The translations under genes and the position numbers were made by a program. Source: Octopus sinensis (lineage: Eukaryota). Taken from it: DNA of 64,000 bases. Positions 1 to 64,000 of this stretch are shown here, piece after piece. Within the stretch, counting starts at the first letter, position 1; each line of letters starts with the position of its first letter. The notes beneath the pieces were generated by a model. The model was not told the origin of the DNA. It searched no databases and worked only from the letters and a program-made list of their open reading frames with translations. The stretch is from assembly GCF_006345805.1 (NCBI RefSeq), contig NC_042998.1:45446001-45510000 (forward strand), in the 5' to 3' direction.

Positions 1-1524
1 GTAAAACGAGTGCAAACGTTTAAATAACCCCTATCATACAATTCCCTACAACTTTTTTTTTTGCCATGTGATGAATTCCATTTTAAACTTCGCCGTTAGT
101 GAACAAAAATTACTTTGGGATTTTAGCTGACATTAAACAAAGCCCTACAGATGTTTCTTTTCAGTTTCATAAATTACCGCAGAAAAACCTATATATTGGC
201 ATCATTTCTTAAAAGTATACATGGCAAGCAATTCCACTGACTAAAGAAACTACAACGCATAACTGATCTGACTGAAAAACCGCAGCAAGCAATAAATTAT
301 GACTATTAGACCGTATCTACTCATTTAAAATATCTACCATATGCATGTATTAAAATGCCACGTGTATGACCTATATTGTCTTTAAAATAAAAGTAGACAA
401 GTAAAATCGTCAGCAGATATATTATAAAAAAATATTTGAATTGCTTTTGACAAGCTGCTATGTAATATAAATGGCCAAATATAAATTCGGTTCATATATC
501 GCCCTTTGCCCATTTGCAGTACAAAAGAGGGAGAAAGCTAACTAAATAATTGGCGATCAGCTGACAAGAGACAAAAAAGAATGTAGAGCATGGTATCAAT
601 TTTCAATTACAGAACGAGGAAAAGAAATAATAAAGGCTCCATAGAAAATAAATTTATCAACGAGGATGACGCACAACGATGATGATCGTTACCAGGCGCA
701 CGTGCGTCACTGATGAAAGCCGGTATCCCTGCAGTGAGACACTTTCAGACATATGGTTCTGTTGATTTCACATTCTTTCCTCTTGACATGCAAATAGCTT
801 CAACGGACAACTACATTGGGAAATAATTTTATCGAGATCTCATTAGGCTGTTCAAACTGAATAAATAACGGATTTAAAAGCAGCCAATTTGTGGGGAAAA
901 AATACTCAGCGAATTCACAAAAGGGGGATATAGATATAATTGAATAGTAAACCCAAAATTTCTAAAATGTATAAATTCAATATATTTAGTATTCAATTTT
1001 TACTATCAAGATTAGGTTCCGAAAGAATTACTAGCTGGATAGAAATCTCTCTCGCTATAAATATATAAACACACAGACACAATGCGCTCGCGCACTGATG
1101 GTTCTATTATTTTTTCTTATTAATAGCATAAGTTTTGACATTTTAATATGTACATAATTTTTTTACAAGCATCAGATTCGTTCGGAAATCCTCGCAACCT
1201 CTCTTCTGACTGTCCACATTATTTCACATTTGAATAAATTAACCAGTAACGCTACAACATGCCCTCTTAAGTACAAGTTTCAATGCCTGTAAAGTGCGAT
1301 CGCCTGGCTAGGGTCGCCCTGGTGTAATTAATCCCCTATATACTACAGCAGTCAGTAGCCATCTTCTCACAACATTTTAGCAGTTGCTACTAAAAGCCAG
1401 TTATTCATTTCCGTCAGCTATTTCCCATCCAACACCAATTACAAGAGTTACTAAGCCTAATACATAAAACAACAGTTTCCTCAGACTAGATAGGAGATGG
1501 AGACCAAGTGGAACTATAAATTAA

Positions 1525-1633
1525 ATGTTTGCAAAGCTTTAACTCAAAGCCAGATTTGAACAAACACAATGGAAGTAATGTTTGCAAAGCTTAAACTCCA
1601 AAACCAGATTTAAAATAAAGCACAGTGAAAAAG
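1525..1633. repeat. Diverged tandem dimer, ~52-55 bp unit
   Basis: aatgtttgcaaagctt.aactc…ccagattt occurs twice in tandem. Confidence 0.7.
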
Positions 1634-2022
1634 TAGAGGAGGGGGCAAATAGGATTGAAAACAAACTGGTTTTATAAGCTTCTGCAAAACAAATTATCAC
1701 AGGATAATTTTGGTTAAGAGAGTTGAAACCTCTCGCTAGTAATGAATGACTTCGTGTGTTGAGAGAGAAAGAAATTGCTTTTTAGTCTAGGAGACCTGAA
1801 ATTAGCAGTTTATTTGCCTCTTATGTGGTACAAAGGAAATCAAAGACTTAAGTCCTTGGTAACGGCGACCAGTACTAAAAATAAATTCCATGGAAAGTGT
1901 TTGTTATGAGACGAGGTGAAGGAAGAAAAAAGCAACATGTCCACTGTCCGGTTGAATGACCTGTGAACAAAAAACGACAGGGCGACAGGTTGCTTGCTAC
2001 TTGAAGAGATATGACTACTTAC

Positions 2023-2048
2023 TGTCATGAAGATTACTGCTGTTATTT
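2023..2048 (-). other. Candidate 26-nt exon of an unidentified minus-strand gene
   Basis: Strong acceptor ttttgtttcttttgtttttcag| and consensus donor |gtaagt bracket AAATAACAGCAGTAATCTTCATGACA. No homology evidence. Confidence 0.35.
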
Positions 2049-4740
2049 CTGAAAAACAAAAGAAACAAAATCAGCCACAATAAAAAAGAATACAATATGA
2101 AATGTAATCAATAATAAATATTTATAATTTTATTTTTAATGTTAGTAATTAAAAATTGGAGCGGAAAATTGCCTTGAAATTTCGTTAATTTGATTTTTCT
2201 CCAGAAAGAACTTTGACTACAACTCAGCATTTCACATGGCTATTGAAGTATTGCAAGGACAATAGACTATCCCAGTGAATTAGAACGTCTCAGATTTTTA
2301 TGCAGGACGAGAGCTCAAAACACCTGAAATAATTGAAGTTGTAGGACCGAGCCTTTTTAAAAAACAAAGGATCTCTTTTGCCCAATTAATAAAAATCATT
2401 CAAGTGCTGTTTATCATAGGGGTGGATTAAAGAAAATCTAGAAAAGAATTATAAAATTACAAAATCCCCAAAATATGTTTTTTTTTAACTGAAAAGTTAT
2501 TTCAGAAAAAATCTATGATATGATCATTGGCTATCAACACAGGTCTATAATTCTTTATAATCTCTAACATTGAGAGTAATTGAGCTATTTATTTTATCGT
2601 CTTAACGTTGAAAGTTCAATTGTTTAAAACATAGTTCAATTCAAAAGATTAAGGTACATATGGAAAAGTTCATATAAACATTTCTTATCAAGTCTTCAAC
2701 AATTTATAGACCTAAATACAGTTGTTTTTTTAAATGCGAATACCTAGGCAATAAAATGTGTTAAATGTAAATTCTACATCATTATAAATCAATATATATT
2801 TAGGACTGCGATTTGGTCGTAAGCTTTATCAACTTATGATTTTAGTCCACGTAAGGACAATGAATATAGGTTTTAGTAGCGAAAACATTTAATTGAGGAG
2901 GGAAAAAACAATTCAAGGAAGGAAAATGAGATTTCTCATCTTTGTAACATTGATTATAAGTCTCATTTCTCAAAACGTTTGACGATCTTTTTAAGGACTG
3001 CAAACACGGAAGAAATATGATATATCTAGGGATTCATGTTGCCGGTAAAGCAAGCCCATCAGTGAGAAACGGGTTGCCGAAAAGAAGGGGAAAAGAAAAA
3101 TATTACTATATAAAGGAGTTCAATAAGTGTATCGAAAGATTGAAGTCTTTAAAAATATTTGCTAACGAAAAAGAAAAAAAAAATTACAATAGATTTATTT
3201 CTAAAAGCCATAGGAGTGGATATCACATACCATGTTTAGTCAGATCATATCGGACTAGCGAAAATAAACCCACGTGAATTGCGACTAAAAAGTTTACTAG
3301 GATTAAATGAGAGAATTCAAAGCAATTTCATTTAATGGTATTTAAAAAAAAACATTTTAAATTGTTTAATACACCACATAGAGCAACCTCATCAGAAAAA
3401 TTGAGTTAAAATACTTTATTTAAATAGTAAAGCAACGGAATGATGGGATAATATCACTTCAAAATAACGATTAAGGCTCTTTATATATTTCAGACGTGTC
3501 ATATTTATAATTGTAAATTCTATTATATATTTCCCAAAGAAACTTCAGTTGATTTCGAGATCATTAAGAATTTAATGAAAGTATAAAAGCAGAGAAGCCT
3601 AATTTAGAAGTCGTTAAAGAGAAATACCATGTGGATTAATAAAATGCCAACTCTCCTCCCTTCTATTGTGACGTTGAAAAACAGTTATCAAGTTGCGCAA
3701 GATCTAAGAGCTCGTTTTAACTAGTTCTAGTTGCAGAGTGAGAGTGCATTTAAAATTGATAGTGCCAATAAACAAACTGGAATGAATATAAATAATTTAA
3801 TTCTATAAAAATTTAAGCTTAAATAAAAATGGAGAAGTATCGAGAGAAATCATAAAGAGGGGGATCGAAATTCAATAGTTTACGAAACGAAAACAGATCC
3901 CCGTTTTGTGGCCACTGCATACATGTGCGTATCAAAGACGTAGATGAATCACACATATACACACGTGTGCATGTGGGAAAAAAAAATCCATAAATCTGCT
4001 AAAGACTCCTTTCGAAACGACTATAGGCATTATTTCAGTTTATACCAATACATGAAAAAAATTACTTTCTTTTATTTTAATGAAAAGAATAGACAGCGCT
4101 TTTGGTGAGGTTTAACACGTGGCTTATTGAAGGAAGCCTTTCACGTCACAAAAATGCTTCCTAATAAGAACGATGGGCGATTTTTTTTTATAACCTGTAA
4201 ATTTCAAATATACTTTTCAAAACTGTACAATAAAAATATAATTATAACATAAATGATAAATCGATAACTTACTTCATATTGGACAATACTGGTTACAGAT
4301 GGGGTACATCCAACTATAGAACATGTCAGGCTAACTTTAAAATATCAAAATCGTCGATTATAATATAAATGAATATCCAAATCCTGCGTTGAGATTAGCA
4401 AAATACGTGCCGAACGATGCATCCACTAAAATAATAACAGCAACATAAAAACGGTAACGCACCGACTAAGCATATTGCAAATACCGACAGAAAAAAATAA
4501 TAACCAAATAGATTTCTATATCGACTTCCCGCTCTTACAGTCACAACCACTCCTTCTTATTCATTTCTCCCTCTTCGTCTCATCGCAGTCATTGTCCTTA
4601 TAGCCTCCCTTCCCTCCATACATCTTTCTCGCTCTCTTTCTCTCTTGCTCTCTCTCACTTTCTCGCTCACTCTTTCTCTTTTTCCTTCTCTGTCTCTTTC
4701 GCTGTCTCCGGTTGCCTCTCTCTCTTTCGCATTAGCACGC

Positions 4741-4870
4741 TCTTTAATTGGCTACTTCCTTTCCTGACGTGATTTGTTCTCCACCTCCTTTGCAGTCGTG
4801 ACGTCACTTGGAGGGAACTGTACAGCTAACGCAGCAACCATTATGAAAACAGAGTGTTACGTAAAAGACA
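4741..4870. promoter_or_regulatory. Candidate promoter/enhancer motif cluster
   Basis: ATTGG (reverse CCAAT, 4747-51), ACTTCC (ETS-like, 4754-59), TGACGTGA (4765-72), palindromic CRE GTGACGTCAC (4798-4807) and TTACGTAA (4857-64), next to a ~190-bp CT-rich tract in a transposon-free region. Confidence 0.5.
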
Positions 4871-6474
4871 CCGGCATCATTAAAGAAAAATTTGATTCAT
4901 CGCTATCGGCGAGAGAGAAGCAGAAATGCATTGGGCTTGATTGACACGTTGATTATTATGGTTTACCATATGAAATATTTAGTAGTACAGAAAACCGAAT
5001 TAATTCTCTGGATGACGATAATCTTATAACGTCTATCTAAATTCAAACTGACAACATCGTGCCTCGTTTCATCCATCACGTTTTGATGAGTTGCAGAAGC
5101 TGTACCCGTACAGTATCTCTGTATTTTTTGGCCCATGTCTTGCTGGAAGAGTTCTGCTTCTAGTTCACGCAGATCTGGATACCCCCCCCACACACACACA
5201 CACACACTCTATCATTTATTTATTTATTTACTTATTTAATGCCTACCCCTACTTCGAGCTATCGAGGTAACCTTTCTTTAAACGATCATTCGATCTGTTA
5301 CAGATACTTGCCATATCTTTAAATTACAAGTTAAACGAAATATACAACTAAAAACAAAACAGATTATGATTGGAAGCCTTTAATCATAGGCCTTCTTCAT
5401 CAGGCTAAACCTGTTGCTAAGTAACAATAACCCCCTTTCACTTTTTCAACGAACCAACAACACGGGCGCACAGCTGTCGCTCGAACGGCAAGAAATAGCA
5501 GTCAAATCTCCCTCCAATCACACCTAGTATCTTAGAAAGTACACGTTTGATAACGAAGTGTTAGATGCAGATGTGGTTGTATGGTAAGAAGCTTGCTTTC
5601 CAACCAAGTGGTCTTGGATTCAGTCCCACTGTGTGGCACCTTAGGCAAGTGCTTTCTATAGCCCAGGTCGTCTAAAGCCCTGTGAGGGCAGTTAGTAGAT
5701 GGAAACAAAGAAGCCTGGTGTGTGTGTCTTTGTCCCCCACTGTCTTTTGACAACCGTTGTTGGTTTGTTTGCATTCTTGTAACTTAGTGGTTCGTCAAAA
5801 GAATAAGTACTGTTGGCAATTAATTCGCCTAAACCCTTCAAGATAATGACTGAAACAAGTAAAAGATAAAAGATACTCCATATGATAATTCTGGGTCTAA
5901 GCAACTGCAACAGCAAAGTGGCCATGGTTTTGAAACTTAGGACATCAATTGATATTTGCTGGTCTCCTTGGAAGTGTAGCTGCAAACAATAAGTGTAAGT
6001 ATTCCAAGGTGCACTGGGTGTTTGGATCCATAAAAGCTTTGAAATCTACACAAGTTCCAAGTTCTCATCTTTGGTACAATACGGTCAATTAACAGCTGTT
6101 CAACAGATTATCGTGATTTTGCTGTGTATATGGCTCAGTGGTTAAGAGCATCAGTCTCACAATAATGGGGTACTGAGTTTGATTCCTGGACCTGGCTGTG
6201 TGTTGTGTTCTTGAACAAGACACTTTATTTCACATTACTCCTGTTCAGTCACCTGTAGGAATGAATTGCATTGTCACTGGTGCCTTTCCCTTGGATAACA
6301 ACGGTGGCATGGAGAGGGGAGGCTGGTATGCATGGGTAAAAACTGGTCTTCCACAAACAACCTTGCTTGGACTTGTGTCCAAGAGAGGAACTAGGTGCAA
6401 TCCCATGGTCATTCATGACCAAAAAGGGTCGTTACCTTTTACCCTATGTATGTGCATATTTATACACACCTATA

Positions 6475-7297
6475 CAGGATATTTGGGCTAAATTTGACAG
6501 TTTGCATTAAAGGAGAAGAATCCCACCCCCAAAAAAACAAAACTGTATTTAAAAATTTTTTTTAAAGTATCAACTAGATTATGGATGGGAGATAGTTTAC
6601 ACAAAGCAGCCACCCTCAGCTTCCACCATGACCTCAAGATGGCTCTGGAACATGGGACATGCATTCCTCACTGTGCCCCTGGAAAGATCATTGAACAGCC
6701 CTTTGATCTTGACTGCCAGCTCAGCCTTGGTGTTGCAGGGAGAGCAGTTGGTGTCTTTCTCAAGTGTGACCCACATATGGTAATCCATGGGACTATAATC
6801 TGGGAAATTAGACCAGAAACTGGGGTTGATGATGCTACGACATTCTACGACAACCACTTCTAACTTCATCCAGTGGTATGGCAAGGAGCCAAAGTTTGCT
6901 GTCACACATATAGCCTTCCAGCAGCAATCCTCTCCAGCCAGGGTTTGACCACAATCTCCAACAGCTTCACATAGCCATCTGAATTAAGATGTAGGTTGGC
7001 ACAATGTCACCCACCTGGAGACAAATCCAAAGATCTTATTGTCTCTGTTGCAGCTGTTCATGTCATCTCTCACAGCCTTTACAGTGCTCACAGAGCAGTG
7101 AGCAGCAGTCATGATGCCAGCATTTTGATACCCAGCATAAATCATTATTATACTGATAACTCTTTTCCAATATTCAGATAGCTTCCAGTCCTTTTTTCTG
7201 AGCTACAATTTTAATCTTTATGCTCTCCAACACCATTGACTGTTCACCAGTAAAAAAAGGTGATATAAAAATCATCAAATTTAGCCTGGACACCCTG
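6475..7297 (-). mobile_element. Decayed Tc1/mariner-superfamily transposon (maT/Tc1-like)
   Basis: Imperfect TIRs CAGGATATTTGGGCTAAATTTGA / TCAAATTTAGCCTGGACACCCTG, with TA on the left. The minus ORF 6597-6905 has the transposase C-terminus (FW..NFPDYSPMDYHMW…AC..F…LE.MVEAEGG). Confidence 0.8.
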
Positions 7298-7771
7298 TGT
7301 TACATACATAGTTGTCTGAGAAGCCATGGCAAGAGAAATATGGACACTAGTATATTTGTCAATAGAGTGGGTATATTAATCAAAGTTAATTGTATAATAG
7401 ATCTATTTCAACTGATCCCACCAATTGGTTTCACACTGGATATTAAATAACTGCATTAAGGTATACCTGGCATCCCTGAAGGCAACATTTTGTTATCTAT
7501 TACTCTGTGCAAAACTGCTTGACAAAACCAACTAAAATATGGCTCTATGACACTTTCGGCTTTGATTACTCTATATATATATATAATGGTAAAATATCTA
7601 TTTACCTTCATCCATTTAGTACACTCGGTAATGTAATTGCAATGCAATAAAAAACACTTGTGTATTAATAATTGGGTATTCTACAAGCAGTATATTGGAT
7701 AGATATTATCCCTTAGTTGGTTGGATTTACAACCTCTAAGTTTCTTTGAATATAATATATATTAATTACTA

Positions 7772-8075
7772 GTGAAGGTGTGTGGCTTAGTGGTTAAGGC
7801 ACTGAGTTCAATTCCCAGTGACGCATTCTGTCCTTGAGCAAGACACTTTATTTCATGTTGCTCCAGTCCACTCAGCTGGCGAAAATAAGTTGTACCTGTA
7901 GTTCAATGGGCTAGCCTTGTTACATTTTGTGTCATACTGAATCTCCCTGAGAACTACGTTTAGGTAACACATGTCTGTGGAGTACTCAGCCACTTGCATG
8001 TTAATTTCACAAGCAAGCTGTTCCGTTGATCGAATCAGATGAGACCCTCATCGTCATAACCAACAGAGTGCTCCT
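7772..8075 (+). mobile_element. tRNA-derived SINE family C
   Basis: tggcttagtggttaagg…cttgagcaagacactttatttca…ccagtccactcagctgg. Relatives at ~6130, 8330, 20865, 38232-38570(-), 45370-45505(-) and 54662. Confidence 0.8.
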
Positions 8076-8799
8076 TATATACTACTAAAACTCTATGATT
8101 GCTTGTGTGCATGTTTGTCTGTAATTTAATACAACCAAGCCGGCACATAATAGGAAAATACTCTGAAAGTAAGGTACTCCTGAAATGTGAATGCAAATGG
8201 AATAAAACAAGTTTTGCGTAAATCAGACCATTGATTCCAGAGATATGCAGTTTTTGGGGGTACCTTCATAAATAGCCAAAACAGTGCATAATGGGAAAAT
8301 ACTCCAAAAGTAACATAACTCTGAAACGTAAGGTCATGAGTTCGATTCCTGGCGACACATTGTCTCCTTAAGCAAGACACTTTATTTCACATTGCTCCAG
8401 TCCACTCAGCTGGCAAAAACGAATAGTACCTGTATTTCAAAGGGCCGGCCTTGTCACACTTTGTTTCCATTAATTCTGTGTTTATGTTATATAACAATTC
8501 CTTGTGCATTTTTGTAGAAGTGTTCACATATACCATAAATAAATGCTGTTACTAGGGTTCAAGTTTATCCCAGAAGTTCTATTTCTATTAGATGCTGTAA
8601 ATAATCAATAAAACCTTAAACATGAACTTGTAAACCAGACCTATGATGACACAAATGAATTGAAATATTTAAATGAATCATCATAAAATTAACTTTCATT
8701 TCATGCAATGTTGAAGTCAGCTTCAAGTTTTATAACCTGAACTATCAGTGATCCAACGGTCACAGGTAGTCTAGTGTGTGTGTATATATATATATATTG

Positions 8800-9016
8800 A
8801 AGGCAGCGAGCTGGCAGACACGTTAGTGTGCCGGGCGAAATGCTTAGCGGTATTTCGTCTGTCGTTACGTTCTGAGGTCGACTTTGCCTTTCATCCTTTT
8901 GGGGTTGATAAATAAAGTACCAGTTTCATACTGGGGTTGAAGTAATCGACTTAATCCCTTTGTCTGTCCTTGTTTGTGTCCCCTCTATGTTTAGCCCCTT
9001 GTGGGTAATAAAGAAA
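8800..9016 (+). mobile_element. SINE family B
   Basis: ggcagcgagctggcaga.acgttag…gtcgactttgcctttcatcc…aataaagaaat. Copies at ~9483, 24640(-), 39170, 51660-52042(-) and 62949-63545 (nested in both orientations). Confidence 0.85.
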
Positions 9017-11450
9017 TATATATATACATATAAAGCATCTTTTGAACATTGAACCTCGTGGAGGCAATGTGGCCGATGTTGCATAACTATCAACCAAGCT
9101 GGTGGCACATAAACGGCACCTTTCAAGCATTGGGCCTCACTGAGGCAATGACAAATGACTGAGACCTTTGGCAATATACTGTGCTTGAAAAGAAGCCCTA
9201 TCAAGTCATATGAAATCGTAGTCATGGCATCGAGCCATATGAAATCGTAGTCATGTCACATAACTGGCAGGTAAAAAGCACCCATTACGCTCTCGGAGTG
9301 GTTGGCATTAGGAAGGGCAGCCAGCCATAGAAACTATGCCAAATCAGACTGGAGTCTGGTGTAGCCCCCTCAGCTAACCAGCCCTGGTCAAACCGTCCGA
9401 CCCATGGACAACAGACGTTAGATGATGATGATATATATACACACTAGTGTGTTGCATTTCAACTGATGAGTAACACTACATGAGGCAGCGAGCTGGCAGA
9501 AACGTTAGCACACCGGGCGAAATGCGTAGCCATATTTTGTCTGCCGTTACGTTCTGAGTTCAAATTCTGCCGAGGTCGACTTTGCCTTTCATCTTTTTGG
9601 GGTCGATAAATTATGCACCAGTTACACACTGTGGTCGATGTAATCGACTTAATCTCTTTGTCTGTCTTTGTTTAGCCCCTTGTGGGTAATAAAGAAACAG
9701 ATGGGTAACACTACTTTTGCACATACACTTTTTTGCCAACATGAGCAATACTTGAAAATATGTCACACATAAAATAATTACAATTTCACTGTTATCAAAT
9801 TTCTTGGTGCTTATACAAAATGATAAAATGAATACTAATTTTCAAAAGAAAAATAATCATTCCCTATGATTAACTCTGGATTTCTCTTTTATTCTCTCTC
9901 CTTCTCTATACAATGTAAAGTGTGACTGAAGAAATCAACCAACTTCGATATCAGCTATTATTAGCCTTTCAGCATGGTCGTTGCCAGTGCCGCTGGACTG
10001 GCTAATGTGCAGGTGGCACATAAAAAGCACCATTTGAGCGTGGCCGTTGCCAGTACCGCCTGACTGGCCCTCGTGCCGGTGGTACTTAAAAGCACACCCA
10101 CTACACTCTCGGAGTGGTTGGCGTTAGGAAGGGCATCCAGCTGTAGAAACTCTGCTAGATCAGATTGGAGTCTGGTGCAGCCATCTGGTTTGCCAGTTTT
10201 CAGTTAAATCGTCCAACCCATGTTAGCATGGAAAGCAGACGTTAAACAACCATGATGATGATGATATCCAGTCAAAATATTTTCCCAGTTTTATTTTCAA
10301 ACTGGCTGGGTCCTGCCTTTCACACCTATGCTACAACGTCAGTGTAAAATAAACAATCATATGGAAATCTGAAACTTATGAGGAAATGCATGTTTAATTT
10401 TAAAAATATTAGAATAAATAAGCATTACATTTGACATATAATCTGATTTCTAAAGAGTCAAAATTGTCTGTGTCTGTATGTGATCAGCTGAGATTTTTTG
10501 ACAAAACAAAATCACTCAGCTATATAAAAATAATAAGGATGGTAATGTAGTATGATGACCAACAAACAATGCCACATGACTGAGTTTCACATGAGGTTGA
10601 TAGGTGTATACCTGTCAGGTGTTGAAGTTATGGATTTAGGTTGAACACAACAAAAGATTTTATTCGAAATTTGGAGTTTTGTAACATTTTTTTTTATCTG
10701 ATCATCTTGGTGTAGATAGACACAAATGTAGCTGTGTGCTTTCCAATCACATGGTTCTGGGTTCAGTCCCACTCTGTGGCACCTTGCATGAGTGTCTTAT
10801 AGTATAGCCTCAGGTCAAGAAAAGATTTATGAGTGGATTTGGTAGACAAAAACTGACAGAAGCCCATTGTATGTGTGTGTGTGTGTTTGTCTCCCACCAC
10901 TGCTTCACCAACCAGTGTTGGTTTGTTTACATCCCTGTAACATTAGCAGTTGGGTAAAAGGAGACCGTTAGAATAAGAACCAGACTTAAAGAAAATAAGT
11001 ATTAGATTCAATTTGTTCACCTAAGCCCTTCAAGATGACGCCTCAGCATGGCCACTGTCCAATGACTGAAACAAGAAAAAGATAGAAGAGATATTGAAGA
11101 TACTTATAGATGCTTATTTATTCTAACCATCTTTGCCTTGTTACAAATTTTTCTCCTACTCTTCAACAGATATTTGCCATGAGGACTTGGATATCAACAT
11201 GTATTTATTGTTTACTTGGCCTGACTTTTCCAGGCATCCATGTATATGACATGAACCTCACTCACTAAACAGCAGAGTCAAGAATCCTGCAATAAGAAAT
11301 CTTTGTTGTATCAATGAATTGAAATAAGAATAGCCAAGAATTTCTCTGTGCTCTCATCAGCTGACTGAGAAACAGTGGATGGCACTCTACAATACATGTT
11401 TATGCTTCAAATTACAACTTCGAATAAATGATAAAATATATTTGTACATA

Positions 11451-11614
11451 TAGGTGCAGGAGTGGCTATGTGGTAAGTAGCTTACTTACCAACCACATGG
11501 TTCTGGGTTCAGTCCCACTGCATGGCACCTTGGGCAAGTGTCTTCTACTATAACCTCGGGCCGACCAAAGCCTTGTGAGTGGATTTGGTAGACGGAAACT
11601 CAAAGAAGCCCGTC

Positions 11615-11680
<66 letters not shown>

Positions 11681-11870
11681 ATGTTTGTGTGTCTGTATTG
11701 ATCCCCCTATGCTGGTGTGTTTATGTCCCTGTAACTTAGCGGTTCGGCAAAAGAGACCGATAGAATAGGTACTGAGCTTACAAAGAATAAGTCCCGGGGC
11801 CGATTTGGTTGACTAAAGGTGGTGATCCAGCATAGCCACAGTCAAATGAATGAAACAAGTAAAAGAGATA
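11451..11870 (+). mobile_element. tRNA-derived SINE family A (full length)
   Basis: A-box-like GTGGCTATGTGGTAAG, B-box-like GGTTCAGTCCC, central (TA)n(TG)n, tail gactgaaacaagtaaaagag. Further copies at ~5565, 10725, 13768, 19775(-), 20770, 21587, 22265, 23920, 28670, 31120(-) and 55031. Confidence 0.9.
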
Positions 11871-12368
11871 CATACATGCATATACTCAGGCCTATTCCCA
11901 TTTTTTTTAGCAGGAGGTAACCTCAACAAGACATCAGTCATTCCATTCATTTCCCAGTCCAAAGAGGAAGGCCCATCCTATGCTCAGGTCAAGGCATAGA
12001 ATGCAATTCCCTATATCAGCAGTGGACCCCGACAGCATATTCCCTGCATGGTGTAAGAGGCAACCGAAAGGGGCAGGAGTGAAGGGACTAGGAATCAAAT
12101 CCTCCTAGTAATTTCATATTCCTAAAAAGATAACAAGAAGAGAAAATATATTTATAATCATGATAATAAAGGTGTCAATTCCCAAGAAATTAGTTTTCAG
12201 TAACTATGTTTTTAAATTGTAGTAGGCAAAATTTTAGGCTTCATGAGAGTATACAAAGAACTAGGTTATAAACTAACTTCATCTCAGGAAGTATATTAGA
12301 TAAAACAGAGCAGAGGTTCACATTTAATGTATGGGTAGTGAAACATAGAAAGAATAGTGTGAAACAAA

Positions 12369-12411
<43 letters not shown>

Positions 12412-12635
12412 CATTATAATTTAGGGTATCTATGAGATATCGGCACGTTGGAACTAGCAGCCAAAATCTGACTCTAAAACCACATCAAATATTCATACAG
12501 CACATGGAGAGAAGACAAAAAAAAACAAAATAAACTAGCAAAAAATTACTGGATAATTCCAGATCCCAGATTTATGGCTTTGCATAAGAAATGCTTTGCC
12601 TCTTGAGTGGAATATACGCAGAAAATAACATAAAT

Positions 12636-12668
<33 letters not shown>

Positions 12669-12781
12669 ACATACGAATACTTCTATGAATAATATTAATA
12701 ATAATTAGTACCTTTGAAGGTTTTTATTTCCATTCTGGCCACATGATAAGATCAGTATTTAATTTGAATTAACGATCTTAT

Positions 12782-12823
<42 letters not shown>

Positions 12824-12827
<4 letters not shown>

Positions 12828-13277
12828 AAAATACAAAATGGGACAAGAACGCAAAACATCCAAATAGATGATACAAAAAACACGGACAGGTCATTCGAAG
12901 CCTTTAATCTTCAGTCAAGAACCGGATTACCCTCACAATTTCAGCTGATTAATCTTGAGATTGCTCCAATCTGGCCAGCCCCAAGGAAAAACTAAACTCA
13001 GAGCATTAGATTCTTCGGAAAAAGGAATGAATGTGTACGAAACAAGGACAGAAAAATGGACGATGTTACACAAATATAAATACAAAAAAAAACACGAATA
13101 TAAATGCAAAAAAACAATAATAATAATAACAGGACATAACAACAGGCATCTTTCGACCAGAGACAAATGAATTCGGCTGGCGCATTGAGTGAGAATTAAG
13201 CCTTACGGCAGACAAAAACAATGATGTTACCATGCCCGTGGTCCAACGCAAAAGGGCTACTAGTCGGCCAGCGGTCA

Positions 13278-13285
<8 letters not shown>
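12824..13285. mobile_element. Unclassified ~460-bp interspersed element embedded in (TA)n
   Basis: Flanked by (TA)n on both sides; a partial reverse copy lies at ~14385-14500. Confidence 0.6.
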
Positions 13286-13333
<48 letters not shown>

Positions 13334-13936
13334 CGATTAGGCCCAAAAATAGTGAATTGACAACAAAAATGTAGCTGTCCTTTCCTGTTCCCTGTCACAT
13401 TCCTCAATCTCTTATCTCCCATCTCTAGATAATTGTCCACTCTGTCTTCTGAGGTCCTTCAGTGATAGGGACCACTTACGGCCCCTATTTAGCCTTGCAG
13501 TTACAAGGTGATCATTACTTGCACAAGTGTCACAAAAATGGCATACAATACATGGAAAGGCATCCAGTCATAAAAACATCTCAAAGTAGATATTGGTGCA
13601 TGACAGTCTTCCAATTCATCAGTCCTTATCAAATTGTCCAACCAATGCAAGCATGCAAGCAGGATGTTAAATAATGATGATGATAAGAATAATTAATGAA
13701 ACAGTATAGTTTCTATTGATTTCTTGATCCAAGACTGTGCAAAAAGAAAAAAATTATTTCGCCTAGGCACATGAGTTGCTTTGTGGTAAGATGCTTGCTT
13801 GCCAACCACATAGTTCTGGGTTCAGTCCCAGTATGTGGTACCTTGGGCAAGTGTCTTTTGCTTTAGCCTTGGGTCAACCAAAGCCTTGTGAGTGGATTTG
13901 GTAGACGGAAAGTGAAAGACATCCGTCGCATATATG

Positions 13937-13949
<13 letters not shown>

Positions 13950-13967
<18 letters not shown>

Positions 13968-14210
13968 GCGGAGGCACATGGCTTAGTGGTTAGAGCAGCA
14001 GACTCACAGTCGAGGGATCACAGGTTTGAATCTCAGATTGGGCGATGTGTGTGTTTATGAGCAAAACACCTAAGTTCTATACATACATACATATATATGC
14101 GGAGGCACATGGCTTAGTGGTTAGAGCAGCAGACTCACAGTCGAGGGATCACAGGTTTGAATCTCAGATTGGGCGATGTGTGTGTTTATGAGCAAAACAT
14201 CTAAGTTCTA
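13950..14210 (+). repeat. Tandem duplication (131-bp period) of a SINE head
   Basis: gcggaggcacatggcttagtggttagagc…taagttcta at 13968 and 14099, nearly identical. Confidence 0.9.
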
Positions 14211-14523
14211 TGCAGAAGGTAATGGCAAACTTCTGCTGACTCTTTTGCCACAACTTTCTCTCACTCTTTCCTCCTGCATCTTGCAGCTCATCTGCGATGG
14301 GCTGGCATCCCGTCCAGGTGGGGCACCTATATGCCAAGGAAACCAGCCCTTATGAGCCAGGCATGGCTCAAGAAGGAGCTAGCCGAAATTGCAAGGATGA
14401 TCCGGTTCTTGACTGAAGATTAGAGGCTTTGAATGACCCGTCCATTTTCGTATCATCTATTTGAATGTTTTGCATTCTTGTCCCATTTTGTATTTTTATA
14501 TATATTTTTTATACATATATATA

Positions 14524-14680
14524 TATCTGTAAATGTAATATGTGACAATTATTCGGTAACCATGATAAAACTCTGAGTTTCGGATGCCGAGGATGGTGGC
14601 ATGGATTTCCACCTCGGCATCTGAAACTCAGAGTTTTATCATGGCTACTGAATAATTGTCACATACTACATTTACAGATA
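14524..14680. repeat. Long hairpin / palindromic element
   Basis: ~69-bp arms (tatctgtaaatg…gatgccgagg / cctcggcatc…catttacagata) with few mismatches. Confidence 0.9.
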
Positions 14681-15170
14681 AATTCCTCTATTTACATAAT
14701 ACCGAGGTCTCTTTCTTTCTTTTGTTGTCTTACCATTTTTATCAATATATATATATATACACATATATATGTATGTATATGTTTGTGTCTCTGTGTTTGT
14801 ACTCCTACCATCACTTGACAACCAATGTTGGTTTTTTTGTACATCCCGTAACTTAGTAGTTCAGTAAAAGTGACCAATAGAATAAGTACTAGGCTTACAA
14901 AGAATAAGTTCTGGGGTCGACTTGTTCAACTAAAGGCAGTGCTCCAGCATGGCTGCAGTCAATTGACTGAAACAAATAAAAGAGAGTATGAGAGTAATGT
15001 GTCACAATCAAGTATTTGAATGTAGTAAAAAGATACACCAATAAATGGAATCGTTAAGACATGACTTCAGTAGGAAGCATTGAAAGTACTATTGATTTCT
15101 TTTTTTGTTGTTGTTTCTATCTGTATAATAATTTGATTAGTATATTCTTTGGTCAAGTTCATCTGTCTTT

Positions 15171-15207
<37 letters not shown>

Positions 15208-16025
15208 CCATCCTCTTCATCCTCCTCCTCCTCCTCATCCACACCCACCCCTCCTCCTCCTCCTCCTCATCATCATCATCAGTTTATCAGCCAATTTTCC
15301 ATGCTTGCATAGGTCATGGTGGAATTTGTCAAGCTAGATTTTCTACAGTCGTATGTGCATCTTGTCATCAGTCCTCAGCCATTTCCAAGCAAGGGGATAT
15401 TTCTCGAGGCCGGATATATGTATATTTTCACAGAAGATTGGAAACTAACAACCCCACTAGTTTGTTTACATCTATCACATGATGTCAAGACAAAGAAACA
15501 CACACACATATGAAATCCATAATCATTACTCCAACAAAATTTATATTCTGTTTCATCTGAGGCTCATCAAGAACTAAAGAACAAAACTTTAGGAAGAATT
15601 TATTTAGATTGTATAGTGGCATAGAAGCTTGATGATGATGATGATGATGATGAAGATGATAGTGGTGATGATTTAATACGTTTTAGCATTTTTAAAAACT
15701 TGACACTCCCTGCAGCAATACAGGTAGGTATGTATGTAGGTAGATAGGTAGGTAGGTAGGTAGGTAAGTGAGTGGGTGGGTGGTTCGGTATGTACAGATA
15801 CAGATAGATGGATCATTATCGTCTAACGTCCATTCTCCATGCTAGCATGGGCTGGACGGTTCGACCGGGGATCTGGGAAGCCAGAAGGCTGCACCAGGCT
15901 CCAGTCTGATCTGGCAGTGTTTCTACAGCTGGATGCCCTTCCTAATGCCAACCACTCCGTGAGTGTAGTGGGTGCTTTTTATGTGCCACCGGCAAGGTGC
16001 CAGGCAAGGCTGGCAGGATACATAG

Positions 16026-16177
<152 letters not shown>

Positions 16178-16178
16178 G

Positions 16179-16372
16179 AGAGGGTGCTGAAAAGTTCCTG
16201 GTTTTAAGGATATTGTGAAGGGCCAAAACCTCTGGGGTTTTTTACAGGGCTTAGAAAAACTGAAGGAAATAAGTGTATGAATCTGAGAGGGAATAAGTTA
16301 AATAAAATCATAATTAACTGATCTGCCTGTATTTTCTTTTCCCCCAAAACCAGAAACTTTTCAGCCTCCCTC
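16179..16372 (+). mobile_element. Mariner-derived MITE
   Basis: TIR-like gggtgctgaaaagttcctgg / ccagaaacttttcagcctccc; internal remnant of the transposase C-terminus (GLEKL…KCMNLRG). Confidence 0.65.
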
Positions 16373-16577
16373 CCACTCGTATATATGCAGACGACTAGCT
16401 TCTTTCAGTTTCTCTCCATCAAATCTACTTCCACTAACTAATATAGTTAGGATGAGGCTATAGCAGAAGACACTTGCTGAAACGAAAGAACCTCACAGCA
16501 GAACTATTTGGCTTGGAAGAAAACTTCTTAACCAGATCATCAGCACATAGAAATTCCCATGAGCAACCAGCATTAAA

Positions 16578-16989
16578 TTTTGTGATGGCCTGTAGGACTA
16601 TGATGAAAAGGAAAGGGCTGAGTACTGAATTTAAATGGGCCCCTACTTACATGCTAATTTCATTGTAGAAATCCTTTATTGCATTTTTGTGATGGCCTGT
16701 AAGACTGTGATGAAAAGGAAAGGGCTGAGTACTGAACTTAAATGGGCCCCTACTTGCATGCTAATTTCATTGTAGAAATCCTTTATTGCATTTTTGTGAT
16801 GGCCTGTAGGACTGTGATGAAAAGGAAAGGGCTGAGTACTGAACTTAAATGGGCCCCTACTTACATGCTAATTTCATTGTAGAAATCCTTTATTGCATTT
16901 TTGTGATGGCCTGTAGGACTGTGATGAAAAGGAAAGGGCTGAGTACTGAATTTAAATGGGCCCCTACTTACATGCTAATTTCATTGTAG
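16578..16989. repeat. Minisatellite, 107-bp unit, ~3.8 copies
   Basis: gtgatggcctgt starts at 16582, 16689, 16796 and 16903. Confidence 0.95.
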
Positions 16990-17289
16990 TTAGTTAGTTA
17001 GTTAATATTTTGGTTCAAAAAGCAAAAAGCAAGGCTATGTAGGGGGACATGGAGTTATGTATGGGTTGGTGTTCATGTAAAGAGTTCAGGCCACTTGTGG
17101 TCAAGGGAGCCTTTGAACCGAGCGATCGTCGGCATCTTCACCATCTCGTCCGGCAGCTTATTCTACGAATCTGCAACCCGGACGGAGAAAGCCTCTCTCC
17201 TTCGATTGTAGAAATCATTCACTGCGTTTTTGTGCATATCTTGTACAGCCCTCTCAAACCGTTAGTCTACACCTAGTTTCCTTAGTGAT

Positions 17290-17870
17290 TACCAAATTAC
17301 TGAACATGGTAACATGTGAAAGGCTTTCTTCAAGTCAGTGAATATCAAGAATAGTACTTTACACTTAGCCAAATATTTCTTCTATAGTTGTCTCACTTGG
17401 AATATTGTGTCTGTGGTACTTCTGCCAGGCATGAAGCCAAACTGCATCTTATTTAGGTTTACTATTTCAAATCAACTCTGCTATGACTCTCATAATTAGG
17501 CCAGTCATTGGATATGACACCTTCCTGTATTACTTGATTAAGTATCCGAGTGGTAATCCTACTTCACCAGATATTTTGAGCATCTCCACAACTACACCTG
17601 ATGGTCCAGTAGCTTTCTATAGCTTTATGTCCTATTTACTTTATCTGCCAAATTACTATCAACTTGTAAGGTCAGAATGAGGTATTCATTCATTATCCCA
17701 TGTTTTCTCCATATTCAGCAGCTTCTCATAATAGTACTTCCATGCCATATTGCCTACCACATCAATAGTAAGTGTGCCTTCATCATTTAAAATAAACTTC
17801 TATTCAATGAGGAAAATTTTCTCTCAACTTATCACTCCCAAAAGTCATTCTCAGATGCTTCATTCTCATC
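17290..17870 (-). mobile_element. Old RTE LINE RT remnant
   Basis: Degenerate minus-strand RT segment (QFGFMPGRSTTDTIF…EEIFG…DLKKAF-like). Confidence 0.6.
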
Positions 17871-18235
17871 ATCATTTTTATGCTCTCATGAGTTACACAA
17901 GATGTTTTGAGCTAGTGTTCTTTGGCTGGATGTCTATACAGTACTTTGGGTAAGTGGCTTGTACCATAGCCCCAGGATGACCACTGCCTTATGAGTGAAT
18001 TTGACAGACAAAAACTGTGTGAAAGCCCACTGTGGAAGTACATACACATAGGCACAGATATGTGATAATGGTAAGAAGTTTGCTTCCCACACACATACTT
18101 TCAGCTTCAACTAAAACACAAAAGTACTTAACAAATAACAAGTACTGGGGTTGATTCGTTTGACTAAAAATTCTTCAAGGCAGTGTCCCAGCTTTGACTA
18201 AAACGCAAATGAAACCAATAGAATAAGTACCAGGC

Positions 18236-19036
18236 TGTAGCGGCACAAGCAGTCAGCACCATATTGGATAAGATCTCGTGGCAGCCATTGTTATCTCTGA
18301 GACTGGAGCGAAACCTCACCTGCATCCATTTGCCATGCACGAGATCACAACGAGGCTCATTGTGGAGAAAACTATATAAAGGGAAAACCCTCTTCAAATA
18401 CCTCTGGTGCCACAACACAGCAGTACTGGTTGAACAATACCACTGGTTGGGATTTTCTGTCTGTCTATCTCCAGAGGCAATGTGCCTACACTATCGGAGC
18501 TTAAGATGGTAGCTGAGAGTAGCACCCTTCACCTTTCCTGTAAATAAACCAGTTGTAAATAGCAGTTGTATTTGAAGTCTTTTCTCTTCACCTGCCGAAA
18601 GCCTGAACTACATAAAGAACAAGAAGATAATGGAAGTGACGAATAAGGAGACTGCTGTATGCTGTTGGTTGAGTGTTGATAATTCTCCATATGGCTGCTG
18701 TTGTGCTGTCGCTGGAACTGGCTGTGTGCTCTGTAGTCAGTGGTTAGACCTTAGAAGGTCTAGAACCAAAGACGAAAGACAGTCTGAATTCTAGCATTTT
18801 ATAGCAAGCTATCGACTCACTGGAAGATTGGAAGAGACTGTCTCACGTGACCTTATCAGAAGGCTGCAATTGGTTGGGTTGCACATTGGCGCATAATAGA
18901 GCAAGAGACAAACTGTGCCAATACCAACCAATCAGAGTAGTGGACACAACAGGGTCCAAAAGGGTGGCTGAAGGCTAGCTGTTATCTACTTCGTCCGTAC
19001 TCATGTATATATAACAGAGAGAGAGAGTCTGCTACA
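18236..19036. mobile_element. LTR-like insertion (solo-LTR composite) inside a SINE
   Basis: TGTAGC…GCTACA termini, flanked by AGGC/AAGC (near 4-bp TSD). Sub-unit 18236-18612 is TGTAG…CTACA with TATATAAA (~18373) and AATAAA (~18543). Confidence 0.55.
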
Positions 19037-19280
19037 AAGCTTTAGAAAATAAGTATTGAAGACAATTTGTTTGATTAAAATTCTTCAAGGTGGTGCCCCA
19101 GCATGGCCGCAGTCCAACAGCTGAAATAAGTAAAAGATAAGGTATTTTTATTCCAATGGTCTTCATATGAAACTAACAAAGTCACTGAGCCACAGGACAC
19201 ATTGTTTATAGGAGGCATAAACAATTGCACTGTGGCTTAAACAACAACATGAAAACATGCAGAGACAAACACTCATATGT

Positions 19281-19316
<36 letters not shown>

Positions 19317-22300
19317 TCTCTTTCTCTCTCTCACACAAACATGAAGATAATGGCAGTAGTCTGCAACAGCAACAGTGTTTTCAAAAATGCGTTTGTAAAA
19401 AAAGTTTGCTAAATTCATTTTCTGTTAAAGAGTGAAGAATTTCCTTAGTTTAGGTTTTCATTCTTCATTTGACTGCAAAGAAAGAAAGGAATGATGTCAA
19501 GAAGTGATATAAGGCGGGAAGAAGCCAGTGAGAAGTGGGTGTGCAAACTAAGTAAAACAAAGAACAGAAAAGGGAAGGCAGAGAGGACCAAAGTTTTTAA
19601 GTTTTAAGCCTGAAAGTGGAGGAAAAGAAGTGAAAATAGATTAAAAAGGGAGGGGCTAAGGTGTTGGGGGAGAGGGAGTAATATCTTTCTTATTTCAGTT
19701 TCTTATTGTTTAAACAATCACATGCCTGGAACAGTTTCCCTTTATAATACATTCTACAAAAATTCTTTTTATCTTTTTGCTTTTGCTTGTTTCAGTCATT
19801 AGACCATGGCCATGCTGGGGAACCACTTTGAAGAATTTTAGTCAAATGCATCGTCTTCTGTACTTATTTTTGTAAGTCTGGTACTTATTCTATCGGTCTC
19901 TTTTGCTGAACTCCTTAGTTATGGGGACATAAACACATCAGCACTGGCTGTCAAGCAGTGGAGGACAACACAAACACACACACACACACATATATATGAT
20001 CGACTTCTTTCAATTTTCACCTGCCAAATCCAGTCACAAGGATTTGGTCAACTGGAGGCTATAGTAGAAGACACCCAGGTTTCCATGCAGTGGGGCCAAA
20101 ACTGGAAACATGTGGTTGGGAAACAAACAAACTTCTTACCTCAGAACTCATGATTGTAAGATTGTGGTTTTGATTCCGGGATTGAACAATGTATTGTGTT
20201 CTTGAGTAAAACACTTTATTTCACATTGCTTTTGTCCACTCAGCTGGCAAAAATGAGTTCCTGCAACTTGCTCAAAATCCAACCCTTGACCTCATCGTGG
20301 TGGGAAGATTTAATGAGAGAGTATCAGAGCTATGCCTTCGGGGACTTCGAGTCCCTGCTAGGGCCACACAAGGTGGACAAATCTGACACTGATGGTGCTA
20401 GGGCCACAAGTGGTGGGCAATGACAAATTCTAGGCGGCATCTGTTCTGAAATCAGGTAGTTTCCTGGTGGCATTGGATTACATTTGCAGGCATCCTGCAG
20501 CAAAAAGGTGCAACATGAGAACGATCTACTACTGGTTGTGTATGGTGGCTTATGTATACAGATAGGAACTCTTTTTGTGGACTCTGACCATCCCTTGAAA
20601 CTCCTATGAACTCACAACTGCAGTGAACTAAATAGGAGCTGGCTTAACCCCTCCCGGGTGAATGCAGTTACAAGACAAGACAAAGGGTAGAGAATATATG
20701 CCAGAAAATCTAGGAAACTGGCTCTATGAATCTATATGACTTAAGAAGGAGGTTTATCCTAAATCTGTGTGGTTAAGAAGTTCACCTGACAGCTGCATGG
20801 CTTCAGGATCAATCTTATTGCTTAGCAAATTGGGTAAGTGTTTTCTACTATAGCCCTGAGCCTTGTGGAAGCACGTAACTTAGTGGTTAGGGTATTGGAC
20901 TCGTGGTCATAAGATTGTGATTTCAGTTCCTGGATCGGGCGACGTGTTGTGTTCTCAAGCAAAACACTTCATTTCATGTTGCTCCAGTCCACTCAGCTGG
21001 CAAAAATGAATAATCCTGCGATGGACCGGCATCACATCCAGGTGTGGAATATATACACCCTGAAACTGGGAAACTAACCCTTGTGAGTCAGCATGACTCA
21101 AGAAGGTAATCTTCATTTACTTTTATCTACTTTTGCTTCAGACTGACCTAAGCCTTGTGAGTGGATTTGGTAGGTGGAAACTGAAAGAAGCTTGTTGTGT
21201 GTGTATGCTTGTGTGTGTCGTTGTGTCTGTGCTGGTCTCTCACCACTGCTTGACATCTGGTGTTGGTGTGTTTATGTCCCTGTAACTTTGCAGTTTGGCA
21301 AAAAGAGTCCGATAGAATAAGTACCATTCTTAACAAAAGACAAATACTGGGGTTGATTCATTTGACTAAAAATTCTACAAGGCAGTGCCCCAACATGGCC
21401 ATAATCTAATGAATGAAACAAGTGAAAGAGAAAATACAAAATATTTCATTTTTTTTTCTATACAATTCCTAATGATATTTAATCGTAAAATACAATGAAA
21501 CTTTTTTTCATATACATTGAATGGCTATGGAAGTCCAGTTGAGTAAAATAGGAATCAAAGGGGTCCATAGAAAAAATTGTTGAGAAAGGAGTGGCTGTGT
21601 GGTAAGTAGCTTGCTTACCAACCACCTGGTTCCGGGTTCAGTCCCACTGCATGGCACCTTGGGCAAGTGTCTTCTACTATAGCCTCAGGCCGACCAAAGC
21701 CTTGTGAGTGGACTTGGTAGATGGAAACTGAAAGAAGCCCATCGTATATATGTATATATATGTGTGAGTGTATGTTTGTGTGTGTTTGTCCCCCTAGCAT
21801 TGCTTGACAACCGATGCTGGTGTGTTTATGTCCCTGTCACTTAGCAGTTCAGCGAAAGAGACAGATAGAATAAGTACTAGGCTTACAAAGAATAAGTCCT
21901 GGGGTCGATTTGCTCAACTAAAGGTGGTGCTCCAGCATGGCCGCAGTCAAATGACTGAAACAAATAAAATTTTTTTAAATAAATTAAATTTAAAAAAATA
22001 GTGCACTAAACCCTTCCCAGTTCAAACATGGCCATAGTCCAATGAAACAAAAGGTGAAAGATATTTTTTATGTATGTGGAGATGAAAGTCATTAGACAAA
22101 CAATGCCTTTACAGTATTTCTTTATATATCTAAGTAAATATCTAGGTTTATTTCTAAATGCAAAACCATTGATATGAAAAAACTTTTTAAAATTTATGAT
22201 AAAGAACTAGCTATGATTTTCTTTATATTTCATAATAGATATGAAATAGTAAAAGTTTCTGATTGTTGGCTGCATGGTAAAAGTTTACTTGCCAATCACA

Positions 22301-22451
22301 TGGTTCCGGGTTGAGTCCCATTGTGTGGCACCTTGGGCAAATGATTTCTATTACAGCCTCAGGCCAACCAAAACCTTGTGAGTGTATTTGGTAGACAGAA
22401 ACTGAAAAGAAGCTTGTTGTGTGTATATATATATGTGTATGTGTGTGTGTG

Positions 22452-23218
22452 TGTAGCGAACCTTGCATGCATGAAGTGGATTCGATCCACCATAGCCAAA
22501 TTTAAATTAATACTGCTACAGAACTTTTCTATGATGGAACAATGGTTTTTCTCTGACAGCAGTTTTACATCTTCCAGATGCCTTTAGCTAGTCCGAAATA
22601 ATGTCTTCACAACTTGACCCTTTCTCATCTCTTCTACTCCACCAAAAGCTAGAAATAGAGATAACAAGACCACCAACTAAATCTATTGTTCTCAATGATA
22701 TATCTATCCTTCTGGATAGTTATATAAGCCAGCACATCCCAAGCAAAAATCAGTTAGTCACCAGCTGGGTAGCGACTCAACCAAGTTCATCACAGTTGTT
22801 ACGACTCAATGAAGTCTGGCTGACCAGCCAGAACCTTGGTCAGAGGAAGAAAGCAACTGTGAGACAAGACCCTACAATTCTCTCTAGCTCTAATTCTATT
22901 CTCCTACAACATCATTCTATCTGTCTCAGCAATTACTACTAAACAATGAAGAGGACACAAACACAAACTTTACTTTGCATGCTTTTGGATTTATCATAAC
23001 CTGCTCGTCGAGGCTAGGTATTGTAACGTAACGGTAAATAAATATTTCCTTAAAACATCATGTGTTGTTCATCTTTCACATCATACAGTAAACAATCATA
23101 ACAACACAAACTTATTATCGTCACACCAGCTGACACCGACATCATAATAATAATGTTTACTAATCAATTTCTACCATTGTAACTGATAATTACACCAAAA
23201 CATATTTCTGCCGTTACA
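22452..23218. mobile_element. Candidate solo LTR inserted in a SINE microsatellite
   Basis: TGTAGCG…CGTTACA termini and internal AATAAA (~23036). It splits the SINE at ~22265-23560 into its 5' and 3' halves. Confidence 0.55.
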
Positions 23219-23248
23219 TATATATATATATAATATATTTATTTATCT

Positions 23249-23307
<59 letters not shown>

Positions 23308-25439
23308 TGTGTGTGTGTGTATGTGTGGTGTGTGTGTGTGTGTGTCTGTGTCAGTGTTTGTCCCACTTCTACTGCTTGACAACTGATGATGGTGTGTTTA
23401 TGTCTCTGTAACTTAGTGGTTCAGCAAAAGGTACTGATAGAATAAATACCAGGTTTTAGAAAAATAGAAGTACTGGGGGGGGGTCTATCCATTTGACTAA
23501 AAATTCTTCAGTGTAGTGCCCCAGCATGGCCACAGTCTAATGACTAAAACAAGTAAAATATAAAACAAAGTTTAATTTAGATTAGACAGTTTACAAGCAC
23601 AGATCAAAGATAGAAAAAAAATGTGCCAAGAACCACCCACGAGAATTGCACCACCTGTCATAATCCAAATCCAGATGACTGCAATAATCAATACACCAGT
23701 GAACCACAACTATAAACTTCATCTGTAAAAATTAATACTCATAAAATGTCATACATATGTAACTTGTATTTCTTGTCGTTTACATAAAAATCTTTGCTTT
23801 GTGGTTGTTTTGTTCAGACTTTTACTTCTCAACCTCATGATTTCAAGTTCAGTTACACTGTATAGGCATAGGAGTGGCTGTGTGGTAAGTATAGGTGTAG
23901 GAGTGGCTGTGTGGTAACTATAGGCGCAGGAGTGGCTGTGTGGTCAGTAGCTTGCTTACCAACCACATGGTTCCGGGTTCAGTCCCACTGCATGGCACCC
24001 TGGGCAAATGTCTTCTACTATAGCCTTGGGCCGACCAAACCCTTGAGAGTGAGTATGGTAGACAGAAACTGAAAGAAGCCCGTTGTATAAATGTATATGT
24101 ATATATGTGTGTGTGTGTGCTTGTGTGTCCATGTTTGTCCCACCAATGTCGCTTGACAACCGATGCTGGTGTGTTTATGTCCCCGTAATATAGCGGTTTG
24201 GCGAAGGAGACTGATAGAATAAGTGTTAGGCTTACAAAGAATAAGTCCTGGGATTGATTTGTTCGACTGAAGGCGGTGCTCCAGCATGGCCGCAGTCAAA
24301 TGACTGAAACCAGTAAAAGAGTATGGCATTTTACTATAGTCCCTGGTTAACCAAAACCTCATGAGTTGTTTTGGTAGAGAGAAACTGAAAGAAGCATGTT
24401 AGATATGTACACATATTAGTTTCAAATTTTGGCACAAGGCCAGCAGTTTCAGGGAAGAGTCTAAGTCAATTAATCAACTCCAATGCCCAACGGGTACTTG
24501 TTTTATCAACCCGAAAGAATAAAAGGTAAAGTCAACCCCAGTCACATTTGAACCCAGCATGTAAAGATGGATAAAATGCCACTAAACATTTTGCCCGGTG
24601 TGCTAACAATTCTTTTCAACTCTGAGTATAAGGCCCGAAATTTTTGGGGAGAGGACCAGTTGATTATATCAACCACAGTACGCAACTGGTACTTAATTTA
24701 TCAACCCCAAAAGGATGAAAGGCAAAGTCGACCTCAGAATGTAAAGACAGACGAAAAACTGCTAAGCATTTCGCCTGGTATGCTAATGTTTCTGCCAGCT
24801 TGCCACCTTAAATATGTATACATGTTAAGTGTGAGTGTGCATATGTTTGTGTCCCTTTGTGTGATAGTTGTAAAATGATTGGCACTGTCATTTCAGATAT
24901 TCTGCAAAAAACGGATCTTTACCTTTTGACGTACAGATTTAAAAAATAATTTTTTGTAACTAAATACTTTCAAACTTCGGACACTGGTAGAATGTGTTAT
25001 ATAAAACATGTTTTAATCTTAGCATTCATGTTGAAGTAGGCCTATTTCGGTAATTTCAACCAATCAATGACGTGTATTCAGCTGAATAAAATTACTGTCG
25101 TTGTCTGTCAGCAAGAACTTTCGGTGGTATATTTTTCGTTTGTCACTGTTATTTATGACAACTCTAACCCTAACACCTTAAAGCTAAAACCAGTACAAAC
25201 ACACGAACGATAGTTGTTGTTGACAAACAATGGCAGTAATTATACCATAATTGAGGATTCTCATGAGAGATGCAACAGGTAAGCAGTTTGTGTAGTGACT
25301 ACTTTATAAGTGATAACTTGAGTAGATCAAGTTTGCAGGGGCAGTTTGGTGCAATGGTTAACACAGTTGTCTACATTCCAACAGACACATGGTGAACAGT
25401 TTTACACACTTTCTTCTGTCTTGGATTCATGCAGTTCCT

Positions 25440-25646
25440 TTAATCGTTTTGTTACCAACCCGGCTGAAACCGGCTCTGGTTCTGAGTACAAATGTCTTGT
25501 TTTTATAAGTTTTGAATTAAAATTTTCCACCAAACCTTAGTCACAATTCATGTTCCTAACACTAACTGAATGATAACTAAGTTATTTTACTAAATTCTTT
25601 GTTATATTTAAAGTAATTGAAAGAAACTCAGAGCATCTCAAAATAG
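25440..25646 (+). mobile_element. TTAA-type MITE, uninterrupted relative of the outer element at 47131
   Basis: Colinear with 47131-47560, with a single TTAA (gttatatTTAAagtaattg) where the other copy carries the nested insert. Confidence 0.8.
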
Positions 25647-26659
25647 TTTTGTTAGCTTCATGTGAAGACCAATGAAATAAAAAATACCTTACTTGAAAAA
25701 CAAGTAAGGGAAGAGCATCCAGTCGCTAGCTCAATATATTTTGTCTAACCAATTCCAGTACAGATAAAGCAGGCATAAAAACAATGATGAGGATGAAATA
25801 TCTGAGAATGACTTTGGAAAGAGATAAGTTGAGAAAAAAATGGTTCTCTAGACAAAATACACAAATTCTTACAGTAAAAACATCTATGGTAACATTACAA
25901 TGTTTTATAACGAAAATAACTATAGCAAATTTTCTTACAGCAAAAATACCTTCCATGAAAGTTAACAACTGGTTCTCATTAAAAAAAACAAAAAACAATT
26001 GACAACTGGCTTATGTGGACCAGGGCAAAACACCTCCAGTTCATCTTTAACCATACTATATTAATGGAGTATAATTGGGATGGAAATTACTTGATTGTGA
26101 GGGATAAACATGGTTCAGTGCATCATTATGATGCTAAGGGGAAAAACATAAGACAATATTCACAGCTTCAAGGCTTGTATATTTGTTGGCACTATTGCAA
26201 GCATCACATTTTTGGCAGTATTACAGCCTAGCAAGCAGGCCATGGTTTATGTATTGCATCCAATAATTACTTCCTTTAATATTTTATGTTTCTTCTGCAT
26301 TGTCCCACAATTAAAAACATGTCAGTATCACAAATGTTATATTTTGTATTTGAATATCTAGCATATCAAATTATGCAGAATACTTACAAAGTAATGTTTT
26401 TACAATAACAATGAATAATAAATAGAAATGGCAACTTAAGATTCTCACCAATCCCTAATGTATAGGAACGCATGTGTTGGGAACTATGTACACATCACAC
26501 TCAACCTGACCTCACATTAGTTTACTTCATCATTCACAAAACCACCTATTTCTGCTCCTAGTCATCAACAGTCCAACCAGAATACTAGGTCACTATTGTC
26601 AAGAGTACTTTAAATTTATGTATGTGCTTTATTATGAGACTCTATCAAAATATACATGT

Positions 26660-27192
26660 ATAATGAGATGAGGTGGTGAAACACGACCATCAAACATTAG
26701 GCCTCACTGAGGCAATGACTAGTGACCGAATCCTTTGGAATTATGCAGTGCGTGAGAAGACCCGGCAAGTCAAGTGAGACCATAACCTGTGGCCTATGCA
26801 AGGGGTGTAACCAGCCCACTTATGCGTACCTTTCCTTCATTGGACACTAAACTCTGCTTGCGAAGACCTCTTAATGACTGGCACCTGTGCCAGTGGAGCA
26901 CTAAGAGCAACATCTGAGCGTGATCGTTGCCAGAGCAGCTAACTGGCTTGTAAAAATGGCATGTAAAAATGCTGGTGGCATGTGAGAATACATTTGAGTG
27001 AGGTCGTTGCCAGTGGCATGTAAAAGCACCCACTACACTCTTGGAGTGGTTGGTGCTAGGTAGGGCATCCAGCTGTAGAAACTTTGTCAGATCAAATTGG
27101 AGCCTGGTGCAGCCATCTGGTTCGCCAGTCCTCAATCAAATCATCCAACTCATGCTAGCATGGGAAACGGATGTTAAATGATGATGATGATG
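26660..27192 (+). mobile_element. RTE LINE 3' end / RTE-tailed repeat
   Basis: gaggtggtgaaacacgacc…ggcctcactgaggcaatgac…GGCATCCAGCTGTAGAAAC…(GAT)n. Related tails at ~9050-9430, 9970-10265, 15815-16015, 39672-40016, 61545-61830 and 63733-63908. Confidence 0.8.
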
Positions 27193-27754
27193 AATTATAA
27201 AAAATTAACAAGTAAATTCTATTGACATAAATTTGACAAAGGATAGTTAATAATGTCACCTATTGTTTGTCAACATTAAAAGAAATTTGGAAATTAAGCA
27301 TGCCCTGCCCCAGACTTTACCTGATTTGGGATTATAGCAACAATAAAGTTTACTTCAAGTCAAAGTGGGAAGTTTTCTGCACTGGTGTACAACCTGCTAA
27401 TATAGCAGTCAAATTTTCCTCAAATTACACCTTACTGTATAGTTAAATAAGAAAAAGATATATTGGAAAATGAAGTCCCGTATAAATATAGTTGATTTTA
27501 CATACACACACAGGTATAAAAGTGGAAACAACATGGACATATGTTTAAAGATTTTTTTTATCTCCCACCCACTTTAATTGGACAGGATAAATATTCTATA
27601 TTTGTCACATTAAGTGACTTTTATAAAATATTACTGGTTTCAATGTGCATGTCCATCTTATCAAATATTATAAAAAAAAGAAAGTCAAGAAGTATTTTCA
27701 ACCTATAATCTTTGATTTGTATAGATTCTTAACCCCATTTCAACTATATATATA

Positions 27755-28130
27755 TACTAGCAGTATCGCCCGGTGTTGCTCGGGTTTGTAAGGGAAACAA
27801 CTATAAAGCATTTTTAGAGAGTTATAGCCAAAAAATGGGAAAAAAATGATGGTAAATTTTTTTTTAGTTAAAAAGGTCGACTTGCGTCCCCTAGACAGTC
27901 TGTGGTTTGTGTTTCTGATTCTCGACCCCATGTCGAATTTATCGGTTTTTTTCAGAACTGGGGGAACTTTTCAAAATTTTCGCTGCGTTAGTTTTGAATT
28001 ATGACATTGGGCTATGTGTGTGTCAAGTTTCATCAGAATCGGTTGAAAGCCGTGGTCAGGGTGAGGGTACGAGAAAACAGACACACAGAAACACACACAG
28101 ACAAACTGCCATTTATATATAGAGAGATAT
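27755..28130 (+). mobile_element. Helentron/Helitron-associated non-autonomous element (candidate)
   Basis: Starts TACTAGCAGTATCGCCCGGTGTTGCTCGGG (short hairpin) and ends acagacaaactgccatttatatatagagagat. The 5' part is shared with 54065. Confidence 0.55.
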
Positions 28131-28243
28131 ATACAATTTAAAAATAGGATAAAATCTTTATAAGAATTTATCAAGCAGTTATCATGAAAAACCTTATAAG
28201 AGAAAAATCACCAATTTTTCTCTTAAATATATTTATTCATATT

Positions 28244-28342
28244 ATATAGAGGGCATTACTATACATAGATGTGTTTATTTATTTTGATAGTTTTGACTTT
28301 AAGAGTCCCTCTTAGGGTGTGGACTTATGTATAGTAATGCCT

Positions 28343-28349
<7 letters not shown>
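28244..28349. repeat. Small MITE-like inverted repeat (24-bp arms)
   Basis: atatagagggcattactatacata / tatgtatagtaatgccttctatat. Confidence 0.75.
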
Positions 28350-28376
<27 letters not shown>

Positions 28377-29103
28377 CATCATCGTTTAACATCTGCTCTC
28401 CATGCTAGTATGAGTTGTACGGTTTGACATGGAGCTGGCTAGCAGGGAGCTGTCCAAACTCCAACCGTCTATGGTTGGTTGCTCTTTCTAATACCAGCCA
28501 CTTAGCAGAGTATGCTGGGTGCTTTTTACATGCCTCCAGCATGAGTGCATTAATGCAGCACCGGCACAGGTGTGTTAACACAGCACTGGCACCAGAAAGG
28601 ACAAGCTTGTATGTGTGGAAGAAAATGATTTTACTTTATACATATATATATATACTTTATTAATATTTTAGGCGCAGGAATGGCTGTGTGGTAAGTAGCT
28701 TGCTTACCAACCACATGGTTCCAGGTTCAGTCCCACTGCGTGGCACCTCGAGCAAGTGTCTTCTACTATAGCCTTGGGCCAACCAAAGTGTTGTGAGTGG
28801 ATTTAGTAGACATATATATGTCATATATATAAGTGTGTGTGTATGTATATATTTGTGTGTTTGTGTTTGTCCCCCCAACATCGCTTGACAACCGATGCTG
28901 GTGTGTTTATGTCCCCGTCACTTGAGAGACCGATAGAATAAGTACTAGGCTTACAAAGAATAAGTCCTGGGGTCGATTTGCTTGACTAAAGGCGGTGCTC
29001 CAGCATGGCCACAGTCAAATGACTGAAAGAAAAAGCTGCAAAGATACCACAAAAACTGTTTCTCAGAGTTTCACGTTCCTGTTTGTCGGACAGTTTTGGT
29101 GTA

Positions 29104-29155
<52 letters not shown>

Positions 29156-29156
29156 T

Positions 29157-29191
<35 letters not shown>

Positions 29192-29463
29192 GAGAAAGAA
29201 AGAAGGAAAGAGAGAAAGATAAGGGGCATCTGTCAGTCTCACAGATTATAGAAAGTTCTTGTGGAGGAGGATGACAAGCAGCTTCTGAAATGACTTCTCA
29301 GTCCAGTCTGCAACCAGTTACAAATATATGTTTTTTGCTGTTTCAAAGCTATTTTTACATCATGTAAAAACCAATCATAAGTAAAAAAGAAAAAGAAAGG
29401 AAAACAGATTAAAAAAATAGCAACATTTTTATATTGTTTTCAATTTTTTTGAATATTTTTCAC

Positions 29464-29469
29464 TTTATT
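29464..29469 (-). promoter_or_regulatory. Candidate polyadenylation signal of TAPT1
   Basis: AATAAA on the minus strand about 325 nt after the stop codon. The context is AT-rich, so specificity is low. Confidence 0.3.
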
Positions 29470-29794
29470 TGGAAAATAATCTTTAAATACAATTTTTAAA
29501 ACTTTTTTTTTTAAAATTATAATTATTGGGAAATTAAGTTAAAAATCCACTTTAAAGTCTGTAGAATATTCAACTTTGTTGGCATGTATTTCCATTGAAA
29601 TCTTTTAAGGAAATGTTGAACATTTGTACCCATAAACTTAACGCACTACCATACACGCACAAGTAATGAGTTTTAGTCAGAGGAAAAGGAGAAGGAGGAG
29701 GTGTTTGGTGTAGTGGTGGTGGAGGTGGTGATAGCCATAGTGTTAATGAAATTGAAACAACTAGAACGTCAAACCTGCTAACAGTTAAATTTTA

Positions 29795-30638
29795 TCATAG
29801 CCACCTTTCTTTTGGTAAATGTTGAGTCTTGTCTTCAGAGATTTTATTTAATGTAGCTTCTTGACAAATGTCATCTTGATCCATACTAGTAGATTTAGAT
29901 ATTTTTTCAACTGTCGGTGCACTTGATGCTTGCTGACTTTGGTTTTCAAAGAAGACATTTTCATCCACTGTACTTTTTCGTTTTCTAATAGTGTCCGCCA
30001 TCAAGCGGTTGTCTTCGTTATTGGACATGTTCACTACAGGTTTGTCGACAAGCTCTTCAGCGATGCCGCTTGGCTGGGACCTAATTACAACAGGTGGACT
30101 CACTGGTTCCGATTTCGTGGGCATCATTGGAGCATTCTCGAAGTCCTCATCCTGTTGAGTGTTGACTGCTTTGTCTAATGAAGCAATCGGCATAGCACCA
30201 GCAGGTGGGAACTCTTCCCATTCTCTGCTGCTAGAAATGAAACTACCACATCTACTGCTGGATTCTGCTGCTGCTGAAAGAGCAGCGGTAAAGGTGGCGG
30301 GAGCAAAGACTATAGTGGGGGCAGTGCTGGTAGTGGGAGTGGTTGGAGTAGGAGGAGGTGTGGAGGGCGTCATAGGAATGCTACTGCATGGAGAGTCTTC
30401 TGTTTTGTTTGGACAGCTTGTTGAAAGCAAAAGACTACTGATTTTAGTAGGGGTTACAGGAGCAACTGGCACTGAAATTATTGGTGGAGGTTGCTGTGTG
30501 CATTCTGCATTTGGAGATGATGATGGTGGAGGTGTTGAGGACTGTGACGATGGCGGTGGGGCTGATGTGGTTCCATAGATCAATTTGTTTGCACGACCAA
30601 GAAGTAGCAGGGTGTTCAGTACTTTAGTTGATGTCAAA
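29795..30638 (-). CDS. TAPT1: TAPT1 homolog, terminal coding exon with long S/T/P-rich tail
   Basis: Acceptor tttttttag|T completes a TG+T Cys codon. LTSTKVLNTLLLLGRA matches TAPT1 L...KVLN..LLG. The 280-codon open frame ends at TGA 29797-29795. Confidence 0.88.
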
Positions 30639-31661
30639 CTAAAAAAAGAAGAAACATAAAAAGTATCAGTTCATTTACACAAACAACTGAAGTATAAGTA
30701 CTAAAATTTTATTATATATCATCATCATCATCATTGTTATATTTCGTTTTTGGATTTGGTTTTTGGAACAGACAGAGTCAAGACTATTGAAAAGGTTGCA
30801 AGTCGCAACGAAAATTTTAAGGAAAATAAAAATATATATATATATATGATGAATTTCTTTCAGCTTTCTTCTACCAAATACACTCATAAGGTATGAGACT
30901 ATAGCAGAAGACACTTGTTCAAGGTGCCACGCAGTGGGACTGAACCCATATCCATGTGGTTGGGAAGCAAACTATTTACCACAATGCCACACCTATGCCT
31001 GCATCAAAAATAAATCTGATTTCAAACCAGAGGATATTTGCGTGACCCTGCATGTGTGCATGTACATATGTATATGCAATGTAACACTAAAGACAAAAAA
31101 GAAAATCAATTAATTTAATTATCTTTTATCTTTTGCTTGTATCAATCATTAGGCTGTGGCCATGCTGGGGTACCACCTTGAAGAACTTTTAGTCAAATGA
31201 ATCTACCCCAGTACTTAATTTGTTTGCTAAGCCTGGTACTTCTTCTAACAGTCTTTTTTGCCAAACCACTAAGTTACAGGGATGTAAACACACCAACAGA
31301 GGTTGTCAAGCAGTGGTGGGATGGACACACACACACACACACACAATGGGCTTCTTCCCATTTCCTTCTACCAAATCCACTCACAAGGCTTTGGTTGGCC
31401 TGAGGCTATAGTAGAACTTGCCCAAGGTGCCATGCAGTGGGACTGAACCTGGAACGATGTGGTTAGGAAGCAAGCTTTCTTACCACATAGTCAACCTACA
31501 CCAAGCCAACCCAGTGCCTAGGCACACCTGCACCTAGCCACGCAAAATAGAAATGCAAAAGATGAGTTACTCTTTTAAATTCAAACACTCTTTAATGCTA
31601 AGCTGTCTATGCATAAAATCAGGAATCAATTTTAAAGGCATAAAATACATTAATTACTTAC

Positions 31662-31807
31662 CAAAGATAAACCATTACCAAAACTGCAAAACCCAGATAC
31701 CCATGGACTTTAAATGAGCGGACACATACTTGATAGAGAATGCAGGCCAAAGGCAGAGGAGTGAAGCCCATTCGCCGAGATAAGAGATCAGAATGATCTG
31801 TGAAAGC
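31662..31807 (-). CDS. TAPT1: TAPT1 homolog, coding exon
   Basis: 146 bp; attatag|GCT … TG|gtaagt. Translates AFTDHSDLLSRRMGFTPLPLACILYQVCVRSFKVHGYLGFAVLVMVYL, containing the conserved RRMGF.PLPLA motif. Confidence 0.95.
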
Positions 31808-31809
31808 CT

Positions 31810-31957
31810 ATAATAATTATAATAATAATAATATTAATAATAATAATAATAACAATAATAACAACAACAACAACAATAGTATTAAAAACAACAATGATAA
31901 CAATAGTAATAATAATAACAATAACAATAGCAATAACAACAAAACAATAATAATAAT
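31810..31957. repeat. (AAT/AAC)n microsatellite abutting a TAPT1 splice acceptor
   Basis: Read directly; it begins immediately beyond the acceptor AG at 31809-31808. Confidence 0.95.
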
Positions 31958-33019
31958 CCTATCTGCTGTAGGCACAAAGCCCGAAGTTTTAGTGGAGGAG
32001 GCTAGTTGATAACATCGACCCCAGTATTCAACTGGTACTTATTTCATTGACTCTGAAAACTTGAAATGCAAAGTTGACCTCAGTGGAGTTTGAACTCATA
32101 ATGTAACGATTGATGAAATCCCATTAATAATATTAAAACGCTAAATTTTTGTTTTTGTACATATCTGTTGTGTACATCACACTTCAAAGAAGTGTATGTA
32201 TCTGTTGTGTGCATCACACATATCTGTTCTGTGCATCTGTTGTACATATCTGTTGTGTGCATCACACTTCAAAGAAGTGGCAAAGTGATAGAGAGGAGGA
32301 CAGAGAGGAAGAGAGAGAGAGAGAGAGAGTGAGTGAGTGAGTGAGAGAGAAAAAAGATAGTGAAAGCGTTCATTTTGTGTTTTTAAATGTTTCAGAGGAG
32401 GTAAGAGAGAAAGATAGAGAGTGAGAGAGAGAGAAAAAGTGAGAGAGAAACAGAGAGAGTGAAAGAGACAGTGAGTGGTGATGGCGTTCATTTTGTGTTT
32501 TTAAATGTTTATTAAATCGCAAGAGAAGTAGACACATAGATACATACACACATTGTTAAATCAAAAGCAGGAGAGAAGAGGGACACAAAGGAAGTGAAAG
32601 AGAAAGAGGGAAAGTGAGAGAGACAGTAGATACATAAAGCCAAAGAAAATTTCATACATAGATACATACACACAACAAATATTGGATGTCAATTTCACTT
32701 TTCATTACCACACGAGGATAAAATTAACTTATAAATGGCTGAGTACGCCACAGATATGCATAACATTAATGTAGTTCTCAGGGAGATTCAGCCTCACACA
32801 ATATGACAAGGCTTTGAATTACAGCTACAACTTGAAACATATATTTATATATACAAAATGAGAAAATGGAGAAACATACCTAAATCAATCATCAACCATC
32901 AGATAATACCCACTCAATACTTTATTAGACCATTACACAACAGCAATGACATTATACATAATATATTACAAATATAACTAGACATGGAAATAGAAACAGA
33001 AAATACAATTACATTGTAG

Positions 33020-33128
33020 CTGACAGCTGTTTCGGCCATGAAGACAGGTATGTCCCATTTAACCTATTAGCCATATAAAGCAGGTATAAATGAGACATTA
33101 ACAAGAATGTCTCACGGCCTCTTCAGAG
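33020..33128 (-). ncRNA. Hammerhead ribozyme motif (left arm; sense to TAPT1 pre-mRNA)
   Basis: Reverse-complement copy: CTGAAGA-GGCCGTGA…TCATGGCC-GAAA-CAGCTG-TC. The stem II substitution converts a G-C pair to a tolerated G.U pair. Confidence 0.6.
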
Positions 33129-35283
33129 AATTTAATGTAAGTATGAAAAAAATTTACATATAAATAAATAAATATATAAATATAAAAATGTGTGCATAGA
33201 CACTCATAATTCTACACATATATATATACACAATAATACATTATAAACAATATATATCAATATACATTAACAAACACAATAATGTTCCATATTGAACTCA
33301 TAGTTCTATATCCAACATCAAGGAAATACATGAACACTCATATTTAGATTTAAAGCAGGCATATATATTTAACAGTCCAGTCTATTAAAATGTATAACCA
33401 CACAAAAAGTCAATAAAATTAATATTAATATTAATAATAATAATAATAACCATGATTGTACCATGTAAAGCAAGCGGACATCCACATATATACTTAATAA
33501 GTCGAATTCATCTGTCTGCTTGGTATTGATTTACATAGATAGATTCGATTGGCTTATAGATTTAAATTTGAATCACAATGGAAATTTTACGGTTAGTTAG
33601 CCAAGAAACACACATACGCACACGCACATCCATACATAGTTATATGTATACACACACACACACACACCCACACACAGACATAGCCACATACACAGCCAAA
33701 TCATAAATAAATAAATAAATAATATAAGATGTAGAATCGCAACTTTACACATGCAAAACAGAGAAACCCAACCGATTGCACATACATGCATGCAGACAGA
33801 CAGACATCAAGCCACCCCAAACGACACCATGGCTGTTGTATTAACTAAGTAGATCCACTCACATATTTCCATAAACAGTAAATGCAAACATACATATAAT
33901 TATATCCAGATAGAGAATGTAATTTTTCATAAGGTACATAATTCATATGACACCGTATTTTTCGTAAACATAGTATTTTATAACTAAAAAGTCCGCAAAT
34001 TTAACCGCTATGCTTTATTCAAACAATCGCTAATTTATAAAGTATAGAATACCCATTTCTGTTTGACTATCAAGAGACATAAAAAAATATATATACTAAG
34101 TTAACAACGGTTTATAATAATTAAATTATAAGAGATTAATTGTAAGAAGTCAAAATACGCTAATATTCTAAGATATATAATCACAATAACTCCTTATAGC
34201 ATAAACAGATATCATCCCTACGTAATAAATCCAATGTTATTACAATACTAATATTTTTCTATTTAAACCCTCACCGCGAACTAATAGAATTACACTCACA
34301 TCTACATGTCCATATGTATACTCATGTGTAACAACAGACATGCACATACACACCATATATTTTCACATATGATGTGCGTGTAAACATTCGTAGTACTTAT
34401 ATATATATATATATATATTTTTAAGCAACAGTGGACACATAAATACATATATAATAATTAACAGGATTTAGCATTAAATAATATCAGTGGAGGACTTACC
34501 AATAAATAGTATATAAGTAAATAACAAAAATTAAATTAATTATAAGTTAATAATTGTAATTACTTAAAATTAAAATGTAATAAGATAAAATTAGATGAAA
34601 TAATTAAAATTAAAATGAAAATATAAGTAAAAGCTTGTATACATATATATATATTATTATAATAAATAATGGATATGTATGTATATATCTACATATAAAT
34701 AAATAAATGAATAAATAAATAGATAAATACCATAGAAAACAAATTAAGATAAATACAAAGGTACACCTAATATATAGTACTGCTAATATGTATATATCCA
34801 CATATGCATAAATGAATAGATAGATAGATAAATAACATAAAATAAAATGAAAATATACATTGAAAAGAGTATATATATAAACTTAGTATACAGGCTACTA
34901 TTATGTAAATATTTACTATATATGTGGATGTCCGCTTGCTTTACATGGTACAATCATGGTTGTTATTATTATTATTATTATTATTAATATTAATTTTATT
35001 GACTTTTCGTGTGGTTATACATTTTAATAGACTGGACTGTTAAATATATATGCCTGCTTTAAATCTAAATATGAGTGTACATGTATTTCCTTGATGTTGG
35101 ATATAGAACGATGAGTTCAATATGGAACATTATTGTGTTTGTTAATGTATGTTGATATATATTGTTTATAATGTATTATTGTGTATATATATATGTGTAG
35201 AATTATGAGTGTCTATGCACACATTTTTATATTTATATATTTATTTATTTATATGTAAATTTTTTTCATACTTACATTAAATT

Positions 35284-35392
35284 CTCTGAAGAGGCCGTGA
35301 GACATTCTTGTTAATGTCTCGTTTATACCTGCTTTATATGGCTAATAGGTTAAATGGGACATACCTGTCTTCACGGCCGAAACAGCTGTCAG
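35284..35392 (+). ncRNA. Hammerhead ribozyme motif with long stem II insertion (right arm)
   Basis: CTGAAGA (35286-92); stem II GGCCGTGA(35293-300)/TCACGGCC(35371-78); GAAA (35379-82); C-AGCT-G palindromic stem III; GTC ends at 35390. Proximal stem I is only CT/AG. Confidence 0.6.
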
Positions 35393-35754
35393 CTACAACG
35401 TAATTGTATTTTCTGTTTCTATTTCTATGTCTAGTTATATTTGTAATATATTATGTATAATGTCATTGCTGTTGTGTAATGGTTTAATAAAGTATTGATT
35501 GGGTATTATCTGATGGTTGATGATTGATTTAGGTATGTTTCTCCATTTTCTCATTTTGTATTATTAATTTACGGTAATAATTTTACCCTTGCCCACATAA
35601 TACAGTAGATGAATTAATTGCATCGCAATTTTTAACATTTATGTATTAGTTTTGTTGGGTACCTCTCTAGCAGTATATTGGATATATGTTATCCCATGGA
35701 GGGTTGAATTTACAACCCTATCTCATTTTATAATATATATATATATATATATAT

Positions 35755-36066
35755 TATCATTGTTTGATTTCACTTTTTCAATATCAGTGTCAATCGACAC
35801 TGAAAAAGTATATGTATTTGTGAGCGAAACTGAATTCTCGTCGACAACTATGATTGTCACACGCTGATGATAGGTAAACACCTTGAAACTCGAGTCCGTG
35901 TGTATCATAAGTTGAAGACGGGAAGGATGACTTCCCTTCACAAATACTGATAGGGCACAGATAGTGTGTCTATAGCCAGCTGGAGGAGATATCTTCCTAG
36001 GGCTACAAACTACAGTAGCATCCACCCTTAGGGGTTAGCCATATTCAAATGACAAATATGCATCAC
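35755..36066 (+). mobile_element. Retrozyme-like / non-autonomous hammerhead-bearing element (312 bp) in (TA)n
   Basis: Non-coding unit flanked by (TA)n on both sides. It carries the hammerhead and several hairpins: TCAGTGTC/GACACTGA, GTATTTGTGA/TCACAAATAC, GGGAAG/CTTCCC. Confidence 0.65.
35845..35914 (+). ncRNA. Type I hammerhead ribozyme motif
   Basis: Stem I CACACG(35858-63)/CGTGTG(35897-902), extended by TATGAT/ATCATA and CAAC/GTTG. Core CTGATGA (35864-70). Stem II AGGT-aaac-ACCT closed by a T.T pair. GAAA (35885-88). Palindromic stem III C-TCGA-G. GTC cleavage triplet ends at 35896. Confidence 0.8.
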
Positions 36067-37272
36067 TATATATATATATATATATATGAATGTATTTGTG
36101 TATGTGTATAGTTTAGGTTAGTTAAAACATGTTTGTAATAATAAGTGTCGTATGGTGGAAATAAATGCAATTACCAAACTTTCATTCACAAGTCCATTTA
36201 TTATTTCGCTCTTTTGCATTTCAATTTGTACATTAAGGCTCTTTGAATACGTATGATGTATTTTAAGGTTGAATAGTAATTCTGTTTATGTTTGTGTAAC
36301 TGAGATATTTTGGTTGGATTATTTAGTCATTGGTGTTACATTACTTTCTATATTCTGTAACTGACACAATATACTTTTCGAGGCCTGAATTTTTTTGTGG
36401 GGAGGGGGTCAGTTTATTAGACTGGCCCCAGTACACAACTGATAATTTACCCACCCCAAAAAGACGAAAGGCAAAATTGATCTCGGCAGAATTTGAACTC
36501 AGAACATAAAGGCAGATGGTCATAATATGCAAACATTTTTCATGGCACCAGTATTTCCATGAATTTTTCATGGGTCCAGCTAGTGCTTATGATTCTGCCA
36601 GCTCACCATCTTAATAATAATGATAATGGTTTCAAATTTTGCCACAAGGGCAGCAATTTTTTATGGGAGGAGACTATTCAAATGGTACTTAATTTATCGA
36701 CCCTGAAAGGATGAAAGACAAAGTTGACCTCAGTGCAATTTGAACTCAGAACATGAGGACAGATGGAATACCACTAAAAGAGTAAAATGGAAAAAAATAA
36801 AATAAAGTAATATAATTGGATAAAGTACAATAGTGAGTAAAAAGTGAATTGGAAAAAAAATGATATAAATAATAGAATATATAATAACCATAATTCAATA
36901 AACAAGTATAATATGAGATGAATCAAAATATACGAAAAAAAATTTAAATATAAGAAAGAAGTATGGTATAAATTTCTAAGCCACAATTTGTGGTGTATAA
37001 GATAGATAAGGCTGACCGTAGTCACAGATTCATTCATATAGCGAATTTAAAGTGTATAATATATAAGAAAGTATTTATATTGCATACAATATAAGGGATT
37101 CTTTATTCTTTTACTTGTTTGAGTCATTTGACTGTGGCCATGCTGGAGCACCACCTTTAGTTGAACGAATCGATTGTAAGACTTATTCTTTGTAAGCCTA
37201 GTACTTTTAATCAATCAAAAATTCATTGGAAACAGCTGTAGTGGATTGACACATTATCCATCTGTTGTTATA

Positions 37273-38139
37273 CAAGGTCTGATCAATAAGTATCCGGACT
37301 GTTGCCATAGTAATAAAGCTAAAGTATGCAGGGTAAAGCTACTTAGCAAAATTAACCTACAACTCTGCTGTGCATGCGCACTAAGTTTTAACGTTCTAGC
37401 TCACTTCTGCTGTTTACAGCAGTGCTTGGAAGGAAGGTGTGTAGCATGTGATTGTTGCACTGACCATAACAGAGGAAGTTGTCATGGCGATACTTGTTCA
37501 GAGGCCTATACAAAGTTGCGGAAAGTGTATGGAGAGGAGTGTATGAGACACACACAAGTGTACGAGTGGTTCAGATGTTTTCAAGATGGCCAGAAAAAGT
37601 CAATATTGACGAACGTTATGGGAGACCAGTAGAACTGAGAAAAACATTGCAGATGTGCGTGCAGCTGTGAGGGAAAAATGTTGAATCACAATCCACAAGT
37701 TATCAGAAGATATGCAGATTAGTTACGGTTCAGTTCAGTCCATTATCACTGAAGATTTGAGTATGAGATGCGTGTCTGCAAAGTTTGTGCCAAAACTGCT
37801 TTCAGCTAACCAAAAAGACACTTGGGTTTCAGTTGCACAAGATCTCCTTGAGTGTGTTGAGAACAATGAAAACTTTGCATAGGCCTCTGCACATGTATTG
37901 CCAAGCTTTTGGTAAAATTTGATGCAGATTCTCTGCTCAATTTTCTCTGTCATGGTCAATGTGATGATCACACGTTACACACCTTCCTTCCAAGCATTGC
38001 TGTAAACAGTGGAAGTGAGTTAGAATGTTAGAACTTAGTGTGCCTGCACAGCAGAGTTCAAGTTTAATCTGTGCCAAGCTACTCTGTGTACTTTAGCTTT
38101 GTTACTATGGCAACAGTCCGGATACTTATTGATCAGACC
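37273..38139. mobile_element. Mariner-derived fold-back element with two 5' ends
   Basis: GGTCTGATCAATAAGTATCCGGACTGTTGCCATAG at both ends, inverted, extending ~250 bp. Transposase N-terminal remnants appear in both orientations (EAYTKLRKVYGEEC..TQVYEWF; MTEKIEQRICIKF..LGNTCAEAYAK; CVSAKFVPKLL). Confidence 0.85.
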
Positions 38140-40830
38140 GCTGGCTGGGAATTATCTGTGTATCTTGTTTTGTCCTATCGTCCTTTTTACCACATGTGTT
38201 TTTTCTGTTCTACCTTTGTTTTATATATATATAGGAGCACTCTGTTGGTTATGACGATGAGGGTCCCAGCTGATACGATCAACGGAACAGCTTGCTCGTG
38301 AAATTAACATGCAAGTGGCTGAGCATTCCACAGACATGTGTACCCTTACTTAACGTAGTTCACAAGGAGGTTCAGCGTGATACAGAGTATGACAAGGCTG
38401 GCCCTTTTTGAAATACAGGTACTACTCACCTTTGCCAGCTGAGTGGATTGGAGCAACGTGAAATGAAGTGTTTTGCTCAAAAACACAACGCATCGCCCGG
38501 TCCAGGAATCGAAACCACACTCTTACGATCATGAGGCTGACACCCTAACCACTAAACCATGCACCTCCACACACACACACACACACACACATATTCATCC
38601 TCCTATATATATATATTGAAATATTTCCATCAAATGCTTCATATTTTGAAATGCTCTAAATGAGGAAGGTTTATGTAATGGATGCATTGCCTATTATATA
38701 TTACGCAAACCTGAAAGCTACATATTAAATGATTTCAGAAAATCACTATTTGGTTTGGCTTCATTATTACAACATATATAATTTTAGTAATGTTGATTAT
38801 AAAGAAAAAAAAAACAGCTGAGGGAATATACTTCCTGAAAGTGTTCGCCATTATCATTATTTTACATCCTATTTTCCATCCTGCTGGAGAGTAGGATGTA
38901 AAATGGTCAGGTTGTCTGGGTGTCAATTAGTTCTTATTCAAAGTTAACTGCCCTCCTGGATGGAGGTGGGAGTGGGGATCATGCCTCATTTGTACATTCT
39001 GTTTTGGGCTTGATTTCTATGGTTGGATGCTCTACCAATTTTCAAAAACTTTACAGAATGTAGTGGGGACATATAATAAGGTCACCAAGACTAGAGAGGT
39101 TCTCTTATTCCCCAAAAAGTTTGAAAGAGTCCTCTCTACTCTGTGTTGTCTATTTGTTCATTGGCACCAGCGGCAAGCTGGCAGAAACATCAGCATGCTG
39201 GGTGAAATGCTTAGCGATATTTCATCTGCCGCTACGTTCTAAGTTCAAATTCCGCTAAGGTCGACTTTGCCTTTCTTCCTTTTGGGGATGATTAAATAAG
39301 TACCAGTTACGCACTGGGGTTGATATAATCGACTTAATCCGTCTGTCCTTGTTTGTCCCCTCTGTGTGTAGTCCCTTGTGGGCAGTAAAGAAATAAGAAA
39401 TAAGGAGGTTATGTGTGACAAAATGAGTCATCTCTTTGCTGTGTTATCTCAGTTTTTCTTTTTTCTTTTACACAACTGAGTGAGGAGAAAATGGATTGAC
39501 AGAAGTAAGGAGCAAGGAGGTTATAAGAGAGAGAAAGAGAGAGTAAAGAGGAGAGGCAGAATGAACGGTGGTAGGTGAAAGATAATAAAGAGAGAGAAAG
39601 AAGAGACAGCTGCATGATGGTGAGATGATGGAAGTGATGGTAATGGGAGAAAGAGAATGAGGATTATGGATCATCATCATCATCATCATCATCATCGTCG
39701 TCGTTTAACATCTGTTTTCCATGCTAGCATGGGTTGGACGGGTTGACTGGGGTCTGAGAAGCCAGGAGGCTGCACCAGGCTCCAGTCTGATCTGGCAGTG
39801 TCTCTACAGCTGGATGCCCTTCCTAACACTAACCACTCCGTGAGTGTAGTGGGTGCTTTCTTACATGCCACCGGCACAGGTGCCAGGGGAGGCTGGCAAC
39901 GGCCACGATCGGTTGGTGCTTTTTACGTGCCACCAGCACAGAAGCCAGTCAAGGTGGCGCTGGCATCGGCCACGTACGGATGGTGCATTTTACATGCCAC
40001 CGGCACAGGTATCACAAGGATATCATTAATAAGTGATTGGGGGAATAGTAATGGGTGAGACAGAGAAAGTGATATTGGATTGAGTAGTGGATCAGGAAGT
40101 GAGACAACAACAATGATAAGTGCTAGAAAGAAGAAAGGGATTGAATATGGAGATTTTCACTGTTTCCATCTCTCATTACATAAGTGGCATGATGTGAGAG
40201 AGAATGCTATCATCAAGATTTGTGAGAAGGATCTGAATGATAAATTCACTATCTCCACCTCAATCGTCATTTTTGTGTCATTTTTTTATGCTTGCAGGAA
40301 TTACACAAATCTACTTCAGCACAGTATTTACCACTTGTGATTATTTGTCATCTTCTTAATAAAATTCAACTTTTTGAGATTCAGTAGTCACCAGGTCTTC
40401 CCATGATTTTTCTCAGTTTTTTTCTTCAGCAGGTATGGTCCACTTTCTAGTACTTGGCACTTCTTTACACAACTGACATTCTCCATGTATATTACATACC
40501 TGTACCAATGAAGTTTTCTCTCTTGTACACTGCATCTGATTCCACTTGCATACACTTTATCTTTTAGCTCGTTTAAGCTCTGCCATTCATGCACACTAAC
40601 ATTATGCATGTATAAAAAAAAACCCAAAAAAACTTGTCTTATTTCTTTCCAGCTTTCGTCAAATTTCTATATTCAAAGTCCATATCCCACTAACCAAGCA
40701 AAATATTACTTCATACATGAGCATCATACAATCTAACTTTCACTCTAGTTGCTCCCTGAACTTTTCCTACTCTATTCTTACTCTAGTAACTATGCTTTTC
40801 GAACACCCACCTTCACTGTTAATAAGATTA

Positions 40831-41343
40831 CTGTAAATCTTCGAGTATAGTCCGCCCTTAAGTATAATACGCAGGGGATTTTTAGGGGGCTGTATTTCTG
40901 AAAAACCTAAACTTTGTGTATAATATGCACCCCTTCTCTAACTTGAGTCATATGTAATTAAGCCAGCAGCACCTAGTCAAACAAATACTTCCGCGCATGT
41001 GTAATACAATAATGGTGATGTTCTTAACTGTTATATGGGAATGTAAATATGTTTGCAAATTGTTTTTGTTACATGTTATTCTATGTTCTGAATACTTTCA
41101 TTTTAATAAATGTTGCTTACTGCAAATTATAGATGATTCTTCATTGCTTTCAGGCTTAGCTTAAGGTATTTTCACAACCGACATCACAAAATGCGTCTGA
41201 ATAAACATTACCGGACAGCAAATAGAGACTAGGACATTGCTTGGAAAATATTTTTCATTTTTAACCTCATATATAGTACGCACTAGGGATTTTGACCTTT
41301 AACTTTTGGGAAAAAAATGCAGATTATACTCGAGGATTTACGG
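40831..41343. mobile_element. TA-flanked MITE (Tc1/pogo-like) interrupting an RTE remnant
   Basis: TA|CTGTAAATCTTCGAGTATA … TATACTCGAGGATTTACGG|TA terminal inverted repeats. Confidence 0.8.
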
Positions 41344-41860
41344 TACTTAGTTAACAAAAACAGGAGATTGTTTAGAGATCCTTTTCCAAGCATTTGGAGA
41401 AATCTACTCCATAAACACACTTACTACAAATCACTCCTGTACATCTGGCATGAAAAAATATATCTGCCATCTCCATCAACTTACCTGTGTTCCCGTTCGA
41501 GGATTTTGCTTCCATGTTTGGAATTTCCTCTCCAAAATCTTTAACAGATTCAGCTGAGAACTAACTTCTCAGCAAACAAGTTTTTTTTACAAACAACTGG
41601 TTTTAAAGTCCCTTGATATGGTCTGGAAGACCAATAAGAAATAGGAGGCAGCTAAAAACTGAATCTTGATGGATATCAACATGCATCATTAAATTCCTTG
41701 CCAACTCTCACCTTGCTGATGGCACCTCTGTACATGGCTTGCACAGCTTTCACAAGCCAATCGCCTACTTTAGTTTGCTTTGTGAGATGCTACTATGAGG
41801 TTTATTCTCGATCATAATGCAGGAACTGTAATTGGGAAGAGTTAACGCAAAACTGCTTAC

Positions 41861-41920
41861 CTGTGTCTGACGACTTGATACCATATCTTGGGCCAAAATA
41901 AGAGAGAAATCTGCATAAAC
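41861..41920 (-). CDS. TAPT1: TAPT1 homolog, coding exon
   Basis: 60 bp; tttttttag|GTT … CAG|gtaagc. Translates VYADFSLILAQDMVSSRQTQ, in phase with both neighbours. Confidence 0.9.
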
Positions 41921-42549
41921 CTAAAAAAACATTACACAAAGTTACATTAGAGAAAATTACAATTCTAATATATATACAAACACACAAGATATTTTTTGTT
42001 TCTTTTGTATAAAATAACAAATTGTGTAATCAAACTGAAAATGAGACAAGCTTATATTTTATTTGAAAGTAAACATCCAAATAATTTTTTCTTTCATAGG
42101 GTCATTACTTTTTTTAATGGAGAGAGAGAGAGAGAGAGAGTATAAGTGAAAATGAGTAATGGAAAAATAATTAATCCTAGTATTTACAGGATTATCCTTT
42201 GATTTTGAGAGGATAAATACCCTTTGAAAAGGGTATTTACCCTCTTCATTTCTGATCCTCTACATTTTAAAACATCTGCATCAGCAACATCATCATTTTA
42301 ATTTTTACTTTTCCATGCTTGTATCGATCAGTCAGATTTCACTGAGGAAAATTTTCTACAAATGGATGTCCTTCCTATTTCGAAGTAAGGCAATATTTCC
42401 CCATGGCCAGGCATGTTCTCATGGAAGACTTGAAATGAAGGGCACTGCTTGAATGGCAGTGACACTCATTTACAATTACCATGCAATGTCAGGACAAGGA
42501 AACTGCCCTACCCCTTCTCGAAAAAAAAGCATTCTCAACAGTCAGATAT

Positions 42550-43240
42550 TGTTCATTAAGTTCAGGGCATCATCAACAAGAATCCCAGCAAATCATTGTG
42601 GGCCATTGCCAATCATCTTCATGAGTTGCAGTCAATGATTAGACATGTAGTCCTCTAAGACATCTGTTACAAATCCTGATGAACTGACCAATAACCAGGC
42701 TCAACAATGTGTGAATGTTTGCAAACAACTGCTGGCAAATCCTTGAGATGCTTGTTTTTGGTGTTGAATTGTAAATATGGATGAAAAATGGATCTATTTT
42801 CATAATCCTAATAAGAAAAAACTGGGGCTTTGTTCCAACCAGGGCTCAGACCTGTTGTTATACGAGAGTGGTTTGAACAGAAGGTCACGCTGCATGTTTT
42901 TTTAAAATTTTAAGTGGGAGTTGCACTTTGAGCTTGTCCCAAATGGTCATGCTGTGAACACTAACCTTCGTGCTCAACAACTGCAGTGATTACATGATGC
43001 TTTGAAAGTAGGCTACCTGGCATTGGTCAATCAAAGACCTGCATTCCTACAGCATTACAATGCCCCAGCACACATAGCCAATGTGACTAAGCCCAAACCT
43101 GAGGAACCAGAGGGGATTGAAGTGCTGCCTTACTGCCTACAGTCCAGACCTTGCACCATCAGGTTACCATTTTTTCTGAGCCATGGTTCATTTCCTGAAA
43201 GGACAGAGGTTCAACAATGTGGAGGAAGTTGAAAATGAAT
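42550..43240 (+). pseudogene. Decayed mariner transposase fragment
   Basis: Frameshifted remnants: QQCVNVCKQLL, IVNMDEKWIYF, FLQHYNAPAH, YSPDLAPS.Y (mariner catalytic motifs). Confidence 0.75.
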
Positions 43241-43987
43241 ACTGAAAGTAAGATAAGGGGATCTGTTACATTGTGTATACTTTATCCTCTTACAAAACAG
43301 AAATCCAATCAGAATAATTTATCATTGTTGAGCCTTGGGTAAATCCTAACTGATCCAAGACATTTAAGCAACAACCATCCTGTCTTTTCCTCAAGAAACA
43401 GTTCACTCAGGTCCATGTTATCTAAGGTATCCTTAACATTACTGTAGAATATAATTTGAAGAGACTTGGCTGCTATTTCTAGCAAGGTGAGCAACCAAAT
43501 AGGTACAAAATTTTTCATTATTGCTGAAATAAGTTACAAAATTTCAGTGAATACAGAGTGCCTTCTTTGTTATAGATTGTGAATCCAGATTCTATCTTAC
43601 CTACGTCACCAAGTCCTACTTTTTATAAGGTTTCGTACTTATTTCAGAAGAAAGATAAAAGAAATGGTACATATGTTACTTTATATTAATCATTTTGAAG
43701 AAGAAGAGTGACTATGTACTAAACTTTTTCAAAGTTCTCCTTGTCAGACTTGCTGTTTTACTGTATTTCATTTAATGTTTTATGCTTTCACAATCATCCA
43801 ATATAGGAGTGTATTTATCTTTCACACCTCCATGGTTGGTACAATAAATTATAGTTTATTTCTGATTGATTTAAGCAGGTCATTTGAGAGATCAGCTACC
43901 GGCCTAGTTATAAGGTTACTGACAACTAACAAATACTGACTGCATTACGTTGCTTAGTGAAAATATCTCTGAATGGCCCAATCTAAA

Positions 43988-45075
43988 TCATCATCATCAT
44001 CATCATCATCGTTTAACGTCTGTTTTCCATGATAGCATGGGTTGGACGGTTCAACCAGGGTCTAGGAAGCCAGGAGGCTGCACCAGGCTCCAGTCTGATC
44101 TGGCAGTGTTTCTACTGCTGGATGCCCTTCCTAATGCCAACCACTCCGTGAGTGTAGTGGGTGCTTTTTATGTGCCACCTGCACAGGGGCCAGATGAGGC
44201 TGGCAAACGGCCACGATCGGTTGGTGCTTTTACGTGTCACCGACACGGATGCCAGTCAGGCGGCACTGGCAACTGCCACATTCGGATGGTGCTTTTAATG
44301 TGTCAACGGCACGGGTATCTTAACTACAATTTCCATTTGATTTTCATTTTGATGTTGGTGTTAACGTACTTGACTCAATAGGTCTCCTCAAGAACAGTGG
44401 GTCACTCTACGATCCAAGGTTAGCACAGCAGGTCATCCTGCAAGCCATGGACTCACTTCATTCGTCAGGTCTTCGAAGTCACAGCATATCTCCAGAGGTC
44501 TTGGTCTTTCGTCATAGCCTCTGTGAGGCTCAATGTATGAAGGTCATGCTTGACCACCTTGTCCATGTCTTCCTGGTCATGTACTACCTCTATCCTGGAT
44601 TCCTTCAACAGTTTGGGAGTGGTACTTCTTCACACATCTCTCATCCATCCGTAGTACATGACCATACCAATGTAAAAGTCTCTCTTGCACGTTGCATCTG
44701 ATGCTTCTTATGCCCAACATTTCTCTTAGGGCGCTTACACTCTGTCGTGCATGGACACTGACATTACACATCCAGCGGATCATGCTAGCTTCATTTCTTT
44801 TGAGCCTACGCATATCCTCCGCAGTCACGGCCCATGTTTCACTGCTGTGAAGCATGGCAATTTGCACACATGCATCGTACAATCTACCTTTCACTCTGAG
44901 CGAGAGACCCTTTGTCGCCAGTAGGGGAAGAAGCTTCCTAAACTTTGCCCAGGCTATTCTTATTCTAGTGGTAACACTCTCTGAGCACCCACCCTCCGCT
45001 ACTAACTTGGTCACCTAGGTACCGGAAACTATCAACTACTTCTAGTTTCTCCCCCAGGAGTGTAATGGAATCTGT
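43988..45075 (-). mobile_element. 5'-truncated RTE-clade LINE fragment with (GAT)n tail
   Basis: ORF 44577-45014 RIRIAWAKFRKLLPLL…RVKGRLYDACV..AMLH.SETW…RNEASM.RWMCNV is the RTE RT C-terminal region. The 3' end has AGGAAGGGCATCCAGC and a (TGA)n tail. Confidence 0.88.
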
Positions 45076-46948
45076 TTTCTGAGTATCAATGGTGTAAATA
45101 TTAATAATAAATCATAGTGGAAATGGCTTGTAAGTATAAACAGTAGCAGCATTGTAAAACTGATGAGTTAGCTTACAGTGCTGAGTCCAGGCTTTGCTGT
45201 AGACATGAGCCAATCCTAAAAAATTACTGACAGTATATCATCATTATCAACTCCAAACATCACTGTCCTAAGTCCTAGGTCTCACAGGGCTGTTTACTAA
45301 GTTTCCATGGCATATAAGTGACTGAAATCATAACATTCTCTTTGAATGGGAAGTCAGTCTGTAGTAGAGTTACTCACTTACAGCTGAGTGGACTGGAGCA
45401 ACAGAAAACAAGGTGCTTTACTCAAAAACACAATCGCCATCTGAGCTGGGAATTGAAACCATGATCTTGTGATTATGAGTGTAACACCCAGACCACTAGG
45501 CCACAAGCCGTCACCTAACAGTATATCCCTACCCTTAATTCTGTTAGTAAAACCCCAGGAAGGCTTATAAATGATCAAACCAGGCAAATCTAAATCTTTT
45601 TAGATTACCTCAGTACTTTATAACCAACTTATGAACATACTTTATTCATAAGGAATGGCCAATTTTGTATCAATCAATCCAGGTTCTTTAAATTCAGTGG
45701 GTTTTTTTTCTCAAACCACTTTTACTTTTCAAATTCATATTGAAATTCCATTGACAATGGCCCATTATTTTCTACTTGGTGATATAGTTTTCCAGTTTCA
45801 CTTTCACATTTCTGATACAATCCACCAAACATTTTACTTACAAGTTTGTAAAATTTTGTATCGAATCAAAAGATGGGTGAATTACTAATGCTTATAAACA
45901 TCACAAACAACAGTTTTATACAATAAAATTTATAAATTTAGCTTTGTTGCTATTATTCTTGTATAATGAGTCCCCAAAACTTATTGGAGCCCTATCGAAC
46001 AATTTCTATGTATGAAGCTTATCTTGGGCTAGTTAGTTTGGCAGAACTCATCATTCTCCAAATTGTTTAGTCTCATACCAACCGTGATCAAGATACTGTA
46101 CTCATGACCATTTTGTCTTTCCTTTAAGCATAGTGTATCAAGGACTTTATTATCTATTGTCTTTTCTTTTCTCTTGTGTTAGCACATATCCATCTCTAAA
46201 TTATACCTACAAGAGAAGTTGGACTCAGTACTATAAGCCAACAAAACTCTCGTGAGTTTTACAGTGATATATCTGCTAAAACAACTTAGTGGAGTTGGCT
46301 GTTCAGTGAACTGCCCCGGATGGTAGAGATGCTGCATACTTATAACACGATATGATCCAGTGATTCTTCAGCAATTGCAAGTCAGCAATCTGCAATTCCC
46401 ATTCCGGAAAACCATCTACTATGCTAAGAATATTGTCATGTTCAGCCATATTTTAAAGTATGCACCCTTATACACAATTGTATCTTCAAGCACATCATCA
46501 TCATCATCATCATCAACATTTAACATTCATTTTCCATGCTGGCATGGGTTGGATGGCTTAACAGGAACTGGCAAGGCCAGGGACAGCACCAAGTTCCATA
46601 GTCTGCTTTTACTTGGTTTCTATGGTGGGCTGCCCTTCATAACACCAACCACTTTACAGAGTGTCACCAATGCTTTTTTAAGTGGCACCAGCACCAGTTC
46701 TTTTTATTTGGCATCAGCACCCACATCAATGCTTTTTATGCGGCACTTTATGTCTCAGTTAATTGATTCTGAGTCTCTCACAAATCAAGCTGTTTAATAA
46801 TAACATTTCAAGTGATTAAAGAAATAAATTATCGAAAGTCACAACACTTAGTAAAGATAGAACTATACGTTCATAAAAATGATCTCTGATCAAGAACCAG
46901 TTTAAAAGAATCTATCAGAATGATATAGTTTTATTTATAAACACTCAC

Positions 46949-47058
46949 CTCCTTAGATATTTCATTGAACTTACTGATGAAAGCATGCTTTAACCAGTCG
47001 ACTACTACCTCTGCCAAAAGAATCATGACTGCATCTGGCAGAATTACTGAAATATGTT
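46949..47058 (-). CDS. TAPT1: TAPT1 homolog, coding exon
   Basis: 110 bp; tgtttcag|AA … GAG|gtgagt. Translates (E)HISVILPDAVMILLAEVVVDWLKHAFISKFNEISKE, containing the conserved D..KHAFI.KFN motif. Confidence 0.95.
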
Positions 47059-47126
47059 CTGAAACAAAAGAAACATTTCCATTACTGAGACTAGTTTAAT
47101 GATTAATACAGATATTGAAGAGCAGT

Positions 47127-47576
47127 TTAACCCTTTTGTTACCAACCCAGCTAAAACTGGCTCTGGCTCTGAGTACAAATGTCTTGTTTCATGAGTTTTG
47201 AATTAAAATCTTCCACCAAACCTTAGTCACAATTTATGTTCCTAACACTAGCTGAATGATAACTAAGTTATTTTACTAAGTTCTTTGTTATATTTAACCC
47301 TTTGGCATTTAAACCGGCCATATCCGGCCAAAAGTATTCTGCCTGTTTTATGTTCAAACTGGCCAGATCTGGTCTCTTACACCAACCCTACAATATCATT
47401 TTAAAAATTAACAGCTACCTCATCAAAATCTCATAGCTACAAGACAATGCATGATGAGTTCAAAACAATGTGGATAAAGAGGCATTAATTTTGGCAGAAT
47501 AATGTGAACACTAAAGGGTTAAAGTAATTGAAAGAAACAGAGCATCGCAAAATAAATACAGTAACGAAAGGGTTAA
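47127..47576. mobile_element. Nested TTAA-flanked (piggyBac-like) MITEs
   Basis: Outer element TTAA|CCCTTTTGTTAC…GTAACGAAAGGG|TTAA (47131-47572); inner element TTAA|CCCTTTGG…CTAAAGGG|TTAA (47298-47518). Confidence 0.85.
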
Positions 47577-48974
47577 CCTTTTTGTTATCATATTTCTGTC
47601 AAAATGCTCTTTGTTTGCTTCAATTAATTTGGAAAATAATGAAAAATTTAGTACAATAACATTGTTGTTATTATGTTGGTATTTGGAACAAATTAACACA
47701 GAATTTTGATTAAAAGTTTTCATGTAGATCAATTTAAAACAGGAAGTTTGTATCAGAGAACCAGTTGCAGTTTAAGGCAATTTGATATCAAGTTAAATTT
47801 TTGTTAAATAACTACACAATCAATTTAATAGAGACTTTTTACACATGGGTTACTATTTTTCATCAAATATTACAACTAAACCCAACTTTATAATTGCTAA
47901 TTTCTTTATTAAAAATAGCTGTCATATAATTAACTTCCAGGTTTAATTATTTACTATATTGGTTGTGTATTTCATTATATATAGTTTTTACTGACTGTGT
48001 GTATGTATGTGTCTTCCCACCACAATTTGGCAACTAGTGTTGGTTTGTTTACATCCCTATGACTTAACAGTTCAGCAAAAGAGGCTGACAGAGTAAGTAC
48101 CAGACTTCAAAAATAAGTACTGGGGTCTATTTATTTGACTAAATCTTTGAAGTAAGTAAAAGAGTAACCAACAAAACAAATTATTAAATAGCAGCAGAAT
48201 TTTAATTACAAATGTCTTTCTGGATACAAAGTAAAATGAAAATAATGGCACCAGAGGGACAATGTATACCCTGCACGTAAATAGTTTTCTTTGCAAATTA
48301 TAGTGTGGTTTAACTAGAAACCTAAGAATAGTGAAATTAAGAAATCAACTCATAAATAAACGAAACCTTTGAATCCATCACCGTACACATATCTACATGC
48401 ATAGGTACACCATGATCTATATACATGCAGATGAGGGGTGATTATTATGAAAAAGGAAGTGAACAAAATGAAATACAGAAAGTATTGCATAGCAATGTCT
48501 TTCAATGATGGCAGGTGAATCAAACATACTGTAGTTTGTTGTAGGATATAAATAATATAGCCACTTGCTTGACGGGAAACTTGTAAGTTCAATTAAAAAA
48601 AATTTTTTAAGTATCACCATTAAAAGTATTTATACTCTGGTGAAATAAAGAAATCAACTCGTAAATAAATGAAACCCTTAAATCCATCACTGTACACACA
48701 CACACAGTTACACATCTGTATATGTATTTATGTATACTTGAAGATAATCAAACCAAATTTTCTTCATTTTGGGCCACTCTCCCAATGAGTATTTCTGTCA
48801 AATTTGGTGAAAATCCATTCAGCCATTTTCCAGTAATTTTGCAAACAAAGAGACAAAGACGAGTGATTACAATACCCTGTTTTCGCTTATGCGTACAGAG
48901 TAATTAATGCTTTCTCTCTTTTCTTTTTTATCTCATGATCTTTTAAAAATAATTTGAGAGAGATAAAAACTTAC

Positions 48975-49125
48975 CAGGATTCCAGGAAAATTCTGCCATA
49001 TTTCGAACAAACACTATAAACAGAAGGATAATGTACTGAAACCTTTCACGGGCATCACTGCAGGAGATTTGGAAAAGGTTTTTTTTGTCCACTCTTTTGA
49101 AGACATTTATTTTAATCTCAACAAA
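48975..49125 (-). CDS. TAPT1: TAPT1 homolog, coding exon
   Basis: 151 bp; ttttcag|TTT … CCTG|gtaagt. Translates FVEIKINVFKRVDKKNLFQISCSDARERFQYIILLFIVFVRNMAEFSWNP. Confidence 0.95.
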
Positions 49126-50617
49126 CTGAAAAAATGTATCAAAAGAAGAGAAGAGAAAGAAGTGTGTTATATTAGTTTGTTGAGTGGATCTATGACACAC
49201 ACACAAAAAAAAAAGAGAGGAAAAAATATACATAATTTTAATTTTTTAATGATTTGATCAAAGAAGGTGGGGCATCAACCAAAATTTTTGTGAGGGCTTC
49301 TGAGACTGGGAATAGAAGGAAGAAAGGAAGAAACCAGAAATCTTAGGTCGCTACTATGGAAAACGGTGCAGATGAGAGACTTTGAATGCTTGAAATAAAG
49401 GAGACATTACTAAAATCAGCAAAAGACTAGGTGCTGGCATTAAACAGGGTGGATGATGGATCAGGGCTACCTTCAAAGAACAGTCCACACAGTTTCCATC
49501 AACTTAATTTCATCCATAAAATTTGAATCACCATAAGGTTATGGTAGAAAGCACCTTTTTTGTTTTTCTTTTTCACATACCAGTGTCCTGAAGGGGCTGA
49601 GCCCATGGCCTTAGTGATACCATTAATGCTCCATTAACATTCCTACTGATCCCCGATTTCTGGCTTTTTAAAACTTATAATCAATGGGAAAAAAACAAAA
49701 AAACCCAAAAGTGCTTAATTAAAAAAAATTGAAGGGTTTTTATTTATTTATTTTTAATCTATGCGAAATAAAAGGATGAGATAAGCACAGCTGAAACATC
49801 TGATGGATCAGGGCTGACGTGGGAGTTAAAAGCATCGACGTGGGAGTTAAAAGCATCGATAATGAGGGGGACCAATAAGTGGTCATTTGACGTGCTAGAA
49901 AAAAAAAGCAAAATTTACCCCAAGTACCATAATGCAGGACACATTGGATCATGGGCAATCATAAACTAGCCTGTTATATATTTGTATTGCAAGTCAATAT
50001 TAGTGTGTAGTGAGATTGAACCCAGAAACACATAATGGCGAAGTGAGCTTTTTATATATCTCATCTAGGTTGTCCCATAGGATGCCCCCTTTTTATATAA
50101 TATGCACCTCAATAAAAGTTATAAAAGTTAATTTTAAATTGCTTTTTCAAAAACACAGCAAGCTGACAATTGCTGTGGGACTGAACCTGAAATCATGTGG
50201 TTGGCAAGTAATATATCAAATAACAACAAGAGTTCAAAGGACAATCACAACTGACCTCATTAAGTTTACATTCAAGGAAGAATGAAGAAAAACGGTAACA
50301 GAGAGTAAAAGATAAAAGACAAGAGAGCCAGGAAGAAATGCATGTGGGTTAGGTATCTCTCTCATCATCATCTTCATTTAACATCCACTCTCCATGCTGG
50401 CATGGGTTATATCGTGCTGAACCGTTAATCCCTACACATTTTCTTCTCCGTTTCTTTTCGTTCTCTCTCCTTTTTTTCCTCCTCTCAATCCTTTCTATTA
50501 AAGACTAGAGGCTCAAAATGTTAAAGAGTTCCATTCTTCCCAAGCGTCAAACTAATACACCTGCTTGTTGTCCTTCACCTGTCTTCGTCTTTTTTATCAG
50601 TAAATTTGACCTATATG

Positions 50618-50717
50618 NNNNNNNNNNNNNNNNNNNNNNNNNNNNNNNNNNNNNNNNNNNNNNNNNNNNNNNNNNNNNNNNNNNNNNNNNNNNNNNNNNN
50701 NNNNNNNNNNNNNNNNN
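50618..50717. other. Assembly gap (100 N) next to a ~200-bp (TA)n tract
   Basis: Run of n followed by (TA)n at 50718-50922. Confidence 1.
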
Positions 50718-50788
<71 letters not shown>

Positions 50789-50789
50789 A

Positions 50790-50820
<31 letters not shown>

Positions 50821-50830
50821 CATATATATA

Positions 50831-50916
<86 letters not shown>

Positions 50917-51375
50917 TATATAAAGTATAATTAAAATTCCCCAACCTTATATGTACTCAATTTGTTTTGTTTTAACATGCTTTTATTATTATACATTCAT
51001 TTTCAATACTTGTTTACAGTGAATGGTTTTATTTTTTTGTTATTAGCTTGTTGTTTTAATTGATTTTACAGCTGAATGACCTTCGAGCTGTAAAGTACTA
51101 TAAAGTACAAGGCTTGCCTATAAGTCAGTCAGGTAAACTAGAGCAAGAGCAAGTAGACTTATGTATCTTGCTCAGCAACAGTATTACACAATAATGATTG
51201 TAGTTGAATACCTTGATTATGGTCACATAAAGCAGAGATAGCGTTTTAACTTACAAAACATTTTTTTTTTTCTTGTTTCAACGTAAAGGAAAAGATAAGG
51301 TCATTGCACAATTGAGATATAACATTAAAAATAAGGTGGGTTGTAAGTGAAAAATATATATGTAGGTTAACTTAC

Positions 51376-51473
51376 ATTGTTAGACATCATAATGATAAGG
51401 AGAGATTTGTTATGAGAATTGAAAGCTACATTTAAAATTGTAGCCTGGACTAGAATCAGGATGCTGTGAAGAA
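51376..51473 (-). CDS. TAPT1: TAPT1 homolog, coding exon (3' of AT-AC intron)
   Basis: 98 bp; acceptor …tccttatctaactgtac|TT, donor AAT|gtaagt. Translates (I)LHSILILVQATILNVAFNSHNKSLLIIMMSNN, a highly conserved TAPT1 motif. Confidence 0.95.
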
Positions 51474-52246
51474 GTACAGTTAGATAAGGAAATATTTGAT
51501 AGTAAACAGAACATGTGTATTGTTGACTCAAGAACAACAGTTTAACCCTTTAGCGTTTAAACTGGCCATATCCAGCTCGAATATTCTGCTTGCTTATATT
51601 CAAACTGGCCACACCTGGCCTCTTGCATCTACTCTACAATGTTATTCCAAAAATATATTTCTTTATTGCCCACAAGAGGCTAAACATAGAGGGGACAAAC
51701 AAGGACAGACAAAGGGATTAAGTCAATTACATCGACCCCAGTGTGTAACTGGTACTTAATTTATCGACCCCAAAAGGATGAAAGGCAAAGTCGACCTTGG
51801 CGGAATTTGAACTCACAATGTAACGGTAGACGAAATGCCTATTTCTTTACTACCCACAAGGGGCAACACACAGAGGGGACAAACAAGGACAAACGGACTA
51901 AGTCGATTATATCGACCCCTGTGCGTAGCTGGTACTTATTTAATTGACCCCGAAAGGATGAAAGGCAAAGTTGACCTCGGCGGAATTTGAACTCACAACA
52001 TAACGGCAGACAAAATACGGCTACGCATTTCGCCTGGCATGCTAACGTTTCTGCCAGCTCGTCACAGTCATATTATCAAAATCTTGAAGGTATGAGATAA
52101 AGCATGATTTATTCAGAAAAATGTGAATGAGTAAGCATTACATTTGACAGAGTAATCTGAATGTTTGCGAGTTAGGAACTTTTAAAAGTTTTCAGTGATC
52201 TCAAATCTGATTTCTGAAATATGCTTTGCAACATGTATATTTCTAT

Positions 52247-52396
52247 ATATTCTGTTGTGTCTGGGGAGAGTCGTTTTCTTTTTGTGCCTTATAATGTAAC
52301 ACACTTATCAGTAAAATAAGTGGAAATTTTACTGGTGAGTGTGTTACATTATAAGGCACAAAAAGAAAATGACTCTCCCCAGACACAACAGAATAT
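52247..52396. repeat. Near-perfect 71-bp hairpin with 8-nt loop
   Basis: 52247-52317 is the reverse complement of 52326-52396 except at three positions. Confidence 0.95.
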
Positions 52397-53199
52397 GCTT
52401 TAACACACAAACTCATATAAAGAATCTTGCAAACCAAATCTAAAAACGAAATATTTCTATATAGTTTCTCTATAAATTCCCATTCTTTTAAGGCTGTTTT
52501 TAACTATTTTATTGTTTTTTGTTTTTTTTTCAACATCTATTTGTCTCCAAGAATTTAATCCTAATAGATTTTATTATTTACCTTCCGGCTGTTCATCCAC
52601 TAATCTTATTTATATAAATATGTATTGTAGAACAAAACTATAGAATGTGTATAAAATTTATTCATAAAAATTTTAAGACAACTTTTATCAATTACTTTTT
52701 ATTTGTTTCAGTCAGCGGACTATGGCCATGCTGGGGCACCACATGAAGGATTTTATAGTCAAACAAACTGACCCCAATATTTATTCTATCAGTTTCTTTT
52801 TTTCTACAAAAACCTGTCATATCAGATGGCAACCCATTTCACTAACATGATTATTCCAAAGACGATCTGTTCTTTATGGGTAGGAAACTTTTGAGTAGAG
52901 GCATCGTAAAGGTAGTTTTGAATGCAAATAGAAAATTGCAAATATATTTTATAGAAATAGCAATTACCTCAAAATCTTATACTGACATATCATCATCATC
53001 ATTCATCATCCATTTTCCATGCTGGCATGGGTTGGATAGTTTGACTGAGGTTTGGCAAGCCAGTGGGCTGCACCAGGCTCCAGTCTGATCTGGCAAGGTT
53101 TCTACAGCTGGATGCCATTCTTAACACCAATCACTCCGAGAGTGAAGTGGGTGCTTTTTCTACCTCGCGAAAGGTTATGATTATTCAAAACATGTTGCT

Positions 53200-53870
53200 T
53201 TAACCCTTTTGAGACCAACCCTTCAGAGACTGACCCTAGTTCTAGCTTACAAATTTCATGCTTTAACCGTTTAGCTGCAAGATCAAATTTGGTGGTTATT
53301 CCAATAATGTTAAATGTCTACCAAAAGATTGAATTGGTATTTTCTGTTGCCTCAGTAATCTTCAAATATCTCAACAAAAAACAGTTTTTCAAACAGGACA
53401 TTCCTCAACAAAAGATAGATTGGTATATAAAATTGATTTCCATAATTCAGAATCATGAAATTTTGAGTTGTTATATTTGATTTTTGCAGTAAAAGGGTTA
53501 AAATGATTAAACCCTTTAGTGTTCCAATTACTCTGTTAAATGTAATATTTTTTCACTTAAATTGTTTTGGATTAATCATGCATTATCTTGTAGCTTTGAG
53601 GTTTCAATGATGCAATTGTTTATTTTTAGAATGTCAATGTAGGTTAGGTGTGAGAGGCTAGATATCACCAGTTTGAACATAAAACATGTAGAATATCTGG
53701 GCCGGATATGGCCGGTTAAATTAGAACCTTCCATCAAGAAATGATGCTAATTTTTCAAATACCAGCTTAATAATAACAAAGTTATTTCACTAGATTCTTC
53801 ATTATTTTAAAAATTAAAATTGCAACTAAGACCACATATTTCAACAGAGATATGGTAAATAAAGGGCTAA
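53200..53870. mobile_element. Cluster of nested TTAA-type MITEs in the U12 intron
   Basis: TTAACCCTTTTGAGACC…GGTAAATAAAGGGCTAA outer ends; internal TTAACCGTTTAGCTGCAA…TTGCAGTAAAAGGGTTAA; a reverse copy of the 47298-47518 family. Confidence 0.7.
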
Positions 53871-54064
53871 TCTATATTTTGAAAATAATGAAAGAATGGT
53901 TAAATTCTAATAAGAATCTTAAACTGGCCTTGTTTACAGGATCTTAAACCAATGGAAAATTAATGGTCAATCTTGTGGCTTAACTATAGGGATATCAAGC
54001 TATATAATTCTTCTGTAAGTTATCTCAAAAGCATGAGACAAAAAGACATACATTTTTATATATT

Positions 54065-54470
54065 TACTAGCAGTATCGCCCAGCGTTGCTCGGGTTTGTA
54101 AGGGAAATAACTATATAAGCATTTTTAGAGATGTAAAGTATAATAGCCATCTCAATATGGCTAACCACAAAGGGGGGGGGGTGTTACTGTAGCTTTTTAC
54201 GTTCTGAGATTTAATAATACATTTTTAGAGAGTTACTTCCCTTATATAATAGCAACAAAATGCATTAAAAATGGGAAAAAATTATGATAAATGTTTTTTT
54301 TTAAATCGTAGACTCATCGTAGACATGCGCTAATACCCAGAAGGGCTCGATATGAATCACAACTATAAGATACCCGCTTTTGGTTACACTGCACCGCAAA
54401 ATGTGGGAGTAGTTAGGAATCTAAATCATAGGAGACAGACACACAACTTCACTTTTATATATAAAGATAT
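54065..54470 (+). mobile_element. Helentron/Helitron-associated non-autonomous element (candidate)
   Basis: Same 5' TACTAGCAGTATCGCCCAGCGTTGCTCGGGTTTGTAAGGGAAA as 27755; ends cttttatatataaagat. Confidence 0.55.
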
Positions 54471-55030
54471 TGTCTTATGATGAAAAAAGTTCCAATCAGC
54501 CAATTACTGTTCCACTTCATTTACTACGACAAGAGGGACATGTGAGTGTCTGTGCAAGCTGGACAGAGTAAATATTACACTTGAAAAACAGTGGTTTGTC
54601 AGTGCTCTCACTGAAAGATACTCAAACATATAACACACACACACACACATACATATATACTGAAGGTGCATGGCCTAGTGGTTAAGGTGTTGCACTCACA
54701 ATTGCAAGATTATGATTTCAATCCCCATACTGGCAGTGCATTGTCTTCTTGAGCAAAGCACTTCATTTCACCCGGTTTCAGTCCATTCTGCTGAAAATGT
54801 GTAACCCTGTGACGGAATGTTGGCCGGCCCTCCTATCCAGTAAGATGGCATCATTCAAAAGCTACAACAATGCAAGGGAGTACACTGTGACCAGTGGTGT
54901 TTAACAATATCCAACAGCCTGGTTGATACAGTGACAGAGAGAGACACACAGGCAAGCAGACACACATACATACATAAATACATGTGTAAAACACAAAAAC
55001 TGGGAAGTATGTTTAAAAATCATTCACTTA

Positions 55031-55448
55031 TAGGTGTAGGAGTGGCTGTGTGGTAAGTAGCTTGCTTATGAACCACATGGTTCCGGGTTCAGTCGCACTG
55101 CGTGGCACCTTGGGCAAGTGTCTTCTACTATAGCCTCAGGCCGACCAAAGCCTTGTGAGTGTATTTGGTAGACAGAAACTGAAAGAAGCTTGTCGTATAT
55201 ATGTATATATATATGTATGTATGTGTGTGTATATATGTTTGTGTGTCTGTGTTTGTTCCCCCAACATCGCTTGACAACCGATGCTGGTGTGTTTACATCC
55301 CCGTAACTTAGCGGTTCAGCAAAAGAGACCAATAGAATAAGTACTAGGCTTACAAAGAATAAGTCCTGGGGTTGATTTGCTTGACTAAAGGCGGTGCTCC
55401 AGTATGGCCACAGTCAAATGACTGAAACAAGTAAAAGAGTAAAAGAGT
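55031..55448 (+). mobile_element. tRNA-derived SINE family A (full length, in U12 intron)
   Basis: Near-consensus copy with a (gtaaaaga)2 tail. Confidence 0.9.
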
Positions 55449-55860
55449 TATAGCATCCTTACATGTGTTCCAGTGACTATTGTAAGGCTGAATTGTTTAA
55501 GACTAAACCTTATGTAATTCAGTCTTAGATTTGTCACTGAAACACATATAGAGATGATATATGTAATAAGTAAGTGAGTTTAGAGCAAACTTGTTAGTCC
55601 AGTTTCTTTCTATGTATACTCTGTGGGAGAATAAAAAAAAAAAAACTCTGTTTATACATATCTATAGACTTATATGTGTATATTTATGTAGGCTTGCATA
55701 TTTGTAGAAAATATATGCATGTGTGTATTTTAAATAACACAAATAGATATAGTTGAAGTACACAGGTATACTAACAGGTATAAAACAGGTATACTAATCT
55801 ATTAATAATCATGGCTCAATACTATGTTCATTAACATAATTCATTTCATCAAAAGGATAT

Positions 55861-55996
55861 TAACATAAAAAATAGCTAAAATAAGGTGACCAAGGACTCC
55901 AATATGTTCCCTTTTCCTTCCTCTAGGTTCAGTTGCACTCCAGAAGAGAGAGTCAAGGAAATCTTGTCCAATACCAATAAATAATTTATCTGCCAG
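55861..55996 (-). CDS. TAPT1: TAPT1 homolog, coding exon (5' of AT-AC intron)
   Basis: 136 bp; acceptor ttattacag|CTG. Translates LADKLFIGIGQDFLDSLFWSATEPRGRKREHIGVLGHLILAIFYV+A. Followed by the U12 donor ATATCCTTT. Confidence 0.93.
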
Positions 55997-56078
55997 CTGT
56001 AATAAAATGAAATAGAATAATATAAGTTGTTGACATCATTAGAATTTATAAGTTTCAAGAAAATGTGAAATAATTATA

Positions 56079-56642
56079 TTGGGTTGTCTGGAAAGTCCGT
56101 GCCGATTTTTAAAGGAAAGAAAAAGGTCAATAAATACTTGCCATTACATTTTTAATCAACCAGATAGGAACCATTTTGTTGCACAATGCGTCTCCATCTT
56201 TCCTTGAACTTGAAAATACCCTCTTCCCAGAATTGAGGTGGTTTCATGGCAAAGAATTCATCAAGGTATATATTTGTCATCCAAGGAATTGAAATTTTTA
56301 CCATTAAGACTATTCTGCAGAGACCTGAATAAGTGGAAATCCGAAGGAGCAATATCTGGTGAATATGGAGGGTGGGGTAACACATCCCAGCTGAGCTGCA
56401 GCAATTTTTGTCTGGTTCCCAAAGCTTCAAGTGCTGAAAATGAACTTTCTTATCTTCCATTTTAAAGGGTTACAGAACTAACACAGGTTATAGGAACATA
56501 AACCCTGTTCCATGAAAAGATAGCTTAAACTGTGCTCTAAATGGAGGTGTAGTCAATTCCTATTTTATGGACTCAATCATGTTCTAAAATAAGTTGAAAG
56601 GTAAGCTACTATAAATCGTCACAAACTTTCCAGACAACCCAA
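56079..56642 (-). mobile_element. Internally deleted mariner element with TIRs and TA target duplication
   Basis: TA|TTGGGTTGTCTGGAAAG … CTTTCCAGACAACCCAA|TA. The minus strand encodes MEDKKVHF fused to WDVLPHPPYSPDIAPSDFHLFRSLQ…ERWRRIVQQNGSY. Confidence 0.9.
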
Positions 56643-56899
56643 TAGTTAGAAACAGTGAAACTGAAGGCAGAAAAAGCTAAAAATGATAGTGTGTAAATAT
56701 TGGGGCTAAAAAACTCTTTAAATAGGAAAAGCCAAAGGTTGCCCACGAGATTTGAACCTAAATCTTCTATAAACATGACAGGTGTTCTGTGCAGCCTTCG
56801 ACTTTTCCTATCCAAGGGGTTTTTTCATCCAATATTCGCTTGCTTTGTCTGCTTTGAGTTTCACTGTTCCAAAAACAAAAATAATAAAATAAAATATAA

Positions 56900-57268
56900 A
56901 ACAAGGGACTCAGACAGAGCAAACCTCTGCCAAGGCAACACCAATGTCTTCTCAACAATTAGCTGGAGATGATTTTTAAAATGAGAATATCTGAAATAAA
57001 CTTGACTGCTTTCACAAACGAGAATACTAAAAATGAACCTGACTGCTCTCAAAATTTAAGTAAAAAAAAAAAAACCGGAAAAATAATCCAGAATCCTTGT
57101 CTGGTACCGGATCAATCCCCAAATCTAATCAGTTCATGCCAGTCATGAGGCCAAACATCCCTGAAAGTTTCATCCGAATCCACCCAGTGGTTCTTGAGCT
57201 ATCTTGTCCAGAGACAAACAAACATGACTGAAAACAATACCTCCACCTTCGGTAAGGCGGATATAATA
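56900..57268 (+). mobile_element. Helentron-associated (HINE-like) element, candidate
   Basis: 3' subterminal hairpin ctccaccttc-ggt-aaggcgga after gaaaacaatacc; aaagtttcatccgaatcc core typical of this class. Confidence 0.45.
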
Positions 57269-59884
57269 ATTGCAGGCATGACTGTGTGGTCAAGAAGATT
57301 ACTTCCCAAACATGTGGTCTTGGGTTCAGTCCCTGTGCGTGGCAACTCGAACAAGTGATGGTAATGTGACAAGCTTTTTTTCTTTCTAAATCTCCACCTA
57401 CCAAATCCACTTGCAAGGCTTTGGTTGGACTGAAACTATAGAAGACATTTGTCCAAGGTGTCATGTAGTAGGACTGAACTTGAAACTATGGGAAACAAAC
57501 TTTTTAACCATACAGCGATGTTTGCACTTTCAGTGTCAATAATATGTTCCAGTCATGTCACATATTATAACAGATAATGACACTGAAAACCTGTGCTACA
57601 AATTAAAATTTTGTGAGTGAAATTCAATGCAAAAGTGTATGTATCATCATCATTATTTCACATCCACCTTCTATGGTGGAATGGGTTGGACAGTTTGACA
57701 GGATCTGGTTTCTATGACTGGAAGCTCTTCCTAAGCATCAACCACTTTACAAAATGTATTTACACTATTTGTCTACAGAGAGGAATTTTCTCCATGACAA
57801 GACACATTGAATAGTTTTAGTACAGGTTTACAGGTTTGAATATGCCTGAAGCATATTTGAACTGGTAATAACCTATTTATATATATCACTGCTTACACTG
57901 TCTCACCCAATACTTTACAGAGCATACTGAGTGCAAGAGAAAGAAAAAGCTCCCTCAGTTGAATGAGATTGCAGTAGAGAGGGTTGTGGCTTTATGACAA
58001 GTGTTGAGAGGCAAAAGTATAATAGAGGGACAGGAAGAGGTGTTTTGTTATAGATGAGATATGGCTACTCTGCATTATATAAAGGCAGATGCAAGTGGTT
58101 GGAAAGAGAGACAAAGACAGGTGGTAAAGAGGTATCAGGGTGTAGTATCAAGGTACAAGAAGATGAGTATAAGAGAGAAGACAGACATAGGATTGTGAAG
58201 TGTAGGTTGGTAAGTTAGTAAGAGTATCATAGAAGAGTGATAGGTGGTTAGAGTTGGCGGTAGAACTGAATGTAGTAAATGGTGAACAAGAATGGAGGAA
58301 TGGTCAATAATAGATATTAGTTTGAGGTGTAAGGTAAAAGAAATAGGGGTGTCTCAGGAAAAAGGTATTGTAGTGTGTGTGTATATGTGCTTGTGTGTGT
58401 GTGTGTGTGTGTGTGTATTGTTATTTTATAATAATTACTGGTATCCTTATATATTACTATATTTTATATGTAAAGCATAATATGTTATATGTTTGTATAT
58501 TATTGTAATTATCAGTTTAGTAAATAAATAAGTTAATATAATATAATGTCTAAAAGTTGATGAACTATCTATTGTTCTCCTCCATTTTCTTATTTGCTAT
58601 ATAAATTAATGGTAAAATATCTCTTCACCTTCACCCATTAATACACTAGGTAATGTAATTGCAATGCAATAAAGAACACTTGTGTATTAATAATTGGGTA
58701 TTCTACCAGCAGTATATTGGATAGATATTATCCCTTAGCAGGTTGGATTCACAACCTCTAACTTTCTTGGAGTTACATATATATATATATGTATATATAT
58801 TTCTCTTTCTCAGTTCTACAGCCTCCCCCCCTCCAACTATTAACACCTGCTGTCAAACCCAACAACAATGACCATCCTTCACAATACTACCCATTCTGCA
58901 CTTTCTCACTCACCTGCTGATTCTACTTCAACTTCTCTCAATGCCCTAATTACTCGCCCCTCTCTCTTCTTGCTCTGACTCTCTTATCTCTTCTTGCCCT
59001 TCCTTACTTCAACACTCCCCACATGCCCCTCAAGCCACCTACTTCCTTGCTCCGCTTACTTCTATTAGCTTTCCTCTTCACACATTTTACTTTTCAATTT
59101 CCCTGCATTATGATTTGAAATGTTAGGTACTTATGTCTCCACCCTGAAGACAGTGACTGGATTTAACTAATGTTTATATGCTTCCACTACTAGTTGTACG
59201 TCCATGACTTTTTGCGAACTGCACTCGTCAACATTATGGTGTAATTCCAAACCCCAAGAAACAGCTGTTGGATCTGTAATACCATACAAATTTTTTGTGT
59301 CTTTGTACTCTGTGTGAGCCTGTTCTGTTAATATATCGATATTGCTATATTTATACACACACACAAGATGGACTACTTTTAGTTTCTGTCAACCGAATCC
59401 ACTCACAATTCTTTGATCAGACTGGGCTATTGTAGAAGACATTTGCTCAAGGTGCCACACATTGGAACTGAACCAAGAACTATGTGGTTGGGAAACAAGC
59501 TTCTTACCACACAGCCAAACCTATACCCATAGCATGGAAAAATTTATGCAAAAACTTTTTTCATAAAACTAAAAATAAAAGTGAACCATCTTCAGATATT
59601 AAAAAGAAATTATTATTTAAAAATGAAAAGATTAATATTATATAAGAAATTCATTTTTAATTTTATCAAAATCAGTTTTTTTTTTGTTTTTATATTCAGT
59701 TTTTCCACTGTTAATAAAGAAGGATTTTGAAATTTTGAAAATTTGCATACAACTGGATCAATTATTTTCACAACAAAATTCTCTTGCTGTATAGGAGCTT
59801 ATTCCAGTTTTCCAGACGTTAAACACATAAGAAACACTTATTCCTCAAGACATATCAGTCTATAACAGGTTCTGCTCATGGTGG

Positions 59885-60522
59885 GATTTCAGTTCAACGC
59901 CACAAGCTAACAAAATAGTTTCCACTTATGTATTAATCAAGTTCCTAGCTGAAGTGAATTGTATTTCATCATAGTGTCTCTTTCATTTAGTTTGATTGGG
60001 TCATTATGCATTAATTGGCTAATGATATGATGATGATGATGATGGGTATTTTAATCTAGGTCAACACTAATGACCTATGACCTTACAATGAAAAGTAATC
60101 TAGCCATGACCATCACATCCTTTTCAGATGTAGTTTATTTCAGACTAGGGTATTCAATATGCAATCCCTTAGTTGAAGATAGGATGTGGCTTGAGAGATT
60201 TCAGTTCAACGCCACAAGCTAACAAAATAGTTTCCACTTATGTATTAATCAAGTTCCTAGCTGAAGTGAATTGTATTTCATCATAGTGTCTCTTTCATTT
60301 AGTTTGATTGGGTCATTATGCATTAATTGGCTAAATGATGGTGATGATGATGATGATGGGTATTTTAATCTAGGTCAACACTAATTGACCTATTGACCTT
60401 ACAATGAAAAAGTAATCTAGCCATGACCATCACATCCTTTTCAGATGTAGTTTATTTCAGACTAGGTTATTCAATATGCAATCCCTTAGTTTTGAAGATA
60501 GGATGTGGCTTGAGAGAGATTT
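59885..60522. repeat. Tandem duplication, ~312-bp period
   Basis: gatttcagttcaacgccacaagc begins at 59885 and 60197. Confidence 0.95.
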
Positions 60523-60564
60523 AGCTTTGGCTGCTATTTCCAACAGGCAAAGTGATTATGTAAT

Positions 60565-61380
60565 TCCAGGGGAAAAAACTACAAGTAGTTAATAGCTTCC
60601 GTTAACTAGATGACCAAGTCAGTACCAGGGGTGGATACTCTGAAAGAGTAGCTGCTAGAGTAAGGATAGCCTGGCAAAGTTCAGAGAGCTCCTACCTCTG
60701 CTGGTGACAAAGGGCTTCTCGCTCAGAGTAAAAGGTAGACTGTATGATGCATGTGTGCGAACAGCTATGCTATATGGCAGTGAAACATGGGCCATGACTA
60801 CTGAGGACATGCATAAGCTCGCAAGGAATGAAGCCAGTATGCTCCGCTGGATGTGTAATGTCAGTGTGCATACATGATAGAGTGAAAGCGCCCTGAGAGA
60901 AAAGTTGGTCTTAAGAAGCATCAGATGTCGTGTGCAAGAGAGGTGACTGTGCTGGTATGATCATGTGTTGCGAATGAATGAGGACAGCTGTGTGAAAAAG
61001 TGTTACACCCTAGCAGTTGAAGGAACATGTGGAAGAGGTAGACCCAAGAAGACCTGGGAAGAGGTGGTGAAGCACAACCTTCAAATATTGGGCCTCACCG
61101 AAGCAATGACAAGTGACCGAGACCTTTGGAGATATGGTGTGCTTGAGAAGACCCAGCAAGCCAAGTGGGACCATAACAATGGCCTATGCCAATGTTGTAT
61201 AACCAGCCTGTTTGAGAGTACCATTCAATCACTGGACAATAAACTATACTTGCAAAGACCTGTTGAGGCAAGTGAAATCGCTGTCGTGGCCAATGACAAT
61301 GCCGCCTGATTGGCACCCATGCCAATGAAACGTTAAAAGCACCGTTTGAGTGTGATCGTTGCCAGGGCTGCTGACTAAGA
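60565..61380 (+). mobile_element. 5'-truncated RTE-clade LINE fragment
   Basis: Frameshifted LSLRVKGRLYDACVRTAMLYGSETW…GTCGRGRPKKTWEEVV; same family as 44330-45075 but opposite orientation. Confidence 0.88.
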
Positions 61381-62358
61381 TGCTGAAAATATACAGCAAC
61401 GTAGGAGATAATTTGCTCACCTGCATAACCAAATGGGTAATACAAAGAAGTGTATTCCCAATGACTGGCATAGCAGTCTCTTAGTCAACTACTACAAAGG
61501 CAAAGGAGGTGCTCTTGAAAGAAACAACTGCAGCAGTACCAAATTCATCATCATCATCGTTTAACGTCCACTTTCCATGCTAGCATGGGTTGGACGATTT
61601 GACTGAGGTCTGGCGAACCAGACTCCAATCTGATCTGGCAGAGTTTCTACAGCTGGATGCCCTTCCTAACGCCAACCACTCCGAGAGTGTAGTGGGTGCT
61701 TTTACATGCCACCGGCACGAGGGCCAGTTTGGTGGTACTGGCAATGGCCATGCTGAAATGGTGCTTTTTATGTGCCACCTGCACAGGAGCCAGTCCAGTG
61801 GCACTGGCAACGATGGACAAATTATGACAGTAGCAAAAAAAAAAAAAGTTATAGCACAAATAATTAGGGAGAGAATGAACTTGAATAAGCAGCAGTTCAG
61901 TTTGTACTGAGACATAGTGCCAACAATAGCCACTTCCTAGTGAGACAACTATAGGAGACATTCCTAGCTAAGAGCAAGCCACTCTATACAGCATTTCGTG
62001 AGTAGGCCTTTGGCAGTGGTACATGTTCTGTACTTTGTTGGTTGCTAAATGGTTTCAGCTGTGTACATTGTTAACAAAGTGGGAACAATGAATTTATTAA
62101 AGAACGAAGCATTCATCAAAACTCAGTTCTCAGGCCACCCCTCCTATTTGTTATCCAGGTCATAACAGAATAATTTAAAATTGGATGTCTATAGGAACTT
62201 TTGTATATTGATAACCTAGTTCTCATAGCAGAATCTGTCAAAACATTGAATTTAGAATCAGGAGGCCTTAAATTGCACCAAGTAGCTTTGAAGAGGAATA
62301 GATATTTTGTGATCTCAAACTCAGCCGTTGTAAAATATAAGAAGCAGTGGTTAGTTAC

Positions 62359-62521
62359 CTCAACAATATTATAAAATACGTAGAGCTTCAATACAGCTTG
62401 GCCACGTATAATGTGATACATCATTGAGATATCCAAATAGTTGAGGATGAAACAACTTAGCACTATGATTATGCCCTTGAGGATATCGCATGTCTGAGAA
62501 GGCTCTAATATTTTCCTGGAT
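62359..62521 (-). CDS. TAPT1: TAPT1 homolog, coding exon (first in window; gene 5' end outside window)
   Basis: 163 bp; acceptor ttttgcag|A, donor GAG|gtaact. Translates SRKILEPSQTCDILKGIIIVLSCFILNYLDISMMYHIIRGQAVLKLYVFYNIVE, recognisably the TAPT1/DUF747 segment (…CDILKG…SMMYH.IRGQ..KLY..YN..E). Confidence 0.95.
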
Positions 62522-64000
62522 CTGCAAAAAACAAAAGAAAAACAACAATAAAAGAACAACCAATAAAAAATGTGAACAAGAGTATTAACAATGTTGGTAA
62601 AGGATACTGTAGACATTAGTAGAAAGTTGAAATTATTACAGTGGGACAAAATCTCCCATACTCATACTACACTTAACCTAAAACCATTAAACTTAAATCA
62701 TTCAATCTAGATCATTTATCTTAGAGCAACTTACCAATTCAACTTACAAAATGTTAACTACTTAATTCAAAATAACTTCTAAATCCTAGTAGAAGAAACC
62801 TGCTCAAGGTTCCATGCAGTAGAACTGAACCCAAAACCATGTAGTTGCAAAGAGAGCTTCTTAACCACACGGTCAGGCCTACACCTAGCCAGACCTGATA
62901 TTTTCTTTCTTTCTTTTCTTTTTTTTTTTAAATATTTCCATTCTTCAAGGCGGCGAGCTGGCAGAAACATTAGCATGCCGGGCGAAATGTTTAGCAGTAT
63001 TTCATCTGTCTTTACGTTCTGGGTTCAAATTCCACTGAGGTTGCCTTTGCCTTTCATCCTTTCAAGGTCAATAAATTAAGTACCTATTTCTTTACTATCC
63101 ACAAGGGGCTAAACACAGAGAGGACAAACAAGGACCAACCCCAGTGCGTAACGAAAGGATGAAAGGCAAAGTCAACTTCGGCCGAATTTGAACTCAGAAT
63201 GTAGTGGCAGATGAAATATCTATTTCTTTACTACCCACAAGGGGCTAAACACAGAGGGGACAAAAAAGGACAGATAAACGGATTAAGTCGATTATATCGA
63301 CCCCAGTGCGTAACTGGTACTTAATTTATCGACCCCAAAAGGATGAAAGGCAAAGTCGACCTCGGCGGAATTTGAACTCAGAACGTTACGGCAGACAAAA
63401 TACCACTAAGCATTTCGCCCAGTGTGCTAACAATTCTGCCAGCTCGCTGCCTTGAGGTCAATAAATTAAGTACCAGTTGCATACTGAGGTCGATCTAATC
63501 GACTGCCCCCCACTCCCCCAAAATTTCAGGCCTTGTGCCTGGAGTAGAAAAGAATATTTCCATTCATTAAGTTCTTTCATTATTGAATATTTTCCTTCTT
63601 TATTTTTTTTTCAATAAAAACATAAACATACGAATGGTCAAAAGGCTGAATTTTGATAGACTATAGTAGAAGAATGAAGGCAAAGGAAAATAAGATTGAA
63701 TGAAAGAGGGTTGAATGCAAGGACTAATTTTATCATCATTATCATCATTTAATGTCTGCTTTCCATGCTGGTATGGGTTAGATGGCTTGACTGGAACTGG
63801 TAAGCCGGAGAGCTGCACCAAGTTCCAGTCTGATTTGGCATGGTTTCTAGGGTTGGATATCCTCCCTAACACCAACCACTCCAAGAGTGTAGTGGGTGCA
63901 TTTTACATGTAACCAGAGCAGCTGCCATCAAAGTTCATTTTTCTGATCATTCATATTTATATTTGTAATGAAATAAAAGAATGTATTCAAGAGTATTTAA

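Follow-up and report, generated by a model that had tools for sequence, protein, structure and literature searches.

The closest described relatives of the octopus sequence analyzed here are Penelope-like elements (PLEs) of the Hydra clade, a group with a C-terminal endonuclease (EN+) that is defined by RWK and DKT motifs, a CxCX5C linker, the absence of CCHH, CxxC/CxH motifs, and (TA)n targets (Craig et al. 2021, PMC8557442). Published Hydra units measure at most 3.05 kb, helix II of the Hydra hammerhead motifs spans at most 24 nt (File S2), and the tails of published elements are 30-40 nt long; a type I hammerhead lies near the 3' end, and in Penelope-13_HM of Hydra an inverted, 5'-truncated copy places hammerheads on both strands. 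Another described element, Hydra-1_Obim, is a separate family of 2507 bp, with a 7-bp stem II and different core flanks. In Poseidon of Anolis carolinensis (Frangieh et al. 2024, PMC11167929), both strands of an AT-rich target are nicked and extended, and reverse transcription (RT) starts at two fixed internal sites bracketing a short intra-ORF tail that derives from the beginning of the next unit; reportedly, no reads ended where the hammerhead cuts, and cleavage was not needed in vitro. Metazoan PLE hammerheads are minimal, dimeric motifs with a palindromic, weak helix III, a helix II of 6-8 bp, and a short helix I (2 bp in D. virilis), of which a single copy is inactive in vitro (Cervera and de la Pena 2014, PMC4209133), and dimer dependence with inactive monomers is likewise described for palindromic weak-helix-III hammerheads in PMC7229834. 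Opposite-strand hammerhead pairs 100-700 bp apart have already been reported for Schistosoma (PMC4209133). Penelope elements of Adineta vaga show head-to-head inverted pLTRs, a tail at one end, junction palindromes, and asparagine-rich ORF inserts; they belong to the Penelope/Poseidon type, and their tails are 31 bp long and their pLTRs short (Arkhipova et al. 2013, PMC3846280). Inverted copies with a tail on one side have already been published (PMC8557442, PMC3846280).

The family represented in the window (the whole 64,000-nt stretch of Octopus sinensis DNA under analysis) has the protein marks of the Hydra clade, the (TA)n target, the type I hammerhead near the 3' end, and the arrangement of Penelope-13_HM. 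It resembles Poseidon in its two fixed internal RT starts with a tail between them, in the use of both strands of an AT-rich target, and in a tail taken from the start of the next unit; it resembles the metazoan PLE hammerheads in helices I and III, and the Adineta vaga elements in the head-to-head inverted pLTR, the one-end tail, the junction palindromes, and the asparagine-rich inserts. In contrast to these systems, the unit measures 5.6 kb, helix II is a bulged rod of 86 nt, and the structured tail of ~172 nt belongs to a 5' UTR and ends ~150 nt before the start codon; the protein has 947 aa, with asparagine-rich inserts. Unlike in Poseidon, the 5' ends of the window lineage pile up 3' of the predicted cut. 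The insertion layout is already known, and the differences of the window family are quantitative, residing in unit length, helix II, and tail. Our literature search, outside which most subscription papers lay, found no paper on the window family, on long-helix octopus hammerheads, or on twin priming by PLEs.

Table 1. Features of the insertion and of its host intron, in window coordinates.
Feature	Position	Strand	Remark
Left arm	32851..33492	-	last 642 nt of the element body
Right arm	34917..35561	+	shorter inverted copy of the same element 3' end, 645 nt
Element body, 5'-truncated, non-coding (3' UTR + pLTR)	32851..34916	-	genomic copies at 87-94% over the full length
Stretch originally called a spacer; upstream portion of the element 3' UTR	33493..34916	-	genomic copies
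Hammerhead, type I, sense in the TAPT1 pre-mRNA	33003..33138	-	core from 33126, predicted cut after 33022
Second hammerhead, antisense in the TAPT1 pre-mRNA	35274..35409	+	core from 35286, predicted cut after 35390
Head-to-head junction	34905..34920		12-nt palindrome terminating the body at 34916
Tail, ~172 nt	35562..35733 (end approximate)	+	start of the next unit's 5' UTR; conserved stem + two hairpins
TAPT1 exon downstream of the insertion	31662..31807	-	PF05346 21.3 bits, weak, below cut-off; splice sites and frame from sequence
Predicted TAPT1 exon upstream of the insertion	41861..41920	-	inferred from splice signals and translation

The original prediction described two near-identical inverted arms, each with a hammerhead core, and a tail on the right arm common to other loci, and all three parts held. 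Alignment showed that the arms differ by 11 substitutions and one 3-nt indel, with a longest perfect run of 169 nt, and they rank first in both length and similarity among the 1053 inverted pairs of the window. The hammerhead region returned 1306 first-look candidates in the genome, the 40 that were scored being 95-100% identical over most of the query, and the tail returned 1528. The 1,424 nt between the arms, which had been called a spacer, turned out to belong to the element: the part at 33760-34380 returned 153 first-look candidates, 40/40 scored copies matched it at 84-100% identity, and in other copies the stretch is contiguous with the left arm. The element is therefore read in the minus-strand direction, from 34916 to 32851; its 2.07-kb body ends in the left arm and faces an inverted end copy that measures 0.82 kb with its tail. 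The junction between them offers a few nucleotides of possible microhomology. Both the short 3' end of the body and the end of the tail adjoin a TA run, in which no target-site duplication is readable at the insertion. Two young tandem repeats lie elsewhere in the window, one with a 107-nt unit repeated 3.9 times at 97% (16578-16989) and the other with a 131-nt unit repeated twice at 99% (13948-14211).

Longer copies of the family (L031, L111, L113, L129) continue upstream into RT and GIY-YIG frames. The closest fetched copy by arm identity (L111; 96.0 and 95.5%) retains a 537-codon RT frame, and two members of a sister subfamily (L156 and L157), ~77% identical over hammerhead and tail, carry unbroken 960-codon frames (947 aa from the first Met) flanked by direct pLTR hammerheads 5.6 kb apart, to which L157 adds a third, inverted hammerhead. 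Pfam and PDB sequence searches recognized neither the RT nor the endonuclease; for a homolog at 41% identity (P0003), a structural model with a pLDDT of 80.8 had telomerase RTs as its two best fold matches. The endonuclease was called from aligned motifs, and the RT and endonuclease traits were read in family members, the window copy being non-coding. The RW(K/R) motif is RW(R) in L111, L122, and L156 and RWK in L118 and L119, all five have DKT instead of DKG, the CxCX5C linker is present, CCHH is absent, and CxxC and CxH surround the conserved E and N. TA runs adjoin nearly all of 48 distinct short ends, and the terminal tail ends as well. The copies also show the EN+ Penelope-like layout of partial-tandem pLTRs, an inverted 5'-truncated copy, a tail at one end, and a pLTR hammerhead; the size typical of Hydra elements (<3 kb) and their short-helix hammerhead, both usual rather than diagnostic traits, were not found, helix II measuring 85-86 nt. 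The Penelope-like origin proposed for the repeat is thus upheld, and the protein marks together with (TA)n insertion would narrow it to the Hydra clade, an assignment drawn from motifs rather than from a tree against published Hydra sequences. The locus is probably a 5'-truncated, non-coding Penelope-like copy with Hydra-clade marks, in which the body stands head to head with a tailed inverted copy and both arms likely arose in one insertion event from one RNA. A non-LTR retrozyme was rejected as a candidate, the locus having no tandem units and the body being part of a coding element.

Several features of related copies were recorded alongside. Two asparagine-rich ORF inserts, one after the RT thumb and one before the cysteine linker, occur in L156 (2249-5128), L122, and L031; they are missing or shorter in homologs and recall the inserts of the Adineta vaga Penelopes. 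The genome also holds many Hydra-like copies (L159-L166 and more) at ~50% protein identity, with unbroken frames of 856-1124 codons. In one further Hydra-like family the tails of 37/40 scored copies are fully identical, so that this family is probably very young. The near-full-length L111 (G000:C24:22669500-22679400) has a same-strand C2H2 zinc-finger frame of 535 codons ~1.3 kb away.

Both hammerheads have the conserved core boxes, helices II and III, and the NUH cut site of type I motifs. Helix II comprises 8 basal pairs plus 70 nt. In helix I, an internal loop separates the 2 proximal bp from a distal AU-rich helix, and helix III consists of 2 bp capped with a palindromic loop. In the 21 copies compared, helix II keeps 97% of its cells paired, and 5 pairs have changed on both sides; helix II spans 31, 55-60, and 100 nt in other Hydra-like families of the genome. 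Rfam at its gathering thresholds gave no match for the hammerheads. Long-helix motifs of this kind escape both Rfam and short-stem descriptors and are therefore probably undercounted. A third hammerhead-like pattern occurs in the window at 59144, and in one subfamily (L095, L101, L104, L119-L121, L139) C replaces U at core position 4, with a helix II of 100 nt in all of these copies except L095.

Helix III is a perfect 8-nt palindrome that is different in each of four lineages, as would be required of a dimer; it is non-palindromic in the L162 hammerhead family and an imperfect palindrome in L161. Folded as a monomer, the motif forms its helix III pairs with a predicted probability below 1%, and a pattern scan of the window found no second hammerhead of the same sense. 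By this modeling, the lone sense hammerhead would be weak as a monomer and probably needs a second same-sense copy. The ribozyme probably serves the element itself, cutting as a dimer where one transcript contains two same-sense pLTRs at a distance of 5.6 kb.

Copies of the family stop at either of two fixed 3' ends, ~172 nt apart. In L114, L118, and L122, all full-length, the tail is continuous with a 5' UTR, the start codon lying ~150 nt further on, which identifies the tail as the start of the next unit. Its predicted fold, a long stem with two hairpins, comprises 39 pairs over 16 copies with 98% of cells paired, and five pairs have changed on both sides (slid controls, 35-43%), a count of doubly changed pairs reached by 95/500 shuffles; the 3' 96 nt alone folds no better than shuffled sequence (z -0.65). 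Support for the tail structure is moderate, since it comes from covariation among related copies, which relatedness can inflate. Elsewhere in the window, at 58545-58775 and ~7590-7745 (+), solo tail-type insertions of a sister family lie between TA runs; that family returned 2354 first-look candidates, has the same two fixed ends, and shows inverted partners in several copies.

The two ends are combined in a strictly polar manner. Typing of 73 distinct sites yielded 23 inverted pairs, one direct tandem, 33 sites with the short end alone, and 16 with the tail alone, 4 of the last lying within full-length copies. Every inverted pair with both ends called (23/23) joined a short end to a tail, short/short and tail/tail pairs numbering 0 each; a single insertion may be represented twice among the 23, as two of them are identical, and the flanks covered 1.5-5 kb, so that distant partners can be missed. 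Re-analysis with new loci, in an overlapping set, gave 24/24, and the counts were 20/20 and 18/18 in two further Hydra-like families (C and D), whose tails measure ~155 and ~120 nt. Searches anchored in the tail were able to show tail/tail pairs, and those anchored in the hammerhead, the body, or the short end were able to show short/short pairs. The paired 5' ends lay at most 20 nt apart in 9/19, 11/20, and 8/18 pairs, vs 5.2, 2.4, and 1.4 by shuffling; from these counts five pairs of set A+B beyond the reach of the panel were dropped, and three pairs of family D share nearly one junction. Junction positions vary between copies, whereas the 3' ends are fixed. In the window the 5' ends of the arms differ by 1.4 kb, so this junction is not position-matched, and four substitutions found in both arms occur rarely or not at all among 64 other aligned copies.

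The strict polarity, the matched 5' ends, and the shared rare substitutions favor two primings on a single RNA. The element endonuclease would nick both strands of the TA target, cDNA synthesis on a single RNA would be primed at its short site by one strand and at its tail site by the other, and both cDNAs would stop, often at the same place, and then be joined. We infer that this account has slightly better than an even chance of being correct. The nicking and extension of both target strands and the paired internal starts of Anolis Poseidon (PMC11167929) offer a published parallel for the first two steps. The polarity could also come from two RNAs held on an asymmetric protein dimer, or from fold-back with template switching, and the private substitutions common to both arms could stem from later gene conversion.

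The most serious competitor, proposed by Arkhipova et al. (2013), holds that the inverted arm arises by fold-back, a palindrome priming synthesis on the first cDNA itself or on an antisense template, after which the endonuclease resolves the hairpin at the short site. The 12-nt palindrome that terminates the body at the window junction is what this mechanism predicts, matched 5' ends fit it as well, as do the junction peaks at palindromes in families C and D, and palindromes have been reported at inverted junctions (PMC3846280). Fold-back along a tailed first strand, however, cannot yield a short arm extending upstream beyond its tailed partner, and precisely this was seen in the window (by 1.4 kb) and in 4/24, 1/20, and 9/18 of the pairs (14/62 pairs), with ends in set A+B that lay beyond the panel's reach censored. 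Moreover, judged by eye, most of the junctions compared looked blunt or overlapped by a few nucleotides and had no obvious palindrome. We therefore regard fold-back as an unlikely source of the inverted arm, though one deserving to be taken seriously.

In the lineage of the window copy, arm 5' ends fell within the 36 nt just 3' of the predicted hammerhead cut in 30/93 arms at risk vs 25/439 in eight other bins (Fisher p 2.5e-11, with arms of one pair not being independent), and the excess was present in each of three samples and in solo arms (11/53). The samples were picked without regard to the hammerhead, and the 36-nt bin width was set after the first data had been seen. AT content was discarded as a cause, a neighboring and more AT-rich bin holding only 1/94. 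Family C placed 8/46 5' ends in the cut-adjacent bin, with a larger peak at a palindrome; family D placed 2/46 there and likewise peaked at a palindrome, with short arms that begin in that bin falling below the detectable length. Structure prediction gave nothing consistently stable in the pile-up zone, in which the window's subfamily has a 6-bp AU-rich hairpin. The pile-up fits reverse transcriptase running off cleaved RNA, with trimming, a tenable explanation that nevertheless falls short of being probable. Taken together, and more tentatively still, the copies of the family might be a fossil record of one RNA primed twice on either side of a 172-nt structured tail, with about a third of the cDNAs stopping at the hammerhead-cleaved 5' end.

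The host gene is TAPT1, which lies on the minus strand (PF05346 match), and the insertion sits inside a 10-kb intron between the two exons listed in Table 1, 1,044 nt from the acceptor. The pre-mRNA geometry that had been predicted is correct: the left-arm ribozyme is in the sense orientation, its antisense copy is transcribed first, and the next exon is ~1 kb away. The intron contains 9 sense AATAAA signals, 4 of them within the insertion, which might lead to premature polyadenylation, and the TAPT1 transcription unit holds 15 other inverted pairs of at least 100 nt. A 100-N assembly gap occupies 50618-50717, in another TAPT1 intron. A second DUF747 gene, 29-65% identical to the window's TAPT1 exons, was found on another contig (L123; G000:C9532:109780-110517), where it is open over 297 codons with TAA/TAG read as Gln; this contig is likely a contaminant, perhaps from a dicyemid-like parasite or a ciliate.

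It had further been proposed that in the TAPT1 pre-mRNA the arm duplex could mask the ribozyme and recruit ADAR close to the next exon; on a regulatory reading of this idea, the pair would have been kept or co-opted to act on TAPT1. Beyond the geometry, this idea draws on thermodynamics, the arm duplex being predicted at -270 kcal/mol over the ribozyme region against -42 kcal/mol for the ribozyme fold, and on the finding that ADAR in animals mainly targets young repeats (PMC9989829). However, the family has produced the same short-plus-tail layout at many unrelated sites, and the arms drift independently, each having acquired some five derived changes, including one in helix II of the sense ribozyme, with no sign of constraint. 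The monomer is also predicted to form helix III only rarely. Masking is probably moot, as the palindrome implies dimer dependence. We consequently find a regulatory role for TAPT1 very improbable, and the proposed function was not upheld. The 640-bp duplex in the TAPT1 pre-mRNA is probably a by-product of the insertion, which would, by these folding estimates, sequester the ribozyme. By analogy with other young inverted repeats, its editing is plausible and would be ordinary. Lastly, that the inversion is an assembly artefact, or the whole a MITE-like DNA transposon with 640-bp terminal repeats, is scarcely credible: inverted PLE structures do trouble short-read assembly (PMC8557442), and public sequencing reads at the locus yielded short contigs dominated by other repeat copies, none in the runs examined spanning it, but 12 differences separate the arms, each arm has derived alleles not shared by the other, the tail is on one arm only, and among copies the junctions shift but the 3' ends do not, and the body continues into an RT gene.

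As a locus, this is an ordinary intronic insertion. As a family, these copies bear on the origin of PLE inverted junctions and one-sided tails, and on whether PLE hammerheads cut in vivo. The published in vitro assay can be applied to them directly, since natural copies with unbroken frames exist, the two start sites are sharply mapped, and the tail is long and structured. If the fossil-record reading is true, the family would provide in vivo evidence that PLE hammerheads, here with an 86-nt helix II, cut the transposition template.

What the first reader, a model, noticed from the sequence alone, without database searches (positions are those of the whole stretch)
35755..36066. Compact retrozyme-like RNA element with a type I hammerhead ribozyme inside a TAPT1 intron
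Seen in sequence: a 312-bp non-coding unit between two (TA)n tracts. It has a complete hammerhead core (CACACG-CTGATGA-TAGGTaaacACCTT-GAAA-CTCGAG-TC/CGTGTG) and an extended, bulged stem I. A perfect 10-bp helix (35814-23/35938-47) encloses the ribozyme, and further hairpins cover most of the unit. Established: metazoan non-LTR retrozymes and Penelope-associated minimal hammerheads are short structured units with palindromic stem III loops that can cleave as dimers, and retrozymes produce circular RNAs. Inference: this is a cephalopod retrozyme-like family targeting (TA)n, with an unusual U.U pair in place of the canonical G10.1-C11.1. It is my best candidate for an undescribed system here.
Basis: partly seen in the sequence, partly recalled or inferred. 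Interest (0 to 1): 0.85.

Follow-up and report, generated by a model that had tools for sequence, protein, structure and literature searches.

The report
Hammerhead retrozyme family in octopus
A 312-base non-coding piece in an octopus gene's intron carries a textbook hammerhead ribozyme motif and belongs to a repeat family with many copies, so it is likely a small parasitic retroelement (a 'retrozyme') of a kind already known from mussels, corals and salamanders, predicted but not shown to cut its own RNA.

Summary
35755-36066 lies between two (TA)n tracts and carries a complete type I hammerhead (35858-35902; cut after C35896; 0 of 200 shuffles as strong; Rfam RF00163 21.9 bits, under the cut-off). 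It sits in a TAPT1 intron but antisense to the gene. It is one copy of a repeat family: 20 of 24 listed runs (four organism labels) hold it, and thousands of contigs lay on the region. Family variants mostly spare the predicted helices (4 of 28 break a pair, 11 expected) and leave the invariant core untouched. The 'unusual' U·U pair is one of two states: 51-72% of depth has G10.1 and 42-77% has C11.1, and U·U is already described in axolotl HHR_Amex2. Size, low GC, no ORF and canonical hammerhead geometry fit metazoan non-LTR retrozymes. Tandem arrays, cleavage, circles and family-wide TA targeting were not shown. Verdict: a real, apparently unreported cephalopod member of a known kind.

The parts
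35755..36066 (+). Retrozyme-like monomer (312 bp; 314 bp if the AT at 35753-54 belongs to it), non-coding, one copy of a multi-copy family
   Evidence: no Pfam hit in its frames; no tRNA
35858..35902 (+). Type I hammerhead: helix I 6 bp, core CUGAUGA, helix II (U·U plus 3 bp, loop UAAACA), GAAA, 2-bp palindromic helix III, UC; predicted cut after C35896; unpaired U1.7 at 35903
35833..35924 (+). Extended, bulged helix I around the ribozyme (35849-54/35904-09 and further out)
   Evidence: MFE structure and pair probabilities 0.49-1.0 for 35849-54/35904-09
35814..35947 (+). 10-bp enclosing helix 35814-23/35938-47; the family's two common changes in it give G·U pairs
35953..36053 (+). 3' hairpin cluster (35953-71, 35982-97, about 36025-35, 36038-53); most abundant part of the family
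35733..35754 (.). Left (TA)n tract; also the 3' end of the neighbouring Penelope-type element
36067..36086 (.). Right (TA)n tract
34910..35732 (+). Neighbouring, non-homologous Penelope-type element (pLTR-like) with a second hammerhead at 35286-35390 (long helix II, 2-bp palindromic helix III, short helix I)
32840..33499 (-). Inverted copy (97.1%) of that element, with its hammerhead at 33126-33022
31808..41860 (-). TAPT1 intron (between the exons for aa 371-390 and 391-438 of the O. bimaculoides protein) that hosts all of the above

Best explanation
The unit is one copy of a many-copy, non-coding repeat family with a complete type I hammerhead motif, and is likely a non-autonomous retroelement of the metazoan non-LTR retrozyme kind that Penelope-like elements (PLEs) likely copied into a (TA)n microsatellite. 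Predicted cycle: (+)-strand transcripts of source copies (likely head-to-tail multimers elsewhere in the genome) would be cut after C17, more efficiently when two palindromic helix III halves pair as a dimer; the cut RNA (linear or ligated into a ~314-nt circle) would be reverse-transcribed at a nick in (TA)n by a PLE RT-endonuclease, giving mostly 5'-truncated or monomeric copies. This copy is a lone monomer of the U·U subfamily lying antisense in a TAPT1 intron, so it would not cut the host pre-mRNA. Shown: motif, repeat family, structure-sparing variation, two states at 10.1/11.1, orientation. Inferred: cleavage, dimers, circles, the PLE partner, TA targeting.
For: Motif beyond chance (0 of 200 shuffles; RF00163 full-length match). 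Family: 20 of 24 listed runs, 9 studies, four organism labels, word share 0.31-0.66; 4611, 4092, 1688 and 116 contigs laid on the 661-bp stretch (flank repeats included), summed depth at the core about 5,900-7,700 times that of single long contigs in three runs (about 190-250 if every 31-mer were counted apart; not a true copy number). Of the 28 listed variants inside the unit 18 are unpaired, 6 keep a pair (all via G·U on the + strand), 4 break one; null mean 11.1, P 0.00035; the only listed core change is at the free position N7. One X10 contig carries G10.1, C11.1 and loop II UCAAUA together, close to the Rfam consensus loop CAAAUA. Geometry (6-bp helix I, 4-bp helix II, 2-bp palindromic helix III) is the 'canonical' metazoan one, not the PLE-minimal one (PMC4209133); size 150-450 bp and GC <50% fit (PMC7229834). 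Helix III is not formed in the monomer (P about 0; 3.6 kcal/mol penalty) but self-pairs as a duplex at -10.7, as in dimer-cleaving motifs. Loose ends run past 36066 into letters like the unit's own start (8/9 in X8, P 2.7e-4; 6/9 in X2; 4/9 in X1). Depth rises 18-28 fold 5' to 3' in three runs; PLE insertions are 5'-truncated. A PLE-type hammerhead element ends at the same TA tract; (TA)n bias is reported for Naiad PLEs and microsatellite bias for Neptune; O. vulgaris has 31 recently active Penelope-like families.
Against: No tandem copy in the window and no end-to-start joint among the 8 joints listed (the tool skipped both TA tracts). A flat depth profile would be expected from circular templates or arrays, but depth is strongly 3'-biased; divergence of the 5' part among subfamilies may explain some of it. 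The run-on evidence is 9 letters, read post hoc from 24 of 624 loose ends, in runs that are not independent. Only 40 of 74 variant rows were shown, and variants inherited in one subfamily are not independent events. No PLE coding sequence was linked to the unit, and it has no homology to the neighbouring PLE-type element (z -0.7). In Xenopus only 1 of 9 predicted retrozyme dimers cleaved in vitro, so an intact motif does not guarantee activity.
Confidence: 0.68

Rival explanations
1. The unit is the pseudo-LTR / 3' end of a longer autonomous Penelope-like element (for example Neptune clade), left as a solo, 5'-truncated insertion; the hammerhead would process the PLE precursor RNA.
For: 3'-biased depth; run-on letters like the unit's start also fit a pLTR 'tail'; Xenopus retrozymes are homologous to PLE pLTRs, so the two readings overlap; PLE microsatellite bias.
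Against: Canonical, not minimal, hammerhead geometry (no long helix II, no extra nucleotide after A9); the whole unit folds as a compact self-paired RNA; a typical PLE-type hammerhead next door looks quite different; no Pfam RT or GIY-YIG match in 23 frames of 32.8-36.1 kb tested.
Confidence: 0.15
2. It is a SINE-like element mobilised by a microsatellite-associated LINE (Dong/R4, Tx1 or RTE), whose ribozyme trims the 5' end of read-through transcripts, so that most copies are the ~170-nt piece 3' of the cut.
For: Depth roughly doubles across the bin boundary at the cut site in 4 of 4 runs (1.9-2.1 fold); some long contigs start at 35894 with non-matching upstream sequence; Dong-R4, L1-Tx1 and RTE are recently active in O. 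vulgaris.
Against: Those contigs start 3 bases before the cut, at the conserved GUC, which fits a subfamily with another helix II/III as well; no tRNA head or A/B box on the + strand; no shared LINE tail was tested.
Confidence: 0.1
3. The structure is selected at the single-stranded DNA level (Helitron-type element), and the hammerhead is a passenger.
For: A 401-bp element with Helitron-like ends (54067-54467, minus strand, A|TC...CTAG|T) shares about 63 nt with the unit's 3' end (z 9.3); both strands fold equally well.
Against: The unit itself lacks TC...CTRR ends; the ribozyme core is spared in the family, and the pair-keeping variants are G·U on the ribozyme strand; capture of a fragment by the Helitron explains the match.
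Confidence: 0.04
4. It is a domesticated intronic ribozyme that regulates TAPT1, like the conserved amniote intronic hammerheads.
For: It lies in a TAPT1 intron.
Against: Antisense to TAPT1; member of a high-copy family; no listed contig spans it with both flanks in the four runs laid (table cut).
Confidence: 0.02

Closest known systems
Metazoan non-LTR retrozymes (Cervera and de la Pena 2020, PMC7229834; parts 2-4 of 6 read, supplement not readable): mussel ~350-390 bp, coral 220-245 bp, axolotl 330/350 bp
   Same: Non-coding unit of 150-450 bp, GC <50%, canonical type I hammerhead with short helix III, highly self-paired fold, many copies; mussel is also a mollusc.
   Different: Here a lone monomer between (TA)n tracts; tandem arrays, cleavage and circles not shown; strong 3' bias of family depth; sequence homology to the published families was not tested.
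Axolotl HHR_Amex2 (PMC7229834)
   Same: U·U mismatch at the base of helix II, 2-bp helix III capped by a tetraloop; that motif cleaves 22% in 1 h as a monomer and much better as a dimer.
   Different: In axolotl the U·U and G-C types are two separate repeat families; here both states occur among contigs that align to one unit at >=80%.
Vertebrate non-LTR retrozymes as PLE derivatives (Li, Clavereau and Pollet 2026, bioRxiv 10.64898/2026.07.22.740005; parts 1-3 of 5 read)
   Same: Dispersed monomers are common, about 43% of Xenopus copies are intronic, PLEs are the proposed source and motor.
   Different: Sample was 31 vertebrates, 3 insects and 1 coral; no microsatellite targeting reported in the parts read.
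Penelope-like element pLTR hammerheads (Cervera and de la Pena 2014, PMC4209133; parts 1-2 of 4 read)
   Same: Type I topology, palindromic helix III, dispersed single motifs.
   Different: PLE motifs have long helix II, short helix I and often an extra base after A9; that describes the neighbouring motif at 35286-35390, not the finding.

Membership tests
Type I hammerhead ribozyme (RF00163) | All invariant core bases and three helices with open helix I | tested here: met
Type I hammerhead ribozyme (RF00163) | Score at or above Rfam gathering threshold (34 bits) | tested here: not met
   21.9 bits; the alignment marks the U·U pair as non-standard
Type I hammerhead ribozyme (RF00163) | Loop II / helix I tertiary contact nucleotides (unpaired U1.7, terminal A of loop II) | tested here: met
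   U35903 and A35880 in sequence; contact described in PMC11875169 passages; the contact itself is inferred
Type I hammerhead ribozyme (RF00163) | Site-specific self-cleavage | not testable with these tools
   needs in vitro transcription
Metazoan non-LTR retrozyme | Unit 150-450 bp, GC <50%, no ORF | tested here: met
   312 bp, GC 0.40; no Pfam match
Metazoan non-LTR retrozyme | Many genomic copies with conserved ribozyme and fold | tested here: met
Metazoan non-LTR retrozyme | Head-to-tail tandem copies in the genome | tested here: inconclusive
   none in window; no joint listed, but 9-letter run-on like the unit's start in loose ends
Metazoan non-LTR retrozyme | Expressed as linear and circular monomeric RNA | not testable with these tools
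   only contigs were available; they show neither strand nor circles
Penelope-like element (pLTR or 3' end) | Linked RT and GIY-YIG ORF | tested here: inconclusive
   no Pfam match in 23 short frames near the unit; other copies could not be read
Penelope-like element (pLTR or 3' end) | Minimal-type hammerhead (long helix II, short helix I) | tested here: not met
   unit has canonical geometry; the neighbour at 35286-35390 has the PLE type
tRNA-derived SINE | tRNA-like head with A and B boxes | tested here: not met
Helitron | 5' TC and 3' CTRR ends with subterminal hairpin (recalled hallmark) | tested here: not met
   unit ends read TATC... and ...TCAC

The most novel reading that the evidence does not exclude
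A cephalopod retrozyme that spreads like a SINE: dispersed, (TA)n-targeted, mostly 5'-truncated monomers whose 5' ends are set by the ribozyme's own cut, in two co-amplified forms (G10.1-C11.1 and an attenuated U·U form), driven by the Penelope-type family whose inverted pLTRs end in the same TA tract. It would give a direct genomic record of hammerhead cleavage in vivo and a named retrozyme-PLE pair.
Probability: 0.2. Interest if true: 0.55.

Novelty: new member of a known kind. Interest (0 to 1): 0.33.

Why it matters
It extends hammerhead-bearing retrozymes to cephalopods, where I found no report (paper searches; one key supplement unread). Two features are useful to specialists: natural G-C and U·U versions of one ribozyme in one family allow a clean test of how much activity a retrozyme needs, and a retrozyme and a PLE-type element stacked in one (TA)n target make the open question of which retrotransposon moves retrozymes testable in a chromosome-level octopus assembly. 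It is not a new kind of system.

Tried and rejected
No whole genome is held for this window, so copy number, flanks and arrays could not be counted directly. Rfam found no hammerhead on 801 nt or on the whole window. Pattern scans: 0 in viral contigs; 0 for the family-specific pattern and 5 stretches in 4 loci for a looser one in metagenomes; none is homologous beyond the core (L001 an unrelated 662-nt repeat with a hammerhead; L002-L004 one bacterial sequence without helix I). No RNA holder listed; X10 is only a guessed RNA run, its unit depth is not raised over the flanking repeat, so it says nothing on expression. Folding z-score rejected as strand evidence; 11 of 204 window tiles fold as well (3 of 167 at GC <=0.42). 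Three of my hand-set helix coordinates (hpA, hpD, hpE) were off register and are not used. No homology between the unit and the neighbouring PLE-type element or its paralogs. No tRNA, A box, exact octamer or polyA signal in the unit. PDB had no TAPT1 match. PMC12602865 passages gave nothing on Neptune targets. The supplement of PMC7229834, which shows further invertebrate retrozymes, could not be read and may include a cephalopod. Earlier-finding look-ups by sequence, place and the first word list were empty.

Full report
Observation. The 312-bp unit 35755-36066 is as described: it lies between (AT)11 (35733-35754) and (TA)10 (36067-36086), has GC 0.40 against 0.37 for the window, and carries every invariant hammerhead base: C3-A9 at 35864-35870, G12-A15.1 at 35885-35888, U16.1 and C17 at 35895-35896. 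Helix I is 6 bp (35858-63/35897-902) and continues past a 3x1 internal loop; helix II is U·U plus three pairs with a 6-nt loop (or four pairs with a tetraloop); helix III is 2 bp within the 8-nt palindrome ACUCGAGU. A descriptor scan of both strands gave 2 loci, and only this one has helix I >=6 and helix II >=4 bp; 200 dinucleotide shuffles of the window gave none of that strength. Rfam RF00163 aligns over all 45 positions at 21.9 bits, under the gathering score of 34, and was missed in the larger searches. The 10-bp enclosing helix has pair probabilities 0.80-1.0. The unit folds better than all 100 shuffles, on both strands alike (z -4.5, -4.7).

Context. A DUF747 exon matches TAPT1 of Octopus bimaculoides. 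tblastn places eight coding segments on the minus strand, five internal ones 93-100% identical; exons 41861-41920 and 31664-31807 flank the unit. The window is therefore likely from an Octopus species (inference), the intron claim holds, but the ribozyme is antisense to the pre-mRNA and would not cut it.

It is a family. No genome was held and the window has no second copy. Of 24 listed runs 20 hold the unit, from 9 studies and four organism labels, none with more than 0.66 of its words. Laying four runs at 80% likeness on 35600-36260 gave 4611, 4092, 1688 and 116 contigs, flank repeats included. Summed depth at the core is about 5,900-7,700 times that of single long contigs in the three large runs, or about 190-250 if each 31-mer were counted apart; the tool warns that this is no copy number, so I read it only as hundreds to thousands. 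The tool showed 40 of 74 variant rows, 28 inside the unit. Against the catalytic fold 18 are unpaired, 6 keep the pair and 4 break it, where the same substitution types placed at random break 11.1 on average (P 0.00035; variants of one subfamily are not independent). All six pair-keeping changes involve G·U on the + strand. The only listed change among C3-A9 and G12-C17 is at the free N7. Loose ends show, read by eye, a U-A to C-G swap in the last hairpin (36042/36049) and a helix III variant that still self-pairs through G·U (table 7).

The U·U pair. G replaces U at 10.1 in 69, 53, 72 and 51% of depth, and C replaces U at 11.1 in 57, 61, 77 and 42%; one X10 contig (depth 70.1) shows both, with loop II UCAAUA, near the Rfam consensus CAAAUA. 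So the canonical G-C pair is the commoner state and U·U marks a sizeable subfamily. U·U at the base of helix II with a 2-bp helix III is published for axolotl HHR_Amex2, which cleaves 22% in an hour as a monomer and much better as a dimer (PMC7229834, part 3). The trait is neither unique nor fatal.

Organisation. Depth rises 18-28 fold from the first 70 bases to the 3' part in the three large runs (7 fold in X10) and about doubles across the cut site in 4 of 4 runs. This fits 5' truncation as in PLEs (PMC8969392 passage), or ribozyme-set 5' ends, but also subfamily divergence: loose ends show another sequence at 35905-35920 in many contigs, and long contigs that start at 35894 start at the conserved GUC, not at the cut. 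No end-to-start joint is among the 8 joints listed, but the tool skipped both TA tracts. Loose ends behind 36045 continue past the unit's end into 9 letters that match its start (35753-35761) at 8, 6 and 4 places in X8, X2 and X1 (chance 2.7e-4, 0.019, 0.23 at one offset). That is a hint of head-to-tail or circularly permuted copies of about 314 bp, no more (24 of 624 loose ends shown).

Directly upstream, 34910-35571 and 32840-33499 form an inverted pair at 97.1%. Each holds a second hammerhead (35286-35390 on +, 33126-33022 on -) with a very long helix II, a 2-bp palindromic helix III and a 2-bp helix I, the build described for PLE pLTR motifs such as Drosophila virilis Penelope (PMC4209133, part 2); inverted pLTRs are a PLE trait (10.1101/2021.04.23.441226 passages). 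The + copy runs on to the TA tract that flanks the finding, and two older paralogs of its 3' end (58515-58801, 7566-7771) also end in TA runs. It is not homologous to the unit (z -0.7), Rfam does not call its motif, and no RT or GIY-YIG match was found in 23 short frames around it, so its PLE identity is inferred from architecture. It shows that a second hammerhead-bearing family uses TA sites here, and it means the left TA tract cannot be credited to the unit alone.

Mechanism. Most likely (0.68) the unit is a non-LTR retrozyme monomer. Transcripts of source copies would be cut after C17; helix III is not formed in the monomer ensemble (3.6 kcal/mol above the minimum) while the palindrome pairs with a second copy at -10.7 kcal/mol, so dimers would cut better; unpaired U1.7 and a terminal loop II A are in place for the tertiary contact described in PMC11875169 (passages). 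Cut RNA could be ligated by RtcB, as shown in vitro for axolotl and mussel monomers, and copied into (TA)n by a PLE; PLEs are the proposed motor, microsatellite bias is reported for Naiad and Neptune, and O. vulgaris has 31 recently active Penelope-like families (PMC13282606 passage). None of these steps was observed here, and in Xenopus only 1 of 9 predicted dimers cleaved. Rivals: solo pLTR of an autonomous PLE (0.15), ribozyme-trimmed SINE of a LINE (0.10), Helitron-type DNA element (0.04; a Helitron-like element at 54067-54467 shares 63 nt with the 3' end), host regulatory ribozyme (0.02).

Comparison and novelty. It works like, and on the testable features belongs with, the metazoan non-LTR retrozymes; the tandem criterion is inconclusive and expression untestable. 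Paper searches listed no cephalopod hammerhead family: the retrozyme papers listed show 0 occurrences of 'octopus' except two with one mention each, and one search found 2 papers, neither on this by title and abstract; the supplement of PMC7229834 could not be read, and repeat libraries may hold the family unannotated. Read: 10.64898/2026.07.22.740005 parts 1-3 of 5; PMC7229834 parts 2-4 of 6; PMC4209133 parts 1-2 of 4; passages only of 10.1101/2021.04.23.441226, PMC13282606, PMC6155905, PMC12602865, PMC5680766, PMC11875169, PMC8969392. Earlier scan notes list similar elements in other eukaryotes; I did not check them. Verdict: real, a new member of a known kind, interest 0.33.

Noticed in passing
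window 32840-33499 (-) and 34910-35732 (+): 660-bp inverted repeat (97.1%) around a 1410-bp unique spacer, each arm with a Penelope-type hammerhead (35286-35390; 33126-33022) not called by Rfam; both copies end at TA-rich sites. Likely a recent PLE insertion with an inverted pLTR.
   Followed up: partly
window 58515-58801 and 7566-7771: Older (about 73%) 5'-truncated paralogs of that element's 3' end, each ending in a TA run; the family is very deep in the laid runs (35600-35714).
   Followed up: partly
window 54067-54467 (-): 401-bp Helitron-like element (A|TC...CTAG|T, subterminal hairpin) that carries about 63 nt homologous to the unit's 3' end (75%, z 9.3); a related 3' end at 27757-27820.
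   Followed up: partly
window 36106-36260: The right flank is itself a moderately repeated sequence in all four runs laid, with no second copy in the window.
   Followed up: no
L001 272-304 and 934-966 (-): Unrelated metagenome contig with an exact 662-nt period and a hammerhead (RF00163, 34.9 bits) that has the same helix III palindrome as the unit; the period resembles the 661-bp Euglena units of earlier scan notes.
   Followed up: partly
window 37180-37632, 44577-45014, 60947-61309, 56152-56469: Transposon remnants in TAPT1 introns: a Mos1-type HTH (Pfam HTH_48) and frames that look by eye like RTE-type LINE and mariner pieces (no significant Pfam match).
   Followed up: no
window 41867 (+): Weak descriptor match to a hammerhead overlapping a TAPT1 exon (helix II 2 bp); judged chance.
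   Followed up: yes
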